Assembly: GCA_020853895.1 (NCBI GenBank)
Contig: JADYYB010000121.1
Location: 470 to 64,469 of the forward strand
Reading direction: 5' to 3'
DNA length: 64,000 nucleotides
From: Bauldia sp.
GTDB lineage: Bacteria; Pseudomonadota; Alphaproteobacteria; Rhizobiales; Kaistiaceae
Numbering within the stretch: position 1 is the stretch's first letter; the number at the start of each line of letters is the position of its first letter. Positions 1-64,000 of the stretch are shown here, piece after piece. A model generated the notes under the pieces. The model was not told where the DNA came from and made no database searches. It was given only the letters and a program-made list of their open reading frames with translations. The position numbers and the translations under genes are program-made.

Positions 1-593
1 TCCACCTGTTCTCCTCCAGAGCCGAAGACCGCCAGCACGTCCCGCATCTGCAACTGGCTGTTCGGATTGGTTGGGTTGAGTAGAACCGCCAGGGGCCTGT
101 CGCCCTCGCCCGGTACGGCCTCTATGAGGAGTCCGAGCCGCTTGGCTTCGAGGACGTTGCTGAGGATGTTGACCCCGGTTACGTTGGCGCCAGGTTGGTT
201 GAGACTCTCTACCAGCCCGAGTGAGACGGGATCTCCACCGGTATTGAATACGATTGGAATGATCGCGGTGGCTGTCTTGGCCGCCAATGCCGTCGCCGCA
301 CCGCCACTGCTGAAGATGACGTCCACGTCGCGCTCGACAAGTTCGGCGGCAAGACCGGCAAGGCGCGTGCTATCACCTTCCGCCCATCGATATTCCACGG
401 TCACGTTCTCGCCCTCGACATAGCCGGCCTGAAGCAACCCCTCGTGGAAGGCTGTGACCAAATGTTCGAATGGTCCAGCAGATTGACTGCTCAGGAATCC
501 GACGACAGGCGGGTCGGAAGCCTGCGCTGCCGCGTCTGCTGGACAGGCGCACGCCGCGGCGAGAAGAACGAAGCACCAGTCTTTGGCCGACAT
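1..593 (-). CDS. ABC transporter substrate-binding protein (ABC_sub_bind/PF04392-like), 3' end cut by window edge
   Basis: My own minus-strand translation from the ATG at 593-591 reads MSAKDWCFVLLAAACACPADAAAQASDPPVVGFLSSQS...EGENVTVEYRWAEGD...IPIVFNTGGDPV. This is a signal peptide followed by SBP-like motifs. The ORF is absent from the track because there is no stop inside the window. Confidence 0.55.
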   Translation of the reverse strand, partial: MSAKDWCFVLLAAACACPADAAAQASDPPVVGFLSSQSAGPFEHLVTAFHEGLLQAGYVEGENVTVEYRWAEGDSTRLAGLAAELVERDVDVIFSSGGAATALAAKTATAIIPIVFNTGGDPVSLGLVESLNQPGANVTGVNILSNVLEAKRLGLLIEAVPGEGDRPLAVLLNPTNPNSQLQMRDVLAVFGSGGEQV

Positions 594-1323
594 TTCACTC
601 GCCCCTCGTGCAAGCTGGGAGGGCTGGTCGAGAAGGGTACCGAGCAAGCAGGAGGGTGCCTACTGAGTGCTGAATAGTATGGCATAGTTCGAGCGGTCGT
701 CCGACTCGTTCGCTTCGATCGTAGCGAACTCGCCTTTCAGAAGTGCTGGAATTCAACGGTAGAGGCCAAGTAGCCCCGCCGATGACGACGCGGCAACCGC
801 GGTCGATGCGGTTCGTCTGGGGCTCGCTCAGCACCGCAGGTACCCGCCCGGCTGGGCGCTACGGAGCCCCCAGATCCAAGGTCGTGGGGCGACAGCGGCG
901 GCGCCCGCAGTTCGTTCAAGATCGGGTTCACGGCGGCCGACGCCGGCAGCGCAGAGTTCTTCTGCAGCGACGCCACGAAGGGGCCTCCGATGACCGACCC
1001 GGAAGGCAATGACTTTCACTTTCGACTGCCGCCACCACGACAGCGGCCGGTCTGCCACGGTCGCCGCTGGGACGGCGATCAAGACGCTGACCGAGTTCGG
1101 CGCGTCGATGCACAAGGTGAGGATGGTCGAAGAACGGGGATTTCGCCCCGTTCCTCCGGGTCACCATATCGCACGCCTGGACACGCCCACGCTGGCGCCC
1201 ACCGGGCTTAAGCGCCGCTGGCAGTTGCCTCCCACACAGTATCTAATTGGATGGCGCCACGAAGAAAGGCCGTATTCGGCCGTTCTCGGGAGTGTCACGG
1301 CGCGCTTCAAGGGAGGATTGAAG

Positions 1324-3255
1324 ATGAGCAGGAAGTGGAAATGGGCGGCGGCCATCGTGCCGTTGGCTTTGTCTGGAGGAATAGGCTCGGGAGTCGCGCA
1401 GGAGAGCGCGGCGCGGGGACCTACGGACTGCGTGGTGCAGCCTGGCGATGTCGTAGGCTGTCAGCCATCGGCGTTCGATCCGCCGCATCAGCAGATTCCG
1501 ACCCGGCGCATCAATGACAAGGGCGACCTCGATCCCAGTGCGACGGCCGAACAGGTGATGGCCGGCGCCCGTCTCGTCGAGGAACAACTGGGCCTCTTTC
1601 GGAACGTCGAGCATCTGCATTGGGTCCCCCTGGTGCCGTCCGTACTCGACCCGGCAACCGGCCAATATGCGGGCGGCGACATGGATGGAGAGGGCTCGGG
1701 ACGGGCCCTGACGATCATCGGGCAATGCCTCTTTGCGGGTCATTCAGTGCCCAGCGACGTCTCCCGCGACATTCAGATCTTCCGTCTCAGCGAAGACCCG
1801 ATCGCCAACCCCCCGGTGCAGGTCAGCTCGCTGCCGATGCCCCGGCCGGGCATGGACGACACGTTGATGTCGGGCAGCCTCTACACACGCGCGGATGGCA
1901 CGCAGACGATCACGCTCATCCGCGACAACAGCAACGACGACGGCGCGCTGTGGGCATACGAGGTGGACCCGGAGACCTGCCTCGTCACCAACGAGTCCGA
2001 GGAATATGATTTCGGCGGCGACTTCCACGAATTCGGAATGTGGATCGATCCGCAGAACGAGAAACGCGTGCTGATCGTTTCCGCGGCCGGAAGCGGCTCC
2101 GGTCGGCCCGACCCGCTGCGGCCGGGTCAACTGACGCCCGACATTCGGGTGATCGCCATCACCGACGCGACCACCGGCTACATCCTGCCCAAGCCGATTA
2201 CCCTGGCGCAGCATTCGCTCCAGGAAGTCGGCGGACCGGTGCGCGGGGAGCGTCCGGACGCCACCGGCCTCTTTGCCGACGGCCGATATCCCGACTACAC
2301 GCACCTGACGAACCTGCGGGGCACCGCCGGCGCCACCATGACCGCGCAGAACAACACCGTCCACCAGGCGACCTTCTCGGCCGACGGAGAGAGGATATAC
2401 GTCGCCGGCGGCGTGGCCGGGTTCTACGTGATCAACTCCGAAGCCATCGCCCATAACAGCGACGCGGACCTTGCCGCGGGAACCGCTGGCTGCAATTTCG
2501 AGTCGACCAATGTCTATGTCGATGGCGTCATCGGCGGAGATATCGACGGCGCCAGACTGGGAGAGGTCGTCAACGATTGCCTCCACATGGTGGTGAACGA
2601 TGATCCCGGCGTTCAGGAGCTGATCGCCCAGGGCAATTTCGGCGCCTATTTCGCGCTTCACGATCGCTCGCGTTTCGATCCCTTCCCGCCGATCCTTGCC
2701 TCGACGGGCATGCACAGCGCGATCGCGGTGCCCAATCGCCCGTCCCTCGATCAGCGGAACGACGCCGAACGGCCGGCCTATATCGTGCTGACGACCGAGC
2801 GCCCGGGCGCCGCCTGCCCGACGTCCTGGATGTACATTCTGAGCATCGAGATGGAGACATTCCCGACGGTGCTCAGCACATTCGGCGTGCCGCAGAACGA
2901 GGTCGCCACCTGTCTGGAGACGCCGATGCTGGAGCCCGACGGGGTGACGACCCGTCGTAATCTTGCCTGGCAGAACCACAATCCGACGGTGTTCGAGAAT
3001 CTGATCTTCGTGTCCTGGTACGGGCAAGGCGTGAGGGTGATCGACATCTCAAACCCGTTCGATCCGCGCGAGGTCGGGCACGCGGTGCCGGCCCCGGCGG
3101 GCGTCGCGAGATCCTATCCGGTGGTCCGTGATGGCCTCTTCTACTGGGTCGACAACGACACGGGCCTTCACGTGGCCCGCTACACCGGGCCGCGGGCCGA
3201 CGAACTCCCGCAGGACGGCAGAACCTACGAAGGCAACACCACGCCGCATTTCTAG
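1324..3255 (+). CDS. secreted beta-propeller protein, LVIVD-repeat-like
   Basis: Track ORF 1009..3255. The internal ATG at 1324 follows GGGAGGA and opens a signal peptide (MSRKWKWAAAIVPLALSGG). The C-terminal segment FENLIFVSWYGQGVRVIDISNPFDPREVGH resembles LVIVD repeats. Confidence 0.55.
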   Translation: MSRKWKWAAAIVPLALSGGIGSGVAQESAARGPTDCVVQPGDVVGCQPSAFDPPHQQIPTRRINDKGDLDPSATAEQVMAGARLVEEQLGLFRNVEHLHWVPLVPSVLDPATGQYAGGDMDGEGSGRALTIIGQCLFAGHSVPSDVSRDIQIFRLSEDPIANPPVQVSSLPMPRPGMDDTLMSGSLYTRADGTQTITLIRDNSNDDGALWAYEVDPETCLVTNESEEYDFGGDFHEFGMWIDPQNEKRVLIVSAAGSGSGRPDPLRPGQLTPDIRVIAITDATTGYILPKPITLAQHSLQEVGGPVRGERPDATGLFADGRYPDYTHLTNLRGTAGATMTAQNNTVHQATFSADGERIYVAGGVAGFYVINSEAIAHNSDADLAAGTAGCNFESTNVYVDGVIGGDIDGARLGEVVNDCLHMVVNDDPGVQELIAQGNFGAYFALHDRSRFDPFPPILASTGMHSAIAVPNRPSLDQRNDAERPAYIVLTTERPGAACPTSWMYILSIEMETFPTVLSTFGVPQNEVATCLETPMLEPDGVTTRRNLAWQNHNPTVFENLIFVSWYGQGVRVIDISNPFDPREVGHAVPAPAGVARSYPVVRDGLFYWVDNDTGLHVARYTGPRADELPQDGRTYEGNTTPHF

Positions 3256-3274
3256 GTCGCGGCCTATCCGATAA

Positions 3275-3298
3275 AGGGGGCCTCGCTCGAGGCCCCCT
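3275..3298 (+). terminator. GC-rich hairpin downstream of the LVIVD-like gene
   Basis: AGGGGGCCTC-gctc-GAGGCCCCCT lies 20 nt after the stop. There is no T-tract, as is common in GC-rich genomes. Confidence 0.4.
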
Positions 3299-4027
3299 GA
3301 TCGGAAGGCGGGTGGATATGCCCACAGTTCCGTCCGGGGAGCGGTGCCGGTGGCCGGCGGTTGAGCAGCAACCCCACCTCGAGTTGATGATCCACACCCC
3401 CATTTGCGGGAGCCTAGGCCTCTCAGACTGCGCGGGCCGCGGAGACGTCCTAGATCATCGACAATCTGCGAAGTGATCTCTGGTGGTTCGTTGAAGGAGG
3501 TTCAAGACGCAGCCCGAATATGAAGTCTCGGTCCGGAAGCATTGCGTCTCAAAACTCGCGGGAACGTCCGCATCTCGGCGGCTCCTGACATGAAGCCGCC
3601 GAGGTACTCCTTGGTCTCGTCTGGCAAGCAGCAGCACCGTTGGTACGGCCGGTCGACGGTGCGTTCGGGACCAGCGGCAGTCGCTAGAGCGCGGCTGAGC
3701 GTGACCCCTGAAATCCGTCAGCGGCGCTGAAGGCATTCGTGGGTCTGGCACGCGAATTCAGGGCGAGTCGGCAGGTGGGAAAGAATGCCAATCGTGGACG
3801 CTAGAGCTGCGATATTCGACGCGCTGAGAACAGCGGTGCCCTCCATCTGCCCTCCAGCCAAAAGCCTTTGTCTTTCCAATTTCTTACGAGAGATTCCCCA
3901 GCGAGCGATCAGGGAAATCGGACGAGCGATTCAGGGAAACAGCTCACGTTTTCAGGGAAGTCCTCCTTCTTGGAGGGAAGCGGTAGTGAGGCCGACGAGG
4001 AGCCCCGGCGGCCGTTGGTGCGGCACG

Positions 4028-4549
4028 CTATTTGCTGCTGATCGGGACCTTCTTGCTGAGCGTCTTCGGCGTTGCCGATTTCGGCATGGTCACGCGGAGA
4101 ACACCCTTGTCGAACCTGGCCGCGATCGCGGCGGAGTCGGCGTCCGGCGGCAGAACGAGGTCGCGGCGGAACGAGCCGAAGCGGCGCTCCGAGAGGTAGC
4201 GGCTGGCTTCCTTCTTCTCGGCTTCCTCCGTCTTCTCGCCGCGGATCGACAAGAGATCGCCGGAGACCGTCACTTCGATCTGCTCCGGATCGAGCCCAGG
4301 CAACTCCGCCGATACCTCATAGCCTTTGTCCGTTTCGGCGATGTCCACCGCCGGCATCGTCCGAAGGAAGGTGCCTTCGCCGAGAAGGCTCGGCGTCCAA
4401 TCCAGCCGCGGCCACGACCGGAAGCCGCGGCCGAAATCGGCGAAGAGCTCGTCGACGCGCCGGTGAAGCTCCGAGAGGGCCGGCCAGCCTGGGCCTTGGT
4501 CCGCCGGAGGGGTTTCGGATTTCTTGATAGCCACTGCTTTGTCAGCCAT
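4028..4549 (-). CDS. Hsp20/alpha-crystallin small heat-shock protein
   Basis: 173 aa. The alpha-crystallin domain reads AVDIAETDKGYEVSAELPGLDPEQIEVTVSGDLLSIRGEK...ERRFGSFRRDLVLP...GVLRVTMPK. Confidence 0.95.
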   Translation of the reverse strand: MADKAVAIKKSETPPADQGPGWPALSELHRRVDELFADFGRGFRSWPRLDWTPSLLGEGTFLRTMPAVDIAETDKGYEVSAELPGLDPEQIEVTVSGDLLSIRGEKTEEAEKKEASRYLSERRFGSFRRDLVLPPDADSAAIAARFDKGVLRVTMPKSATPKTLSKKVPISSK

Positions 4550-4631
4550 CTCTGACTCCTCTGTCGAAGAATGCGTAGGTCCGCATAGAGGGCCTGCAAC
4601 GACATGATGTCGGAGACCGCACGTGGCACCT

Positions 4632-4645
4632 TTGATTCAGCTCAA
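4632..4645. promoter_or_regulatory. FNR/FixK-type box TTGATTCAGCTCAA
   Basis: Perfect TTGA-N6-TCAA. The box centre is about 89 bp upstream of the hsp20 ATG (4549) and about 122 bp from the divergent hydrolase ATG (4761). Confidence 0.6.
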
Positions 4646-4760
4646 CGTGCAACCACAGGTCCCAAGCCGGGCCAGCTGCTCCCGGACTTCTCAACACAAG
4701 AAGGAGTCCGCCGACGGCGAATTGAGATGCATCAAAGCGGCCGCCCACGCCTCCGGATAC

Positions 4761-6506
4761 ATGCGACCGTTCACTGATCTCTCGATGGGAGACACGCGAA
4801 TGCTCGACGGACTGGAGACAACGACCAAGCGCGTCAGATTTGGTGACGAAGAGATAGACGTCACCTATCGCAGTTTCGCCAAGGGTGGCGGAATGGGAAT
4901 GCACTACGATCCGTATCAGCCGGGAGTCTCGGTCGCCAACGGCATTCGCTACGAGCGCGACGTCGCGGTGAAGATGCGTGACGGCGTGACCATCTACGTG
5001 GACGTCTACCGGCCGGACGGCCAGACCAACCTTCCCGCGGTCATATGCTGGAGTCCGTTCGGCAAGCGCCACTTCTACGCTGACCCCCCGGGGTTCTTGC
5101 CGCTCGGCGTGCCGCCCGGGACCGTCTCAAAGATGACGAAGTTCGAGGCGCCCGACCCCGGATGGTGGTGCCACCAAGGCTACGCCATCATCAATCCTGA
5201 TGCCCGCGGTTCCGGCTCTTCCGAAGGCGACCTCGCTACCTTTGGTACCCAGGAAGCGCAGGATGGCGCCGATCTCGTCGAGTGGGTCGGCACCCGCGAC
5301 TGGAGCAACGGCAAGGTCGGCATGGCCGGCAACTCGTGGCTGGCAATGACGCAATGGATCATCGCCGCCGAGAAGCCCCCTCACCTCGCCTGCATCGCGC
5401 CCTGGCAAGGCTGCGTCGACATCTATCGTGAGTTCGTCTGCATGGGTGGCGTGCCCGAGGTGGGCTTCAACGGCTGGCTGCTGGGCATGCTGAACGGACC
5501 CAATCGCGAGGAGGATTACGTCGCGATGGTCCGTAAGCATCCGACGATCAACGGCTATTGGAAAGACAAGATCGCCAGGCTCGCCGAGATCGAAATACCC
5601 GCCTATGTCACCGCGGGCTGGAGCCATTTCCACCTGCGCGGCTCCTTTGAGGGCTTCCGTCACATCTCGTCGCCGCGGAAATGGCTTCGCGTCAACCGCG
5701 ACTTCGAGTGGCCGGACATGTACACGCCGGCTAACATGGAGGATCTGAGGCTCTTCTTCGACCGGTATCTGAAGGACATCAACAACGGTTGGGAGATGAC
5801 GCCGCGCATCCGCATCGACGTCATGGATGCTGGAGAATGGGACTTCCAGCTGGCCCGTCCGGAGAAGGAGTTCCCGCTCGCCCGCACCGAGTACAGGAAG
5901 CTCTTTCTGGACGCGCCGAGCGGGACCCTTTCATACCAGTCGGTTGGAAAGGAGGGGCACGCCAGCTACGAGGCGGCGTCCGGACAGCTGTCTTTCGACA
6001 TCACCTTCGACAAGGACACCGAGATCACCGGCTATATGAAGCTGCGGCTCTGGGTGGAAGCCGAAGGCGCCGATGACATGGACATCTTCGTTGCGGTGCA
6101 GAAAGCCGACGAGGACGGTGAATACCTGCCGACCCTCGTGCTCGGCGAACCGCATCCGGGAGCTCCCGGCCTGCTTCGGGTTTCGCATCGCGAGCTGGAC
6201 AGCGAGAAGTCGACGGAGTTTCAGCCGGTCCACACACATCGTGCCGAGCAATTGCTGAAGCCCCACGAGATCGTTCCGGTCGACATCGAGATCTGGCCGA
6301 CCAGCAAGATATGGCACGCCGGCCAGAGACTGCGCCTCGTGATCTCCGGCCACTACGTGCGCAAGCCCGGCTGGTTCGAGCCGTTCCAGTGGGAGACGCG
6401 CAACGCCGGAAAGCACGTCATCCATACGGGCGGCAAGTACGATTCCCACCTTCTCGTGCCCGAGATTCCGCCAAGATACCGGGCCGGCGAGTACGTCTAT
6501 CGCTAG
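4761..6506 (+). CDS. CocE/NonD family hydrolase (S15 X-Pro dipeptidyl-peptidase-like)
   Basis: Track ORF 4623..6506. Family-typical segments are VYRPDG...PAVICWSPFGK, INPDARGSGSSEGD and GMAGNSWLAMTQW (nucleophile elbow GxSW). The start is set at ATG 4761; 4785 and 4800 are also possible. Confidence 0.85.
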   Translation: MRPFTDLSMGDTRMLDGLETTTKRVRFGDEEIDVTYRSFAKGGGMGMHYDPYQPGVSVANGIRYERDVAVKMRDGVTIYVDVYRPDGQTNLPAVICWSPFGKRHFYADPPGFLPLGVPPGTVSKMTKFEAPDPGWWCHQGYAIINPDARGSGSSEGDLATFGTQEAQDGADLVEWVGTRDWSNGKVGMAGNSWLAMTQWIIAAEKPPHLACIAPWQGCVDIYREFVCMGGVPEVGFNGWLLGMLNGPNREEDYVAMVRKHPTINGYWKDKIARLAEIEIPAYVTAGWSHFHLRGSFEGFRHISSPRKWLRVNRDFEWPDMYTPANMEDLRLFFDRYLKDINNGWEMTPRIRIDVMDAGEWDFQLARPEKEFPLARTEYRKLFLDAPSGTLSYQSVGKEGHASYEAASGQLSFDITFDKDTEITGYMKLRLWVEAEGADDMDIFVAVQKADEDGEYLPTLVLGEPHPGAPGLLRVSHRELDSEKSTEFQPVHTHRAEQLLKPHEIVPVDIEIWPTSKIWHAGQRLRLVISGHYVRKPGWFEPFQWETRNAGKHVIHTGGKYDSHLLVPEIPPRYRAGEYVYR

Positions 6507-6522
6507 ACAGTCCCGAAAGCGC

Positions 6523-6550
6523 GTCGTGGCCCGCTTCAGTGGGCCACGAC
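6523..6550 (+). terminator. hairpin after the hydrolase gene
   Basis: GTCGTGGCCC-gcttcagt-GGGCCACGAC, a perfect 10-bp stem, lies 17 nt after the stop at 6506. Confidence 0.45.
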
Positions 6551-6572
6551 CTGAGTACAAAGGACATCCGAC

Positions 6573-6821
6573 ATGACCGTCGAGCAGACCACGGCCGAGC
6601 GCGTCGTCGCGGAGATCGCGCGCATCTTCAAGAAGGACGCGAGCGAGATCACCAGACAGACGCGCTTTGCGGAGGACCTGGGAGCAAAGTCCGTCAACAT
6701 CGTTCAGCTGGTAGCGGTCCTCGAGAACAATTTCGGAATCGCCATCCCGTTCATGGAAGCCAAACGGCAGCTGACCGTGGGTGACGCGATCGACTTCGTC
6801 GTCCGGCTCCGCAAGGCCTAG
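6573..6821 (+). CDS. acyl carrier protein-like (atypical AKS instead of DSL/ADS attachment motif)
   Basis: 82 aa with a four-helix ACP pattern: FAEDLGAKSVNIVQLVAVLENNFGIAIP. The ATG is preceded by AAAGGA. Confidence 0.75.
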   Translation: MTVEQTTAERVVAEIARIFKKDASEITRQTRFAEDLGAKSVNIVQLVAVLENNFGIAIPFMEAKRQLTVGDAIDFVVRLRKA

Positions 6822-6826
6822 GAATC

Positions 6827-7798
6827 ATGAATCTGATGACTCGCCTTGCGGAGCGCGCCAAAGCCGCCCGGCCGCGTGTCGTCTTCCCCGAGGGAGAGGA
6901 CGACACCATCATCGAGGCGGCAAGGCAAATCGCAGCCGCGGGCATCGCGCGGCCTCTGCTGATCGGTAACGAAACGAAGATCGTCGCACGTGGTGGCTCT
7001 GCCATGGACATCGTGGATCCCGCGGTCTCGCCCAGATGCGGGGCCTACGCGGCCGCCTACGCCAGGCAAGAGGACTTCCCCGAGGACGCCGCAGCACACA
7101 TGCTGAGGCATCCGGTCAACTTCGCGGCCGCCATGGCCGGTGCAGGCGACGCCGACGCCATGGTCGCCGGCTTTGCCTACGGTACGGCGCAGGTGATCCT
7201 GTCGAGCCGGATGTTCATCGGAATGCGCGAAGGCGCCCAGACCGCCTCGAGCTTCTTCGTCATGGACGTTCCCGGTTGGAGTGGCGGCGAGGACGGGCTG
7301 GTCGTCTTCGCCGACTGCGCCGTGAACCCCAACCCTACTGCGGACGAGCTGGCCGACATCGCGATCGCCACGGCCACCAGCGTCAGGGAGCTCCTGGGCT
7401 GGGACCCGCGCGTCGCGATGCTCTCGTTCTCCACCCGAGGCAGCTCGACCCATCCCGATGTCGACAAGGTGCTGGAGGCGCTTCGGATTGTCCGCGAGCG
7501 GCAGCCGGACCTGTCCGTCGACGGCGAAATGCAGGCCGATACGGCGCTCGACGAGCACGTGGCGAAGAAGAAGATGGGAGAGGCCGGATCCGTGGCTGGC
7601 CGCGCAAACATCCTGATCTTCCCCGATCTGGACGCGGGCAACATCGGCTACAAGCTTGTCCAGCGGCTCGCCCGGGCTGCTGCCTTCGGTCCCTTGTTCC
7701 AAGGGTTCCGCCGGCCGGTAAGTGATCTGTCGAAGGGCGCCAGCATCGAGGACATCGTCGGCGCCACGACGCTGGCGGCCGCATGGGCCGCGGCCTGA
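6827..7798 (+). CDS. pta: phosphate acetyltransferase (short-form Pta/PTA_PTB family)
   Basis: 323 aa: RVVFPEGEDDTIIEAA...FADCAVNPNPTADELADIA...SFSTRGS...PDLDAGNIGYKL. The start lies 5 nt after the ACP stop. Confidence 0.9.
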   Translation: MNLMTRLAERAKAARPRVVFPEGEDDTIIEAARQIAAAGIARPLLIGNETKIVARGGSAMDIVDPAVSPRCGAYAAAYARQEDFPEDAAAHMLRHPVNFAAAMAGAGDADAMVAGFAYGTAQVILSSRMFIGMREGAQTASSFFVMDVPGWSGGEDGLVVFADCAVNPNPTADELADIAIATATSVRELLGWDPRVAMLSFSTRGSSTHPDVDKVLEALRIVRERQPDLSVDGEMQADTALDEHVAKKKMGEAGSVAGRANILIFPDLDAGNIGYKLVQRLARAAAFGPLFQGFRRPVSDLSKGASIEDIVGATTLAAAWAAA

Positions 7799-7837
7799 CC
7801 TCGAGTAACATCCTCGTCGGTCAGCGCTGCAGCTCCG

Positions 7838-8212
7838 TCAATCGAGCGCTGCAACGGCGATCGCGTAGTCACCGTCGAATGAGAGGCTGAGCCGGACCTC
7901 TCTCACACCCCGCTCGCGTGCGACTTCGGCAAAACGTCCCGTGAGCAGAACGCGAGGCTCGTCGTTGGCCCCCTCGAAGACCGCAATGTCCATCGGGGAC
8001 ATCCGGTCCTCCCAGCGGATGGCAAATGCCTTCAACACTGCTTCCTTCGCAGCAAATGCCATGGCCAGCCACGCGACGGGGTCCGGCTTCCTGCGTGACA
8101 GCTCCTGCTCGCCCTCGGTGAAGGTCTTGTCGACGAAAGCTTCCCCGCCCAGGTCGATCGCGTCCCGCATCCGCGCCAGCTGCACGAGATCGACGCCGAT
8201 ACCGGGAGTCAT
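7838..8212 (-). CDS. acpS: holo-[acyl-carrier-protein] synthase (4'-phosphopantetheinyl transferase)
   Basis: 124 aa: GIGVDLVQLARM...AFAAKEAVLKAF...LSLSFDGDYAIAVAAL, which aligns with E. coli AcpS. Its start overlaps the ackA stop (ATGA). Confidence 0.85.
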   Translation of the reverse strand: MTPGIGVDLVQLARMRDAIDLGGEAFVDKTFTEGEQELSRRKPDPVAWLAMAFAAKEAVLKAFAIRWEDRMSPMDIAVFEGANDEPRVLLTGRFAEVARERGVREVRLSLSFDGDYAIAVAALD

Positions 8213-9378
8213 GACCTGGATTTCATCGCGCCGGCGTTTCCGATCAACGCCATCGCCTCTCGGGCGATCTGCAGCTCTTCATTGGCCTTCACGATCAGGG
8301 TATCGATTCCCTTGCCGGTGCCAATGCTGCGGACTGGCTCCTCAGCGGTCCGTTCATTCCGTTCATCGTCGATGAGGAGACCAAGCTGCGGCAGGCTCCG
8401 AGAGATCTCGCGCCGTATCCAGCAGTCGTTTTCGCCGACCCCACCGGTGAAGACGAGTGCATCGGGGGGCCAGGCAAGTCCAGCGTAGCCGCCGATGTAC
8501 TTACATGCGCGGTGGACATACATCTCGCGCGCCAGTCTCGCGCTGCTGTCGCCTCCTTCGGCTCTCTTCGCCACGGTCAGCATGTCGGCTTCGCCTGCGA
8601 TGCCCTTCACGCCACTGTCGTAGTTCAGCAGGCGATCGATTTCCGCGACATCCACCCCGTCGCGCGACAGGATCAGGGCGATCGCGGGATCGATGTCGCC
8701 GGCTCGCGTCTGCATCATCACGCCTTCCAGAGGCGAGAGACCCATGGACGTGTCAACCGACCGGCCGCCCTGGACGGCCGTGATCGAGGCGCCCGCGCCA
8801 AGATGGGCGATGATGAGATTCAAGGTCGCGGGCGGCCGGCCCAGATAGCCCGCCACTGCGCCAAGCGCCCAGGCGCAGCTGGTCCCGTGGAACCCGTAGC
8901 GTCGAATGCCGTGCCGGCGCGAGAGAGACGGCGGCAAGGGATAGGTCGATGCCGCCTCCGGCATGGTCTGATGGAAGGCGGTATCGAAGACGGCCACTTG
9001 AGGCACGCCGGGCTTGAGGTGTTGGGCGGCCCTGATGCCCTTGAGATTTGGCGGGTTGTGCAGGGGCGCGAGGACGGAATTCGTCTCGATCGCCGCACAC
9101 ACGTGATCGTCGACGATCACCGTCCTGGAAAAGTCCGGCCCACCATGGACCACCCGATGACCTATCGCATCGATCGGGTCTCCTCCGAAGACCGGATCGG
9201 CGGCGATCGCCGCGAATGCCATCTCGAGTCCCTCGTCATGATCGCGCGCCCGAGGACCTCCCGCACCGGCGCCTCCGATATTCTCGATGTGCCCCTCGCT
9301 GAGGATTCGCTCGTCCCTCATGTCGAAGAGCTTGTACCTGATGGACGAGCTTCCGCTGTTGAGCACCAGGATGCGCAT
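8209..9378 (-). CDS. ackA: acetate kinase
   Basis: 389 aa: MRILVLNSGSSSIRYKLF...GHRVVHGG...FDTAFHQTMP...GFHGTS...HLGAGASI. Confidence 0.95.
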   Translation of the reverse strand: MRILVLNSGSSSIRYKLFDMRDERILSEGHIENIGGAGAGGPRARDHDEGLEMAFAAIAADPVFGGDPIDAIGHRVVHGGPDFSRTVIVDDHVCAAIETNSVLAPLHNPPNLKGIRAAQHLKPGVPQVAVFDTAFHQTMPEAASTYPLPPSLSRRHGIRRYGFHGTSCAWALGAVAGYLGRPPATLNLIIAHLGAGASITAVQGGRSVDTSMGLSPLEGVMMQTRAGDIDPAIALILSRDGVDVAEIDRLLNYDSGVKGIAGEADMLTVAKRAEGGDSSARLAREMYVHRACKYIGGYAGLAWPPDALVFTGGVGENDCWIRREISRSLPQLGLLIDDERNERTAEEPVRSIGTGKGIDTLIVKANEELQIAREAMALIGNAGAMKSRS

Positions 9379-9485
9379 TGGAGAACGGTCCCACCTTCAA
9401 GCGTGATCTCGAGGATATTTGCTCAACCGGAGCGTCGCGACCAGTTCGCAGCCTCGACCGGGATGCAGGCCGGGCTCCTGAAGCC

Positions 9486-10172
9486 CTACCAATTGTCCAC
9501 CACGGGACCGATGCTGAGGTTGTCGATCACGGCAACCACTCCCGGCGTGTTCTCGGCGATAACGCGGATGGCATCCCGTTCGGGTACGGTGTCGACGGTT
9601 CCCCAGAGGTCCACCACGCCCTTGTGGGCGGTGACGTTCAGCACCCCGATCCGCCACCATTGCTGGGCCTTCACACGCTCCAGGATAGCGTTGCGGATCG
9701 TGTCGTCGGAGAGAGTGATCTCCAGACCGGGCCGGGAGGTGGCGATCGCCTGGACCAGATTGGCCCTCGTTACGATGCCGGCCAGCTGGCCGTTGGCGAG
9801 GATCGGAACGCGCTTGATCCGGCGCCGCTCCATCATCTCGGCGATCTGGTGCAGCGGCGTGTCCGGCGTCGCGGTTGCGACATCCCTCGTCATTAAGTCC
9901 GCGATGCGATGCGAGTTCGCCTTGACGTAGTCCAGGGCACCGGCATCCCGGCCGGCCAGAACCCGGAGCCACCAGGGATTGCGACGCTCGGTGCCAATCT
10001 CTACGCGACGCAACAGATCAGCTTCGCTGACGATGCCGGCGAGTCTTCCCTGATGATCGACCACCGGCACCGCGCTGATCCTCTTCTCGAGAAGAAGCGC
10101 CGCGACATCCTTCACGGTTGCCGTTTCCTTCACCGTGATCACCGGCGAAATCATGACATCACGAGCCTTCAT
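9486..10172 (-). CDS. CBS-pair plus BON domain protein
   Basis: Track ORF 9486..10343. ATG 10172 follows GAGGG and gives MKARDVMISPVITV, a typical CBS start. There are two CBS repeats and then a BON-like C-terminus (VTAHKGVVDLWGTVDTVPERDAIRVIAENTPGV). Confidence 0.8.
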   Translation of the reverse strand: MKARDVMISPVITVKETATVKDVAALLLEKRISAVPVVDHQGRLAGIVSEADLLRRVEIGTERRNPWWLRVLAGRDAGALDYVKANSHRIADLMTRDVATATPDTPLHQIAEMMERRRIKRVPILANGQLAGIVTRANLVQAIATSRPGLEITLSDDTIRNAILERVKAQQWWRIGVLNVTAHKGVVDLWGTVDTVPERDAIRVIAENTPGVVAVIDNLSIGPVVDNW

Positions 10173-10302
10173 GGCGACCCTCGACGATATTTGCGTCATC
10201 GTGGAAATCGTGTCGGCCAATTCGCGCCATGGCTCCTTGATCTGACTCAAAAGGCTAGGATGGCGCTCCGCCGGCCGGCTCTTCCTCTGAGGCGGGAAGA
10301 GA

Positions 10303-10434
10303 CGCCGGCGCCGGACTGACGCCCGCTTTCGGAATTCGATCACGCCGCCGCGGAGGTCCCCTCGCGGGCGATGACAGGCTGGAGCGGCGCTGCCGGGTCT
10401 CCCGCACGGCCCGACTTCTGACCTATCTCAAGGC
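10303..10434 (+). repeat. direct repeat copy A (132 bp), ending in a degenerate FixK box CTGACCTATCTCAA (10418-10431)
   Basis: The first 90 nt are identical to 12450-12539. After that there is a 1-nt and a 9-nt insertion and 2 mismatches relative to copy B. Confidence 0.85.
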
Positions 10435-10757
10435 ATCATAGGTAGATTTTCCGTCGGTTGACTTTGCCTTCGTTGACGGAACCACGGCGCCTTGCGGCTA
10501 GTATCAGCAAGGCAACTTTTAGTCTGCTCCCACGATGCCAGCCAAGAATGGACTTGGGTGCAATCCTCGACGCAATCTTGACGACCGTCTCATCCGCCAG
10601 TCCAGGTGCAATGGTCGCCGGGTGCACGAGCGCGGCGAGAAGGAAGTCCATCAACAAGATCCGCATCATTAACGCTCGCATCTTCCAAGATGGAGTTCAA
10701 ACACGGCAGGGAACACTTCGCAGGCGGATTTGACTTTGCCCAATTGGGGATTTCTCG

Positions 10758-11693
10758 TCACACTCGGCCAGCAACGTATCGGCGGAGCGACGGCAGAGCC
10801 TCCTCCACACATGCGGCACCGGCGGCGAAAGCCTCCCCCGCCCGATGGAAATCGAGCGATGCGAAGTCAGGAAGGTGCGGGACAAGCGTGACATGTGCCG
10901 GTTCACCGGCAAGCCGCGAGCGTGTGATTCGATCCTGCATGATGCTTATTGAAAGCGTCAGCGCCTCGAAGTACCCGGGATGATCTGGGGTGGACTTGAA
11001 AAGCATCGGGGCAATCGCCGATGCTTGCTCTCGGATCGCGAAAGGAATTTGCTTCGCGACGCGATCCAGAAACGACCGCGATATGCCGCTCTGCGTTTCG
11101 GCTCCAAGCTCGTCGGACTCCGACCTGAACGGCCCCAGAAGATCGCTGTTGAGATTGACTGCGATCACGACCTCGGCGCCAAGCGCGCGGCAGACTGAGA
11201 CTGGCACCGGATTGACCAGGCCGCCATCAATTAACCAGCGCTCCTTGTGGCGAACCGGCGCAAATATACCAGGAAGCGAGATCGACGCTCGCACCGCGAG
11301 ATCGATCCGCCCGTCTTGCAGCCAGATCTCTCGTCCCGTGGTCAGGTCAGTGGCTATCGCTGCAAACGGCTTCGGACAGGTCTCGATGGCAGAGACGATC
11401 TTCAGCCGGCGCATCAGCGCGACGATGCGTTCGCCCTTGATCAAGCCGCCGCCAGTCAGGCGGACATCAAGAAGCCCTGCGATCTCGCGCCAAGTGAGAG
11501 CCGACGCATACTCCTTGAGATCCTCCAGCCGACCAGTGACATAGGCCGCGCCAACCAACGAACCCATGGAGCAGCCACAGACAATACCCGGCTCGATGCC
11601 AGCCTTTCGCAAGGCCTCTATGACGCCGACATGGGCCCAGCCACGGGCTGCGCCACTCCCTAGGGCGAGCCCAACACGAGGACGAGACACCAC
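10758..11693 (-). CDS. patatin-like phospholipase (RssA-like)
   Basis: 311 aa: GLALGSGAARGWAHVGV (oxyanion GGxR-like), GCSMGSLVGA (GxSxG) and LIDGGLVNPVP (catalytic DGG). Confidence 0.9.
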   Translation of the reverse strand: MVSRPRVGLALGSGAARGWAHVGVIEALRKAGIEPGIVCGCSMGSLVGAAYVTGRLEDLKEYASALTWREIAGLLDVRLTGGGLIKGERIVALMRRLKIVSAIETCPKPFAAIATDLTTGREIWLQDGRIDLAVRASISLPGIFAPVRHKERWLIDGGLVNPVPVSVCRALGAEVVIAVNLNSDLLGPFRSESDELGAETQSGISRSFLDRVAKQIPFAIREQASAIAPMLFKSTPDHPGYFEALTLSISIMQDRITRSRLAGEPAHVTLVPHLPDFASLDFHRAGEAFAAGAACVEEALPSLRRYVAGRV

Positions 11694-11764
11694 ATTCTCC
11701 CACCATCAACGATACTGTGCGTTTGCACTTTACGGGAACACTGACGTTCGCAGCACGTCTATGA

Positions 11765-12096
11765 TCATAAGCGCCTCATGATGAGAGATCCGAAGCTTGC
11801 CACCAGAACGGCCGCGGCGGCTGCGTCCTTCACCAGCTTGATCTTGGGCGAGACGGTCGGGTGCAACTCATCGGTCAAGTACTCGATGGCTGAATTGACT
11901 AGCTCGAACCCCAACACCGTGACGATCGAAGCTCCAATACACGCCGTCCAAAGGAGCCCGGGTCGCAGGTCGCTGTCACCAGGACCGCGACGAATCCGAC
12001 CATCGCCTGCGCACGAAAGCTTCTTTCACGGTCCCAGACCGCCTTCAGTCCGTGGATAGCAGAGCGGATCCGCGCATGAAATGGCCGGTTCTTCAA
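11765..12096 (-). pseudogene. dgkA: diacylglycerol kinase with a 1-nt frameshift near 11955-11968
   Basis: The N-terminal frame (track 11899..12096) reads MKNRPFHARIRSAIHGLKAVWDRERSFRAQAMVGFVAVLVTAT. My own translation of the adjacent frame continues LRPGLLWTACIGASIVTVLGFELVNSAIEYLTDELHPTVSPKIKLVKDAAAAAVLVASFGSLIMRRL*, which is the DgkA core motif E-x-x-NSAIE. The span is 332 nt, not a multiple of 3. Confidence 0.65.
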
Positions 12097-12449
12097 TAAG
12101 CCATCCTCCTCCTCGGCCGAAGCTGGACAAGCCAGTTTGCGGCTTGTCCGTCAATACGGAGAGACGGGGATTTATGGACGACTGCGGAAGCTTCCGGTTC
12201 TTCGCCTTGCCCTTGGCACCCCGATCCCGGAGCGTCAGCGAAAAGCGGCGCCGATTAGGCCCATGCTGTCAGGCAAGTTTCGCTATTGAGCGTGATTCAA
12301 CCGCAGCCCTAGACCACAACTATTAGAACGCACCTCTGAAGTGCGCAGTGGAAGCGTCCAAGGTATTGTCCAGCTCGGAGCGAAGAGAGCAGCGGTGGAG
12401 GCGGTCACGCGGCGCTGAGATCAGTCGCGGTGAGGAATCGCCCCGGCGT

Positions 12450-12571
12450 CGCCGGCGCCGGACTGACGCCCGCTTTCGGAATTCGATCACGCCGCCGCGG
12501 AGGTCCCCTCGCGGGCGATGACAGGCTGGAGCGGCGCTGCGGGTCTCCCGACTCTTGACCTATCTCAAGGC
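12450..12571 (+). repeat. direct repeat copy B (122 bp)
   Basis: See copy A. It contains the perfect FixK/FNR box at 12555-12568. Confidence 0.85.
12555..12568. promoter_or_regulatory. FNR/FixK-type box TTGACCTATCTCAA
   Basis: Perfect TTGA-N6-TCAA. The centre is 65 bp upstream of the DUF302 ATG (12627). Confidence 0.55.
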
Positions 12572-12626
12572 GCTGGCCCGTCCATACGCAGACTTTGCGA
12601 TGTTGCGGGCCTACCAGGCGAACCAG

Positions 12627-13013
12627 ATGACCTACCATTTCAGCAAGACCGTCGGGATTGGTTTCGACGAGGCGATCGACCGGATCACCGAGGCGCTGGC
12701 GAAGGAGGGATTCGGAATCCTCTCCGACATCGACGTTCAGGCCGCGATGAAGAAGAGGCTCGGGGTCGAGTTCAGAAAATACCGCATTCTTGGCGCCTGC
12801 CACCCGCCCTCGGCCTACCGGGCGCTTCAGGTGGAAGACAAGATCGGAACGATGCTTCCGTGCAACGTGATCGTCCAGGAGCGCGAGAGCGGCGTGGTGG
12901 AAGTCTCCGCTGTCGACCCCGTCGCGTCCATGCAGGCGATCGAGAATCCAGACCTCCTGGATATCGCTGGGGAAGTCCGGGCCCGACTGCAGGCGGTGAT
13001 GGTGGCGCTTTAG
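12627..13013 (+). CDS. DUF302 domain protein
   Basis: Track ORF 12555..13013; the internal ATG at 12627 gives MTYHFSKTV.... The family pattern is present: EGFGILSDIDVQAAMKKRLGVEFRKYRILGACHPPSAYRAL...MLPCNVIV. Confidence 0.85.
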   Translation: MTYHFSKTVGIGFDEAIDRITEALAKEGFGILSDIDVQAAMKKRLGVEFRKYRILGACHPPSAYRALQVEDKIGTMLPCNVIVQERESGVVEVSAVDPVASMQAIENPDLLDIAGEVRARLQAVMVAL

Positions 13014-13141
13014 GTGGCGGCGCCGACCTAGACAGTGCCCGACCGACATCGCTCAACACAGCTGGCGCCTGTCTCGAATGCGCGCTGGCGGTAACTACAT
13101 ATCGTGAAGAATCGTAGGCCCCGCCTGTTTGGAGCTCGAAG

Positions 13142-14281
13142 ATGGCATGGTCGTTTCCGATCCTGAGAGTCGCGGGCAGCGAAGTCCGCATCCATCTCAC
13201 CTTCCTGCTCCTCCTCGCATGGATCGGTCTGTCGCAGTATTTCGCCTACGGCACCGCGGCAGCAGTCGATTCAGTGCTGTTCTTGCTGGCCGTGTTCGCG
13301 TGCGTCGTGCTTCACGAATTCGGGCACGTGCTGACGGCCAGGCGCTACGGGATCACCACCCCCGACATCACTCTGCTGCCGATCGGCGGACTGGCGCGCC
13401 TGTCCCGGCTTCCCGACAAGCCGTCCGAGGAGATCGTGATCGCACTGGCGGGACCGGTGGTGAACCTCGCGATCCTGCTTGTCCTCCTCCTCTTCGGCGC
13501 ACAGCTGAGCACAGAGACCCTGACCGCGATCGAGAACCCAGCGCCGGGTTTCATCGACCGTCTGGCCGTCGTGAATATCTTCCTCGCGGTCTTCAATCTC
13601 ATTCCAGCCTTCCCGATGGACGGAGGCCGCGTTCTTCGCGCCGCGCTCAGCATTCCGCTCGGCCGTCAGCGGGCGACGCGCATAGCGGCAGGCATCGGAC
13701 AGGGATTCGCCTTCCTCCTCGGCTTTCTCGGCCTCATGAGCGGAAATGCGATCCTCGTCTTCATCGCGATCTTCGTCTATCTCGCCGCCGCGGCGGAGGC
13801 CGGGCAGGTGAGCCTCATGGAACTGGCCAACCGCCTTCCCGTCGAGCGAGCGATGGTCGTGCGCTTCGAAAGCCTCCCCACCGATGCCACCGTTCGGGTG
13901 GCGGCCGATGCCCTCCTCCGCAGCGCTCAGCGCGAGTTCCCGATTCTCGACGGCGCGGGGCGCCTTCGGGGGTTCCTGACGCGCGACGCCATGGTTCAGG
14001 CGATAGGGACGACCGGGCCGGACACGCCGGTCCTCTCAGCAATGCGTCCTGTCCCGAGCGTGCAGACCGGCGAAAGACTCTCGACCGCCTTGCGCCGGAT
14101 GGAAGCGGACCGGAGCCCGGTGGTCGCCGTCCTCGACGGCGATAGCCGCATGGTCGGGTACGTTTGTCATGAGAATATCGGCGAGATCCTGATGCTCAAC
14201 GAAGCCGAGAGCCAGTACGGCAACCGCCCGAAGACCCAACAAAGCGGAGGGGTGTCAGCGGGTTCCGGCCCTTCGCGCTGA
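13142..14281 (+). CDS. site-2 protease family (M50) metalloprotease with C-terminal CBS pair
   Basis: 379 aa with HEFGH zinc motif, multiple TM segments, NLIPAFPMDGGRV (LDG-type motif), then CBS-like repeats. Confidence 0.9.
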   Translation: MAWSFPILRVAGSEVRIHLTFLLLLAWIGLSQYFAYGTAAAVDSVLFLLAVFACVVLHEFGHVLTARRYGITTPDITLLPIGGLARLSRLPDKPSEEIVIALAGPVVNLAILLVLLLFGAQLSTETLTAIENPAPGFIDRLAVVNIFLAVFNLIPAFPMDGGRVLRAALSIPLGRQRATRIAAGIGQGFAFLLGFLGLMSGNAILVFIAIFVYLAAAAEAGQVSLMELANRLPVERAMVVRFESLPTDATVRVAADALLRSAQREFPILDGAGRLRGFLTRDAMVQAIGTTGPDTPVLSAMRPVPSVQTGERLSTALRRMEADRSPVVAVLDGDSRMVGYVCHENIGEILMLNEAESQYGNRPKTQQSGGVSAGSGPSR

Positions 14282-14565
14282 GGGCGTCCGCGCCAGTTGG
14301 CGGCCGGTCGGTTTCTCTGTGCCCTCCCCAAAACAGCAAGGTGAGCGAGCACGCCGTGGCTGAGTTCAGTACCAGACTGAACGTTGCAGGTGACCGACAG
14401 CCAGAGCCCGCATTGGGGGACGATGCCCTCACCGGCGTGCTCGCTCGGCCTTCCAAGTAGCCCTTCGCCCGCGTCCTGGCTTTGTCCGACGGCAAGGTTC
14501 GGAATCGATCCGTCCTGTTTTCCGACCGCGCCCACGGTTCCGAAGACACGGCTGTCCGGACCGTT

Positions 14566-15321
14566 CTATTCGCCGCACCCGCTTGTCGCCGCCACTCGGA
14601 CGGCTGTGCCCTCAGCAAAGCAGGTCGCTGCATATCGTTTCAGGTTGCCACGGCTGAGTTCGGCCAGACACGCCAGCTCCGTCCCTCGGAAATGGTCCGG
14701 GTTCGCCGCAAGAAATTCCGCGGCGTGGCGGTTGCGCGAGGCGGCAGTCTCGACACCAGCCCATTCCGGTCGCAGATGGCCGAGCGACTCGCCGAAATCC
14801 ACCACCCCGGTTCGTCTGGAAAAGAAGGCGCCGTAGCGCGCACTCGCGATCTCGTCGCGGACCCGGATCAGGTCGGCCACCGCGCCGCTATCGTGGGACG
14901 GAACGTAGCGCCGAAAGAAATTGGGCAAGATTCGAAATGTCCTGTGGCCCTTCACCAGGAGAAACCAGAAGAGCTCGCCGCCTCCCGTCCGTGCACTCAG
15001 GCTGCCGACCGTCCTGAACCACGCCTTCAACAGGGCCGGGTTACCCCATTGCGATGAATCGAGGATCGTGTCGCCGGAAAATATGTAGTCTATCTCCCTG
15101 TCACCGACGACGTGATGATTGAGGGACAGCGTCGAGAAACCGACGATATCCTGGCACGCTAAATCGCGCACCAGGACCACGATATCCTTGTCCGCGAGGT
15201 CAGCGTCGAAGCGCGACCGATCGGCCGCGTCATAGTACCGGTCGTACAGTCGAAACATCTCCGCCTTGTCTCTTTCATCAAGAGCGCGGACGCGCGTTGC
15301 TTCTGCCAATAGGTCGGTCAT
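14566..15321 (-). CDS. hypothetical protein, 252 aa (possibly GNAT-like fold), translationally coupled to ubiX
   Basis: C-terminal part of track ORF 14566..15999. ATG 15321 overlaps the ubiX stop (ATGA). The sequence begins MTDLLAEATRVRALDERDKAEMFRLYDRYYDAADRSRFDADLADKDIVVLVRD...IVGFSTL. I recognise no family with confidence. Confidence 0.6.
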   Translation of the reverse strand: MTDLLAEATRVRALDERDKAEMFRLYDRYYDAADRSRFDADLADKDIVVLVRDLACQDIVGFSTLSLNHHVVGDREIDYIFSGDTILDSSQWGNPALLKAWFRTVGSLSARTGGGELFWFLLVKGHRTFRILPNFFRRYVPSHDSGAVADLIRVRDEIASARYGAFFSRRTGVVDFGESLGHLRPEWAGVETAASRNRHAAEFLAANPDHFRGTELACLAELSRGNLKRYAATCFAEGTAVRVAATSGCGE

Positions 15322-15962
15322 TGCTCCGACTTGTTCGCGTTCGTAGTCGCCGTTTGCGTCGCAGTCATATGACCGAGAACCCAGCTCGAGCCATTTGTTC
15401 CTAGCCACTCCTTTCGGCCATCCAGCGTGAGGCCTAGAAGATCGACCAGCCGGTGCGCCATCTGGTCGATCATTTCCGCTATTGTCTTCGGCCCGAGATA
15501 GAATGTCGGCGCTATCGGTGCGACCACCGCACCGTATTCGGATACGGTCGTCATTGCCCGAAGATGGCCGAGATGTAGGGGGCTCTCGCGCACGGCCAGG
15601 ATGAGCCGGCGTCGTTCCTTCAGGTGCACGCCGGCGGCGCGGACCAGGAGATTGTCCCCGGTCCCCGCGGCGATCGAGGAAAGGCTGCGCATCGAGCACG
15701 GCGCCACGATCATTCCCAGTGTCCGGAACGAGCCGCTCGCCACGCTCGCGCCGACATCGTCGATGGCGTGGCGCTGCACCACCAGGCTGCTCAGCCGGGA
15801 CTGTGCGTCGCGTCCGACCTCGAGACCGAGCGTCCGTTCCCCGCCCGGCGTGACCACGAGGTGCACCTCGCTCTGTCCCGATCCGGCGAGGAGTTCCACC
15901 ACGCGGACTCCCAGCGCCGCGCCCGACGCGCCGCTGATCCCGACGACCACGCGCGGTCTCAA
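15318..15962 (-). CDS. ubiX: flavin prenyltransferase UbiX
   Basis: Track ORF 15318..16223. The in-frame TTG at 15962 overlaps the ubiD TGA. The sequence reads RVVVGISGASGAALGVRVVELL...MIVAPCSMRSLSSIAAG...DNLLVRAAGVHLKERRRLIL. Confidence 0.9.
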   Translation of the reverse strand: MRPRVVVGISGASGAALGVRVVELLAGSGQSEVHLVVTPGGERTLGLEVGRDAQSRLSSLVVQRHAIDDVGASVASGSFRTLGMIVAPCSMRSLSSIAAGTGDNLLVRAAGVHLKERRRLILAVRESPLHLGHLRAMTTVSEYGAVVAPIAPTFYLGPKTIAEMIDQMAHRLVDLLGLTLDGRKEWLGTNGSSWVLGHMTATQTATTNANKSEQ

Positions 15963-17482
15963 GCGGCCCCCCTTGCGGCGCTGGCCCGGGGATCGACACC
16001 CAAACGGTCCCAGATCTCGTCGATGCGCCCGACGATCGCGGGGTCCATGGCCAGGCGGCGACCCCACTTCCTCTCGGTCTCGGAGCCGATCTTGTTGGTG
16101 GCGTCGATCCCGAGCTTGCCGCCCAAGCCCAGCTTGGGCGATGCGAAGTCGAGATTGTCGATCGGCGTGCCGTCTATGACGACGAGGTCGCGCGACGGAT
16201 CGGAGCGTGTCGAGACGGCCCACGCCACATCTTCCCAGTCTCGCACATTGATGTCGTGATCAACGAGGATGAGAAACTTCGTATAGCTAAGCTGCGGCAG
16301 GATGGACCAGAGCCCCAGCATGACGCGGCGCGCCTGCCCCGGGTAGCGCTTGTCGATGGCGACGACCGCGATTCGATATGAGCATGCCTCGGGCGGAAAC
16401 CACAGGTCGGTTATCTCCGGGAAGCTCCGCCGTATGAGAGGCAGGAAGAGAATGTTGAGCGCTTCGCCGATGCGGGAGGGCTCGTCGGGTGGGCGGCCGG
16501 TGAACGTCGATAGGTAGACCGGCTTCTTTCGCATTGTCATCGCGGTGACTCGCGTCACGGGAAAAGACTCTACGTCACCATAGTAGCCCGTATGATCGCC
16601 ATAAGGCCCTTCCGGCGCGGTCTGAGTCGGCGAGACGAAGCCTTCGATGACGATCTCGGCGTCCGCTGGCACTCTCAGCGGAACGCTGACGCAAGAGGCA
16701 AGCCGGGGACGCTCGCCGCGCAGCAAGCCGGCGAAGCGGAGTTCGGAGAGCGTCTCGGGGAGCGGGAAGACCGCCGCCAGCATTGTCGCAGGGTCAGCGC
16801 CAATGACGACCGCCACCGGCATCTCCATGCCGCGGTCGCGCCACATCCGATGGTGGCCGGCGCCACCTCGGTGAGGAAGCCAACGGATGATCGCGGAGTC
16901 GCGGCCAAGGATCTGAATCCGATACACGCCCACGTTTTCCGGCGTCCCGGCCTCCGGGCCCCGCGTGATCACCAAAGGCCAGGTGATCAGGGGACCCGGC
17001 TCGCCGGGCCAGGAGACCTGGGCCGGCAGGCGGGTCAGGTCGACCGCCTCGCCGGAGAGGACTGTTCTTCGGTCGACGTCTCCGTTCACCTGCCGGGGAC
17101 GCATCGATAGCGCCGCACGCGCCAAAGGCAATTTTCGCAACACCTCGCCGAGACCGTCCGGCATTTCCGGCCGACTGAGCTCGGCCATCGCCTCGCCGAG
17201 CGCAGGCAAGGCGTCGGCCTCGACGCCGAGCCCCCAGGCAATCCGCTTCAGGGTTCCGAAGAGATTGACGAGCACCGGCATCTCGGAGCGGGCGCCGTCG
17301 GCCTTGACGGCATGCTCGAACAGCAACGCCCGCCCATTCCCGCGCAGAACGCGCCGATGAATCTCCGTCATCTCGTGAACGACCGATATCGGCTCGCTGA
17401 CGCGCACGAGCTCATCGGCCGCCTCGAGATGGGCGATGAAATCGCCCAGGCTTCGAAACGCGGGAAGCGTGCGACTCGGCAT
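15959..17482 (-). CDS. ubiD: UbiD-family (de)carboxylase, 4-hydroxy-3-polyprenylbenzoate decarboxylase-like
   Basis: Track ORF 15959..17656. ATG 17482 is preceded by GGAG; 17494 is also possible. The sequence reads FRSLGDFIAHLEAADELVRVSEPISVVHEMTEIHRRVL...GVYRIQILG...GDHTGYY. Confidence 0.9.
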   Translation of the reverse strand: MPSRTLPAFRSLGDFIAHLEAADELVRVSEPISVVHEMTEIHRRVLRGNGRALLFEHAVKADGARSEMPVLVNLFGTLKRIAWGLGVEADALPALGEAMAELSRPEMPDGLGEVLRKLPLARAALSMRPRQVNGDVDRRTVLSGEAVDLTRLPAQVSWPGEPGPLITWPLVITRGPEAGTPENVGVYRIQILGRDSAIIRWLPHRGGAGHHRMWRDRGMEMPVAVVIGADPATMLAAVFPLPETLSELRFAGLLRGERPRLASCVSVPLRVPADAEIVIEGFVSPTQTAPEGPYGDHTGYYGDVESFPVTRVTAMTMRKKPVYLSTFTGRPPDEPSRIGEALNILFLPLIRRSFPEITDLWFPPEACSYRIAVVAIDKRYPGQARRVMLGLWSILPQLSYTKFLILVDHDINVRDWEDVAWAVSTRSDPSRDLVVIDGTPIDNLDFASPKLGLGGKLGIDATNKIGSETERKWGRRLAMDPAIVGRIDEIWDRLGVDPRASAARGAA

Positions 17483-17534
17483 CGGCCACTCCATCGGACT
17501 GCGGTCCAGATTCCCAATCGGCCGGTCATCGTCG

Positions 17535-17548
17535 TTGCTCCCGGGCAA
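17535..17548. promoter_or_regulatory. FixK2-variant box TTGCTCCCGGGCAA (TTG[A/C]-N6-[T/G]CAA)
   Basis: Palindromic 14-mer in the ubiD/ubiT divergent intergenic region. The centre is 59 bp from the ubiD ATG and 103 bp from the ubiT ATG. Confidence 0.35.
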
Positions 17549-17644
17549 ACATCGGACGCCGGAGAAGCGATAGGCTGTCCGCGACGTCGGATGGACGGCG
17601 CCGCACGGACCGCGGAACTTGATGGACGAGCCCGAAGAGCAGCC

Positions 17645-18163
17645 ATGATCGGCCAATTGCCGCCCTATCTCTCGGCCGCCCTGCGGATGCTGCCGCTGTT
17701 CCCGCTACAGCTCCCGCTCACGCGGCTCTTCGAGTATGTAGTCTGGCGATATCCTCTGCTGTTCGATCGCCTCGGCGAGCACGCGGGCAAACGCTTCGGC
17801 GTGGAGCCGACCGACCTTCCCTTCGCCCTCCTGTTCGAGGCTTGTCACGCCTCCCCTCGCGTGACGATCCTCCGCCGTCTTCCCGCAACTCGGCTCGACG
17901 CCCACATTGCCGGGCCCCTCGCCGCGCTCATCGGCCTCGTCAATGGCTCCCATGACGGCGATGCGCTGTTCTTCTCACGCGACATCCGGGTCGAAGGAGA
18001 CATCTCGGCGATCGTGGCGCTCCGCAACGCCATCGAGGGCGCCGGCATCGACCTCGTGCGCGACGGTGCCGCTTGCCTTGGCCCGTTCGGCTTCTCCTTC
18101 GAGTGGGCTGCGGGGCTCGCCGCTACGCTCGCCGACCGGTTGACTGCCGGGGGAGGACGTTAA
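17645..18163 (+). CDS. ubiT: SCP2-domain ubiquinone anaerobic biosynthesis accessory factor UbiT (YhbT-like)
   Basis: 173 aa from ATG 17645 within track ORF 17312..18163. The size matches the 174-aa E. coli YhbT as I recall it. The assignment rests on position directly upstream of ubiU-ubiV; SCP2 identity was not checked motif by motif. Confidence 0.8.
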   Translation: MIGQLPPYLSAALRMLPLFPLQLPLTRLFEYVVWRYPLLFDRLGEHAGKRFGVEPTDLPFALLFEACHASPRVTILRRLPATRLDAHIAGPLAALIGLVNGSHDGDALFFSRDIRVEGDISAIVALRNAIEGAGIDLVRDGAACLGPFGFSFEWAAGLAATLADRLTAGGGR

Positions 18164-18164
18164 G

Positions 18165-19142
18165 GTGGAACTGGTTTGCCCGGCCGGCACGCCTGCCGCG
18201 TTCAGGACCGCAGTCGAGGCCGGAGCGGACGCCGTCTATTGCGGTTTTCGAGACGAGACCAACGCCCGCAACTTCCCCGGTCTGAACTTCAGCCGCGACG
18301 AGCTTGCCCACGCCGTCGCGTTTGCCCGCACCCGCCACGTGAAGACGTTGGTGGCGATCAACACCTTCCCCAGAGCGGGCAACCTCGGTCTCTGGAGGGC
18401 GGCGGTCGACGATGCCGTGCGGTGCGGGGCCGATGCGCTGATCCTCGCCGATATCGGTCTCCTCGACTACGCGGCGCGCGTTCACGCCGGCCAGCGTCTC
18501 CATCTCTCCGTGCAAGCCGCGGCGGCAAATCCCGAGGCGATCGCCTTCTATGTCGAGACCTTCGGCGTCAAACGCGTCGTGCTGCCTCGCGTCCTCAGCG
18601 TGGCTGAGATCGCGTCCGTCGCCTCCGCGGTGGCATGCGAGGTCGAGGCGTTCGTCTTTGGTGGCCTGTGCGTCATGGCGGAAGGAAGCTGTCTGCTCTC
18701 GTCATACGTGACCGGCTTGTCCCCGAACATGAACGGCGTCTGCTCTCCCGCCAGTCACGTCGCCTATCGGCAGGAGGGCGAGGAAACCGTCTCGCGGCTC
18801 GGACGCTTCACTATCAACCGGTTCGGCCCGCATGAGACCGCTGCCTATCCGACCATCTGCAAGGGCCGCTTCCGAAGCGCCGTCTCCAATGGCTATTTGT
18901 TCGAGGAGCCCTCGAGCCTCGACGCGGCTGAACTCGTTGCTGCCCTCCGCAGCGCAGGGGTCACTGCCCTGAAGATCGAAGGCCGCCAACGCGGCCGCGC
19001 CTATGTCAACCGCGTCGTCCGGGCTTTTCGCGAGGCGCTGTCTGTTCTCGACGACGGCCGCACGGTCGATCTGCAGTCGCTCAACACCTTGACCGAGGGA
19101 AACAAGTCGACGACAGGCGCCTACCACAAGACGTGGCGCTGA
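18165..19142 (+). CDS. ubiU: U32-family O2-independent ubiquinone hydroxylase subunit UbiU
   Basis: 325 aa. The GTG start follows GGGAGGA. U32 N-terminus MELVCPAGT...AGADAVYCG. The four-Cys pattern is present (GLCVMAEGSC...GVCSP...TICKG). Confidence 0.85.
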   Translation: MELVCPAGTPAAFRTAVEAGADAVYCGFRDETNARNFPGLNFSRDELAHAVAFARTRHVKTLVAINTFPRAGNLGLWRAAVDDAVRCGADALILADIGLLDYAARVHAGQRLHLSVQAAAANPEAIAFYVETFGVKRVVLPRVLSVAEIASVASAVACEVEAFVFGGLCVMAEGSCLLSSYVTGLSPNMNGVCSPASHVAYRQEGEETVSRLGRFTINRFGPHETAAYPTICKGRFRSAVSNGYLFEEPSSLDAAELVAALRSAGVTALKIEGRQRGRAYVNRVVRAFREALSVLDDGRTVDLQSLNTLTEGNKSTTGAYHKTWR

Positions 19143-19143
19143 G

Positions 19144-20097
19144 ATGAAACTGACACTCGGCCCGACACTCTTCAACTGGCCGCCCGCCAAATGGCAGGAC
19201 TTCTACTTCCGGATCGCCGACGAGGCGCCTGTCGACGCCGTGGCCATCGGCGAGGTCGTGTGCTCCAAGCGGATCCCGCTTCTGGCCGATCGAGTGCCGG
19301 CTGTGGTCGATCGCCTCGCGCGCGCCGGGAAAGAAGTCCTTCTCTCGTCCCTGGCACTCGTCACGCAGGCGCGTGAGCGAAAGTCGACGATCGATCTCGC
19401 CGAGTCTGAGCACATGATAGTGGAGGCGAACGACATGTCCTGTCTCGCTCGCCTTGCCGGACGACCGCATGTCATCGGCCCGTTCATCAATATCTACAAC
19501 GAGGCCACTGCGCAGTTCTTCTCGCGAAGGGGGGCAGCCCGGATCTGCCTGCCGCCCGAGTTGCCCATGCCGTCGATAGCGGCAATTGCCAAGGCCGTCC
19601 CCGACGTCGTCGTCGAGGTGCTCGCCTTCGGACGGATACCGCTCGCCATCTCCGCCCGATGCTATCACGCACGCCTCTACGGGCTGTCGAAGGACAATTG
19701 CCAATTCGTCTGCGTGAACGATGCCGACGGGGTCGTCGTCGACACACTGGACGGGGAAGGAATCCTGGCAATCAATGGTGTGCAGACCCTCTCTCACAGC
19801 GCCATCGATCTCATCGCCGATCTCGATGAGCTCACCTCGATCGGCGTGGGCGCCTGTCGCCTGTCGCCGCTCTCATGCGACATGGTGGCAGTCGCCGCGC
19901 TCTTCCGCGCCGTCCTCGACGGCCGCCTCGACGGGGAAGAAGCGCGCGGCCGCCTGATCTCGATCTACCCGCAGGTTCCCCACTCGAACGGCTTTCTCCA
20001 CGGCCGCGCCGGTGCCGACTGGATCGACCCGCTCAGTCCTCCGCGATCAGCTGCAGGCGCGGCAGATCGAGAAGGCGCACGCCCTTCGGCACGATAA
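19144..20097 (+). CDS. ubiV: U32-family O2-independent ubiquinone hydroxylase subunit UbiV
   Basis: 317 aa starting 1 nt after the ubiU stop. The Cys pattern EVVCSKR...ARCYHARLYGLSKDNCQFVC (C..C-x12-C-x3-C) matches the one reported for UbiV. Confidence 0.85.
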   Translation: MKLTLGPTLFNWPPAKWQDFYFRIADEAPVDAVAIGEVVCSKRIPLLADRVPAVVDRLARAGKEVLLSSLALVTQARERKSTIDLAESEHMIVEANDMSCLARLAGRPHVIGPFINIYNEATAQFFSRRGAARICLPPELPMPSIAAIAKAVPDVVVEVLAFGRIPLAISARCYHARLYGLSKDNCQFVCVNDADGVVVDTLDGEGILAINGVQTLSHSAIDLIADLDELTSIGVGACRLSPLSCDMVAVAALFRAVLDGRLDGEEARGRLISIYPQVPHSNGFLHGRAGADWIDPLSPPRSAAGAADREGARPSAR

Positions 20098-20782
20098 GGA
20101 TGAGGCTCTCCCGGGCAAGGCTGGTGAGCGCACGGCTGACGGTGGAAATGCTGAGGCCGAGGAAATCGCCGATGTCTTGCCTGCCCATTGGCAGCGGCAC
20201 GGTCACGGACATGCCACGCACGCGCGCCCAACGAAGTCGCTGCTGCAGCAGGAAGGCTGCGACCTTCGCCTTCGCTCCGCTATTGGCAACGAGGACCACT
20301 TGATCATGGGAGTGCTCGAGAGCCCGCGACGTCGATTCATACAGGCGGCGCATGAGGTGCGGTCTGGCATAAAGAAAGTCGGTGAAGAGCCGCCTCGGGA
20401 AGCGACAGGCCGTCGTCAGTTCGGCGGCGTCCGCGGAGAACCCGTATTGCTCGCTCAGAGGAAGACCGAGGAAGTCACCCGGCAGGGCGAACCCTATGAC
20501 CCGACGGCGTCCGTTCGGCAAAATCCGAAAGAGACGGACCAATCCGGAGGTGACGTTGTAGACGACATCGGCGTTCGCACCCTCCATGAACAACGTTGCC
20601 CGCGTCGGAAAAGTGCAGCATTGGCCAAGAGACTCGAACGCGCTCAGCTCGTCATTCTCCAGGTCGGAGCAGATGCTGACCGAACGGATCTGGCACTCGG
20701 CACAGTCGCTCAGCGCGCAGACGCTCGGAGGTCCGGACCTGCCGCGCACAAGACCGTCGATAGCTGCACGGCTGGCGATCAT
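20033..20782 (-). CDS. Crp/Fnr family regulator, FnrN/FnrL-type with N-terminal Cys cluster
   Basis: 249 aa with VCALSDCAECQIRSVSIC (C-x2-C-x7-C), a cNMP-like beta-roll, and the HTH RQDIGDFLGLSISTVSRAL. Confidence 0.9.
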   Translation of the reverse strand: MIASRAAIDGLVRGRSGPPSVCALSDCAECQIRSVSICSDLENDELSAFESLGQCCTFPTRATLFMEGANADVVYNVTSGLVRLFRILPNGRRRVIGFALPGDFLGLPLSEQYGFSADAAELTTACRFPRRLFTDFLYARPHLMRRLYESTSRALEHSHDQVVLVANSGAKAKVAAFLLQQRLRWARVRGMSVTVPLPMGRQDIGDFLGLSISTVSRALTSLARESLILIVPKGVRLLDLPRLQLIAED

Positions 20783-20865
20783 GATTCACCCTCGACGTTC
20801 GGCCGCCGATCCTCGTCCGTCATGGTCCCGTCTCCCTCCTGGCCCGAACCGATAGGAGCTCCGCG

Positions 20866-21270
20866 ATGTCCGCACTAGTTGATGCACCGGGAACAACCGA
20901 TCTCATCGCCCGACTGAGACGCCTCTTGTCCTCGGCAAACCTCGAGTGCACGTGCCGGACCACGCTCGGCCGGGCGCTTGATCGCTTCACCGTCCTCGAG
21001 AGGAGACGCCAGGTGCGGAGCGCGCTCAGGGACGCGCGCGCCAGGAGAGACGAGATCGTCGCCAAGCTTGCGTTCCTCACCGAGCTCAACGACATCACCG
21101 AGCACGAGCCGGATCAGACGGCCTTCGACGAGTTGGCGGTCCTGTTCGACGAAATATGCGACGCGGCCAGCGCCGCGGCCGCCGCGATCCGCTTCTCCAC
21201 GCCAATGCAGGCGACCGGGACCGACTCCCCTCCCCGTTGCGCGTCGACGTTGCCGCCTGGCCAAGCCTGA
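20866..21270 (+). CDS. hypothetical protein, 134 aa
   Basis: The ATG is preceded by AGGAG. There is a G/C-rich third-position pattern and a predicted helical, charged middle. It is divergent from the fnr-type gene. Confidence 0.45.
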   Translation: MSALVDAPGTTDLIARLRRLLSSANLECTCRTTLGRALDRFTVLERRRQVRSALRDARARRDEIVAKLAFLTELNDITEHEPDQTAFDELAVLFDEICDAASAAAAAIRFSTPMQATGTDSPPRCASTLPPGQA

Positions 21271-21303
21271 ACGACATCGCCCTCGCCACCGCACGAGCGT
21301 TTG

Positions 21304-21543
21304 TTACGTGGCACCCGACGTCTTCCCGCCGACTTTCGGCCCTGGCAGTCTCCCCTGGCGGATGAGTCGACGGAACATCGACCGGTTCCTGCAGAATGCG
21401 GGAGGCATTGCGTGGACAGGCGCGCTGGAAAGCCACTGTTCGCATCGATCGGACTCGAAACAACGCATGCACTGGTCAGCCGCCTGATGGAGTCCATTCA
21501 GACGGACCAACTGGATGGTCTCGATCCCTAACTGAGCGAGCAT
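21304..21543 (-). CDS. small Cys-containing protein, DUF6455-like
   Basis: C-terminal part of track ORF 21304..21786: MLAQLGIETIQLVRLNGLHQAADQCMRCFESDRCEQWLSS...PAFCRN. The start is uncertain; GTG 21597 is possible. Confidence 0.4.
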   Translation of the reverse strand: MLAQLGIETIQLVRLNGLHQAADQCMRCFESDRCEQWLSSAPVHAMPPAFCRNRSMFRRLIRQGRLPGPKVGGKTSGAT

Positions 21544-21814
21544 CCTGTTGAGTAGCCGCCATTGGCGCTCGACTCTCTGAAACTCCCACCATCTCACCGG
21601 CTTGCTCCTCCGACATAGTGAAGGCGCGTCACTGGATTTCGGCAAAAGTCCCCTCGCTCGCGAACGATTGGATGCAATCCAACCAGCCGTTCGGGCAAGA
21701 ACTACTGCATAGTACTCTCCCCTACATGAAACCCTCCTGCGCGAATTGACCCAGCCATATGCGCCGCAGGCAAGAATGGCCGACAAGATCGACGTCGACC
21801 TGTTGAATCGCTGT

Positions 21815-22597
21815 CTAGGAGAACAGCACGTCGAGAAGCATCATGACCGCCAGCCCGGTCATCAGCCCGATATTGGCGAGCCGTGCGCTCCCCTCCCGGT
21901 TCATTCCGGGGATGATCTCGCTGGCGACCACGAAGATCATCGCGCCCGCCGCGAAGCCAAGGCCCCATGGCAGGAGCATGGTGAACGTCGCGACGGCCGC
22001 CACGCCGAGAAGCCCGCCGATCGGCTCGACCAGGCCGGTGGCCGTGGCCACCAGGACGGACGGCCAACGACCGAAGCCGATCGCGAAGAGAGCGCTCGCG
22101 ACCGCCAGCCCCTCCGGCATGTTCTGGAGTCCGATCCCCACCGCGAGCGCGGTCGCGGTGCCCGCGTCTTCGCTGCCGAAGCCGATGCCGACGGCAAGTC
22201 CTTCCGGGAAGTTATGGAGGGTGATCGCCAGCACGAGCAGCCAGACGCGTTGCGCGGCAACGCTCCCTCGGAGCCGCGGAGCGAACGCGCCGAGGAGCCG
22301 GCCGGCGATGTCGATTGCACCCCCTCCGAGAAGGACCGCCAGGACCACGACGATCGCCGCCGCCAGGCGGCCGCCGAGGGAGACCTCCGCTACGCGGAGC
22401 GCCGGCATGATGAGGGAAAAGAACGACGCCGCCAGCATCACGCCGGCGGAGAAGCCGAGAGAGAGTTCACCGGCCGCCGCCGGCACCCGGCGGATCATGA
22501 GCAGGGGGATCGCCCCCGCAGCCGTCGCCAATCCCGCGAGGAGACTTGCCGCGGTGCCAGTCGCGATTGTCGTCCAGTCCATCGGGACGGTCGTCAC
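21815..22597 (-). CDS. ZIP family divalent-metal transporter (ZupT-like)
   Basis: 260 aa: GFSAGVMLAASFFSLIMPAL and LHNFPEGLAVGIGF, with 7-8 TM segments. The alternative ATG is at 22582. Confidence 0.9.
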   Translation of the reverse strand: MTTVPMDWTTIATGTAASLLAGLATAAGAIPLLMIRRVPAAAGELSLGFSAGVMLAASFFSLIMPALRVAEVSLGGRLAAAIVVVLAVLLGGGAIDIAGRLLGAFAPRLRGSVAAQRVWLLVLAITLHNFPEGLAVGIGFGSEDAGTATALAVGIGLQNMPEGLAVASALFAIGFGRWPSVLVATATGLVEPIGGLLGVAAVATFTMLLPWGLGFAAGAMIFVVASEIIPGMNREGSARLANIGLMTGLAVMMLLDVLFS

Positions 22598-22729
22598 ACG
22601 TCAAAACAGCCGGCTACACTAGCGAACCGCTGGTGCATGGACTTTGCTCTGGATCCAAATTGAATGCGGCCTGCATCTATTCCGCGCGTGGCTGTTTCCC
22701 AGACTGGGCTCCCTCGACCTTGCCGTTAA

Positions 22730-23980
22730 TCAGTCGAGGTCCGCGAAGGCGACGTAGTCGACGCGCGCTCCGGGAAAAAGCGGGGACAACCGTGGCCTCA
22801 GAAGGCAGAACCCATCTGCGGTCACTAGGGGACGTAGCCGCGAGGTCCCCGTGGGGCCGGCCGGCTCGACCTGCACCTGGCCGCGCCGGCCGTGTGTCGC
22901 GCGGACCGGCAGGAATTCCGTTCGTGTCGGCTCGCGAGGGTAGGTGAACCCGGCGACAGCCTCCTGCATCTTGAGTCCGGGAGGCCCTTCGCCCAGAAGC
23001 CGCGCCACCAGCGGGCGGCCGATGAGCAGAAATGCCGCCAGCGCGGCGACCGTGTTGCCGGGTAGCGCGAGAATTGCCGCATCGCCGATCCGGCCGTAGC
23101 CTATCCGCTTGCCCGGCTTCAACGCGACGCAGAGGCGATCGAGCGAACCGCCCGCGCGCGCGACGGCGGAGGCGACATGATCGGCATCGCCCACCGAGAT
23201 GCCGCCCGACGTCACGATCAGGTCGACCTCGCGGCTCAGCTCGGACAATGTGCCCGCCATGAGTCCGACCTCGTCGCGCACGACGCCGGAGTCGACCGTC
23301 TCGATCTCCGGCCCGGCCAGCCAGGCGAGCAGCATGGGACGGTTTGCGTCGAAGGCGGAGCCGGGGCGAGGCAAATCATCGGAACGGATCAGCTCGTTGC
23401 CGGTCGAAACCACTGCGACCCGAAGCCGGCGCTTGACGGGAACGGTCGCCACGCCCAGCGCCGCAAGGAGGGCTACATGGCGCGGGTCCAGCCTGGTTCC
23501 GGGGCTGAGCACCGTCTCGGATGCGGCCACATCCTCGCCTGCGCGCCGCATGTCGGAATTCGCTTCCGGTACTTGCAGGGCAACGAGCGAGTCGTCGCAA
23601 CGCTCAGCGTGCTCCTGGCGCAAGATCGCAACGGTTCCCGAGGGAATTGCCGCTCCCGTAAGGATGCGGATCGCCTCGCCCGACCCGAGCTTCCCTTCAT
23701 AGGGTTGGCCCGGAGACGACCTCCCGACGACTCGAAACCGGGCGGAAATGGCGGAGGCGGGGCCGAGGGCGTACCCGTCCATGGCCGAATTGTCGAAGCG
23801 AGGCAGGGCATGTCTCGAGACAATAGGCGAGCCCAGGATGCGCCCCCGGCACGCCGCCGTCGCCACCGGCTCGGTGCCCTCGATCGGCCGGGCGATGGCA
23901 GCGACACGGCGCGCCGCCACTTCGAGTGGCACCATGGTGACGTCGCCTTTCCGCTCTCGGGTCGGTTCTCTGAGCGACAT
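22730..23980 (-). CDS. moeA: molybdopterin molybdenumtransferase MoeA
   Basis: 416 aa: LPRFDNSAMDGYAL, IRILTGAAIP, VVSTGNEL, IVTSGGISVGDADH. The alternative start is ATG 23935. Confidence 0.9.
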   Translation of the reverse strand: MSLREPTRERKGDVTMVPLEVAARRVAAIARPIEGTEPVATAACRGRILGSPIVSRHALPRFDNSAMDGYALGPASAISARFRVVGRSSPGQPYEGKLGSGEAIRILTGAAIPSGTVAILRQEHAERCDDSLVALQVPEANSDMRRAGEDVAASETVLSPGTRLDPRHVALLAALGVATVPVKRRLRVAVVSTGNELIRSDDLPRPGSAFDANRPMLLAWLAGPEIETVDSGVVRDEVGLMAGTLSELSREVDLIVTSGGISVGDADHVASAVARAGGSLDRLCVALKPGKRIGYGRIGDAAILALPGNTVAALAAFLLIGRPLVARLLGEGPPGLKMQEAVAGFTYPREPTRTEFLPVRATHGRRGQVQVEPAGPTGTSRLRPLVTADGFCLLRPRLSPLFPGARVDYVAFADLD

Positions 23981-24057
23981 CCATATGGCTCCGGTTCAGG
24001 CGGTTCAGCCGGCGATTGCCCCACTGCCTTCTTAGGGTGCTCGACGTCAGGAGAAAC

Positions 24058-24071
24058 TTGATCTCGATCAA
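24058..24071. promoter_or_regulatory. FNR/FixK-type box TTGATCTCGATCAA
   Basis: Perfect palindrome. The centre is 70 bp upstream of the nnrU ATG (24135) and 84 bp from the moeA ATG (23980). Confidence 0.65.
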
Positions 24072-24134
24072 GGAACGCGTGCGAGGAATTGCCACGGGTT
24101 GCGATCGTCATCACAGGACACGGAAGATGCCGGC

Positions 24135-24839
24135 ATGAGCGTGACACCGTGGACTGAGTTCTTCCTCGCCCTGGCCGCCTTTGTGGCCGCGCATGTCGTG
24201 CTCCCCATGCCGACGCTGAGGGCGCGCCTGATTCGGCTCCTGGGTATTCGCGCCTACCTCCTGGTCTATTCGGCGCTCTCGATCGTGCTCCTGGTCTGGG
24301 TCATCGCTGCCGCTCGGCGGGCCCCCTATCTGGCGCTCTGGCCGCAACAGACCTGGCAGGTCGTGGTGCCGGCCGTGCTGGTTCCGGTCGCCGCCTGGCT
24401 CCTGATCGCCGGGCTGATCGAGCCCAATCCGCTGTCGATCTCCGTTCGGGGGGAATCGCGGGTTGTCGGGCCGCTCGCCCGGATCACGCGCCATCCGGTG
24501 CTCTGGGCGTTCCTGCTGTGGTCGGCAAGCCACATCGTCCCGAACGGCGACCTCGTGTCGCTGATCCTCTTCGGCGGCTTGAGCCTGCTCGCCCTTGCTG
24601 GCTTCCGCCTTGTCGATCGGCGCGCGCGGCGACGGCTCGGAGAGCAGTTGTGGGACGAGTTCGCCAGGACGACCTCGGTCATTCCCTTCGGCGCTGTGCT
24701 GGCCGGCCGTGGCCAGCTTTCGTGGGCGCCCCACCTGACCTGGTCGGCCATCGCCGCGCTGGCCGTGACAGCGATCTTCGCCATCTGGCTCCACCCCGTC
24801 CTGACCGGGACCGATCCCGTGGCGCTGCTTGGCCTCTGA
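24135..24839 (+). CDS. nnrU: NnrU family membrane protein
   Basis: ATG 24135 within track ORF 24099..24839. Polytopic membrane protein: MSVTPWTEFFLALAAFVAAHVVLP...RITRHPVLWAFLLWSASHIVPNGD. Confidence 0.7.
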   Translation: MSVTPWTEFFLALAAFVAAHVVLPMPTLRARLIRLLGIRAYLLVYSALSIVLLVWVIAAARRAPYLALWPQQTWQVVVPAVLVPVAAWLLIAGLIEPNPLSISVRGESRVVGPLARITRHPVLWAFLLWSASHIVPNGDLVSLILFGGLSLLALAGFRLVDRRARRRLGEQLWDEFARTTSVIPFGAVLAGRGQLSWAPHLTWSAIAALAVTAIFAIWLHPVLTGTDPVALLGL

Positions 24840-24867
24840 TGTGCCGCGCTCACCGAGGATGCGGGAA

Positions 24868-24881
24868 TTGACCGGGATCAA
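24868..24881. promoter_or_regulatory. FNR/FixK-type box TTGACCGGGATCAA
   Basis: Perfect TTGA-N6-TCAA. The centre is 62 bp upstream of ATG 24937. Confidence 0.65.
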
Positions 24882-24936
24882 AGTCTCTCCGCCGTGAAGC
24901 GTCCTATTGTTCTTCTCCAAATCGTACGGCCGGTTG

Positions 24937-26133
24937 ATGATCGATCCTGTCGACCTCATCACGTATTCCTCGGACGCGGCTCTCGTCATAAGCGCGAACC
25001 AGCGTGTCCTTGTCGCAAACAAGGCCGCCCGCGATCTCCTCGGACGTGAGGGCGCCGCGAAGCTCGACCTCGGTTGCAACGAGCTCCTTCGGGCGCGTCA
25101 GGTCGACGGCGGCGATATCTGCCGTCGTCAATGCAAGGCGATCACCGATCTTCGGCGCCTTCGTCCTTACGCCCACGACCGATGCTTGCTCCGGCGCGCA
25201 GACGGGACCCATTTCGAAGCGAGCCTTCGCACCATCGCGCTCCCGGACGAAAGCACAGCATCCGATCGCCCTGTGGCGATCGTGTTCATCACTCCCTTCG
25301 AACCGTCCCGCGGACCGACCGACGAGCCTCGACTCGAGATCCGCACGCTCGGCCGGTTCAGCCTGTCCTATCGAGAGAGCCGCATTCCCATCGACATGTG
25401 GGCCCGCAAACAGGCCGTCGAGCTCCTGAAGCTTCTCGTCGTTCAAGCCGGACGGCCGGTTCATCGCGAACGGCTAATCGAGCACTTCTGGCCCGAGACG
25501 CCGGAGGAGATCGCTTGGGCCCGCCTCAAGGTTACCGTGCACTCTCTCCGCCACGAGCTACGCGAGGCCGGCTGCCCGGAGAAGCTGATCGAGACCGCGG
25601 ACTGCTCGTATGTGCTTCGCACCGACAAGGTTTGGATCGATGCCCTGGCCTTCGATGAAATGGTTCGAAAGGCTCGCGCGTGTCAGCATGCCGGCAAGAT
25701 CGGCGAGGCGATACAGGCCTACGATGCGGCCAGGCAGCTCTATCGTGGCGACTTCATGGAGGCCGATCTCTACGCCGACTCCTATGCCGAGGAGCGCGAG
25801 CGTCTCTGCGAGCTCTATCTGGAGCTCCTGACCTCCCTCGCGGAGCTGCGCTTTCGGGCGGGGGACTTCGCCGCCGCCCTTCAGGATTGCCACGCCGCAC
25901 TTGCGCGGGAGCCCTGCCGCGAGAGCGTCCACCGGCTGCTGATACGCTCGTTGATCGGCCTCGATCGTCCCTGGAACGCGCTCGAGCAATTCGACCGCTT
26001 CCGCCGCGTGCTGAGGAATGAGCTCGGCGTGGACCCCAGTCCCGAGACCGAGGCCATCGTCGCCCCCCTCCTTCATTCCGCCCTCGCAAAAGCCGGGCAC
26101 CGCCCGCGACTAGCCCAAGGAGCCGTCACATGA
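24937..26133 (+). CDS. PAS-like sensor fused to SARP/BTAD (AfsR/DnrI-type) winged-helix transcriptional regulator
   Basis: Track ORF 24907 (TTG)..26133, with the first ATG at 24937. The N-terminus is PAS-like. This is followed by LEIRTLGRFSLSYRESRIPIDMWARKQAVELLKLLV...RERLIEHFWPE (OmpR/SARP wHTH) and a BTAD/TPR-like tail (AIQAYDAARQLYRGDFMEAD...). Confidence 0.8.
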   Translation: MIDPVDLITYSSDAALVISANQRVLVANKAARDLLGREGAAKLDLGCNELLRARQVDGGDICRRQCKAITDLRRLRPYAHDRCLLRRADGTHFEASLRTIALPDESTASDRPVAIVFITPFEPSRGPTDEPRLEIRTLGRFSLSYRESRIPIDMWARKQAVELLKLLVVQAGRPVHRERLIEHFWPETPEEIAWARLKVTVHSLRHELREAGCPEKLIETADCSYVLRTDKVWIDALAFDEMVRKARACQHAGKIGEAIQAYDAARQLYRGDFMEADLYADSYAEERERLCELYLELLTSLAELRFRAGDFAAALQDCHAALAREPCRESVHRLLIRSLIGLDRPWNALEQFDRFRRVLRNELGVDPSPETEAIVAPLLHSALAKAGHRPRLAQGAVT

Positions 26134-26381
26134 ACGGATACGTAGGCCCCGAGCCTTTGGTCTCTCAAACCGGACGTCGCGACGAGATGGCCAACGAGAG
26201 CCACGACCACGCAAGCCTGCGCGAGGACTCGTGTTCGTGCGGTCAGCAGTGCGGTTGCGGTGACGGTGGCGACTGCCATTGCGGCGACGACTGCGCGTGC
26301 GGCGCGGATCATCATCTTGCGGGCTCCCCTGAGGATGAACGCGCAATCGCCGTTCCACGTCCCACGGTGGGCGACGGGTGA
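26130..26381 (+). CDS. Cys/His-rich small protein (metallothionein-like motif)
   Basis: 83 aa. The ATG overlaps the regulator stop (ATGA) and the stop lies 4 nt before moaD. The motif CSCGQQCGCGDGGDCHCGDDCACGADHH has 8 Cys and 3 His within 28 residues. An alternative start is ATG 26187. Confidence 0.5.
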   Translation: MNGYVGPEPLVSQTGRRDEMANESHDHASLREDSCSCGQQCGCGDGGDCHCGDDCACGADHHLAGSPEDERAIAVPRPTVGDG

Positions 26382-26385
26382 CTAC

Positions 26386-26637
26386 ATGAAGCTCCGCTAT
26401 TTCGGTTGGGTGAGGGAGCGAATCGGTCGAGCCGAGGAGCAACTGGATCCGCCCCAAGGGGTCGACACGATAACCGAGCTGATTTCGTGGCTTCGTTTGC
26501 GCGGCCCTGAATATGAAGCGGCGTTGGATGACGCCATGGCAATCCGCGCCGCCATCAACAAGGTACATGTTGGCACCGATGCTGCGCTCGAGCGTGCGAC
26601 CGAGGTGGCGCTCTTTCCGCCGATGACTGGCGGCTAG
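26386..26637 (+). CDS. moaD: molybdopterin synthase sulfur-carrier subunit MoaD
   Basis: 83 aa: MKLRYFGWVRERIG...ALFPPMTGG, with a ubiquitin-like fold signature and a C-terminal GG. Confidence 0.85.
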   Translation: MKLRYFGWVRERIGRAEEQLDPPQGVDTITELISWLRLRGPEYEAALDDAMAIRAAINKVHVGTDAALERATEVALFPPMTGG

Positions 26638-26686
26638 CAAGATTTCTCGCCGCGTGATTGGAGCGGAGACAGAGCTCTTCCTCCAC

Positions 26687-27700
26687 CTATCCGCCGGTCA
26701 TGCTCATGTGACGGGAGATGGAAGGGGCGCGGCCGCGGTCGATGACAAACTCATGTCCCCGGGGTTTCAGGAAGATCGCCCGGTCGATTGCGGCGTGGAG
26801 GAGGTCGTCCTCCTTCGAGGCGCGGAGCGGCGCCCGCAGATCGACGGCGCTCTCCTGGCCGAGGCACATGAAGAGCGTGCCGGTGCAAGTGACCCGGACG
26901 CGATTGCAGCCTTCGCAGAAATTGTGCGTGAGGGGCGTGATGAAGCCGAGCCGACCGCCGGTCTCCTCGACGCGGACGTAGCGCGCAGGCCCGCCGGTAC
27001 GCAAGGGAAGGTCGGTCAAGGACCAGCGTCCGGCGAGCTGCTGCCGGACGAGAGATAGCGGCAGAAACTGGTCGGTGCGATCAGGCTCGATGTCGCCCAG
27101 CGGCATGGCCTCGATGAGCGTCAGCTCCATGCCGCGCCCGTGTGCCCATTCGATGAGCGAGGGGATCTCGTCCTCGTTCGTGCCCTTGAGGGCGACCGTG
27201 TTGATCTTGACGGCGAGCCCGGCCGACCGCGCCGCGTCGATGCCGGCGAGGACCTTGCCCAGGTCGCCCCCTCGAGTGGTGAGGCGGAATGCCACCGGGT
27301 CGAGCGTGTCCACCGACACGTTGATGCGACGGACGCCACAAGCCGCCAGCTCGGCGGCATATCTCGCAAGCTGCGTGCCGTTGGTCGTGAGCGTCAGCTC
27401 CTCGAGGCCGCCACCGTCGAGATGGCGGGAGAGCATCCGGAAGAGCTCCAGCACGTTACGTCGCACGAGCGGCTCGCCGCCGGTGATGCGGAGCTTGCGC
27501 ACGCCGCGCATGATGAATGCGTTGGCCAGGCGGTCCAGCTCCTCCAGGGTCAGAAGCTCCGCCTTGGGCAGGAAGGTCATGTGCTCCGACATGCAGTAGA
27601 CGCAGCGTAGGTCACAGCGGTCGGTGACCGAGATGCGAAGATAGGTGACGCTGCGACCAAAGCGGTCCACCAGCGGCGAAGAGCACCCTGTTCTGATCAT
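26687..27700 (-). CDS. moaA: GTP 3',8-cyclase MoaA (radical SAM)
   Basis: 337 aa: [17 protein letters not shown], with the C-terminal cluster [13 protein letters not shown] and terminal GG. Confidence 0.95.
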
Positions 27701-27743
27701 CCTGAATTATCAGCATACGTCTCGAGATGCTGATTGAGCTGCG

Positions 27744-28400
27744 TCAATCTCGATTCCTGGGGTCTGGCCAGGCGCCCATCTCCAGGGCCCCTGCCCTCAC
27801 CAACCCGCCGATGAAATCGGCCAGAGCGCCAACCTCGTCGCGCCTGAAGCTCGGAGTCCCGGGAAGCGGCGCACCGTCGGAAACCAGAGCCACCGTGTCG
27901 GCATCGCCGTTTGCGTGGAGTGGCGGCGGGTCTTCTCCCGAGCGAATCTCGATGCGCTTCATTGGAATGCTCTTGAACCCCTCCACCAGCACGAGATCGA
28001 CTGGGGAAAGCCGCCGGAGAATATCGGCAAGATCTGGCGGCTCAGTCGCGTCCTCTCTCCGTTCGTGCAGAATGGCCCAGCGGCTTCTGGAGAACATGAC
28101 GACATCCACCGCGCCCGCCTCGCGGTGCACGAAGGTATCCTTCCCAGGTTGATCAAGATCGATCGCGTGGTGGACATGCTTGACGGTCGAGACCGATATT
28201 CCGCGCGCCCGCAGCGCGGGGATCAGGCGCGAGATCAGCGTGGTCTTGCCGCTGTTCTTCCAGCCCGCGACGCCGAGCACCTGGGGAAGCGCGATCGGGT
28301 TTCCCGCTGGCTGTGCGCGAAAGGCAGAGCTGTGTTCGAGGTCCCGACCTGGTTCGGCGTCCTCGTGCTTCACCCGCAACGATGGCTTCAAGGCTTTCAT
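27744..28400 (-). CDS. mobB: molybdopterin-guanine dinucleotide biosynthesis adaptor MobB
   Basis: C-terminal part of track ORF 27744..29084. ATG 28400 overlaps the narK stop. It carries the P-loop GVAGWKNSGKTTL, plus VKHVHH and LVLVEGFK. The roughly 35-aa N-terminal extension is uncertain. Confidence 0.8.
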   Translation of the reverse strand: MKALKPSLRVKHEDAEPGRDLEHSSAFRAQPAGNPIALPQVLGVAGWKNSGKTTLISRLIPALRARGISVSTVKHVHHAIDLDQPGKDTFVHREAGAVDVVMFSRSRWAILHERREDATEPPDLADILRRLSPVDLVLVEGFKSIPMKRIEIRSGEDPPPLHANGDADTVALVSDGAPLPGTPSFRRDEVGALADFIGGLVRAGALEMGAWPDPRNRD

Positions 28401-29842
28401 GCTGCCTCCTTCTTGCGCGACGGGACTGGCGAGGCCGGCGGCGACGACGGCCCGGTCGGGGCGGTGCTCCGACGCTCGATATCGCGGAGGTGGCCGCCCC
28501 GGCGCGTGTAGGCAAGGAAGGTCAGCGCCGCGCAGCTCGCGTAGAAGACCATGAAGACCCAGAGCGCCGCATCGGCCCCGCCCGTCAGCTGAATCGAGCT
28601 GCCATAGGCCATGGGGATGAAGAACGCGCCGAAGGCGGCCACCGCTGACGTGAAGCCGATGATCGCGGCCGACTCCTTCTCCGCCTCCCGGGCCCGCTCT
28701 TCCGCCCGCGCGCTCGGCATGAGGCGATCCATCTCCTTCCGCATGATCGCCGGGATCATCTGGAAGGTCGAGGCGTTGCCGACGCCCGCGAGGAAGAAGA
28801 GGGACATGAAGATCGTGAAGAAGGCCCAGAAGCTGCCGAGGGCGAGCGAGAGGAGGACACCTCCGGTCGCCGGTATCATCAGCACGAACACCCAGAAGGT
28901 GACGCGCCCACCGCCATAGCGATCCGATATCCAGCCGGTCGCCGCCCGAGAGGCCGCGCCCACCAGCGGCCCGAGAAAGGCGTATTGGAGCGAGTCGACC
29001 GCCGGGAACTGGGTCTTCATGAGAAGCGGAAAGCCGGCCGAATACCCTATGAACGAACCGAACGTTCCGAGGTAGAGCCAGCACATGATCCAGTTATGCC
29101 GGCGACGAAAGATGACCGCCTGGTCGCGAAACGAGGCGCGCGCTGCAGCGATGTCGTCCATGCCGAGCCAGGCGGCGAGCGCAGCGGCGAGGATGAAGGG
29201 CACCCAGACATAGCCCGCGTTCTGCAGCCAGACATGCCCCTCGACCCCATTCTGGACGTGGATTTGCGGGTCTCCCCCGACGGCCGCGAAGACCCCGATG
29301 CCGATGATCAGCGGCACGGCGAACTGCATCACCGACACACCGAGATTGCCGAGCCCGGCGTTGATGGCGAGCGCGTTCCCCTTTTGCGATTTCGGGAAGA
29401 AGAAGGAGATATTGGCCATCGACGAGGCGAAGTTGCCGCCGCCCAGCCCGCAAAGGAGGGCGAGGATGAGAAACACCGAGTAGGGCGTCGCCGGATTCTG
29501 GACTGCGAGCCCGATGCCCACCGCCGGGATGAGCAGGGACAGAGTGGAGAGCGTGGTCCAGAGGCGTCCTCCGAAGATCGGCACCACGAACGAGTAGATC
29601 GCGCGCAGTACCGGACCGGAAAGACCTGGGAACGCTGCCAGCCAGAAGAGCTGGCCGGTGTCAAACGCAAACCCCACCAGCGGCAGCTTCGCCACCACGA
29701 CCGACCACACCATCCACACCGCGAAGGAGAGGAGGAGGTTGGGGACCGAGATCCAGAGGTTGCGTTGGGCGACCGCCCTTCCCCGTTCCTGCCAGAAGCG
29801 CGGCTCCTCGGGCCGCCAGTCGGTGATGATGCGAGTGCCCAT
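28397..29842 (-). CDS. narK: MFS nitrate/nitrite transporter, NarK2-type (antiporter-like)
   Basis: 481 aa: WRPEEPRFWQERGRAVAQRNLWISVPNLLLSFAVWMVWS, with 12 TM segments. Confidence 0.9.
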   Translation of the reverse strand: MGTRIITDWRPEEPRFWQERGRAVAQRNLWISVPNLLLSFAVWMVWSVVVAKLPLVGFAFDTGQLFWLAAFPGLSGPVLRAIYSFVVPIFGGRLWTTLSTLSLLIPAVGIGLAVQNPATPYSVFLILALLCGLGGGNFASSMANISFFFPKSQKGNALAINAGLGNLGVSVMQFAVPLIIGIGVFAAVGGDPQIHVQNGVEGHVWLQNAGYVWVPFILAAALAAWLGMDDIAAARASFRDQAVIFRRRHNWIMCWLYLGTFGSFIGYSAGFPLLMKTQFPAVDSLQYAFLGPLVGAASRAATGWISDRYGGGRVTFWVFVLMIPATGGVLLSLALGSFWAFFTIFMSLFFLAGVGNASTFQMIPAIMRKEMDRLMPSARAEERAREAEKESAAIIGFTSAVAAFGAFFIPMAYGSSIQLTGGADAALWVFMVFYASCAALTFLAYTRRGGHLRDIERRSTAPTGPSSPPASPVPSRKKEAA

Positions 29843-29878
29843 GGGTGCTCCTTGATCCGTTCGCGTCGTGCGTCCTTC

Positions 29879-31240
29879 TCAGTCGGCCATGCGGACGACG
29901 GCACTGGCCGGGGCGTCTCCCGTTTGCTGGGGGCGCGGATAGGGTTGCTCGGGGAGGTCGCTGAGCTCGGTCTCGGCGGCCAGTTGCGGATGGCGGCGGA
30001 CTTCGGTCCGGCGGATGGCGACGTGCATCCAGACCGTGGAGACGCCGACGAGGGCGAACAGCAGCATGAAGCAGCTGCTCCAGACGCCGGTGAGATCGTT
30101 GAAGATGCCGAAGACGATGGGCAGCACGAAGCCGCCCAGCCCGCCGATCATGCCGACAAGGCCACCGACCGAGCCGACGTGGTAGGGATAGTAGACGGGA
30201 ATGTGCTTGTAGACCGCGGCCTTGCCCAGCGACATCACGAAGCCGAGGATGATGGTGAGGAGCGTGAAGAGCGGCACGTTGAGGCCGAAGGCGAAGGTGA
30301 TCGGCCCGTTGATGCCGGTGACGACGTATTGGGTCTCCGGATAACTCAGGATGAAGAGCGCGATCAGCGAAACGATGAAGGTGAGATACATCACGAACCG
30401 CGCGCCCCAGCGATCCGACATCCATCCCCCCAGGGCGCGGAATACCGAGCCGGGAAGGGCGTAGGCGGCCGCTAGCGCGCCGGCGGTCTTGAGGTCGAGC
30501 CCATAGGCGCCGACATAGTACCGCGGCAGCCAGCTCGCGAGCGCCACGAACGCCCCGAAGACGAAGAAATAGTAGGTGGCGAAACGCCAGACCTGGACCT
30601 TCTTGAGCGGCTCGAGCTGCATGGCGGCAGAGACCTTCACGCCGCCCCGCTCCCTCTCCGCCTGCGCCGGATCGTCCCGCATCAAGGCAAAGGCGGCGAC
30701 CGCCATGCCGGCAAGGATGAGGGCGTAGATCTGGGCGGTCCGCTCCCATCCGAACGCCACGACCAGGAACGGCGCCCCGAACGTGGTGACCGCCGAGCCC
30801 ATGTTTCCCATCCCGAAGATGCCGAGCGCGGTGCCCTGCGCCTTGGTGGGAAACCAGTGCGAGACGTAGGTCACTCCGACGATGAAGCTGCCGCCGGCGA
30901 GGCCCACGCCGAGCGCGGCGACGAGAAGCCAGCCGTAGCTGTCGGCCCAGGACAGAAGGAAGGTCGCCACGGCGCTGGCCAGCATGACCAGGGTCATGAC
31001 CAGCCGCCCGCCATACTGCTCGGTCCAGATCCCCAGCATCACGCGGCTGATCGAACCGCTGAGCACCGGCGTCGCGACGAGAAGACCGAACTGGGTCTCG
31101 GAGAGTCCCAGCTCCTGTTTGATCCTCACCCCGATGATCGAGAAGATCGTCCACACCGCGAAGCAGGTGGTGAACGCCACCGTGCTGACGCCGAGAGCGC
31201 GAAACTGCTGTCCACGGGTTGTACGCGGAAGCCGATCCAT
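29879..31240 (-). CDS. narK: MFS nitrate transporter, NarK1-type
   Basis: 453 aa: FRALGVSTVAFTTCFAVWTIFSIIGVRIKQELGLSETQFGLLVATPVLSGS, with 12 TM segments. Confidence 0.9.
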   Translation of the reverse strand: MDRLPRTTRGQQFRALGVSTVAFTTCFAVWTIFSIIGVRIKQELGLSETQFGLLVATPVLSGSISRVMLGIWTEQYGGRLVMTLVMLASAVATFLLSWADSYGWLLVAALGVGLAGGSFIVGVTYVSHWFPTKAQGTALGIFGMGNMGSAVTTFGAPFLVVAFGWERTAQIYALILAGMAVAAFALMRDDPAQAERERGGVKVSAAMQLEPLKKVQVWRFATYYFFVFGAFVALASWLPRYYVGAYGLDLKTAGALAAAYALPGSVFRALGGWMSDRWGARFVMYLTFIVSLIALFILSYPETQYVVTGINGPITFAFGLNVPLFTLLTIILGFVMSLGKAAVYKHIPVYYPYHVGSVGGLVGMIGGLGGFVLPIVFGIFNDLTGVWSSCFMLLFALVGVSTVWMHVAIRRTEVRRHPQLAAETELSDLPEQPYPRPQQTGDAPASAVVRMAD

Positions 31241-31261
31241 ATGATCACCCTTCCCGTACCC

Positions 31262-32764
31262 TCACGGCGTTGCCGCAAGCGCCCCGTTGAGCGTTCCCCT
31301 CGGCAGTATCTCGGCCCGCAGGTAGGCGACGAGCGCCCAGATCTCCTCGGGCGTGAGATAGCTGAACGAAGGCATCAGCGGAGCGTCGCCATTGGGGATG
31401 CCGGCTGCGATGCGGTAGTAGAGCTGCACCGGATCGGTGCCGGCCTTGACCTCGCCGGCGGCAAGATTGGCCGGAGGAAGGGGATGGCCGGGGAAGTCCT
31501 CGATGAACGCGGCCGCGTCGCCGTCGCCCGCTCCCCTCGCCCCGTGGCAGGAGGCGCAATTGTCGGCGTAGAGCTGCCGCCCCTGTCCCCGGAGCTCCTG
31601 GGTGAACGGCGGTTGAGGCGTGACCGCCACCGCCGGCCCTGGCTCAGGCCGCTCGACCCAGAGGCGATCGAGGACGGTGACCAGGCTCGCCACCTGCTCC
31701 TCCGTGAGCGCCGCGAAGCCGGGCATGCCCGAACTCGGCAGCCCTTCGACGATCACGTGGCGGAGATCGGCGTCCGACGCTATGCCGCTCTGGGTGGAGA
31801 CGAAGCGGTAGAGGCCGGCCGTGAGGTCGCGCGGAAGCGTGCCGAAAGTCGGCGAGTCCTTGCCCAGCCCGTTGCCGTCGCCCGAGACGCCGTGGCAGCG
31901 GGCGCATTGGCTGACATAGAGCGGGTAGCCGTTCTGCACCCCGCGGTCGGCGACCGTGTCGGCGGCGGCGACCTCCACGGCGGGAGTCGTCAGATCTAGA
32001 CCGCCGAGGGTGGGGGGCCGAATGAGGAAGGCGGCGGCGACGAGGATCAGCACCATGGAGGCCGCGAAATAGGTGAGGAACGACTTGTCGGTGCGGAGCG
32101 CGAATTCCCACTTCCGGCGGAACTTGTTCGCCGCGGTCCGCATCGATTGGTAGGGCCTCACCGCGATGTTGATCGGGTACGTCCAGACGTGGATGAGCTT
32201 GGTGAAGGGGAAGTACGCCGCAAACAGGAAGCCCAGAAGGACGTGGATCTGGGTGAAGAGCCCTGCCCCCGCCATGAGCTCGGGCTCCGGCCGGAAGCGC
32301 CAGAGGCTCGCGAACCAGGCAGCGCCTGGGAAAGCCGCGCCCCAGATCCGGTCGATCACCGACTGGTAGAGGCCGAGGGCGATGATGGCGATGATGAAGA
32401 GATGAACGACATAGTCGTCGAGCTGGCTCAGCGCCCGCACCTCGGGAACGGTCAGCCGGCGCACGAGCGCGACGAACGAGCCGACGATCGCCATCGCCCC
32501 ACCGACGAGACCGATCCAGAAGAAAGCGCCCACCGCCACTTGCGATCCGACAAGGCCGCCGAAGAAGCCGGAGAGATGGCCAATGAAGAGGAGGATGATG
32601 CCCCAGTGCAGGAGCAGCGAGGCGAAGCCGAGGACGCCCCGGTTGAACATGCCGCTGGCGCGCGTGGTCAGCCCGAAGGGCCTGTAGATCATCCTGATGA
32701 ACGGGACGACGAAGAACAGCGTCAGGGCGACATAGGGGAAGACCGCCCAGAGCAGTGTGCTCAT
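31262..32764 (-). CDS. narI: respiratory nitrate reductase gamma subunit NarI fused to an extra TM helix and a C-terminal dihaem cytochrome c domain
   Basis: 500 aa. The NarI core (about residues 1-205) has both haem-b His pairs (HWGIILLFIGH; IHVLLGFLFAAYFPFTKLIH). An extra TM spans about residues 229-248. This is followed by CARCH (287-291) and CASCH (403-407), with Met candidates in GMPGF and LMPSF. Confidence 0.9.
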   Translation of the reverse strand: MSTLLWAVFPYVALTLFFVVPFIRMIYRPFGLTTRASGMFNRGVLGFASLLLHWGIILLFIGHLSGFFGGLVGSQVAVGAFFWIGLVGGAMAIVGSFVALVRRLTVPEVRALSQLDDYVVHLFIIAIIALGLYQSVIDRIWGAAFPGAAWFASLWRFRPEPELMAGAGLFTQIHVLLGFLFAAYFPFTKLIHVWTYPINIAVRPYQSMRTAANKFRRKWEFALRTDKSFLTYFAASMVLILVAAAFLIRPPTLGGLDLTTPAVEVAAADTVADRGVQNGYPLYVSQCARCHGVSGDGNGLGKDSPTFGTLPRDLTAGLYRFVSTQSGIASDADLRHVIVEGLPSSGMPGFAALTEEQVASLVTVLDRLWVERPEPGPAVAVTPQPPFTQELRGQGRQLYADNCASCHGARGAGDGDAAAFIEDFPGHPLPPANLAAGEVKAGTDPVQLYYRIAAGIPNGDAPLMPSFSYLTPEEIWALVAYLRAEILPRGTLNGALAATP

Positions 32765-32767
32765 CTC

Positions 32768-33481
32768 TCAACCTCCTGCGGCAACAGCGTCGCCAGGACG
32801 CTCGGCCGCGCTTTCCGTCTTGCGATACGAGATCACGGTTGCCGGCGGCCGCCCCGCCCGCTTGGGCGGCTCCCAGGCCGGCCCGTCGCCGTGCAGCGCG
32901 CGGTCCGCCTCGACCGCGCCCTCGAGCGCGGCGACGAGGAGCGCGTAGGGCGACTCGCGCTGCGCGAGGGCCGCGCGCATCGGCGCGAGGCCCGGCCGGA
33001 AATAGGTGTCCACGAAACGGCGGCGGAGCCCGATCCTGTCGCGCTCCGGATGTCCGAGGCTGATGGCGAGGAACTCGGCCATCGCGGGGAGGAAGTCCGC
33101 GAGCTCGTTCCTCCCCAGCTCGAACCCGAAGTGCCGGTACGCCGCCGCCACCTCGATCATGTAGCCGTTGCGTCCCGACAGCCCGGCGCCGAGACAAGTC
33201 TCCGGCTCGTCGAAGATGTAGGCGCCGAGATAGAGCGGACACGGCGGGGCGAGCTCGAGGACCGCCAGATACTCGTCCGGATCGGCGGCCCGCCGCTCGC
33301 CCAGGAAAGCAAGGATCGGCGCCGCGAACGCCGCCGGCGCCCCCCGCAGCGTTGCGAGCCCTTCGGCGATCCGATCGCCGTCGCGCTCCTCCGGATAGAG
33401 GAAGAGCTCGGCCACCGTCTCATAGACGGCGGCCAGCTGATCCGGCCCGATCGCGTGGAGCGGGGTGGTCACCGTCTCCAT
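32768..33481 (-). CDS. narJ: nitrate reductase molybdenum cofactor assembly chaperone NarJ
   Basis: ATG 33481 lies 1 nt after the narH stop. The sequence reads AVYETVAELFLYPEE...YLAVLELAPPCPLYLGAYIF. Confidence 0.9.
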   Translation of the reverse strand: METVTTPLHAIGPDQLAAVYETVAELFLYPEERDGDRIAEGLATLRGAPAAFAAPILAFLGERRAADPDEYLAVLELAPPCPLYLGAYIFDEPETCLGAGLSGRNGYMIEVAAAYRHFGFELGRNELADFLPAMAEFLAISLGHPERDRIGLRRRFVDTYFRPGLAPMRAALAQRESPYALLVAALEGAVEADRALHGDGPAWEPPKRAGRPPATVISYRKTESAAERPGDAVAAGG

Positions 33482-33482
33482 G

Positions 33483-35024
33483 TCAGCTCTCCACGCCCAC
33501 ACCCTGACCGTGGAACGACTGCCGCCGGCGCGGGCTCTTGCCTGGCGCCAGCTCGTTGAAACCGGCGAAGCCGCGCTCGATGTAGGGCGCGCTGGTCGTC
33601 GTCTCGGTGTGCGTGGTCGCGATGACGAACCGCTCGTGGTAGTGCGCGAGCGCCAGCAGGCGGTGCATGTCCCGGGCGTCCTGCTCGGTGAGACCCACCC
33701 GGCTCAGGACCGACACGTCGGCCTTGCCTTCCACCCGCTCGCTGCGCCGGTAGGCGCGCACCGCGAGCTGGCGGTTCAGCGCCTTCTCGACCTCCGCGTG
33801 GTTGCCGGCGGAGAGCATGCTGGCGAGATACTCGATCGGGATGCGGAACTCCTCGAGGCTGGGGAGGACGCCCTCACCCACCATGTCGTATCCCTCACGC
33901 CCCGAGCTGGCGTTGGCGACCGGGCTTTCCGGCGGGATGTAGAAGAGGCTCGGCAGCGTCCTGAATTCGGGATGGAGGGGCAGCGCGATCTCCCACTCCT
34001 TGACCATCTTGTAGACGGGCGAGCGGCGGCAGGCGTCGAGCCAGGCTTCGGTGACGCCGGCTTCGCGCGCCGCCTCGATCACGTCGGGGTCGTTCGGGTC
34101 GAGGATCAGCTCGCGATGCCGCGCCACCAGCTCCCTGGTATTGGCATTGGCGACCTCCGCCACGCGATCCATGTCGTAGAGGATCGGGCCCAGATAGCGG
34201 ATGCGGCCGGGACAAGCCTGGAAGCAGGCCGGGGCCTGCCCGGTCTCGATGCGGGGGTAGCAGAGAATGCACTTCTCGGACTTGCCGGTACGCCAGTTGT
34301 AGTAGGTCTTCTTGTAAGGGCAGCCCGACACGCAGAGGCGCCAGCCGCGGCAACGCTCCTGGTCGATGAGGACGATGCCGTCCTCCTCCCGCTTGTAGGC
34401 GGCGCCGGACGGGCACGACCCGACACATGCCGGGTTGAGGCAGTGATTGCAGATCCGCGGCAGGTACATCATGAACGCGTCGCGGAAGCTCAGATAGGTC
34501 TTCCGCGCCGCCGGGGTCATGGCGGCGAAATTTACGTCGTGCTTCCCGGTGCCGTCCTCGTGCGTGCCGGCGCCGTTGTCCTCCCAGTTCACGCCGTAGG
34601 TGATCTCGATGTCTTCTTCGCCGCTGATCTGCGATTTCGGCCGCGCGACCGGCTGGGAGAAGCGCGTCGGCTCGGTCGAATGGAGGTCCTCATAGGTGAA
34701 GGTGAACGGACCTTTCCCATAGTACTCTTCCATCTGCGGCATGACCGGGTTGTAGAAGAGATTGATCATCTGCCAGAACCGCGACGCCTGGTTCAGCTTG
34801 GGCTGGTCGCGACCCGGGTTCTGCACCCACCCTCCCCGGTACTTGTTCTGATCCTCCCAATTCTTGGGATAGCCGATCCCTGGTTTGGTCTCGACATTGT
34901 TCCAGAACATGTATTCCGCGCCTTCGCGGTTGGTCCACACGTTCTTGCAGGCGATCGTGCAGGTGTTGCACCCCAGACATTTGTCGAGGTTGAAGACCAT
35001 CGCCATCTGCTGTTTGACTCTCAT
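33483..35024 (-). CDS. narH: respiratory nitrate reductase beta subunit NarH
   Basis: 513 aa: MRVKQQMAMVFNLDKCLGCNTCTIACKNVWT..., with four Fe-S Cys groups. Confidence 0.97.
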   Translation of the reverse strand: MRVKQQMAMVFNLDKCLGCNTCTIACKNVWTNREGAEYMFWNNVETKPGIGYPKNWEDQNKYRGGWVQNPGRDQPKLNQASRFWQMINLFYNPVMPQMEEYYGKGPFTFTYEDLHSTEPTRFSQPVARPKSQISGEEDIEITYGVNWEDNGAGTHEDGTGKHDVNFAAMTPAARKTYLSFRDAFMMYLPRICNHCLNPACVGSCPSGAAYKREEDGIVLIDQERCRGWRLCVSGCPYKKTYYNWRTGKSEKCILCYPRIETGQAPACFQACPGRIRYLGPILYDMDRVAEVANANTRELVARHRELILDPNDPDVIEAAREAGVTEAWLDACRRSPVYKMVKEWEIALPLHPEFRTLPSLFYIPPESPVANASSGREGYDMVGEGVLPSLEEFRIPIEYLASMLSAGNHAEVEKALNRQLAVRAYRRSERVEGKADVSVLSRVGLTEQDARDMHRLLALAHYHERFVIATTHTETTTSAPYIERGFAGFNELAPGKSPRRRQSFHGQGVGVES

Positions 35025-35027
35025 AGC

Positions 35028-38000
35028 TCAGCCTCCAATCCCCAGTTCGCGTTCCTGGTAGATGACCTTCCGTCCATCCCTCTCGGGCGGCTTCTTGCGG
35101 ATAAGCACCGCGCAGTCGCGCTCGGAGGGGCTGGTGCCCTGATAGTTGAGCCAGTAGGTCCAGTTGGCGTAGCCGCCGACCATCGTGGCTGGGTTCATCA
35201 TGATGCGGGTCGGCGCGTTGTTGTTTCCGCCGCGGAGGTCCGTCATTCCCCGCTCGCGCGCAAGCGAGGAGAACGGAACGCCGATATGTCGCTCAGACGA
35301 GTGGTAGAAGATCGCCATGTCACGCGGGACGGTATTGCTGACTACGGCCCGTACTACGCTGATGCCGTTCTCGTTGAAGACCTCGACCCAGTCGTTGTCT
35401 CGAACATCTATCTGGCGGGCGTCATCATCGTTGATCCAGATCACTTGTCCGCCGCGGGACAGGTTGAGCATCTGCCAAGTGTCCCAGAACATCGAGTGGA
35501 TCGACCACTTGCCGTGCGGGGTGATGTAGCGGAAGAGCTTGGCGCCCTTCATTTGCAGATCCTTCGAGGACACGTCGCCGATCTTCACCATGTCCACCGG
35601 AGGCTTGTAGGTCGGGAGATCCTCGCCTAGTTCGCGGAACATGCGATGGTCGTAGTAGATCTCCTGCCGGCCGGTGAGCGTGTGCCACGGCTTCAGCGTC
35701 TCGATGTTGAGGGTCCACGGGCAGTAGGTCCGCCCGGCGCTTTCGATCGCCGACCAGTGCGGCGAGGTGATCGAACGGCGCGGCTGCGAGATGAGATCGG
35801 TGAAATGGTGGCGCACCTCGCGCTCAGGCTCGACCAGGTGGGCGAGCTTGAGCCCGGTCTGCTTCTCGAGGCCTTCGAAGAGCTTGTGCGAGATCTCGCC
35901 GTCGCTCTCCGGCGAGATGCGAAGGATGATCTCCGCCACCTGCCGCGCGTCGTCCATCGCCGGCCGGCCGTCCTTCTCGCCGACCAGGTAGCTCTCCTTG
36001 AGCTCCTCGTAGGCCTCCGAGATGTCCCCCCTGATGCCCTTGGCGCCGTAGCCGCCGGGCTGGGCGATCTTCGGGCCCAGCGAGGAGTACATGTCGAAGA
36101 TCTTCGAGTAGTCGCGCTTGACGATACTGATATTGGGGAAGGTCTTGCCGGGGATCGGATCGGTCCCCTCCTCCTTCCAGTCGTGGAGCTCGCCGAAGGG
36201 CTGGGCCATCTCGTCCGGCGTGTCGGTCGAGAGCGCCGTCATCACGAGGTCTTCGATCGGCTCGGGCAGATAGTACTTAGCCAGCTCGCTGACCTTGGCC
36301 GCGATCAGCCTGAAGATCTCCCAGTCGTGCTTGGCCTCCCATGCCGGATCGTGCGCCGGCGTGAAGGGATGGAAGAACGAGTGCAGGTCGGTGCAGGTGA
36401 GGTCGTACTTCTCGTACCAGTGCGCCGTGGGAAGAACGATGTCCGAATAGTTGGCGGACGAGTCCATCCGGAGGTTGAGGTTGTAGATGAGGTCGAGCTT
36501 TCCAAGCGGCGCCTGCTCGTGCCACTCGATCTCCTTGACCAGATCCTCGGCGCGATCCTCGCCGAGCACATTGTTATGCGTGCCCAGCATATGTTTGAGG
36601 TTGTACTCGTGGCCGCGCATGCTGGTGCCGATGAGATTGCCGCGGTAGATCCACATCACCTTCGGATGGTTCTCGGGCGCATCAACGTCCTTGAGCGCGA
36701 AGTCGAGCTTGCCTGCCTTGAACTGGCCGGCGACCCACTTCCTGACCTGCTCGTCGGTCTTGCACCCGGCGGCACGGGCCTCCTTGAGGACGTTGATCGG
36801 GTTCTTCTTGTCGAACTGCGGGAAGAAGGGCAGCCACCCATTCCGCAGGGCGAGCATGTTCATGTCCGCCGAGTGCTTGGCTTTCTTGGGGAATATCTCC
36901 GCCCGTGGCGCCCATAGCGGGTCGAGCGGCATCCCGTCGTACCGCCACTGGTCGGTGTGGAAGTAGAAGTAGGAGGTCGAGTTCATCTGCCGGCCGACAT
37001 TGCCCCAGTCGGCCGCGCCGCCGAGATTGCCGATCGCCGCAAAGGTGCGGATCTTCTCGGTGCCCACATAGTGGGCGAAGCCGCCCCCGTTCACGCCTTG
37101 GCAGCCGGTGAGGATGCCCATCACCGCCTCGGCGCGGTAGGTCAGCGTTCCGCCGTGGTACCAGTGGAGGATGCCCGAGCCGGTGATGAAGAGGCACTTG
37201 CCCTTGGTCTTCTCCGCCGTGTCGGCCCACTCCCGCGCCACGCGGATCGCCATGTTGCGGTCGACGCCCGTCTCCTGTTCCTGCCAGGCGGGCGTATAGG
37301 GCTGCGAGGCGTCGTCGTAGTTCTTGGGATATTGGCCCGAGAAGCCGCGGTTGATCCCGAACTGGGCCAGCAGCAGATCGTACGCCGTCGTCACATGGAC
37401 CGGCCCCGACTTCGTCTCGATGACCCGGGTCGGCACGCCGCGGAGGCTGGGCCGCGCCAGCGCTCCCTTTCCTTCCGTGGTGCCCAGCTCGGTGTTGAAG
37501 GTGTGGGTGAAGTCCGCGAACTCCACCTGGACCTCCTCGTACTTGCCGTCGGCGAGCGTGAGGAGCGGGTCGAACGGCTTGCCGCTGACCGCGTCTTCCT
37601 GTTTGAGGTTCCAGCGTCCGGTCTTCTTCTTCTCCCAGCGGAAGCCCAGCGATCCGCCGGGGAGCCGGAGCTCACCGCTCTTGTCGAAGAGCGGCATCTT
37701 CCACTCGGCATTCTCCTCGCCGGCATATTGATTGAGGTCGCTCGCCCGCAGGAACCGCCCGCCGAGATAGCGGTCGCCCTTCTGCTCGAGCATGACCAGG
37801 AAAGGAAGGTTGGTGTACTTGCCGATATATTCGTGGAAGTAGGGAGCACGCCGGTTGATGTGGAATTCCTGCAGGATCACATGGATGCACGCCATCAGGA
37901 AGGCGGCGTCCGTACCCGGCCGGACCGGCACCCAGAGATCGGCGAACTTGGTCACGTCCGAGTAGTCGGGCGACAGGTTCACCAACTTGCCGCCGTTGTA

Positions 38001-38798
38001 CTTGAACTCCGACGCGAAGTGCGCATCCGCGGTGCGGGTCATCGGCAGGTTGGAGCCCATCACGATCCAGTAGGCGCTCTGGTACCAGTCGGCCGACTCG
38101 TGAACGTCGGTCTGGTCTCCCCAGATCATCGGCATGATGTGCGGGAGGTCGTGATACCATTCGTAGAAGCTCAGCATCGTCCCGCCGAGCAGGTTGCTGA
38201 GCCGGTGGCCGGACAGGAAGCTCACCATGCTCATCGCCGGGATCGGCGAGAACGAGGCGAGGTGGTCGGGCCCATACTCCTTGATGGTGTGGATCTTGGC
38301 GGCGGCGATGATCTCGGTGACCTCCTCCCAGGTCGACCGGCGCCAGCCTGCCTTGCCGCGCGCGTTCCGGTAGGCCTTCGAGCGCTGAGGATCGTTTACG
38401 ATCGCAGCCCACGCCTCGACCGGTCCCTTCCCCGCCTCGCGCTCCGCCCGGTAGAAGTCGAGAAGGACGCCGCGCACGTAGGGGTATTTCGGGCGGACCG
38501 GGCTGTAGGGATACCAGGACGAAGATATGCCACGCTGGCAGCCGCGCGGTTCGTAGTTCGGGGTGTGGTCGTTGATCTGCGGCCAGTCGGTCTTCTGCAG
38601 CTCCCAGGTGATCATGCCGTCCTTGACGAACACCTCCCAGGAGCACGAGCCCGAGCAGTTGACGCTATGGCTGGTGCGCACCGAGCGGTCGTAGGACCAC
38701 CGGCGCCGGTAGAACTCCTCCCAGCCACGCGGCTCGTCGAGGACCCTGAACCACCGCGAGCCCTTCCCGTTGCTGCCATTCCCGTTGCGGTTGCTCAT
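35028..38798 (-). CDS. narG: respiratory nitrate reductase alpha subunit NarG
   Basis: 1256 aa. The FS0 motif HSVNCSGSCSW is present and NarG-type sequence continues throughout. Confidence 0.97.
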   Translation of the reverse strand: MSNRNGNGSNGKGSRWFRVLDEPRGWEEFYRRRWSYDRSVRTSHSVNCSGSCSWEVFVKDGMITWELQKTDWPQINDHTPNYEPRGCQRGISSSWYPYSPVRPKYPYVRGVLLDFYRAEREAGKGPVEAWAAIVNDPQRSKAYRNARGKAGWRRSTWEEVTEIIAAAKIHTIKEYGPDHLASFSPIPAMSMVSFLSGHRLSNLLGGTMLSFYEWYHDLPHIMPMIWGDQTDVHESADWYQSAYWIVMGSNLPMTRTADAHFASEFKYNGGKLVNLSPDYSDVTKFADLWVPVRPGTDAAFLMACIHVILQEFHINRRAPYFHEYIGKYTNLPFLVMLEQKGDRYLGGRFLRASDLNQYAGEENAEWKMPLFDKSGELRLPGGSLGFRWEKKKTGRWNLKQEDAVSGKPFDPLLTLADGKYEEVQVEFADFTHTFNTELGTTEGKGALARPSLRGVPTRVIETKSGPVHVTTAYDLLLAQFGINRGFSGQYPKNYDDASQPYTPAWQEQETGVDRNMAIRVAREWADTAEKTKGKCLFITGSGILHWYHGGTLTYRAEAVMGILTGCQGVNGGGFAHYVGTEKIRTFAAIGNLGGAADWGNVGRQMNSTSYFYFHTDQWRYDGMPLDPLWAPRAEIFPKKAKHSADMNMLALRNGWLPFFPQFDKKNPINVLKEARAAGCKTDEQVRKWVAGQFKAGKLDFALKDVDAPENHPKVMWIYRGNLIGTSMRGHEYNLKHMLGTHNNVLGEDRAEDLVKEIEWHEQAPLGKLDLIYNLNLRMDSSANYSDIVLPTAHWYEKYDLTCTDLHSFFHPFTPAHDPAWEAKHDWEIFRLIAAKVSELAKYYLPEPIEDLVMTALSTDTPDEMAQPFGELHDWKEEGTDPIPGKTFPNISIVKRDYSKIFDMYSSLGPKIAQPGGYGAKGIRGDISEAYEELKESYLVGEKDGRPAMDDARQVAEIILRISPESDGEISHKLFEGLEKQTGLKLAHLVEPEREVRHHFTDLISQPRRSITSPHWSAIESAGRTYCPWTLNIETLKPWHTLTGRQEIYYDHRMFRELGEDLPTYKPPVDMVKIGDVSSKDLQMKGAKLFRYITPHGKWSIHSMFWDTWQMLNLSRGGQVIWINDDDARQIDVRDNDWVEVFNENGISVVRAVVSNTVPRDMAIFYHSSERHIGVPFSSLARERGMTDLRGGNNNAPTRIMMNPATMVGGYANWTYWLNYQGTSPSERDCAVLIRKKPPERDGRKVIYQERELGIGG

Positions 38799-39691
38799 GA
38801 CGTGCTGTCCTCGCTGAGGGTGGCCGGCGCGCCCTGCTCGAGGAGGGCGCGGCGGAAGGCGTCGACGAATGGCCGGAAGTCGCGGACCGTGCCGTAGATG
38901 GCGACCACCGCGTTGCGGGTGCGGTCGTAGACGAGGTTGACCGCCGCGGTGCGCCCGATCGGGTGCTTGCTGGCGGCGCCGCCATGATCGGCCCAGTCGT
39001 CACGGAGCGCCTGGAGGGAGGCGTAGTAGAGGTCGGTCCTCGGGTGGACCTGCCACCAGATGCGAATCTCCCACTCGGGGATGCGCACGCTCGTCTCAAC
39101 GCTGTCGGCGGCCGAGTCGTGAGGGTCGATATCCCACTGGAACACCGGGAGCTCGCCCTCGTATGAACTGCCCGAGGCCATCGGCCCGTCGAATGGCTGC
39201 GGCGGCTCCATGCCGGGATGGCCCTCCGGCCGGTGACCGGCGTCGGTGACGTCGTTCCGGAGGACGTCCGGCTCGCCGACCATGCCCTCCTCGAGGAGCT
39301 CGGCCTGGAGCGGGTTCATCACCTCCGAGCCGGTCATCGCGCGGTCGATCTCGGCGTCCGAGTCGGCCTCGGCGAGGATCGGGCTCCGCGCCTTCTCCGC
39401 GCCATTATGCGGCGTCTTCCGAAGCACCATCTCCGCCTCCGCGAAGGGGAGCACCGTCACGATCCGGACCGGCCGGATCTCCGCTTCGGTGAGCGCGGCG
39501 CGAATGCCCTGCTCCATCTCCGCCACCTTCTTGTTGTTGGTGGAGTTGGGAGCGAAGCGGACCAGCACGCCCGACTCGTCGGTGACGATTTCCTTCACGA
39601 AACCCGCGGTCACGATGTCGCGGGAAAAGCCCGGATAGGGAACAGTCCGCAGCAACTCCCGAATTCGGTCCATAGAAACCACGCCTGTCAC
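38795..39691 (-). CDS. hypothetical protein: DUF59/MIP18-like N-terminal domain plus unknown C-terminal domain, translationally coupled to narG
   Basis: 298 aa. Its stop overlaps the narG ATG (ATGA). The N-terminus MDRIRELLRTVPYPGFSRDIVTAGFVKEIV...VLVRF resembles the Mrp/ApbC N-terminal (DUF59) domain. I do not recognise the acidic linker or the C-terminal 120 aa. The start is GTG 39691 or ATG 39673. Confidence 0.7.
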   Translation of the reverse strand: MTGVVSMDRIRELLRTVPYPGFSRDIVTAGFVKEIVTDESGVLVRFAPNSTNNKKVAEMEQGIRAALTEAEIRPVRIVTVLPFAEAEMVLRKTPHNGAEKARSPILAEADSDAEIDRAMTGSEVMNPLQAELLEEGMVGEPDVLRNDVTDAGHRPEGHPGMEPPQPFDGPMASGSSYEGELPVFQWDIDPHDSAADSVETSVRIPEWEIRIWWQVHPRTDLYYASLQALRDDWADHGGAASKHPIGRTAAVNLVYDRTRNAVVAIYGTVRDFRPFVDAFRRALLEQGAPATLSEDSTS

Positions 39692-39713
39692 GAGACCCTC
39701 TTCCAGTGTGCGT

Positions 39714-39920
39714 TCATTTCCTTGCCGCTATTACCGGAACCCCGCTTACTTCCTGCAGGAAGCTCGTGAGTTCCTCGAAATCGACGAAGTAAGCCTGCCG
39801 ATCGCCCTGCACATGTTTCACTTTCCCCCGCCATAGAAGCGTGCCTTGTGACCCCTTCTCCAGCCAGATATGCGCGACGAAAGTCGGACGTTCCGCTTCC
39901 TTTTCTTGAGGTCGATTCAT
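39714..39920 (-). CDS. small hypothetical protein, 68 aa
   Basis: ATG 39920 is preceded by GAGGTGG. The sequence is MNRPQEKEAERPTFVAHIWLEKGSQGTLLWRGKVKHVQGDRQAYFVDFEELTSFLQEVSG. It is the first ORF downstream of the FNR box at 40044. Confidence 0.5.
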   Translation of the reverse strand: MNRPQEKEAERPTFVAHIWLEKGSQGTLLWRGKVKHVQGDRQAYFVDFEELTSFLQEVSGVPVIAARK

Positions 39921-40043
39921 CGGCCAGACCACCTCTTGCCCCGTAGACTAGGAGGCCCGGTAACAGTCCGGTAACAGCCGGGTCGGTTAAGACGCCCACT
40001 GCCGCGATGGCGGGTCGACAGGCCGGTCCCCGGCACCCGGTCT

Positions 40044-40057
40044 TTGACGTGGATCAA
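40044..40057. promoter_or_regulatory. FNR/FixK-type box TTGACGTGGATCAA in the nar / nnrS-hemN divergent region
   Basis: Perfect TTGA-N6-TCAA. It lies about 124 bp from ATG 39920 (minus strand) and about 135 bp from GTG 40185 (plus strand). Confidence 0.7.
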
Positions 40058-40184
40058 GCCCGCCGGCCTGCAGAGTCCCTAAGAAGAGATTTCTGCATCG
40101 CGACCTGGCGGCGAGCTGGGCTACGAACCTGAGGTTCACGCCCGGCCGACTGCGTGCTGGTAGGTGCCACTGGAGAAGGAGCGC

Positions 40185-41381
40185 GTGCCGGCCCGTTCAA
40201 TCCCGATGCCGCGTGATCGGCAAAGCCTCGCCCACGTTCCGATCCTGACCTACGGCTTTCGCCCTTTCTTCCTCGGCGGCGCCGTTTGGGTCGTGCTCGC
40301 GATGGTGCTGTGGATCGGAGCGCTTGCCGGCGCATGGACCATCGCTCCCGGCTACGGCCTGATAGCGTGGCACGCGCACGAATTCCTGTTCGGCTATGTC
40401 GGCGCGATCGCGACCGGGTTCCTCCTTACGGCCATCCCCAACTGGACCGGGCGCTTGCCGGTCCGCGGCGGCCCCTTGCTGGCGCTCTTCGTGCTGTGGG
40501 CGATCGGGCGCGTGGCGCTCCTGGCCAGTCCGCTGATCGGCGTGCTGCCGGCGGTCGGCGTCGAGAGCCTCTTCCTGCCGGTCTTCGCGTTGGTCGTGAC
40601 GCGGGAGGTCGTCGCCGGCCGGAACTGGCGCAACCTCAAGACGGCGCTGCTGGTGGCGCTTCTGGCCCTCGGCAATATCGCCTTTCACGCCGAGGTCGTT
40701 CTGCGTGGCGAGGCGAGCTACTCGCTTCGGGCGGGCGCCACGGTGATCCTGATGCTGATCATGCTCGTCGGCGGCCGCATCGTGCCGAGCTTCACGCGCA
40801 ACTGGCTCGCACGGAGAGGTGCAACGACGCTGCCAGCCCCCTTCGGCCCGTTCGACATCTTCTCTATGGTCGCTGCCGCCCTCGCGCTCGTCCTCTGGAC
40901 TGCAATTCCGGATCGCTGGCCAACGGCCGTCGGTCTATTCGTGGCCGGCCTCGCGCAGCTGCGTCGATGGTCGAGATGGACCGGTCCTCCGACCTGGCCG
41001 GAGCCCCTCGTATTCGTCCTGCACGTGGCCTACCTGTTCGTGCCCCTCGGCTTCTTTGCCGTTGCGGCGTCGATCCTCTGGCCGTCCGCACTGCCCTTCT
41101 CCGCCGCCTTCCACGTCTGGACCGTCGGCGCGATGACGCTGATGACCCTCGCGGTCATGACCCGTGCCTCGCGCGGACACACCGGGCGGGCCTTGACGGC
41201 CGGGCCGGCCACACAAGCCATCTACCTCGCCGTGATCCTGGCCGTCGCGACCCGCCTGGCCGTCGCTCTCGCGCCCCAGCTGACCGGCAGTCTGCTGACC
41301 ATCTCCGGGTCCCTCTGGATCCTCGCCTTCGCGGGCTTCGTGGTCTTCTACGGACCGATGTTGTCGAGGCATGCGAGGTGA
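40185..41381 (+). CDS. nnrS: NnrS family haem/copper membrane protein
   Basis: Track ORF 40164..41381. GTG 40185 follows AAGGAG; ATG 40206 is also possible. The sequence reads GFRPFFLGGAVWVVLAMVLW...AWHAHEFLFGYVGAIATGFLLTAIPNWTG. Confidence 0.9.
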   Translation: MPARSIPMPRDRQSLAHVPILTYGFRPFFLGGAVWVVLAMVLWIGALAGAWTIAPGYGLIAWHAHEFLFGYVGAIATGFLLTAIPNWTGRLPVRGGPLLALFVLWAIGRVALLASPLIGVLPAVGVESLFLPVFALVVTREVVAGRNWRNLKTALLVALLALGNIAFHAEVVLRGEASYSLRAGATVILMLIMLVGGRIVPSFTRNWLARRGATTLPAPFGPFDIFSMVAAALALVLWTAIPDRWPTAVGLFVAGLAQLRRWSRWTGPPTWPEPLVFVLHVAYLFVPLGFFAVAASILWPSALPFSAAFHVWTVGAMTLMTLAVMTRASRGHTGRALTAGPATQAIYLAVILAVATRLAVALAPQLTGSLLTISGSLWILAFAGFVVFYGPMLSRHAR

Positions 41382-42766
41382 ACGCGCCGGCCGCCAAGAC
41401 TCCGGTCCGCGATGCCGATCTGACGGCTTTGGTGCTTCGCCACGATCGGCGCCTGCCGCGGTACACGAGCTACCCGACCGCCCCGCAATTCACTGCCGAT
41501 ATCGGTCGTCAGCATTACCGGTCCTGGCTCCGGTCCCTTCCTCGCGGCGCCGCGCTCTCCCTCTACATCCATATCCCTTTCTGCCACGAGCTCTGCCTCT
41601 ACTGCGGCTGCCACACCACCGCCGTGCGCCGGTACTCGCCGGTCGCAGCCTATGTCGAAACGCTCAAGAAGGAGATCGAGATCGTCGCGAGGCTCCTGGG
41701 GGAAGGAAGGCCCGTCTCGCATATCCACTGGGGCGGCGGCACGCCGACCATTCTCGCCCCGCTGCATCTCCGGGACATATCCCGCACGATCGCGCGCTAC
41801 TTCCACATCAAGACGGACGCCGAGATCGCGATCGAGATCGATCCGCGCTCGCTGACTCCGGCGCATGTCGAGGCCCTTGCAGCGATCGGCGTGAATCGCG
41901 CCAGCCTCGGCGTTCAGGATCTCGATCAGAAGGTCCAGCAGGCGATCGGGCGCATCCAGACATTCGAGCAGACGGCGGAAGCCGCCGACCGCCTCCGCCG
42001 GGCGGGAATAGGCGGCATGAACATAGATCTCATGTACGGCCTCCCTTACCAGACCGTCGACTCGGTCGCTCGCTCGACGGCGACCGCTTTGGACCTGGGA
42101 CCCGATCGGATCGCGGTTTTCGGTTATGCTCATGTTCCGTGGATGAAGCGGCATCAGGCGCTGCTCCCTGAAGCCTCCCTCCCCGGCACGGTGGAGCGGT
42201 TCCATCAGATGCAGGCCGCGAGCGAGACGATCAAGGCGGCCGGCTACGACGCGATCGGCCTCGACCATTTCGCGAAGCCGACCGATCCCCTTGCCCTGGC
42301 GCTGGCGGAGCGTCGGCTGCACCGGAACTTCCAAGGCTACACGACGGACGAGGCGCCGGCGATCGTTGCGTTCGGTGCCTCGTCCATCGGCCGTCTGCCG
42401 CAAGGCTACATCCAGAACGCCTCCCGCACGGTCGACTACAACGCCGCGATTTCGGCCGGGAAGCCGGCCATCGTGCGGGGGGTCGCGCTCTCGCCAGACG
42501 ACCGCTTCCGCGCGTCGGTGATCGAGCAACTGATGTGCTTCCTCACCGTCGACCTCCAGAGCGTTGCGCCGGAGCACGGCGCCGACGTGGATGAACTGCA
42601 GGCCGAACTGGCGGCCATCGACTGCCTAGCCGATGAGGGAATCGTGACGCGGCGCGGCAGCCAGATCACCGTTCCCGAACACGCCCGGCCCTTTCTCCGC
42701 AGCGTGTGCGCCGTCTTCGACCGATATCTGTCGCGAGAGGGAGCACGCTACAGTCGCGCGGTCTAA
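41378..42766 (+). CDS. hemN: oxygen-independent coproporphyrinogen III oxidase HemN (radical SAM)
   Basis: GTG 41378 overlaps the nnrS TGA (GTGA), in frame with track ORF 40286..42766. The sequence reads PRYTSYPTAPQF...LYIHIPFCHELCLYCGCH...HWGGGTPT. Confidence 0.95.
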   Translation: MNAPAAKTPVRDADLTALVLRHDRRLPRYTSYPTAPQFTADIGRQHYRSWLRSLPRGAALSLYIHIPFCHELCLYCGCHTTAVRRYSPVAAYVETLKKEIEIVARLLGEGRPVSHIHWGGGTPTILAPLHLRDISRTIARYFHIKTDAEIAIEIDPRSLTPAHVEALAAIGVNRASLGVQDLDQKVQQAIGRIQTFEQTAEAADRLRRAGIGGMNIDLMYGLPYQTVDSVARSTATALDLGPDRIAVFGYAHVPWMKRHQALLPEASLPGTVERFHQMQAASETIKAAGYDAIGLDHFAKPTDPLALALAERRLHRNFQGYTTDEAPAIVAFGASSIGRLPQGYIQNASRTVDYNAAISAGKPAIVRGVALSPDDRFRASVIEQLMCFLTVDLQSVAPEHGADVDELQAELAAIDCLADEGIVTRRGSQITVPEHARPFLRSVCAVFDRYLSREGARYSRAV

Positions 42767-42837
42767 TGCCCGTCTGCGCTGGATGATCGGCAGTGTCCCG
42801 ATGCGGTCATGCGCCAAGCGCCGCGCCCCGTGCTTAT

Positions 42838-43053
42838 CTAGCGTCGGCCGAGCAGGCGCCGGAACAGCATTTCGAGGCCGAGAAATACGGGGACAAAGGC
42901 AAATCCGGCAGGAACAAGAAGGAGCATCCCGACATCGGAGGTCCAGTCGACCAGTGGCCCTACGCTGCGCGCGGTGACGGCAAAGATGCAGAAGGTCGCA
43001 ATGGCAGCGTAGTTGCTGGATCGACGGGCACGTTTGTCATCCGTGGGTCCCAT
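42838..43053 (-). CDS. possible small two-TM membrane protein
   Basis: 71 aa with an ATG start and a weak RBS. Two hydrophobic stretches. It lies downstream of hemerythrin on the same strand. Confidence 0.3.
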   Translation of the reverse strand: MGPTDDKRARRSSNYAAIATFCIFAVTARSVGPLVDWTSDVGMLLLVPAGFAFVPVFLGLEMLFRRLLGRR

Positions 43054-43255
43054 TGCGTTCTCGGGATTCTCAGCCCTGGTCGCTCCGTGAGGCCGCTTCC
43101 GCGTGCGTGAAGCTCATCCTCCTCACCGCCACTGAACGGACGCCCGGCGAAAGACGCCCGAAGCTGCCAATCGAGCCGGTCACTTGGGTTCGTCGACGGC
43201 TGGCTCGATCTCGGTTTCACGAATCACGAAGGGGCGCACAGCCGTCACACGGGCT

Positions 43256-43663
43256 TCAATGGTGTGGGTGTGCTCCGAGCCTCCCATGGAGACGCGCATC
43301 GTGGGTCTTCGAGTGCTCCGTGAACCAATGGTCAAGTTCACGTGCCAGTCGCCCCGAACTGCCGGCCGGGTCGGCCTCATAGCCGTCCATGATGTCGCGG
43401 ATCTCGTCCAGCAGCCGCTCGTGATCGTGCTTGTGCTCGGCGTACTCATCATAGTCGTGTTCGCGCATGAACCGCTCCTCCAGGGCGAAGTGGGAGGAGA
43501 TTGCCCGAAAGATATCGCCGAGAATCGCTTCGATCGGTCGCGCGCCCCCGCCCAGCTTCAGTTCGTCGTCAAGCCGGTTGATGAGGTCCATCATCTCCCG
43601 GTGCTCATGATCGACGGCATCGTTGCCGATCCGATAGTGCTCTTTCCATTCCATGAGAGCCAT
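43256..43663 (-). CDS. bacteriohemerythrin (hemerythrin-like metal-binding protein)
   Basis: 135 aa: MEWKEHYRIGNDAVDHEHREMMDLIN...HFALEERFM...EHKHDHERLL...HWFTEHSKTHD, carrying the H/HxxxE/HxxxH/HxxxxD ligand pattern. AGGAG lies 8 nt upstream. Confidence 0.9.
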   Translation of the reverse strand: MALMEWKEHYRIGNDAVDHEHREMMDLINRLDDELKLGGGARPIEAILGDIFRAISSHFALEERFMREHDYDEYAEHKHDHERLLDEIRDIMDGYEADPAGSSGRLARELDHWFTEHSKTHDARLHGRLGAHPHH

Positions 43664-43674
43664 CTTCTCTGCTC

Positions 43675-44217
43675 CTAGTTCGCCTGGATCGCCCCCACCC
43701 CCTCGTCGCCGTCGGAGGAGAAAACGAAGCCCCCCGCGCCTGTCTTGAAATCGATGACCGCATGTTGTGCCGGCGCCAGCACGACGTGCCGGCTCGCCGT
43801 GTAGTCGAAGCCTTCGGTGGCCGGGTTGTCTCGCATCCGCACTGCGATGTCATGTTCGCCCGCCATCAGCCGGAACTGCTCGTGGATGCGCGACGGGCCG
43901 TCACCGGCAACGCCTGAAGGCGGCAGCTCGCCTTCGAAGAGCCGAGCGCCGTCCACGCTGAGCTCGACGAATACAGGTGGACGCCTCCGCGGGCAGATCT
44001 CGGTGCGGCGCATGTTGGGCGGGAGGTCCGCGATCTCCTCCTCCGTGAGGGGACGGCAAGCCGCCCGTCTGTCGGCACCATGGCTGAACGACATCGTCAA
44101 GACCGCGGTATCGGCAGGGAGTGCCCGGAAGATCGGCTGGTTCGAGATCAGACTCGCGACGCTGATGACGAAAAAGAGAATGCCAAACTGGGCAAGGAGC
44201 CGGGCGCCGAGGATCAT
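43675..44217 (-). CDS. N-terminally membrane-anchored hypothetical protein, 180 aa
   Basis: Its ATG overlaps the upstream TAA (TAATG). It has a single TM (LLAQFGILFFVISVASLI) followed by a soluble domain of unknown family. Confidence 0.65.
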   Translation of the reverse strand: MILGARLLAQFGILFFVISVASLISNQPIFRALPADTAVLTMSFSHGADRRAACRPLTEEEIADLPPNMRRTEICPRRRPPVFVELSVDGARLFEGELPPSGVAGDGPSRIHEQFRLMAGEHDIAVRMRDNPATEGFDYTASRHVVLAPAQHAVIDFKTGAGGFVFSSDGDEGVGAIQAN

Positions 44218-45788
44218 TATCCTGCAACCCCCGTCTCAACCACGTCCGCCAGCTCCTTGGAGCGCAGTGACTGCCGTTCTGCGGAGGGTAGTCGCGAGAC
44301 GATCTCGGCAAACCGGGCAAGCTCTGTCTCTGCGCGGACAACCTCGAGCGGAGAGGCCCATATCTCTGTCAGCCTGTCCCGCGGCACGCGAGCCCTGAGA
44401 TAGGGGTCGCGCTCGCCGGCGAAACGCTCCTTGGTCCAACGAATCCCGAGCCGGTTGTAGCAGGCGTTCTCGGCACATCCCATCACGGCGACGCCATCCG
44501 CCAGGTCCTTGCTGAGGATGTAGTCGATCAGGGAAGGCGGAGACATAGCCACGCACGGCATCACGACCGCGTCCCGCTTCCGGTGCGCGGCCGCGCCATG
44601 GTCGCAGGCCAGGATCAATACGCGCGACTTGCCGGTGAGGTTTGCAGCGACCTTAAGCGTCTGCTCCCGCAATGCGCGGAGAGGAAGATCGGGCAGGTCG
44701 ATGCCGGTCCGCAGTTCCTCGGTGCGCCTGAAGGGGGTCGAGGATGGACAGGCGCCCATGCATACCCCGCACGAAACGCAAAGGTCCGGATTGACCGCCG
44801 CCTGGTGAGGAAAAGGCAGCGCGTCGGTCCGCGGAACGAGTTGGATTGCCTCGTAGGGGCAGTCCTCCACGCACCGGTTGCAGCCATTGCAGTGGGCCAG
44901 ATCGACCTCCGCCGCTTTCGGCCGGCGGAAGGGCGGCAACCACGGCAGGGCCGCCACCATGACGAAGACGGCCGCGAGAGTGGCCAGGATCGCCAGGCCC
45001 GGGACGGAATCGGGAAGCCCGTACAGCGGCAGAAACCACCAGTCCAGGCCTACCTCGGTCGGTATCGTCGCCAGATTTGCCGGACCCTGGCTGAGCGCAG
45101 GCCTTATTATCGCGACCGCTAGGATGGCAGCCAGGATAAGCCCGGCGAGCAGGCGCGGCGGGTTCACCCTGGGCCGCGAGACGCGCCTGATGTGAATCCA
45201 CATCGCCGCAAGCAGCATCAGCGGCACCGCGATATGCAGGAAAACGAGAAGCGTGAAGAAGCGGCTGCTCAGGCTTTGCGGCGTCAGGAAGTTCCGCTCG
45301 ATCGGCTCCCCGAAGATCGGCAGGACATCGAGCAGGCGCGCCGACACGACCGCCACATGCTGGGCCAGCTGGTCCCACACCAGCCAGTACCCGGTGATGC
45401 CGGCCACGTAGATGAACGCGACCAGAGGAACCCCGCTCATCCACGAGAACCATCGCGTCCCGCGGTAGCGATCGAGCGAGAATTCCCGAAGCACGTGGAG
45501 ACCGACCACCAACAGCATCACCTCGGACGCGTAGCGGTGGAAGCTCCGCGTGACCCCGGCGTGGAACCATGCGTTGCGTGTGATCCACTCGACCGATTGA
45601 TACGCCGCCTCGATGCCGGTGTCGAAGAACGCGAACAGGTAGACCCCGCTCACCGTCACGATCCAGAAGAAGAAGAACCCGAGCGCGCCAAGCTGTGAGA
45701 ACGGGTTGAGTGCAGGCGAGAAAAGCCGATCACAGCCCCGCTCGAGGTACATAAAGCCCTGGCGAAGAACGCGCTTGATCCGACTCAA
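44217..45788 (-). CDS. tri-domain redox fusion: dihaem cytochrome b (bc1/b6 N-terminal type) + 2x[4Fe-4S] ferredoxin + MvhD/FlpD-like domain
   Basis: 523 aa. There are two His pairs, each 14 residues apart (HRYASEVMLLVVGLH; LHIAVPLMLLAAMWIH), in cytochrome-b-like helices. CNGCNRCVEDCP and CVSCGVCMGACP follow. The C-terminal segment CVAMSPPSLIDYILSKDLADGVAVMGCAENACYNRLG is typical of the MvhD domain. The start is TTG 45788 or ATG 45752. Confidence 0.85.
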   Translation of the reverse strand: MSRIKRVLRQGFMYLERGCDRLFSPALNPFSQLGALGFFFFWIVTVSGVYLFAFFDTGIEAAYQSVEWITRNAWFHAGVTRSFHRYASEVMLLVVGLHVLREFSLDRYRGTRWFSWMSGVPLVAFIYVAGITGYWLVWDQLAQHVAVVSARLLDVLPIFGEPIERNFLTPQSLSSRFFTLLVFLHIAVPLMLLAAMWIHIRRVSRPRVNPPRLLAGLILAAILAVAIIRPALSQGPANLATIPTEVGLDWWFLPLYGLPDSVPGLAILATLAAVFVMVAALPWLPPFRRPKAAEVDLAHCNGCNRCVEDCPYEAIQLVPRTDALPFPHQAAVNPDLCVSCGVCMGACPSSTPFRRTEELRTGIDLPDLPLRALREQTLKVAANLTGKSRVLILACDHGAAAHRKRDAVVMPCVAMSPPSLIDYILSKDLADGVAVMGCAENACYNRLGIRWTKERFAGERDPYLRARVPRDRLTEIWASPLEVVRAETELARFAEIVSRLPSAERQSLRSKELADVVETGVAG

Positions 45789-45836
45789 CTGCGTGCCACG
45801 TCGCGCTGGCGAGCTGAGATCGACGGACGGCGCATT

Positions 45837-46667
45837 TCAGAGACCCGCGTGCTTCTGCTCGAGCCGGCGATTGTTGCGCCACACCCGAAGGAGCAGGATG
45901 CCCATGATGATCAGGGAGATCGCCCCGATCACGATCCCGAATCCGAGGCTGTAGTCGATACGGTATGCGCCGGTCGTCGCATCGTAGACGGTACAGAGGA
46001 ACTTGACGCGTTCGAGCAATCCGTCCAGCGAGAGGGACCGCAAGCTCGATCCCAGGACCAGTTCCTTGAGGGGCTCCACGAAGACCTGCATGGGAAACTG
46101 ATCGCCGTAGACGTGGCGGTAGACACGACCGTCCGCATCCAGAATCGTCGTCCGCGTCAGATGGTCGAACCCGCCGGCGGTCGGAGCGTAGGAGAAGCCC
46201 ACCTCATCCAGGAAGGCTTCCATCTCCGCGGCCTCTCCGCCGGCCACTGTCCAGGCCGGCTCCCGCGCGATCCCCTGGACGCGTGCGAAGTCGGCAAGCC
46301 TCGCAGGGGTGTCGTTGCGGACGTCGAAGCCGATCGTCAGCACGTTGAACGCGTTGCTGCCCACCGCAGCGCGAGCACTGTCGACGGCGCGTCTCAACGT
46401 CTGCGTGGTCGCCGGACAGATCGTGTTGCAACTGGTGTAGACTAGGCTGATGACCAGCGGCCTTCCGCGATAGTCGGCAAGCGTGAGCGTCTCGCCATCC
46501 GATCGGAAGAACGTCCCGTCCACCACTCGGCCGATGATGGCCTCGCTCCTCGCGAGCGCGGCATCGCGGTCGATACGCGGCAGCTCCTCATGGCCCGCTG
46601 CTGCCGTCGAAAGGACAAGCCCTCCGATCACGACCCCAAGCCGGAAGCGATGATACCTTGTCCGCAT
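45837..46667 (-). CDS. SCO1/SenC copper chaperone with C-terminal TM segment
   Basis: 276 aa with an N-terminal anchor, the thioredoxin-like motif LVYTSCNTICPATT (CxxxC), and a C-terminal hydrophobic helix. Confidence 0.85.
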   Translation of the reverse strand: MRTRYHRFRLGVVIGGLVLSTAAAGHEELPRIDRDAALARSEAIIGRVVDGTFFRSDGETLTLADYRGRPLVISLVYTSCNTICPATTQTLRRAVDSARAAVGSNAFNVLTIGFDVRNDTPARLADFARVQGIAREPAWTVAGGEAAEMEAFLDEVGFSYAPTAGGFDHLTRTTILDADGRVYRHVYGDQFPMQVFVEPLKELVLGSSLRSLSLDGLLERVKFLCTVYDATTGAYRIDYSLGFGIVIGAISLIIMGILLLRVWRNNRRLEQKHAGL

Positions 46668-46706
46668 ACACCCGCTCCACCAGACCAGCGACTGTCGCTG
46701 GACTCC

Positions 46707-48431
46707 TTACCTGAAGAGCCAAACCTCCGATAGATACTTCCAATTTATGAAGTAGTAGAGCAGGAACGCTATGAAGAATACCGCCACCAAGGTGATCGTG
46801 CCGGGCAGCTTGACCGTATTGTAACTTCCATATTGACCCACCACTTTTGCGGCGGAGTGAAGTGGGAATGTCAGTGGGACCGCCTCCCTGTCGAGGCGCT
46901 TTCCGAACAGAACCGTTCCGACGGTGATGGCGATGTAGAGCAGCCCACCGATGGCGGCCAAGATGGCGGAAAGACCGTTGAGCGCCATCATGAGGAAGGC
47001 GCCGGGCGCGATTTCAAAGCCGAGATTGGCGTCGGCGAAGGTTATGTCCCAATGGCGGCGCGGCACGCCCAGGGTGCCAGCGCCCATCATGAACAGGGAT
47101 ATCCCCGCAGCGCCTATACCAAAAATGTAAGGCTGGTACTTGGCCAGCTTCGGCCAGATGATGTCCCGCTGGAAGATCAGCGGAAGCACATAATAAGTGA
47201 TGGCCATGAAGGCGAGGGTCGTTCCGGCCACGACAGTGCCGTGGAAATGGCCCGGAGCGTAGAGCGTATTGTGCATCAGCACGTTGAGCTGCTCCGTTCC
47301 CAGCACGACTCCCGAGATGCCCCCGATGAAGCCGAACAACACCAGCGAAAGGAACATGCCCGAGAAGGCCGGGTTACCCCAGGGAGCCTTGCGCAGCCAT
47401 TCGAACACCCCCTTGGTGAACCCGTTGCGACGCTGAGCCGCCTCGATGGCGCCCGGCACTGTGAGTCCGTGGATCATCGAGGCGAGGACGGCGAGATACA
47501 TGAGGTAGCTCGCGTTGACGATCTTCCAAGCGGAGCTGAGGCCGGGTTCGGCGAGCAGATGATGGGCGGAAGCGAGCTGCAGGAAGAGGATGTAGAGGAA
47601 GAACGCGGTTCGGCTGACCTTCTCCGACAGGGGCTTCGCCCCCACCGTGAGCGCGGCGATCAAATACCAGACGCTGACATGAGCCGCGACGTTGACCTGC
47701 TGGGACGAGTGTCCCATCCCCCACCAGACGACCTTGTACATCAGGGGATCGATGTAGGGGATGAGACCGAGCGACCAGAGAAAAGTCGGAACGAGGATGA
47801 TGGCTCCCGAAGCCAGCGTGAATACCGCGATGATTGCCGCTGTAAGCGCGCCAAAGGTAACGAGTGGAATCGATCCCTGATAGGTGCGCTCCTCACGGGC
47901 AATCACCAGCGTTGCGAAGAACACCCCCAACGCCAGCAGCGCTCCAACCGCGAAGAGGATAAGTCCCAGATAGAAGTGAGGGGCGGCTTCCATCGGCGGA
48001 TAGGAGGTGAACATCACGCTCGAATTGCCTTGCAGCACCGCTACATTGGCAGTGATTGCGCCCAGTACCATGAGCACGAAGGCCAGCCAGGCTATGCGCG
48101 GCGCAGCGAGACGCGAACTGAGGATCACGGCGGACGCGAAGTAGAGCACCGCCACTTCGAAGAAGATGATCCAGAACAGGAGAACGTTGGCGCCGTGGCC
48201 GGTCAGGAGCAGATAGAACCAATCCGCTGGCAGCAGATGCACGGCCGGCCAGCGGGTCAGCGCCACGAGAAGGCCCATGAGCCCACCCCAGGCCAGAAAG
48301 ATCACCGCAACGACCGCATTCGCCTTGATCAATTGCTGCGCTGCAGCCTCGACCCGGAATCCCGTGTAGCCGCAAATCCTCGAGACGACGTCCCGGCGGG
48401 CGCCACTAATCGGAATGTCGGCAGCGGTCAT
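46707..48431 (-). CDS. haem-copper oxidase superfamily subunit I, B-family(ba3)-like, lacking the cross-linked Tyr
   Basis: ATG 48431 overlaps the subunit II stop (ATGA). All six His ligands are present (TGHG; GMGH; SAHH; PGHFH). By eye it aligns along its length with T. thermophilus ba3 subunit I, as recalled from memory. Helix VI reads GHSSQQVN in place of GHPIVY. Confidence 0.9.
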   Translation of the reverse strand: MTAADIPISGARRDVVSRICGYTGFRVEAAAQQLIKANAVVAVIFLAWGGLMGLLVALTRWPAVHLLPADWFYLLLTGHGANVLLFWIIFFEVAVLYFASAVILSSRLAAPRIAWLAFVLMVLGAITANVAVLQGNSSVMFTSYPPMEAAPHFYLGLILFAVGALLALGVFFATLVIAREERTYQGSIPLVTFGALTAAIIAVFTLASGAIILVPTFLWSLGLIPYIDPLMYKVVWWGMGHSSQQVNVAAHVSVWYLIAALTVGAKPLSEKVSRTAFFLYILFLQLASAHHLLAEPGLSSAWKIVNASYLMYLAVLASMIHGLTVPGAIEAAQRRNGFTKGVFEWLRKAPWGNPAFSGMFLSLVLFGFIGGISGVVLGTEQLNVLMHNTLYAPGHFHGTVVAGTTLAFMAITYYVLPLIFQRDIIWPKLAKYQPYIFGIGAAGISLFMMGAGTLGVPRRHWDITFADANLGFEIAPGAFLMMALNGLSAILAAIGGLLYIAITVGTVLFGKRLDREAVPLTFPLHSAAKVVGQYGSYNTVKLPGTITLVAVFFIAFLLYYFINWKYLSEVWLFR

Positions 48432-48982
48432 GGCTGAGCTCCGCCCTCGCTCGCGAGTACGATGATCCGGCCGAGCATCTGATGATGGCCGATCCCGCAA
48501 TACTCATTGCAGACGATCCCGTACTCGCCCGCTTCGGTCGGGGTCACTGTGATCACGTGCTCGTATCCCGGGTGGACTTGGATGTTGATGTTGGTCGGCA
48601 GCAACGAGAACCCGTGCTGCCAATCGGCGGACGACAGATGGATTCGGTAGCTCTCGCCCTCGCGAAGCTGCAGGATCGGCCACCATTCCCAGAGCCGCGC
48701 GAGCATATAGGCATCGCCGCCGACCGGGGGCTGCACGACCGGCACGCCCGCCTCCTCGCCAACCTGATACTGCCCTGCGAAGTCGTAGACCTTCTGCTCG
48801 TACTCGCCAGGGGTTACGCGATAAGTTTCATTGGAGAGGTTCTGGCCGCCGAAGAAGTGCCACGCCACCATGAAGAAGAACATGAACAAACCCCAAAGGA
48901 ACGCGATCGCGATCCAAATGAGTTCGACACGTTCGATCGGCTCGTTCCACCAGACTCGCTTCTCGGGTGAAGCAATAGTCAC
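48428..48982 (-). CDS. haem-copper oxidase subunit II with intact CuA site
   Basis: 184 aa. The GTG start follows AGGGAGG. One TM segment. The cupredoxin motif H-X34-C-X-E-X-C-X3-H-X2-M is present (DWQH...CNEYCGIGHHQM). Confidence 0.9.
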   Translation of the reverse strand: MTIASPEKRVWWNEPIERVELIWIAIAFLWGLFMFFFMVAWHFFGGQNLSNETYRVTPGEYEQKVYDFAGQYQVGEEAGVPVVQPPVGGDAYMLARLWEWWPILQLREGESYRIHLSSADWQHGFSLLPTNINIQVHPGYEHVITVTPTEAGEYGIVCNEYCGIGHHQMLGRIIVLASEGGAQP

Positions 48983-49005
48983 GAGCGGCCTCCCTTACCG
49001 GAATG

Positions 49006-49170
49006 TCAGCCCAGGGGAATGGACACGATCTCCATCACGCCCCAGATGATGTAGAGGACGGTGGGGATCGTGATGCCCAGCGTGAGAAGCAGGAAGGGGT
49101 TGTCCAGGATCCGCTGCATCGTCGGGATCCGATCCTCCTCTGCTCGCGTCGAATCAGGCCGGTCCGTCAT
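49006..49170 (-). CDS. 54-aa single-TM peptide (subunit IIa-like position)
   Basis: ATG 49170 is preceded by GGAGG. The sequence is MTDRPDSTRAEEDRIPTMQRILDNPFLLLTLGITIPTVLYIIWGVMEIVSIPLG. The longer track ORF starts at a TTG with no RBS. Confidence 0.45.
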   Translation of the reverse strand: MTDRPDSTRAEEDRIPTMQRILDNPFLLLTLGITIPTVLYIIWGVMEIVSIPLG

Positions 49171-49434
49171 TCCCGCACCTCCATGGCCGCCCTCCCAGGG
49201 GCCTTGATTCCATTTTATGGCACCACAGGTTTTTGAGGCCCGCAACCAAAAAATGGGACGGGCGCAGTGAAACTACGACTTGACAGGCCACGATTTTGAC
49301 CAAGGCATCCCTGACGCATGGCCTCATCGGAACGTCCTAGTATAAGCTTATGATGATTGAACCTGGCTTCTCGCCAAGTGGGTGGGCTGCGGGAACACTG
49401 GCGAGGCGTGGGCGTATTGTATGGAGGAACTCCC

Positions 49435-49884
49435 ATGAACCATCGAAATCTTGCCACTGTCGTCGCGTTCGTGTTGCTCCTGGGCTTCTCGTCTTCCCAG
49501 GGCGAGGCACAGGAGGCCGACCCCGCGCTGAGGAGTGCCATAGCGGCGGCCGATCCCGGCGCAGGTCAGAGCGTTTCGACGCGCTGTTCCGCGTGTCACA
49601 CCTTTGACGAGAACGGGCAGAATAGAGTCGGTCCCAATCTGTACGGGGTCGTTGGACGGGGGATCGGGGGGAAAGAGGGCTTCAACTACTCGCCACCCTT
49701 TCAGCAGCTCATGGCCGCCGGCGACACCTGGACCTTCGAGAGGCTTGATGGCTTCCTCGCCGATCCCCGGGGCACGATCCCAGGCACCCGCATGGCTGTT
49801 CCTGGAATCACCGATGAAGCGGATCGTCACAACTTGGTCGCCTATCTGCGAACCCTGTCTGCCTCCCCAGTCCTGCTCGAATAG
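49435..49884 (+). CDS. class I c-type cytochrome (c2/c550-like), periplasmic
   Basis: ATG 49435 follows GGAGG. It has a signal peptide, then CSACH, GPNLYGVVGR and a distal Met in GTRMAV. It is divergent from the oxidase operon. Confidence 0.85.
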   Translation: MNHRNLATVVAFVLLLGFSSSQGEAQEADPALRSAIAAADPGAGQSVSTRCSACHTFDENGQNRVGPNLYGVVGRGIGGKEGFNYSPPFQQLMAAGDTWTFERLDGFLADPRGTIPGTRMAVPGITDEADRHNLVAYLRTLSASPVLLE

Positions 49885-50651
49885 CCAGCCTCCGGCTTGA
49901 ATTGCCGGAGCGGCACGGCACGGTGGCCTCTCCGGAATTGAGGGGTCGGCGGATTGACGATCAGGCGCTGCGTTTGGGAGAGGGGACCGCCGGGCAAGGG
50001 GAGAGTTGCCCGGCGGTCAAACGAAGGATCTTCCTTGTCCGTGCGGAGTCCTTCGCGGTTCTGACGACGCCGTGGCAACAGCCAGCGGCGCTTTCGGCTC
50101 GGCAGGTCAATCAGGGTCCGAACGGGCTGAACCGTCGCTTCGAGAGAGCATAGGCTGCTTCCCCCAAATCTCGGTTCAGTCTCTTTCGATCTTGAATCGA
50201 TGCCAGGTCGTCGGGCTCTGGCCACCCTCCCCAAGAAGGGCGCTCCCACTCATCCTGGTCAGGGCATGCTTGCACGGTGCCACCGCGCGACGTGGGCTTC
50301 CCCGAAGGCCATCTCGCAGGTACTGAACGACTCTCTTTCTGGGGCATGGCAGGCCCTAGACTGGGCAGGATGGCCGTCCGCGCATTGATCCCGGTCAATC
50401 CTGAGATCACGTCGCGAAAGAGGTCAGCCCACCGAGAGGCCTCGTCGGTACGGCTGGGCGGGCTCGAGGACTCTCCCGCCCGCTCATGCCCAGCGCCGAG
50501 TGTCGTCGATCGCTCCTACCGGCGCGAAGAAGATCCTGGGCCGCATCCCGACCGTCCAGACTTTGGCAGATCAAGGGCGCCACCTCGACGAGGACCTGGC
50601 GCCGGCACGGCGGGCACGAAGCGATGATCCGCGCCCCACGGAGGGGCCGGG

Positions 50652-51059
50652 TTACTGCAGTACGCGGAAGGCGATGCCGATTGCCAACGCCGCGGCGGCG
50701 AGACAGGTGGGAACGACCAGAACCAGGACCAACGCGGCGCCGCCGGGGATAGGTCCCGTAGCGGTGGCCATTTGTCCCTTCAGGAACTGCCCGAAACCCC
50801 CGCCCGCCCGGCGGAGAAGCATGAAGGCCACCAGCGCAAGGGTGACGACGAAGCCGGTCGCGGCAGCGCCGGTGAAGGCCCAGCCGAGAGCGGCGAACAT
50901 GATCGCATAGATGAGGATCGACCATGCCATGACCCCCGCCGGGAAGTCGGTCGCGACTGGCTTGCCGAGTTCGCGCAGCCAGGGCGAGGTCGTGTGCTTG
51001 ACCGGCGGGATATAAGGAGGAGCATGAACCGTTTTGGTTCGGGCATAGGCGACTTCCAT
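50652..51059 (-). CDS. hypothetical polytopic membrane protein, 135 aa
   Basis: ATG 51059 is preceded by GGAGGGG. It has 3-4 hydrophobic helices. An FNR box is centred 66 bp upstream. Confidence 0.55.
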   Translation of the reverse strand: MEVAYARTKTVHAPPYIPPVKHTTSPWLRELGKPVATDFPAGVMAWSILIYAIMFAALGWAFTGAAATGFVVTLALVAFMLLRRAGGGFGQFLKGQMATATGPIPGGAALVLVLVVPTCLAAAALAIGIAFRVLQ

Positions 51060-51118
51060 GTTATTCCCCTCCGACCAACTCCCATTTATTAAGTCTGCCT
51101 GCCGCCGTACTTAAGCTC

Positions 51119-51132
51119 TTGAGCTAGATCAA
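51119..51132. promoter_or_regulatory. FNR/FixK-type box TTGAGCTAGATCAA
   Basis: Perfect TTGA-N6-TCAA in an AT-richer intergenic patch. The centre is 66 bp from ATG 51059. Confidence 0.65.
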
Positions 51133-51383
51133 AACACGACAAGGCACCTCGCCTGCGTCCTACAATAACTTTAGGCGAGCCGACTTCAGCGACATGACAA
51201 CTCCAAGGGACCCTCGCTGTCTGCTTTTGTGGACGCTGTTGGGAACCGCAGAGCAGCGAGGAGTCCCTTGGATAGTGCGTGATCGGGCAAATCAATTGAG
51301 CCGAGAGGACCCTTGTCGATTTCTGCTCGTGCTCAACGGCTCCTGCCCTCGCACGCAGCATTCTTCATAAGGCAATCCGCCGC

Positions 51384-52349
51384 TCAGTCTTTGCTCCAGA
51401 TCAAAGACTGGGTATCCCTCGTCGGACTCGCCGGTCGCGAGAAGCGGCATGTCTCGCGGAGACCGCGCTCGCTCGAGGCGCCTGCGCCCGCCCCCAGCAG
51501 TCGCTCGCCGCGCTGCGCGGCAAGTCTTCGCAGCGTCACCTTTGCCGCGGACCTGCCAAAGAAATGATAGCCCGAGCCGCCCTCGGCGAGGACGTCGAGG
51601 AAGGCATCCGGATCGGTGATGCGCACGCCGCCGAGGATATGACAGCCGCGCTTGAAGAACGCATCCGGGATCATGGTGACGGTTGGGCCAACCACCACGA
51701 TCCGCGCCGAGGGCTTCGCCAGCGCGATCAGTCCTTCGAGCGTATCGTTGACGAGCGTGGTGCCCGTGACGATCAGGACGTCCGCCAGAGGCACCACTTC
51801 GGGAGCGCGCTCGGCCTCCCGGAAATGAGGCATCTCATGCGGTTTCAGGGCGGCGGGATCCTTTTCCAGCACGAAGTGCCTGGCGCCGATCCTGCGCAGC
51901 TCGCGCATGAAGGGCACGAAAGCTCCGACGACAACAACCGTGTCGGCCGGCCGCACCCCAGCCGCCTCGAAGGCATCGAGGCCCTCGACGGAGTCGAAGC
52001 CCCTTCCCCCTCCCCGCCGCTCCGCGACGAGCTGCGCAAGGGCGTTCAGCGTCGCGATGCCGACCGCCCGGCGGACGCCCGTCTGACCGGCTGCTTCGTC
52101 GAGAAGACCGTCGGCGCGGCGCCCGACCAGCTTGCCTGGAAACGGCATCGCCATCGCCGAGGACGGGCAGCACACCGCCTCGGGGATTTCCTTGATCGGT
52201 GTGGCGCAGCTTCCGGCGTGCCCGGTCGAGAGTTTCACGCCGGTGAAGAAGAGGCCGATCACGGCCCGCTCGACTGCGATCTCGTCAAGCGCGGGTCCCA
52301 GCTCATCGCGGACGATCCCGGCTGTCGTCTCGAGAATAGTGTCTGTCAC
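51384..52349 (-). CDS. DUF4213/DUF364 (putative heavy-metal chelation, Rossmann-like) protein
   Basis: 321 aa with a GTG start: VIGLFFTGVKLSTGHAGSCATP...VVVVGAFVPFMRELR...DVLIVTGTTLVNDTLEGLI...IVVVGPTVTM. Confidence 0.7.
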   Translation of the reverse strand: MTDTILETTAGIVRDELGPALDEIAVERAVIGLFFTGVKLSTGHAGSCATPIKEIPEAVCCPSSAMAMPFPGKLVGRRADGLLDEAAGQTGVRRAVGIATLNALAQLVAERRGGGRGFDSVEGLDAFEAAGVRPADTVVVVGAFVPFMRELRRIGARHFVLEKDPAALKPHEMPHFREAERAPEVVPLADVLIVTGTTLVNDTLEGLIALAKPSARIVVVGPTVTMIPDAFFKRGCHILGGVRITDPDAFLDVLAEGGSGYHFFGRSAAKVTLRRLAAQRGERLLGAGAGASSERGLRETCRFSRPASPTRDTQSLIWSKD

Positions 52350-52484
52350 AAGCGCACCGCCTTTCCATATCGTTGGGCGGGCTCATCAACTTCGCCCTCG
52401 CCCTTCCACCCTTCGGCGGCCAATGACGGCAGCTGCGACTCAGGGGGCTGGAGTAGCCCCGTGCTCGTGCGTCAATCCGCCCGC

Positions 52485-52538
52485 CCGATATATCTACACA
52501 AATATATCGGCGCTGGATATGTCTATTGAAACATATCG
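52485..52538. promoter_or_regulatory. two tandem AT-rich palindromes (Mo-box/ModE-operator-like)
   Basis: IR1 at 52485-52510 is CCGATATAT-ctacacaa-ATATATCGG. IR2 at 52515-52538 is GGATATGT-ctattgaa-ACATATCG. Both have 8-nt spacers. They lie 14-67 bp upstream of ATG 52552. Confidence 0.6.
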
Positions 52539-52551
52539 TGGAGGAAAGAGA

Positions 52552-52797
52552 ATGACCGAGGTCGTGTCAAAGCCCGTTGTTCTGACCAAGATGTGCGAGC
52601 TGCATGGTATCGACATGCCGAAGGAAGGAGAGTTGGCAGAGCGCTTCAGCCGAGCATTCCCATCCGCCAACTACGACCAAAATGCCGGAGAGTGGCGCAT
52701 GGTCTGGAAGAAAGGCGCATACGCCGAATCCAAGGCGCGTCTCGAGGCCTTCTTCGCCGACAACGGGGTTGAGATCCGTCAAGTCGACAGATGCTAG
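52552..52797 (+). CDS. hypothetical protein, 81 aa
   Basis: ATG 52552 is preceded by GGAGGAAAG. Its stop overlaps the permease start. The sequence begins MTEVVSKPVVLTKMCELHGIDMPKEGELAERF.... I recognise no family. Confidence 0.5.
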   Translation: MTEVVSKPVVLTKMCELHGIDMPKEGELAERFSRAFPSANYDQNAGEWRMVWKKGAYAESKARLEAFFADNGVEIRQVDRC

Positions 52798-53852
52798 AGA
52801 ACCCCGCCGCTGTCCGCCTTCCGATCCGAGGCGGCAGCTCTGCCCGCACTCGTGACCGGGCGGTGCTGGCTGCGCTGGTGTTGCTGTTGGGGGCGCTGGC
52901 GGTCTTGTCGATAGGAATGGGCCGCGTACCCATTCCGCCGGAACGCATCGTCGCCATCCTCGGCTCCAGATTGTTGCCCATCGAGCCGTTCTGGACATCC
53001 GGCGAGGCGCTCATCGTCCAGAATGTGAGGCTGCCGCGCATCCTGGCGGCGATCATGGTCGGGGCAGCGCTCGCCGCCGCGGGTGCCGCCTACCAGAACC
53101 TCTTCCGCAATCCGATCGTGTCGCCCGACATACTGGGCGTGTCGGCAGGAGCCGGCTTCGGCGCGTCGCTCGCGGTGATGCTCAATCTGGGCGTCGTCGG
53201 CGTCCAGCTATCGGCGTTCGGCACCGGGCTCCTGGCGGTTGTGCTGTGCTACCTGATCGGCCAGGCCATCAATCGGCATTCGCTGATCGTTCTCGTGCTG
53301 GTGGGCGTTGTCATCGGCGCCTTCTTTCAGGCCATGATCTCGGTGCTGAAGATCGTTGCCGACCCGGTGGACGTCCTGCCCGTCATCACTTTCTGGCTGC
53401 TGGGCGGTCTGAACAAGACCACGCCGGATGACCTGCCTGTGGTTGCGGCGATCATCGGAGCGGGTCTGGCGCTGCTCCATGCGCTGCGCTGGCAGGTGAA
53501 TGTCATGAGCGTGGGCGAGGAGGAAGCCCGCAATCTCGGTATCAATGTCCGGCTGATCAGCTCCTTGCTCGTGCTCGCCGCCACGCTGATGACGGCCGCG
53601 GCGGTCTCGATCGCCGGTATCGTCGGCTGGGTCGGGCTGGTGGTCCCGCATATGGCGCGCATGCTGGTGGGGCCGAGCTTCGAGCGGATGTTCCCTGTCG
53701 CAATCGTCGTTGGCGCGCTGTTCGTGCTGCTGGTGGACGACTTCGCCCGCGCCGCGAGTTCGATGGAATTGCCGCTCGGCATCGTCACCAGCGTGATCGG
53801 CGCGCCGCTGTTCATCGCCTTGCTGATGCGCGCCCGGACAGCGTGGGCGTGA
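52791..53852 (+). CDS. FecCD-family (type II, BtuC/MolB-like) ABC importer permease
   Basis: 353 aa: RLPRILAAIMVGAALAAAGAAYQNLFRNPIVSPDILGVSAGAGFG...TTPDDL...SIAGIVGWVGLVVPHMAR. Confidence 0.9.
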   Translation: MLENPAAVRLPIRGGSSARTRDRAVLAALVLLLGALAVLSIGMGRVPIPPERIVAILGSRLLPIEPFWTSGEALIVQNVRLPRILAAIMVGAALAAAGAAYQNLFRNPIVSPDILGVSAGAGFGASLAVMLNLGVVGVQLSAFGTGLLAVVLCYLIGQAINRHSLIVLVLVGVVIGAFFQAMISVLKIVADPVDVLPVITFWLLGGLNKTTPDDLPVVAAIIGAGLALLHALRWQVNVMSVGEEEARNLGINVRLISSLLVLAATLMTAAAVSIAGIVGWVGLVVPHMARMLVGPSFERMFPVAIVVGALFVLLVDDFARAASSMELPLGIVTSVIGAPLFIALLMRARTAWA

Positions 53853-54652
53853 TGCTCAGGGTCGAGGGCCTCACCTTCTCTTTCCCGCGCGGCGGACGCA
53901 GCCTCGCGGACATCAGCCTCACGCTGTCCCGCGGCGACGTGACCTGCATCCTCGGCCCCAACGGCGCGGGCAAGACCACGCTGATCCGCTGCCTTCTGGG
54001 GGCCTTGTCACCGGCCTCAGGCACCGTCACGGTGGACGACATTCCGGCCCACGGCCTCAAGGCGCGGCAATTCGCTGCCAAGGTCGCTCACGTGCCCCAG
54101 TCCACCCATTCGGTGTTCGGCCACTTGGTCCGCGACATCGTGTTGATGGGCCGGTCGGCCCATCTGTCGATGATCGAGGCGCCCGCCGCCCGCGACCACG
54201 AGATCGCCGAGGCCGCCCTCGAACGAGTGGGCATAGCCGATCTTGCCGACCGTCCGTTCGCCACCGTCAGCGGCGGCGAGCGCCAGCTCTGCCTGCTGGC
54301 GCGCGCGCTTGCCCAGGAAGCGCCGATCCTCATCATGGACGAGCCGGCCGCGAGCCTCGATTTCGGCAACCAGATCAGAGTCCTCGGCATCGTCACGTCG
54401 CTGGCGCGCAGCGGCTACGCGATCCTCATGACCACGCACCATCCCGACCATGCCCTTCTGGTCGGCACCCAGGTCCTCTGCCTGCGCGAAGGACGCATCG
54501 TCGGCGCCGGCGCGCCACGCGCGCTTCTGTCGTCCACTTTCCTCTCGGAACTCTACGACGCGCCGATACGGATGCTCGAAGAGGACGGCGTACAGGCATG
54601 CGTGCCGATCCTGCCCCAAGACCTCACGGAGGAGATTCTGCAAAATGCGTAA
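53852..54652 (+). CDS. ABC transporter ATP-binding protein (BtuD/MolC-like)
   Basis: ATG 53852 overlaps the permease TGA. It has Walker A GPNGAGKTT, signature SGGERQ and Walker B ILIMDEP. Confidence 0.9.
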   Translation: MLRVEGLTFSFPRGGRSLADISLTLSRGDVTCILGPNGAGKTTLIRCLLGALSPASGTVTVDDIPAHGLKARQFAAKVAHVPQSTHSVFGHLVRDIVLMGRSAHLSMIEAPAARDHEIAEAALERVGIADLADRPFATVSGGERQLCLLARALAQEAPILIMDEPAASLDFGNQIRVLGIVTSLARSGYAILMTTHHPDHALLVGTQVLCLREGRIVGAGAPRALLSSTFLSELYDAPIRMLEEDGVQACVPILPQDLTEEILQNA

Positions 54653-55661
54653 GCTCGCACTTGGCGTGATGACGACCCTGGCGATGGGCCTTCTCGCCGC
54701 CCAGGCCTCTGCTCGCGACATCGTCGACATGACCGGCCGCACCGTAACGGTGCCCGATACGATCGATCGCGTCGTCACAATCGGCTCGGTCCCGGTGATC
54801 AACAGTTTCGTCTTCGCCGTCGGCAAGGCGGAGACGTTGGCCATGGGCCTGCCGGCGCGCTTCAACCCGCAGCGCTGGGCATGGCAGTTCGTATTTGCTC
54901 CGCAGCTGGAGGGCGGTCCCGACCTTCAGGACTCGAATTACGGGCCGGACATCGAGAAGATCGTCGACATCGCGCCCGACGTCGTCCTGAGCTTCGAACA
55001 GACGACGGCCGACATGCTCGCCACGGTCGGCATTCCCACCGTGCTCCTGCGGATCCAGGCGCCCGAGGACGTAAAGGATGGCGTCAGGCTCGTCGGCGAG
55101 CTGCTCGGCAATCCGGATATCGGCGAGGAATATGCGCGGTATTTCGATGCCACGCTGGCGCGCATCGCCGCCAAGGTCGACGCCATCCCGCAGGAGCAGA
55201 GGCCGACGGTGCTCTACCTCAACCCGGTCAATGTCACCCAGCCTCACCTGGTTGCCGAGTGGTGGATAAGGGCCGGTGGCGGTCGCAGCGTCACCGACAA
55301 CGGCCGCTCCGAGGAAGTGCTCACCCTCTCGACCGAGACCGTGATCGGCGCCAACCCGGACGTCATCATCGTGCTCGACCCGAGCCATGTCGAAACGCTG
55401 AGGGCGGACGCCAACCTGTCCCAGCTCGATGCGGTGAAGACCGGCCGCATCCTGGTCGCACCGATCGGAGCGCACACATGGGGCAACCGCACGGTCGAAC
55501 AGATCCTCACCGTGCTGTGGGCCGCGAGCGCCTTGCATCCTGACCAGTTCCCGCATTCCGAGCTCGTCGCAGAGGTCACGAATTTCTATCAGACCTTCTT
55601 CGCGACCGAGCTGAGCGACCAGCAGGTCGAGGCTATCCTGTCGAGCACGGCGGCGTCCTGA
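54645..55661 (+). CDS. periplasmic substrate-binding protein, class III (BtuF/MolA-like)
   Basis: ATG 54645 is within track ORF 54450..55661. The signal peptide is MRKLALGVMTTLAMGLLAAQASA. This is followed by DMTGRTVTVPDTIDRVVT...PDVVL...NPDVIIV. Confidence 0.85.
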   Translation: MRKLALGVMTTLAMGLLAAQASARDIVDMTGRTVTVPDTIDRVVTIGSVPVINSFVFAVGKAETLAMGLPARFNPQRWAWQFVFAPQLEGGPDLQDSNYGPDIEKIVDIAPDVVLSFEQTTADMLATVGIPTVLLRIQAPEDVKDGVRLVGELLGNPDIGEEYARYFDATLARIAAKVDAIPQEQRPTVLYLNPVNVTQPHLVAEWWIRAGGGRSVTDNGRSEEVLTLSTETVIGANPDVIIVLDPSHVETLRADANLSQLDAVKTGRILVAPIGAHTWGNRTVEQILTVLWAASALHPDQFPHSELVAEVTNFYQTFFATELSDQQVEAILSSTAAS

Positions 55662-55722
55662 CACCAACGCCCTTTGGCAAAGCCGGCGCTCAGCTGCTCT
55701 CCTCGCCGTCCTGCGAGTGGAG

Positions 55723-56124
55723 TCAATCCTGGGTGGGATCTGTGTCGGCCAGCAACCGTCGCAGGGCACTCATCTCGGGTGCGTTCTCGACGCGGACCAT
55801 CATCCGCCGATATGTGGCTAGTATTTGTTCGCCGACCTTGCTGACCTCGGCGCCTCCCCGTTCGGTGCCACCACGGGCGGCCGTGACGACAGGCTGAGCG
55901 AAACACTGGTTCATGGTGGCGACGAGCGTCCACGCGCGCTTGTAGCTCATGCCCATCCGTCGGGCCGCCGCCGCGATCGAGCCGGTCTCGCGGATCAGCT
56001 CGAGCAATTCGGCCTTGCCGGGGCCCATGGCGATTTCGTTGCCGACCAGCAGCCGAAGGCGAGGTCGAAGCTGGACGCCATTGGCAGGCCGCGGCTTTCC
56101 GGCGCTACGTTTCCTTGGTGGCAT
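55723..56124 (-). CDS. ModE N-terminal-domain-only (winged-helix) molybdate-responsive-type regulator
   Basis: 133 aa: IAMGPGKAELLELIRETGSIAAAARRMGMSYKRAWTLVATMNQCF...ARGGTERGGAEVSKVGEQIL. This aligns with E. coli ModE residues about 20-100. There are no Mop/molbindin repeats. Confidence 0.8.
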   Translation of the reverse strand: MPPRKRSAGKPRPANGVQLRPRLRLLVGNEIAMGPGKAELLELIRETGSIAAAARRMGMSYKRAWTLVATMNQCFAQPVVTAARGGTERGGAEVSKVGEQILATYRRMMVRVENAPEMSALRRLLADTDPTQD

Positions 56125-56148
56125 TTCCCCGGAGACACTCTGGTTAGA

Positions 56149-58563
56149 TCAACGGGCCGTTATCCGCGCGGTGCTGCCGTCCTGGCGTCCGGACGGTCCG
56201 ATCCTCGATACTTCGCAGAGATAGGACCGCATCGAATTGGAGCCCGACAATGAGTCGATGATCGCTCCATCGATTGCATTATTATAGGACAAATCGGATC
56301 GTCCCCAAACGTCCGTTGGATCCCACCAGCCATATTGGGCGCAAACGACGTCCTCCCGAAGTGCCACCGTCAGCTCGGCACGGGCAGTGAAACGGCCGTC
56401 GGGAGTGACGATGTCGACAAGGTCGTGGTTGTCGATCTCTCGCGCGGCCGCGACCTTCGGGTGGATCTGGACCACCGGGAACGGCATCGCTTCGACAATC
56501 GATGATTCCTGCCGCTGCTGGCTATGGCAGAATTGCGGCCACTTAGCGCAGGTGAGTCGCAGTGGATAGAGGGCGAGGTCACGTCGGCTTTCAGGGCTCA
56601 TCCTCGGCGGTTCGTATGTCGGGAGCCGGTCTTCACCGACTGCTCCGAGTGTGGCGGCGATGATCTCGACTCGGCCGCTCGACGTGGCGAAGCCGCGTTC
56701 GCGGCTTCTGCCCGTGCCCGACTTGAGCCTCACCCTGACACCCTGGGGATTGGCGCGCAGCGTCTCCAGGGAAATCCCGGTGGGCTCCAGTTGATGCCTC
56801 AGGCCTTCGTCCGGATCACCGCCGAAGAAGCGATCGCCTAGCCCCAGCCTGACGGCCAGCTGGAAGACGATGTCCGTGTCGGAACGACTCTCGCCCCGCG
56901 GCGGAAGTACCGCTGGCCGCAGTTGGACCCACTCTTCCGCCTCCTCACTGATCACAAAACCCGCCTGCAAACCAGAACGTTCCCACGCCGAGGCGACCGG
57001 CAGAATAAGGTCGGCCTCGCGGCTGGACGGCGTCAGGAACAGTTCCGTCATCAAGTAGAAGTCGAGCGACCGTAGAGCCTCCGCGGCGTACTCGGTACGC
57101 GGCTTCGTGAGCGCGAAATTGCCGCCGAACGACACCAGTGCCCGTATCGGATAGGGATCGCCAGTGGCAATTGTCCGGAAGAGGTCCTTTGTCGTGACCC
57201 ATCCGCGGCGGGGTGGCCCTAAGGGACGTTGATCGCCGCCGAGCGTCCGAGCTCGGGTCTTCTCGTCTACCCATTCGAACGCAGAGACGTCCCGAACGGG
57301 AGGTTTGTTGAACCAGACGTTGCCACCCTCAGCATCGAGACTGCCGGTAAGCGCATACAGGACATTGATGCAGCGGGTGGTCTGCGAGGCGTTCGAGTGT
57401 TGAGCCGTACCGGTCCACGTAAAGAAGGACACCGGCCCGCATTTGCCCAGCCATTCGGCGAGTTGCTCGATGTCTTCGATGCGGAGTCCGGTGATTTCCG
57501 CGACACGATCGGGCGGATAGTGCGAGCAGCGTTCGCGGAGTCCGTCGAGGACCGGCCGACAAGACACCGTCGTCCCTCGGCACGCCACCCCGCGGACGCC
57601 AGACAGGGACGCGGTGGCCGAGATCGGCGCGCCCCTAGGACACGGTACGGCAACGCCGAGCGCCTCGTCCCAGATCGTCGGAACGCCGGCGCCCTCCGCG
57701 CCCAGCAGGTCAATGTCCGTCAGAAAGGTCCCATCGTCGTCTCGCACGAGAAACGCGGCGTCGGTGTAGTTTCGCAGAAACGTCTGATCGGCACCGCCGC
57801 GCTCCAGCATGAGATGGGCAAGCCCCAGCGCCAGGGCACCGTCCGTGCCGGGCCTGAGCCCGAGCCACAGATCCGCACTGCGAGCCAGGCCCTGCCGGCG
57901 CGGATCGATGACCACGAGTCTGGCGCCTCGCTTCTTCGCTTCGCGGATCGGCGCCACTTGCGATAGCCAAGTCGCGGTCGGGTTGAAGCCCCACAGGAGA
58001 ATAAGGCCCGTATGCGAATAGTCGGGCATGCCGATGCCGGCACCCCAGGTGAGCATTGGCGTGAAGTCCTTGTGCCAATTACAGTTCTCCGTCGCGAATA
58101 CGAGGTTCGGGCTGCCGAAGGCGTGAACCAACCGATGGATCCACCCGAAGCTGTCGGCGATTGCGGTGCCGCTTGGTGTAGTGACGGCGAAAGCGACAGC
58201 CTCGGCACCGCTTTCAGCCGCGATCAATCCAAGCCTTCTCGCCGCCAAGTCCAAGGCTTCGCTCCAGCCGATCGGCTGAAACCCGGGGTCATCGCTGCCC
58301 TTCGGGTTGGTCCGAACCAATGGCGCAGTCAGTCGATCCGGGTGATGGACGAACTCGGGAGCGGTCTTGGCCTTGATGCAAATCGAGCTGCCCGTCGGAT
58401 GACTTGGGTCGGGCTCGACTCGCAAGAGCCGACCGCCTTCTACTGTGGCGAGACATCCACAGCGCGAGATGCACAGAGCGCAATAGGTGGGGATCTGGAC
58501 TTGAGCCAACGTTAAGCGCCTGGAAACCGCTTCAGGTGTGGCCGCAGTGAGGCGGCGCCGCAT
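56149..58563 (-). CDS. molybdopterin-dependent oxidoreductase (DMSO reductase superfamily), cytoplasmic, substrate unknown
   Basis: 804 aa. The N-terminal 4Fe-4S motif is YCALCISRCGC...SSICIKAK. MopB-type sequence continues throughout. No hydrophobic signal follows the RRR. Confidence 0.85.
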   Translation of the reverse strand: MRRRLTAATPEAVSRRLTLAQVQIPTYCALCISRCGCLATVEGGRLLRVEPDPSHPTGSSICIKAKTAPEFVHHPDRLTAPLVRTNPKGSDDPGFQPIGWSEALDLAARRLGLIAAESGAEAVAFAVTTPSGTAIADSFGWIHRLVHAFGSPNLVFATENCNWHKDFTPMLTWGAGIGMPDYSHTGLILLWGFNPTATWLSQVAPIREAKKRGARLVVIDPRRQGLARSADLWLGLRPGTDGALALGLAHLMLERGGADQTFLRNYTDAAFLVRDDDGTFLTDIDLLGAEGAGVPTIWDEALGVAVPCPRGAPISATASLSGVRGVACRGTTVSCRPVLDGLRERCSHYPPDRVAEITGLRIEDIEQLAEWLGKCGPVSFFTWTGTAQHSNASQTTRCINVLYALTGSLDAEGGNVWFNKPPVRDVSAFEWVDEKTRARTLGGDQRPLGPPRRGWVTTKDLFRTIATGDPYPIRALVSFGGNFALTKPRTEYAAEALRSLDFYLMTELFLTPSSREADLILPVASAWERSGLQAGFVISEEAEEWVQLRPAVLPPRGESRSDTDIVFQLAVRLGLGDRFFGGDPDEGLRHQLEPTGISLETLRANPQGVRVRLKSGTGRSRERGFATSSGRVEIIAATLGAVGEDRLPTYEPPRMSPESRRDLALYPLRLTCAKWPQFCHSQQRQESSIVEAMPFPVVQIHPKVAAAREIDNHDLVDIVTPDGRFTARAELTVALREDVVCAQYGWWDPTDVWGRSDLSYNNAIDGAIIDSLSGSNSMRSYLCEVSRIGPSGRQDGSTARITAR

Positions 58564-58735
58564 GTAACAAAGCTTCTAAGATCGGCTCTATCGCCTCATT
58601 GATACAGCGCAAGGAATAGGAATCACCGTTCCTCCATCCTTTTAAATGTTGTGATTTCACATGTCGTTCGCCGGCTCGGACTCGAAAATGCGACGTCATC
58701 CTTACCTGCCGTGGTCACTGGCTCTCGGCGGCTCT

Positions 58736-59158
58736 ATGCGTCTGCAGGGACTCCTTTGGCAGGCGCTCGCGTGGCTTGCGCTTGGTATCGGGGCCCTTGG
58801 ATTGGCCCTGCCACTCCTCCCGACGACGCCCTTCATGCTAGTTGCCGCCGCCGCCTTCGGGCGAAGCAGCCCCCGCCTGCGTGCGCGGATACTCGCAAAT
58901 CGTCGATTGGGACCCGTGATCGCGGCGTGGGAGGCACAACGCGCTATCCCTCGGCGCGGGAAACGCATGGCTTACGGAGGAATGGCCGCGTGCCTCGCCT
59001 TGTCCGTAGCTCTCGGCGCGCCTGCGCTCGCCGTCGTCCTGCAAGCGATACTACTGACTTTCGTGGCCCTTTTCATCGCGAGTCGGCCCGACACGCCCCC
59101 TGACCGGTCGGACGATCCCTCGGGGCCCGGCCGGAATACTAGACGTTCCGGTGCTTGA
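58736..59158 (+). CDS. DUF454 (YbaN-like) inner-membrane protein
   Basis: Internal ATG 58736 of track ORF 58661..59158. MRLQGLLWQALAWLALGIGALGLALPLLPTTPFMLVAAAAFGRSSPRL aligns with E. coli YbaN. Confidence 0.75.
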   Translation: MRLQGLLWQALAWLALGIGALGLALPLLPTTPFMLVAAAAFGRSSPRLRARILANRRLGPVIAAWEAQRAIPRRGKRMAYGGMAACLALSVALGAPALAVVLQAILLTFVALFIASRPDTPPDRSDDPSGPGRNTRRSGA

Positions 59159-59170
59159 CTGGAGTTCGCA

Positions 59171-60244
59171 ATGCAGCCGAGTACTTTGATCGATCGGCGG
59201 CAGCTGATCGTCAGCCCGGAAATCATCCGCATCGTTAAGCACGCGGGCGTAGCGATGCCGGCCCCAGAGGACGCTGAGGCCTTCGGCCCTTTCTTCGACC
59301 GCTTCGGCGACGCCAGAGTCGTCCTTCTCGACGAGGCCACTCACGGCACGGCCGAGTTCTATCGCGCCCGCGCGGCCACAACCCGGCGGCTGATCGAGAA
59401 GCATGGGTTCACCATCGTGGCACTCGCCCTGGCTCGCCGACGGTACGGGTGTCTCACACCGTGGCAGGATGATCCAACGCGCTACGGCTACGAGGCCACG
59501 TTCGGCGGCGAGGACTGTGAAAAGGAAGCCGTCGAGCAGCTCGTCGCGCTTCTCGCCCGCCGGATCGAGTATATGCGCCGAGACGGCGACGACTTCCTGG
59601 ATGCAGAGCAGAACGCAAGGGTAGTCCGCTCAGCGGAGGAATATTACCGGATCATGTATCGTGGCTCGCGTGAGTTGGGGAATGTGCGCGACCGGCACAT
59701 GTTCGAAACGCTCCGAGCCGCTCTCGCTCGGCGTGGCACTACTGCGAAGGCGGTAGTCTGGGCGCACAACTCGCATGTCGGCAACGCCGCTGCGACCGCA
59801 ATGGGCTGGGCGGGCGAATTCAACATAGGAGAGCTCTGCCGCACGGCCTTGGCCGAGAAATCGGTCTCCATCGGTTTCGGCACCGACCGCGGGACGGTCG
59901 CAGCAGCCCCGGACTGGGGTCATCCGGTCGAGTTCAAGTCAGTGCTCCCTGCCCGGCACGATGGCTACGAACATCTCTTCAGGAAGACAGGGCTTGCGCG
60001 ATCGTTGACCGATTGGCGAGGGCATGACCGGCCGGACCTCATCGACGCGTTGACCGGTCCGCTCCTCGAGCGGGCCATCGGGGTGGTCTATCGGCCCGAT
60101 ACGGAATTCCTCAGCCACTATTTCGAGGCGGCGCTGGCCGAACAATTCGATGCCTTCGTTTGGTTCGAAGAGACCCATGCGGTGAAGCCCCTCCCCGGCC
60201 CCCTCGAGCCCGGAATGCCGGACATCTATCCCTCGGGAGTCTAG
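59171..60244 (+). CDS. erythromycin esterase family protein with apparent internal in-frame deletion
   Basis: 357 aa: VVLLDEATHGTAEFYRARAATTRRLIEKHGFTIVA | LALARRRYGCLTPW...AEQNARVVRSAEEYYR...VVWAHNSHVGNA. The segment normally found between these blocks (EADWPDA...FPxWMWRN...GFYGLDLYS) is missing. Confidence 0.7.
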   Translation: MQPSTLIDRRQLIVSPEIIRIVKHAGVAMPAPEDAEAFGPFFDRFGDARVVLLDEATHGTAEFYRARAATTRRLIEKHGFTIVALALARRRYGCLTPWQDDPTRYGYEATFGGEDCEKEAVEQLVALLARRIEYMRRDGDDFLDAEQNARVVRSAEEYYRIMYRGSRELGNVRDRHMFETLRAALARRGTTAKAVVWAHNSHVGNAAATAMGWAGEFNIGELCRTALAEKSVSIGFGTDRGTVAAAPDWGHPVEFKSVLPARHDGYEHLFRKTGLARSLTDWRGHDRPDLIDALTGPLLERAIGVVYRPDTEFLSHYFEAALAEQFDAFVWFEETHAVKPLPGPLEPGMPDIYPSGV

Positions 60245-60248
60245 CGCC

Positions 60249-61610
60249 ATGACCCTGCCAGAGGTTCGTGAGATCGTCGTGCAGCCAGAAGGCTTGCCAG
60301 GCATTCTTAGGATACCTGATAACCCAATGGGCCTCGTCGTGTTTGCCCATGGTAGCGGGAGCGGGCGACTGAGCCCCCGCAACAATCGCGTCGCGGAGGC
60401 CTTGCACGATGCCGGGTTGGCCACGCTCCTCCTTGATCTTCTTCATCCGGACGAGGAACGCGACCGGCAGAATGTTTTCAACATCGGACTTCTCGCCGCG
60501 CGCCTCGCGGCAGCCTCCCAATGGGCGCGTGCGCAGCCATGGCTGCGCGATCTGCCAATAGGCTATTTCGGCGCGAGCACCGGCGCCGGGGCTGCGCTCG
60601 TGGCAGCGGCGCGCGACCACACTATCGCGGCAGTCGTGTCGCGCGGCGGCCGGCCCGACCTCGCCAACGATGCGCTTTCCGACGTGGCGGCGCCCACCCT
60701 TCTGATCGTCGGGTCGCGCGATTCCGATGTTCTGGAATTGAACCGTGGCGCGCTGCTCGAGCTCCCGTCGGTCAAGGAGCTGCTCGTCGTTCCCGGGGCA
60801 GGACATCTCTTCGAAGAACCGGGAGCGTTGGACGAAGTCATTCGCCATGCGACACGCTGGTTCAGCCGGCATCTTGGCGAGGAGCGGCTATCGGGCGTGC
60901 AGGAATTGCCCTTCGCGGACCGACGCGCTGCCGGACGGCGCCTTGCCGGGCGGCTGAAGCACCTCGCAGGAAGCCGGCCGCTGATCCTAGCGCTCCCGCG
61001 CGGAGGTGTGCCGGTGGCCTTCGAGGTCGCAACTGCGCTCCGCGCTCCGCTGGATCTGGTGATGGTGCGGAAGCTCGGCGCCCCCGGTAACCCCGAACTC
61101 GGTCTCGGAGCAGTTGTCGACGGGAGCGCGCCAGAGATCGTGCTCAACGAGGACGTGATGGCACGGATTCGGCCTCCCGCCGACTATATCGAGCGTGTCA
61201 CGGCGCAGGAGCTCCGCGAGATCGAGCGTCGGCGGGCGGCATATCTGCCGGGCAAGCCGCCTCCGGTGGTGGAGGGACGGACAGTCATCGTGGTCGACGA
61301 CGGCGTGGCGACGGGAGGCACGATGACAGCGGCGCTCCGAGCGCTTTCGCGTCATCGCCCCGCGCAACTGATCGTCGCTGTTCCGGTGGCATCCGCGGAC
61401 ACGGTGGCTCAACTCGAGCAAGAAGCTGGCGAAGTCATCACCATAGCGGCGCCGGAGAACTTCGTCGCAGTCGGTCTCTATTATCGAGATTTCAGGCCGG
61501 TGGAGGACGATGAAGTGATCAGCCTCCTGCATCAGGCCAACAGGCCCTCTAATGCGGGCCAGCCGACAGCCCTGACCCGCTACTCAGACCGGACTGGGCG
61601 GCAGGGGTAG
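60249..61610 (+). CDS. dienelactone-hydrolase-like alpha/beta hydrolase fused to a phosphoribosyltransferase domain
   Basis: 453 aa. The N-terminal half reads VVFAHGSGSGRLSPRN...GYFGASTGAGAAL...GAGHLFEEPG. The C-terminal half reads LILALPRGGVPVAFEVA...TVIVVDDGVATGGTM (PRPP loop). Confidence 0.85.
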   Translation: MTLPEVREIVVQPEGLPGILRIPDNPMGLVVFAHGSGSGRLSPRNNRVAEALHDAGLATLLLDLLHPDEERDRQNVFNIGLLAARLAAASQWARAQPWLRDLPIGYFGASTGAGAALVAAARDHTIAAVVSRGGRPDLANDALSDVAAPTLLIVGSRDSDVLELNRGALLELPSVKELLVVPGAGHLFEEPGALDEVIRHATRWFSRHLGEERLSGVQELPFADRRAAGRRLAGRLKHLAGSRPLILALPRGGVPVAFEVATALRAPLDLVMVRKLGAPGNPELGLGAVVDGSAPEIVLNEDVMARIRPPADYIERVTAQELREIERRRAAYLPGKPPPVVEGRTVIVVDDGVATGGTMTAALRALSRHRPAQLIVAVPVASADTVAQLEQEAGEVITIAAPENFVAVGLYYRDFRPVEDDEVISLLHQANRPSNAGQPTALTRYSDRTGRQG

Positions 61611-61795
61611 CACGTTCGCGCAACGTGAAAGCCGAGCGGTCATCCACGTGCCCGGCACAGCGGCGCCTGGTGCAAGCAGCGCTGAATCCGATGGATGAAC
61701 CGAAGGCAAGGGAAGCGGTGTTGGAGTCGACCATTGCGCCCTATAATGGTCCAGGTCGATCACCGCGGACGAAAAACGCGGGTTTGTTTTTAGCC

Positions 61796-61816
61796 GAGCC
61801 CGCACGGGGCGGGCTC
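61796..61816 (-). terminator. GC hairpin downstream of the second Fnr-type gene
   Basis: GAGCCCGC-acggg-GCGGGCTC lies 57 nt past the stop at 61873. It is flanked by an A/T-rich run (AAAAACGCGGGTTTGTTTTT). Confidence 0.4.
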
Positions 61817-61872
61817 ATGAATCAATGGCTGCAACATCGACCCACTCGGCCTCGACATCAGCCTCCCCTGAC

Positions 61873-62646
61873 TCAGGCGGACAACCTTCCCTCCAATGTC
61901 GGCTCAGCCGCGGGTTCGTCGGCAAAGCGCCAGGAGGCCAGGAGGCGCTCCGGCCGGCTAATGTGGAGAACGCCGCGTCCGAGCTCCATTGTGCCGTTCC
62001 GGCGGAACCGATGCATCAGCCGGCTCACATGGACCGGGGTCAGCCCGACGAGGTCAGCTATGTCGTCACGACGAAGAGGAAACGGGTACGCGCCTGGGGC
62101 AAGCCGCCATCGCCCAAGCCGCTTGAGGGTCGATACGACCAGATAGGCTATGCGGGCCGGGCCGGAGCCCCGTCCCAACAACGACAAAAGGGCGGCGAGC
62201 TGGGCCGCCTCCCTCCACGCGCCTGCCCTCAGGCCGGGGACCAGGAACCGCGTGCCGCCAGACAGCGAAAGCTCCCGCCGCGGGATCGCAAACAGCGTCA
62301 ACCGGGTCAGCGCCTTGATTTGCATCCCTGGCAGCGGCCGTTCGTGAAATATGTGGGTATGGAACTCGCCCGGCAAAATCATGCGGATCGGATGGGGTCT
62401 CGTCGGTGTTGGCAGTATCAGGGCGGCCCATCCTTCGCAGATGAGGAACAGGTCGCTCGGATCAACGGCGGCGCAGTCCAGCGTTGCGCCCACCGGAAGG
62501 TGGCGCAAGACGCCGTCGACATAGTCGTCGACGCATGCACCGCCGCCTTGACGCCAAGGGACGTCGCTCGTGCACACGGGGGAGGACACCGCGGGGCAGC
62601 TCTCGCAGCGGGACCGATCAGTCACGGCAGCGACACCGGTTGCCAT
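61873..62646 (-). CDS. Crp/Fnr family regulator, second copy, N-terminal C-x2-C-x7-C
   Basis: 257 aa with CESCPAVSSPVC, a cNMP-like barrel and the HTH RDDIADLVGLTPVHVSRLMHRF. Confidence 0.8.
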   Translation of the reverse strand: MATGVAAVTDRSRCESCPAVSSPVCTSDVPWRQGGGACVDDYVDGVLRHLPVGATLDCAAVDPSDLFLICEGWAALILPTPTRPHPIRMILPGEFHTHIFHERPLPGMQIKALTRLTLFAIPRRELSLSGGTRFLVPGLRAGAWREAAQLAALLSLLGRGSGPARIAYLVVSTLKRLGRWRLAPGAYPFPLRRDDIADLVGLTPVHVSRLMHRFRRNGTMELGRGVLHISRPERLLASWRFADEPAAEPTLEGRLSA

Positions 62647-62942
62647 TCGACACCAACCCTCACATGGCTAAGGCCATGGTGACGACACTAACAAGTTCGG
62701 TTTGGCCCAGTCAGCTACCGCGTAGTCCTCGCAGCCCCTTCGAAGTCGTCGTGGACGTCCCGGTGCCCTGTGCGATCGTAACGGTCAATCTGGCCATTCC
62801 GAACGCAATCAATATCTTGAGACCGCATGTTCAGGAGGCCGTCCAGCCAGAGCATTGGTTGTTGGCCAACCGTCTGGTCCCCGCAACATTTCGTTACAGC
62901 GATAAATTGCGTCAGACCGGCCGTCGTCACAGCGCTCGCTGG

Positions 62943-63377
62943 TCACCGTGCGCGCGTTATCGCGACTTCCAGATCCGACATTGGCGTGAGTTCTGCGGCC
63001 CCTGCGGGATAGCCGTTGAACGACAAGACGAAGGCGAGGATGTCGAGATATTCTTGGTCCGACAGGCTCCCTCCGGCGCCGAGGGGCATGGTCGTCCTGA
63101 TCCGCTCGAACCTCTCGCCGATCGTCTTGCCGACCCATTGCAGCGTGAAGGAGAAGTCGGTCAGTGCCGGAGCTTCCGGATCGGTAGAGACGAGATCCGG
63201 CCCATGACAGGCCGCACAAGCCGCAGCGTAGGACGCTTGCCCGCGCTCGGCCTGTGCGGCCTGGAAGACACCGTCCCACGCCGTCCGCTGTTGGGCGTGG
63301 ATCGGCCCGCCCCATAGGACGGCGAAGCCCAACACACCACTAGCTGCCGCGACCGCCCATTTTCGTGCAGAGCACAA
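62943..63377 (-). CDS. monohaem c-type cytochrome, periplasmic
   Basis: 144 aa. The TTG start lies 2 nt after the upstream stop. It has a signal peptide, then CAACH and a distal Met candidate in RTTMPLG. Confidence 0.8.
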   Translation of the reverse strand: MCSARKWAVAAASGVLGFAVLWGGPIHAQQRTAWDGVFQAAQAERGQASYAAACAACHGPDLVSTDPEAPALTDFSFTLQWVGKTIGERFERIRTTMPLGAGGSLSDQEYLDILAFVLSFNGYPAGAAELTPMSDLEVAITRAR

Positions 63378-63379
63378 CG

Positions 63380-64000
63380 TCAGGTCCTCCAGTAGCGTTC
63401 ATAGGGATCTCTCTCGGGCAGGACCCGGGCGGCGATTGTCACGCGCTTATCCTCGTCTATTTCGATCGTCTGAGATGGCGCCTCGATATTGTCGCCCAGC
63501 ACCGCTAGGCGGAAGGTTCCGCGCGGCACCCTCATGAACGCTTTGCCCTCGCGGTCGGTCACGCTCCGATAGGGACCTGATCGAACAACGATATCAGCGA
63601 CCGGCGCGTTCTTGTCCTTGTCGACGACCTCGATCGTCAAGAGACACTCGGGGGGCTTGGTGACGACACAGGAGAAGGATGCCCCTGCCTGCCTCCCGTG
63701 ATGTGCCCGGCCAAAGCCGGCTCCTATCCGAGCCGACCAGCGACGCAGCCCCTCGCCCGCCGGTGCCAGCACATCGATCATCGTCCAATGGAGGCATTCC
63801 GTGCCGCTCCAGGGCACAATGCCGAGTTCGCCGCATCCGACCACCGCGCCTTCCGCGTCGACGATCTCAATCGGCTCGTCGGCCAAGTCGCATCCAGCGC
63901 TGCACTTCGCGCCCACCTTGACGCCGAACCATCCCCGGCTGCTCACGGGCGACGGGTTGTCCCACACAGCCAGGCTGAGAACGTGCTCCTTCGTCTCAAA
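63380..64000 (-). CDS. hypothetical protein, 5' end probably beyond the window
   Basis: Track ORF 63380..63967 starts at a GTG, but the frame stays open to position 64000 (FETKEHVLSLAVWDNP...). The C-terminal part resembles a carboxypeptidase-regulatory-like beta-sandwich (LTIEVVDKDKNAPVADIVVRSGPYRSVTDREGKAFMRVPRGTFRL). Confidence 0.45.
   Translation of the reverse strand, partial: FETKEHVLSLAVWDNPSPVSSRGWFGVKVGAKCSAGCDLADEPIEIVDAEGAVVGCGELGIVPWSGTECLHWTMIDVLAPAGEGLRRWSARIGAGFGRAHHGRQAGASFSCVVTKPPECLLTIEVVDKDKNAPVADIVVRSGPYRSVTDREGKAFMRVPRGTFRLAVLGDNIEAPSQTIEIDEDKRVTIAARVLPERDPYERYWRT

Follow-up and report, generated by a model that had tools for sequence, protein, structure and literature searches.

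A locus on the minus strand of the Bauldia sp. DNA analysed here (the window, meaning the whole stretch of 64 kb) probably encodes a two-subunit nitric oxide reductase of the eNOR type, a lineage derived from the B-family heme-copper oxidases. Judging from sequence features, we put the probability of this reading at about 0.85. Enzymes of this kind have already been published and biochemically characterised and are very common, and the gene is a new, generically annotated member.

The longest open reading frame for subunit I spans 46707-48500 and opens with a TTG at 48500, and translation more probably begins at the ATG at 48431, the start also used by P0001, a 574-residue protein from an independent JGI metagenome contig that is 100% identical to subunit I. 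An AF2 model of low confidence, built on a 25-sequence alignment (mean pLDDT 55), predicts ~13 transmembrane (TM) helices. In a phmmer search of the PDB the closest chains are B-family ba3 oxidases (Thermus 1EHK/1XME, and 7DEG) at ~5e-42; A-family oxidases match at merely ~1e-6, and no cNOR or qNOR chain is found among the matches at E <= 1e-3. Read on the minus strand, the codons 47714-47691 (gga cac tcg tcc cag cag gtc aac) encode G240, H241, S242, S243, Q244, Q245, V246 and N247. The phmmer alignment, with which MAFFT alignments agree, pairs ba3 GHPIVY with GHSSQQ, placing H241, the first CuB/FeB ligand, on ba3 H233 and Q245 at the site of the cross-linked Tyr237. None of the six canonical His ligands is missing (H79, H241, H290, H291, H395 and H397). 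The preliminary description had reported the motif as GHSSQQVN with these residue numbers, a Gln in place of the cofactor Tyr, and retention of the SAHH and GHFH motifs; the codons, the alignment to ba3 and the presence of H290, H291, H395 and H397 bear it out on each point. Features are collected in Table 1.

Table 1. Features of the predicted eNOR locus (positions in the window)
Feature	Position	Strand	Basis or equivalent
Predicted eNOR subunit I, 574 aa	46707..48431	-	Pfam COX1 6e-64
Helix VI motif G240-H241-S-S-Q244-Q245-V-N247	47691..47714	-	codons and alignment
H290-H291 (SAHH), ligands 2 and 3 of the non-heme metal	47559..47564	-	ba3 H282, H283
H395-F-H397 (GHFH), axial ligands of the high-spin and low-spin hemes	47241..47249	-	ba3 H384, H386
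H79, helix II, other low-spin heme ligand	48195-48197	-	ba3 H72
Helix VIII, K-channel analogue and Y309/Y312 pair	47460..47507	-	alignment to ba3
Y256, K-channel analogue	47664-47666	-	ba3 Y248 (alignment to ba3)
Predicted eNOR subunit II, 184 aa, N-terminal TM and cupredoxin	48428..48982	-	weak Pfam COX2/Cupredoxin; NCBIfam CoxB 1e-11
Small single-TM protein upstream of subunit II, ORF 79 aa	49006..49245	-	same position in 77/80 loci
SCO1/SenC-type copper chaperone, C-terminal TM anchor, CxxxC = CNTICP	45837..46667	-	Pfam SCO1-SenC 2.4e-13
Fusion of N-terminal cytochrome b (bc1/b6-like), two [4Fe-4S] ferredoxin motifs and FlpD/MvhD-like domain	44217..45788	-	Pfam
180-aa protein, N-terminal TM segment	43675..44217	-	syntenic in 71/80 loci
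Bacteriohemerythrin, 135 aa, last gene of conserved cluster	43256..43663	-	NCBIfam bact_hemeryth 97 bits, cut-off 84
Mono-heme cytochrome c (c550/CycA-like, CSACH), divergent	49357..49884	+	Pfam Cytochrom_C 1.7e-9

The residue at the Tyr site is Tyr in O2 reductases, Glu in cNOR and qNOR, Asn in sNOR and Gln in eNOR (Table A4, PMC8756737), and because Gln is the published eNOR diagnostic at this site, subunit I can be assigned specifically to eNOR. One criterion used to recognise NO reductases among heme-copper oxidoreductases is that the cross-linked Tyr is missing while every metal ligand is retained (PMC11214002). This supports the preliminary description, which had taken the combination as the mark of an NO-reducing or otherwise divergent lineage, and the comparison with published sNOR, eNOR and gNOR signatures that it had proposed identifies Gln as the eNOR residue (PMC8756737). 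The eNOR family is described as adjoining the B-family and having CuA-containing subunit II homologs (Murali et al., PMC11214002); a single proton channel is predicted for it (Table A4 of PMC8756737, after Hemp & Gennis 2008), and the residue equivalent to ba3 S309 is conserved (PMC11214002). The locus combines six His ligands and a Gln four residues after the first of the metal-ligating His residues (H+4) with kinship to the B-family, a subunit II that has a CuA site, and a K-channel analogue, and the clade of Gln-bearing relatives to which it belongs holds a haloarchaeon, Anaerolineales and other Chloroflexi, and Proteobacteria. Purified eNOR from Rhodothermus marinus contains heme As and reduces NO with a kcat of 0.68 per s at 25 C (PMC11214002). 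Whether the non-heme metal of eNOR is FeB or CuB is not established in the main text of PMC11214002.

Characterised members of the family (Hemp & Gennis 2008; PMC11214002) are R. marinus Rmar_0161 and the Magnetospirillum 'cytochrome a1-like' enzyme ('ba3-a1'), the alphaproteobacterial 'ba3-a1' subtype of B-family oxidases having been renamed eNOR (PMC8879329). Like this family, the locus is related to the B-family, has Gln at the cross-link site and three His ligands to the metal, encodes a CuA subunit II and a K-channel analogue that includes the ba3 S309 equivalent, and carries sco1 in the operon. It differs in that subunit I is ~80% identical to its nearest database relatives and is thus a new sequence, that the operon has no heme o synthase gene of the kind carried by most relatives, and that the predicted ligation of the low-spin heme is His/His, as against the His/Lys variant reported for some eNORs. 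The best-matching solved structure is Thermus thermophilus ba3 (1EHK, 1XME; E 5e-42, ~29% identity), which agrees with the predicted enzyme in helix count and, like it, has the six His ligands, a subunit II with CuA and one channel, of the K type. It has GHPIVY with the cross-linked Tyr237, however, where subunit I has GHSSQQ, and subunit I further differs from it in helix VII, which is without the conserved Pro and has a polar residue five positions before the HH pair (HH-5), and in helix VIII, which is longer by one inserted residue and carries a Tyr pair.

Other heme-copper families were considered and rejected. A B-family O2 reductase needs the cross-linked Tyr at H+4 (GHP-x-V-Y), and subunit I reads GHSSQQ. 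The sNOR/bNOR (qCuANOR) enzymes are likewise NO reductases that derive from the B-family, possess cupredoxin subunits and have a putative proton channel, but they require Asn at the Tyr position (PMC8756737), which in subunit I is Gln. In gNOR one active-site His is replaced by Asp and subunit II is without CuA ligands (PMC11214002), whereas here three His residues and a full CuA site are present. The cNOR and qNOR enzymes catalyse the reaction predicted here, have no Tyr cofactor and carry a polar residue at H+4; they are nevertheless related to the C-family, take electrons through a cytochrome c subunit or from quinol, and have no cytoplasmic proton channel. Like nNOR, they need Glu at H+4 as the fourth FeB ligand, and the locus has Gln, a CuA subunit and no NOR match in the PDB at E <= 1e-3.

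The Gln-Gln motif is conserved well beyond this locus. When each GTDB species was represented by a single genome, at least 578 of these species representatives contained a relative. The best 80 of these at least 578 genomes, with loci from Alpha- and Gammaproteobacteria at 69-80% identity, all carry GH-x-x-Q-Q-x-N, in every case as GH[SAF][ST]QQ[IVM]N. The 120 closest database homologs (77-81% identity) uniformly read GH-S-[ST]-Q-Q-x-N, and GH-x-x-Q-Q-x-N is present in 119/119 distant relatives (~45-60% identity) from Anaerolineales, Caldilineaceae, Gemmatimonadota and others, so that Gln-Gln occurs in 319/319 relatives checked. The motif is far above chance. Searching for homologs of the basal representative P0123 brought up Chloroflexi and Gemmatimonadota, and no match named Rhodothermus.

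In a neighbour-joining tree of 47 sequences, which does not include the characterised R. marinus and Magnetospirillum eNOR sequences, all sequences with the Gln group together in a clade of 99% bootstrap support, comprising subunit I, Proteobacteria, Anaerolineales and Caldilineaceae MAGs (Chloroflexi), Gemmatimonadota and the haloarchaeon Natrarchaeobius. Support for this clade was 57% in an earlier, sparse tree and reached 99% with denser sampling. The classical B-family (GHP-x-V-Y) is a separate clade in the same tree (100% support), and a paraphyletic archaeal grade (Hodarchaeales, Thermoproteota) that keeps the Tyr, in the form GH-x-x-Q-Y-x-N, joins the Gln clade at 81%. Members of this grade are 38-46% identical to subunit I and have Q244, N247, E92, Y280 and H321 in common with it, but differ in having Tyr at H+4, Pro-Val before the HH pair and no helix VIII S-Y-x-x-Y. 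Because the tree places a Gln clade next to a Tyr-retaining grade, the Tyr-to-Gln change seems to have happened once, at the base of the family; such an origin agrees with the published idea that NORs evolved from O2 reductases. The 'K-family' O2 reductases are said to cluster with eNOR (bioRxiv 10.1101/592808), and we infer that the Tyr-retaining archaeal grade is probably this 'K-family'.

Subunit I is part of a conserved operon, which we surveyed by tblastn of the window proteins against the best 80 of at least 578 loci. The order conserved across loci is small TM protein (77/80), subunit II (79/80), subunit I (80/80), heme o synthase-like protein (67/80), SCO1/SenC (77/80), cytochrome b/FeS fusion (74/80), 180-aa protein (71/80) and bacteriohemerythrin (66/80). 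The stop codon of subunit II overlaps the start of subunit I as ATGA, and its CuA site is complete, with H123 and C158-N-E-Y-C162-G-I-G-H166-H-Q-M169 (48476-48511); the CuA motif is present in 79/80 of the same relatives. The small TM protein, which has no family match in Pfam or NCBIfam, probably starts internally to give ~37-54 residues and may be a small subunit. The Pfam scores of the fusion protein are 3.5e-21 for Cytochrome_B, 7e-11 for Fer4 and 3e-6 for FlpD, and the 180-aa protein has no match in Pfam or NCBIfam. The divergently transcribed mono-heme cytochrome c matches NCBIfam Cyt550 at 1.7e-20, under the cut-off, and is a candidate electron donor to CuA; it is found near eNOR in just 8/80 loci.

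The operon order II-I-(heme o synthase)-sco1 agrees with published eNOR operons, the usual arrangement being II, I, heme o synthase and sco1, as in Ferrigenium straubiae (bioRxiv 10.64898/2026.01.22.701106). In the Bauldia locus a heme o synthase (ctaB-like) gene was found neither at the operon nor elsewhere in the 64-kb window, and no ctaA was seen in the window; both absences count against the eNOR reading, eNOR being reported to use heme As. The Magnetospirillum eNOR neighbourhood includes both ctaA and ctaB. Directly upstream of the operon there is no FNR-type box with up to two mismatches.

The surroundings of the eNOR genes are an anaerobic nitrate-respiration island. The narGHJI genes, narK, nnrS and hemN lie within 8 kb of eNOR, and ubiTUV is found further upstream. 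The window gene set includes narK, narG, narH, narJ and a narI fused to a di-heme cytochrome c, together with ubiD and ubiT/U/V for O2-independent ubiquinone synthesis (NCBIfam UbiT, UbiU and UbiV, each above cut-off) and moeA, moaA and mobB. No nirK, nirS or nosZ is present among the ORFs scanned in the 64-kb window. Heme A synthesis requires O2. The neighbouring hemN, ubiTUV and nar genes indicate anoxia, at odds with O2-dependent heme A; this mismatch, like the lack of nirK, nirS and nosZ among the ORFs scanned, counts against the eNOR reading.

The K-channel of ba3 has recognisable equivalents in subunit I, with ba3 S309 corresponding to S318, T312 to H321, T315 to T324 and Y248 to Y256, and each of the four subunit I residues is at least 99% conserved among 83 clade members. 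In search of a compensating Tyr, we mapped every conserved Tyr onto the ba3 alignment. Those conserved in the clade are Y73, Y97, Y144, Y154, Y184, Y232, Y256, Y280, Y309, Y312 and Y435, and of these Y309 and Y312 alone are confined to the Gln clade. On helix VIII the two make up an S-Y-x-x-Y motif, invariant within the clade, that in the alignment is missing from the Tyr-retaining sisters and from ba3. The position of the C-family Tyr, six residues before the HH pair (HH-6), is Leu. The Gln clade is further set apart by a polar residue at HH-5, which in subunit I is Q285, and by the loss of Pro from HH-4. By the geometry that residue numbers imply, Y309 and Y312 would prolong the i+3 stripe S318-H321-T324 toward the active site, suggesting that the pair extends the proton path and does not substitute for the redox cofactor. 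A wider proposal, which we hold only tentatively and think doubtful, is that the proteobacterial eNOR is more than a plain two-subunit cytochrome c:NO oxidoreductase and is the core of a conserved seven-gene module. Three extra proteins, namely the cytochrome b/2x[4Fe-4S]/MvhD-like fusion, the 180-aa membrane-anchored protein and the bacteriohemerythrin, would form a dedicated quinol-linked or redox-sensing branch of the module, and Y309/Y312 would extend the K-pathway upward, taking on proton delivery and not the redox role of the lost Tyr.

The idea that the Gln codon arose from faulty sequencing or assembly, or that the gene is a pseudogene in decay, deserves practically no credence: the reading frame is intact, the six His ligands are present, the gene is coupled to subunit II through the ATGA overlap, and the same protein occurs on the independent metagenome contig (P0001). 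The Gln-Gln in every one of the relatives checked refutes this explanation, and the motif is no error. A more substantive alternative, though still a very improbable one, is that the enzyme has remained an O2 reductase in which the role of the Tyr moved to Y309/Y312 of helix VIII, as in the C-family cbb3 oxidases. It would account for the invariance of S-Y-x-x-Y in exactly the clade without a Tyr at position 245 and for its absence from the sisters and ba3, and the inferred geometry, with Y309, Y312, S318, H321 and T324 on one i+3 stripe, is also in its favour. However, R. marinus eNOR did not reduce O2 with any of several donors tried (PMC11214002), and Murali et al., from models and sequences, found no evidence for a migrated Tyr in these families (PMC11214002). 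The Leu at HH-6 also argues against it, as does the helical register, by which the position aligned with ba3 T302, facing the metal site, is occupied by neither Tyr.

The remaining alternative concerns the role of the protein and accepts its family: an eNOR working outside respiratory denitrification, in NO detoxification or on another substrate, in an organism that reduces nitrate only to nitrite. We consider this unlikely, although the window of 64 kb contains no nir or nos genes, the NO-stress gene nnrS adjoins, the characterised R. marinus enzyme turns over slowly (PMC11214002), and detoxification has been discussed for Ferrigenium (bioRxiv 10.64898/2026.01.22.701106). Against these points, the 64 kb are part of a genome in which nir and nos genes possibly lie elsewhere, the K-channel analogue and the CuA input suit a respiratory enzyme, and in estuarine denitrifying communities eNOR transcripts are the most abundant of the nor types.

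For the predicted eNOR we propose the following mechanism. A periplasmic donor, probably a c-type cytochrome, would reduce the CuA of subunit II, from which electrons would pass to the low-spin heme (H79, H397) and on to the high-spin heme (H395) and the non-heme metal, presumably copper or iron, held by H241, H290 and H291; the SCO1-like protein would load copper. Q245 would occupy the place of the His-Tyr cross-linked cofactor of O2 reductases. Reduction of O2 would be impossible because a site without the redox-active Tyr could not give the fourth electron, and the two-electron reaction 2 NO + 2 e- + 2 H+ -> N2O + H2O would still be possible. Protons would probably be taken up from the cytoplasm by way of the K-channel analogue (Y256, T324, H321 and S318), and uptake from that side would make the reaction electrogenic, adding to the membrane potential.

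Murali et al. counted 547 GTDB genomes with eNOR (PMC11214002), and subunit I is one more eNOR in an already widespread family. Smaller points of remaining interest are the conserved accessory genes and the eNOR-specific Tyr pair of helix VIII. The occurrence of an eNOR in an anaerobic nitrate-respiration island sharpens the question of how an enzyme reported to depend on heme A, made with O2, matures under anoxia. The main practical interest is annotation, such genes still being labelled oxygen reductases. Since NCBIfam has no eNOR model, genomes of this sort are read as having an extra O2 reductase and no NO reductase, and misreading eNOR as an O2 reductase distorts predictions of N2O production.

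Gene co-occurrence was counted in the 80 best proteobacterial loci out of at least 578 genomes with a relative of subunit I, the eNOR-type heme-copper oxidoreductase. Three genes downstream of subunit I accompany it in most of these loci: one encoding a fusion of cytochrome b, 2x[4Fe-4S] and FlpD/MvhD-like domains (74 of 80), one for a 180-aa membrane-anchored protein without family assignment (71/80) and one for a bacteriohemerythrin (66/80). The cytochrome b/Fe-S genes adjoining eNOR have been termed "rather unusual" in a 2026 preprint (bioRxiv 10.64898/2026.01.22.701106); contrary to that description, among the 80 proteobacterial loci their presence beside eNOR is the rule.

A heme o synthase (CtaB/CyoE-like) gene lies between subunit I and sco1 in 67 of the 80 related operons, and no ctaB-like sequence is found anywhere in the 64-kb window. 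The arrangement lacking this gene is shared by 12 other loci, mainly from Woeseiaceae, Steroidobacteraceae and other Gammaproteobacteria, as well as by the truncated locus L001.

Helix VIII of subunit I carries an S-Y-x-x-Y motif that is invariant throughout the Gln (eNOR) clade, whereas neither the Tyr-retaining sister sequences nor the ba3 oxidase of Thermus thermophilus has it. Its two tyrosines, Y309 and Y312, share an i+3 stripe with the K-channel residues S318, H321 and T324. Four proteins (P0178, from a Dehalococcoidia MAG, P0191, P0217 and P0257) form a separate HCO-like clade with 100% bootstrap support, in which helix VI reads F-H-x-x-H-Y. These proteins carry Y-H where the HH pair is expected and G/A-Y-x-H where GHFH is expected, and therefore have Tyr in place of the high-spin heme proximal His and of one metal ligand.

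Features of the window and their coordinates
Feature	Position	Strand	Remarks
ubiD, then ubiT (SCP2), ubiU, ubiV	15959-20097		ubiTUV on strand opposite to ubiD
NarI (nitrate reductase gamma) + cytochrome c ORF	31262-32764	-	500 aa
Three-gene set with eNOR	43256-45788	-	also 3' of subunit I among L002-L080
Interval between subunit I and sco1	46667-46707		40-bp gap; compare L003 10726-11650
Y309 + Y312 of subunit I	47496-47507	-	helix VIII
Molybdopterin oxidoreductase, N-terminal Fe4S4 domain	56149-58563	-	804 aa
FNR/NnrR-like palindromes (examples)	24058-24071, 27734-27747, 40044-40057, 45775-45788

For the molybdopterin oxidoreductase, scores against all NCBIfam models (Fdh, Nas, Nap, Dms, Phs) fall far short of the cut-off. 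Its gene adjoins a transporter set of the FecCD/ABC/periplasmic-binding type, together with a gene of the DUF364/DUF4213 families. In the NarI ORF, the NarI domain (residues 3-210) appears to be joined to a C-terminal, CcoP-like di-heme cytochrome c domain (residues ~260-484) as a putative single-ORF fusion.

A window-wide search for TTGAT-N4-ATCAA with at most two mismatches showed FNR/NnrR-like palindromes to be enriched (37 observed vs 10.8 expected), a count reached in 0 of 100 shuffles. The nnrS and moaA genes each have one on their upstream side, in the case of nnrS at a distance of ~107 bp, and another sits where the cytochrome b fusion gene begins; at this threshold none lies directly upstream of the small ORF heading the eNOR operon. 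The genes for O2-independent ubiquinone biosynthesis, ubiT, ubiU and ubiV, belong to a ubi group that has the nar cluster and genes for Moco biosynthesis as neighbours. Because ubiTUV, the Moco genes and the nar cluster occur together with hemN and nnrS, the window is an anaerobic-respiration island.
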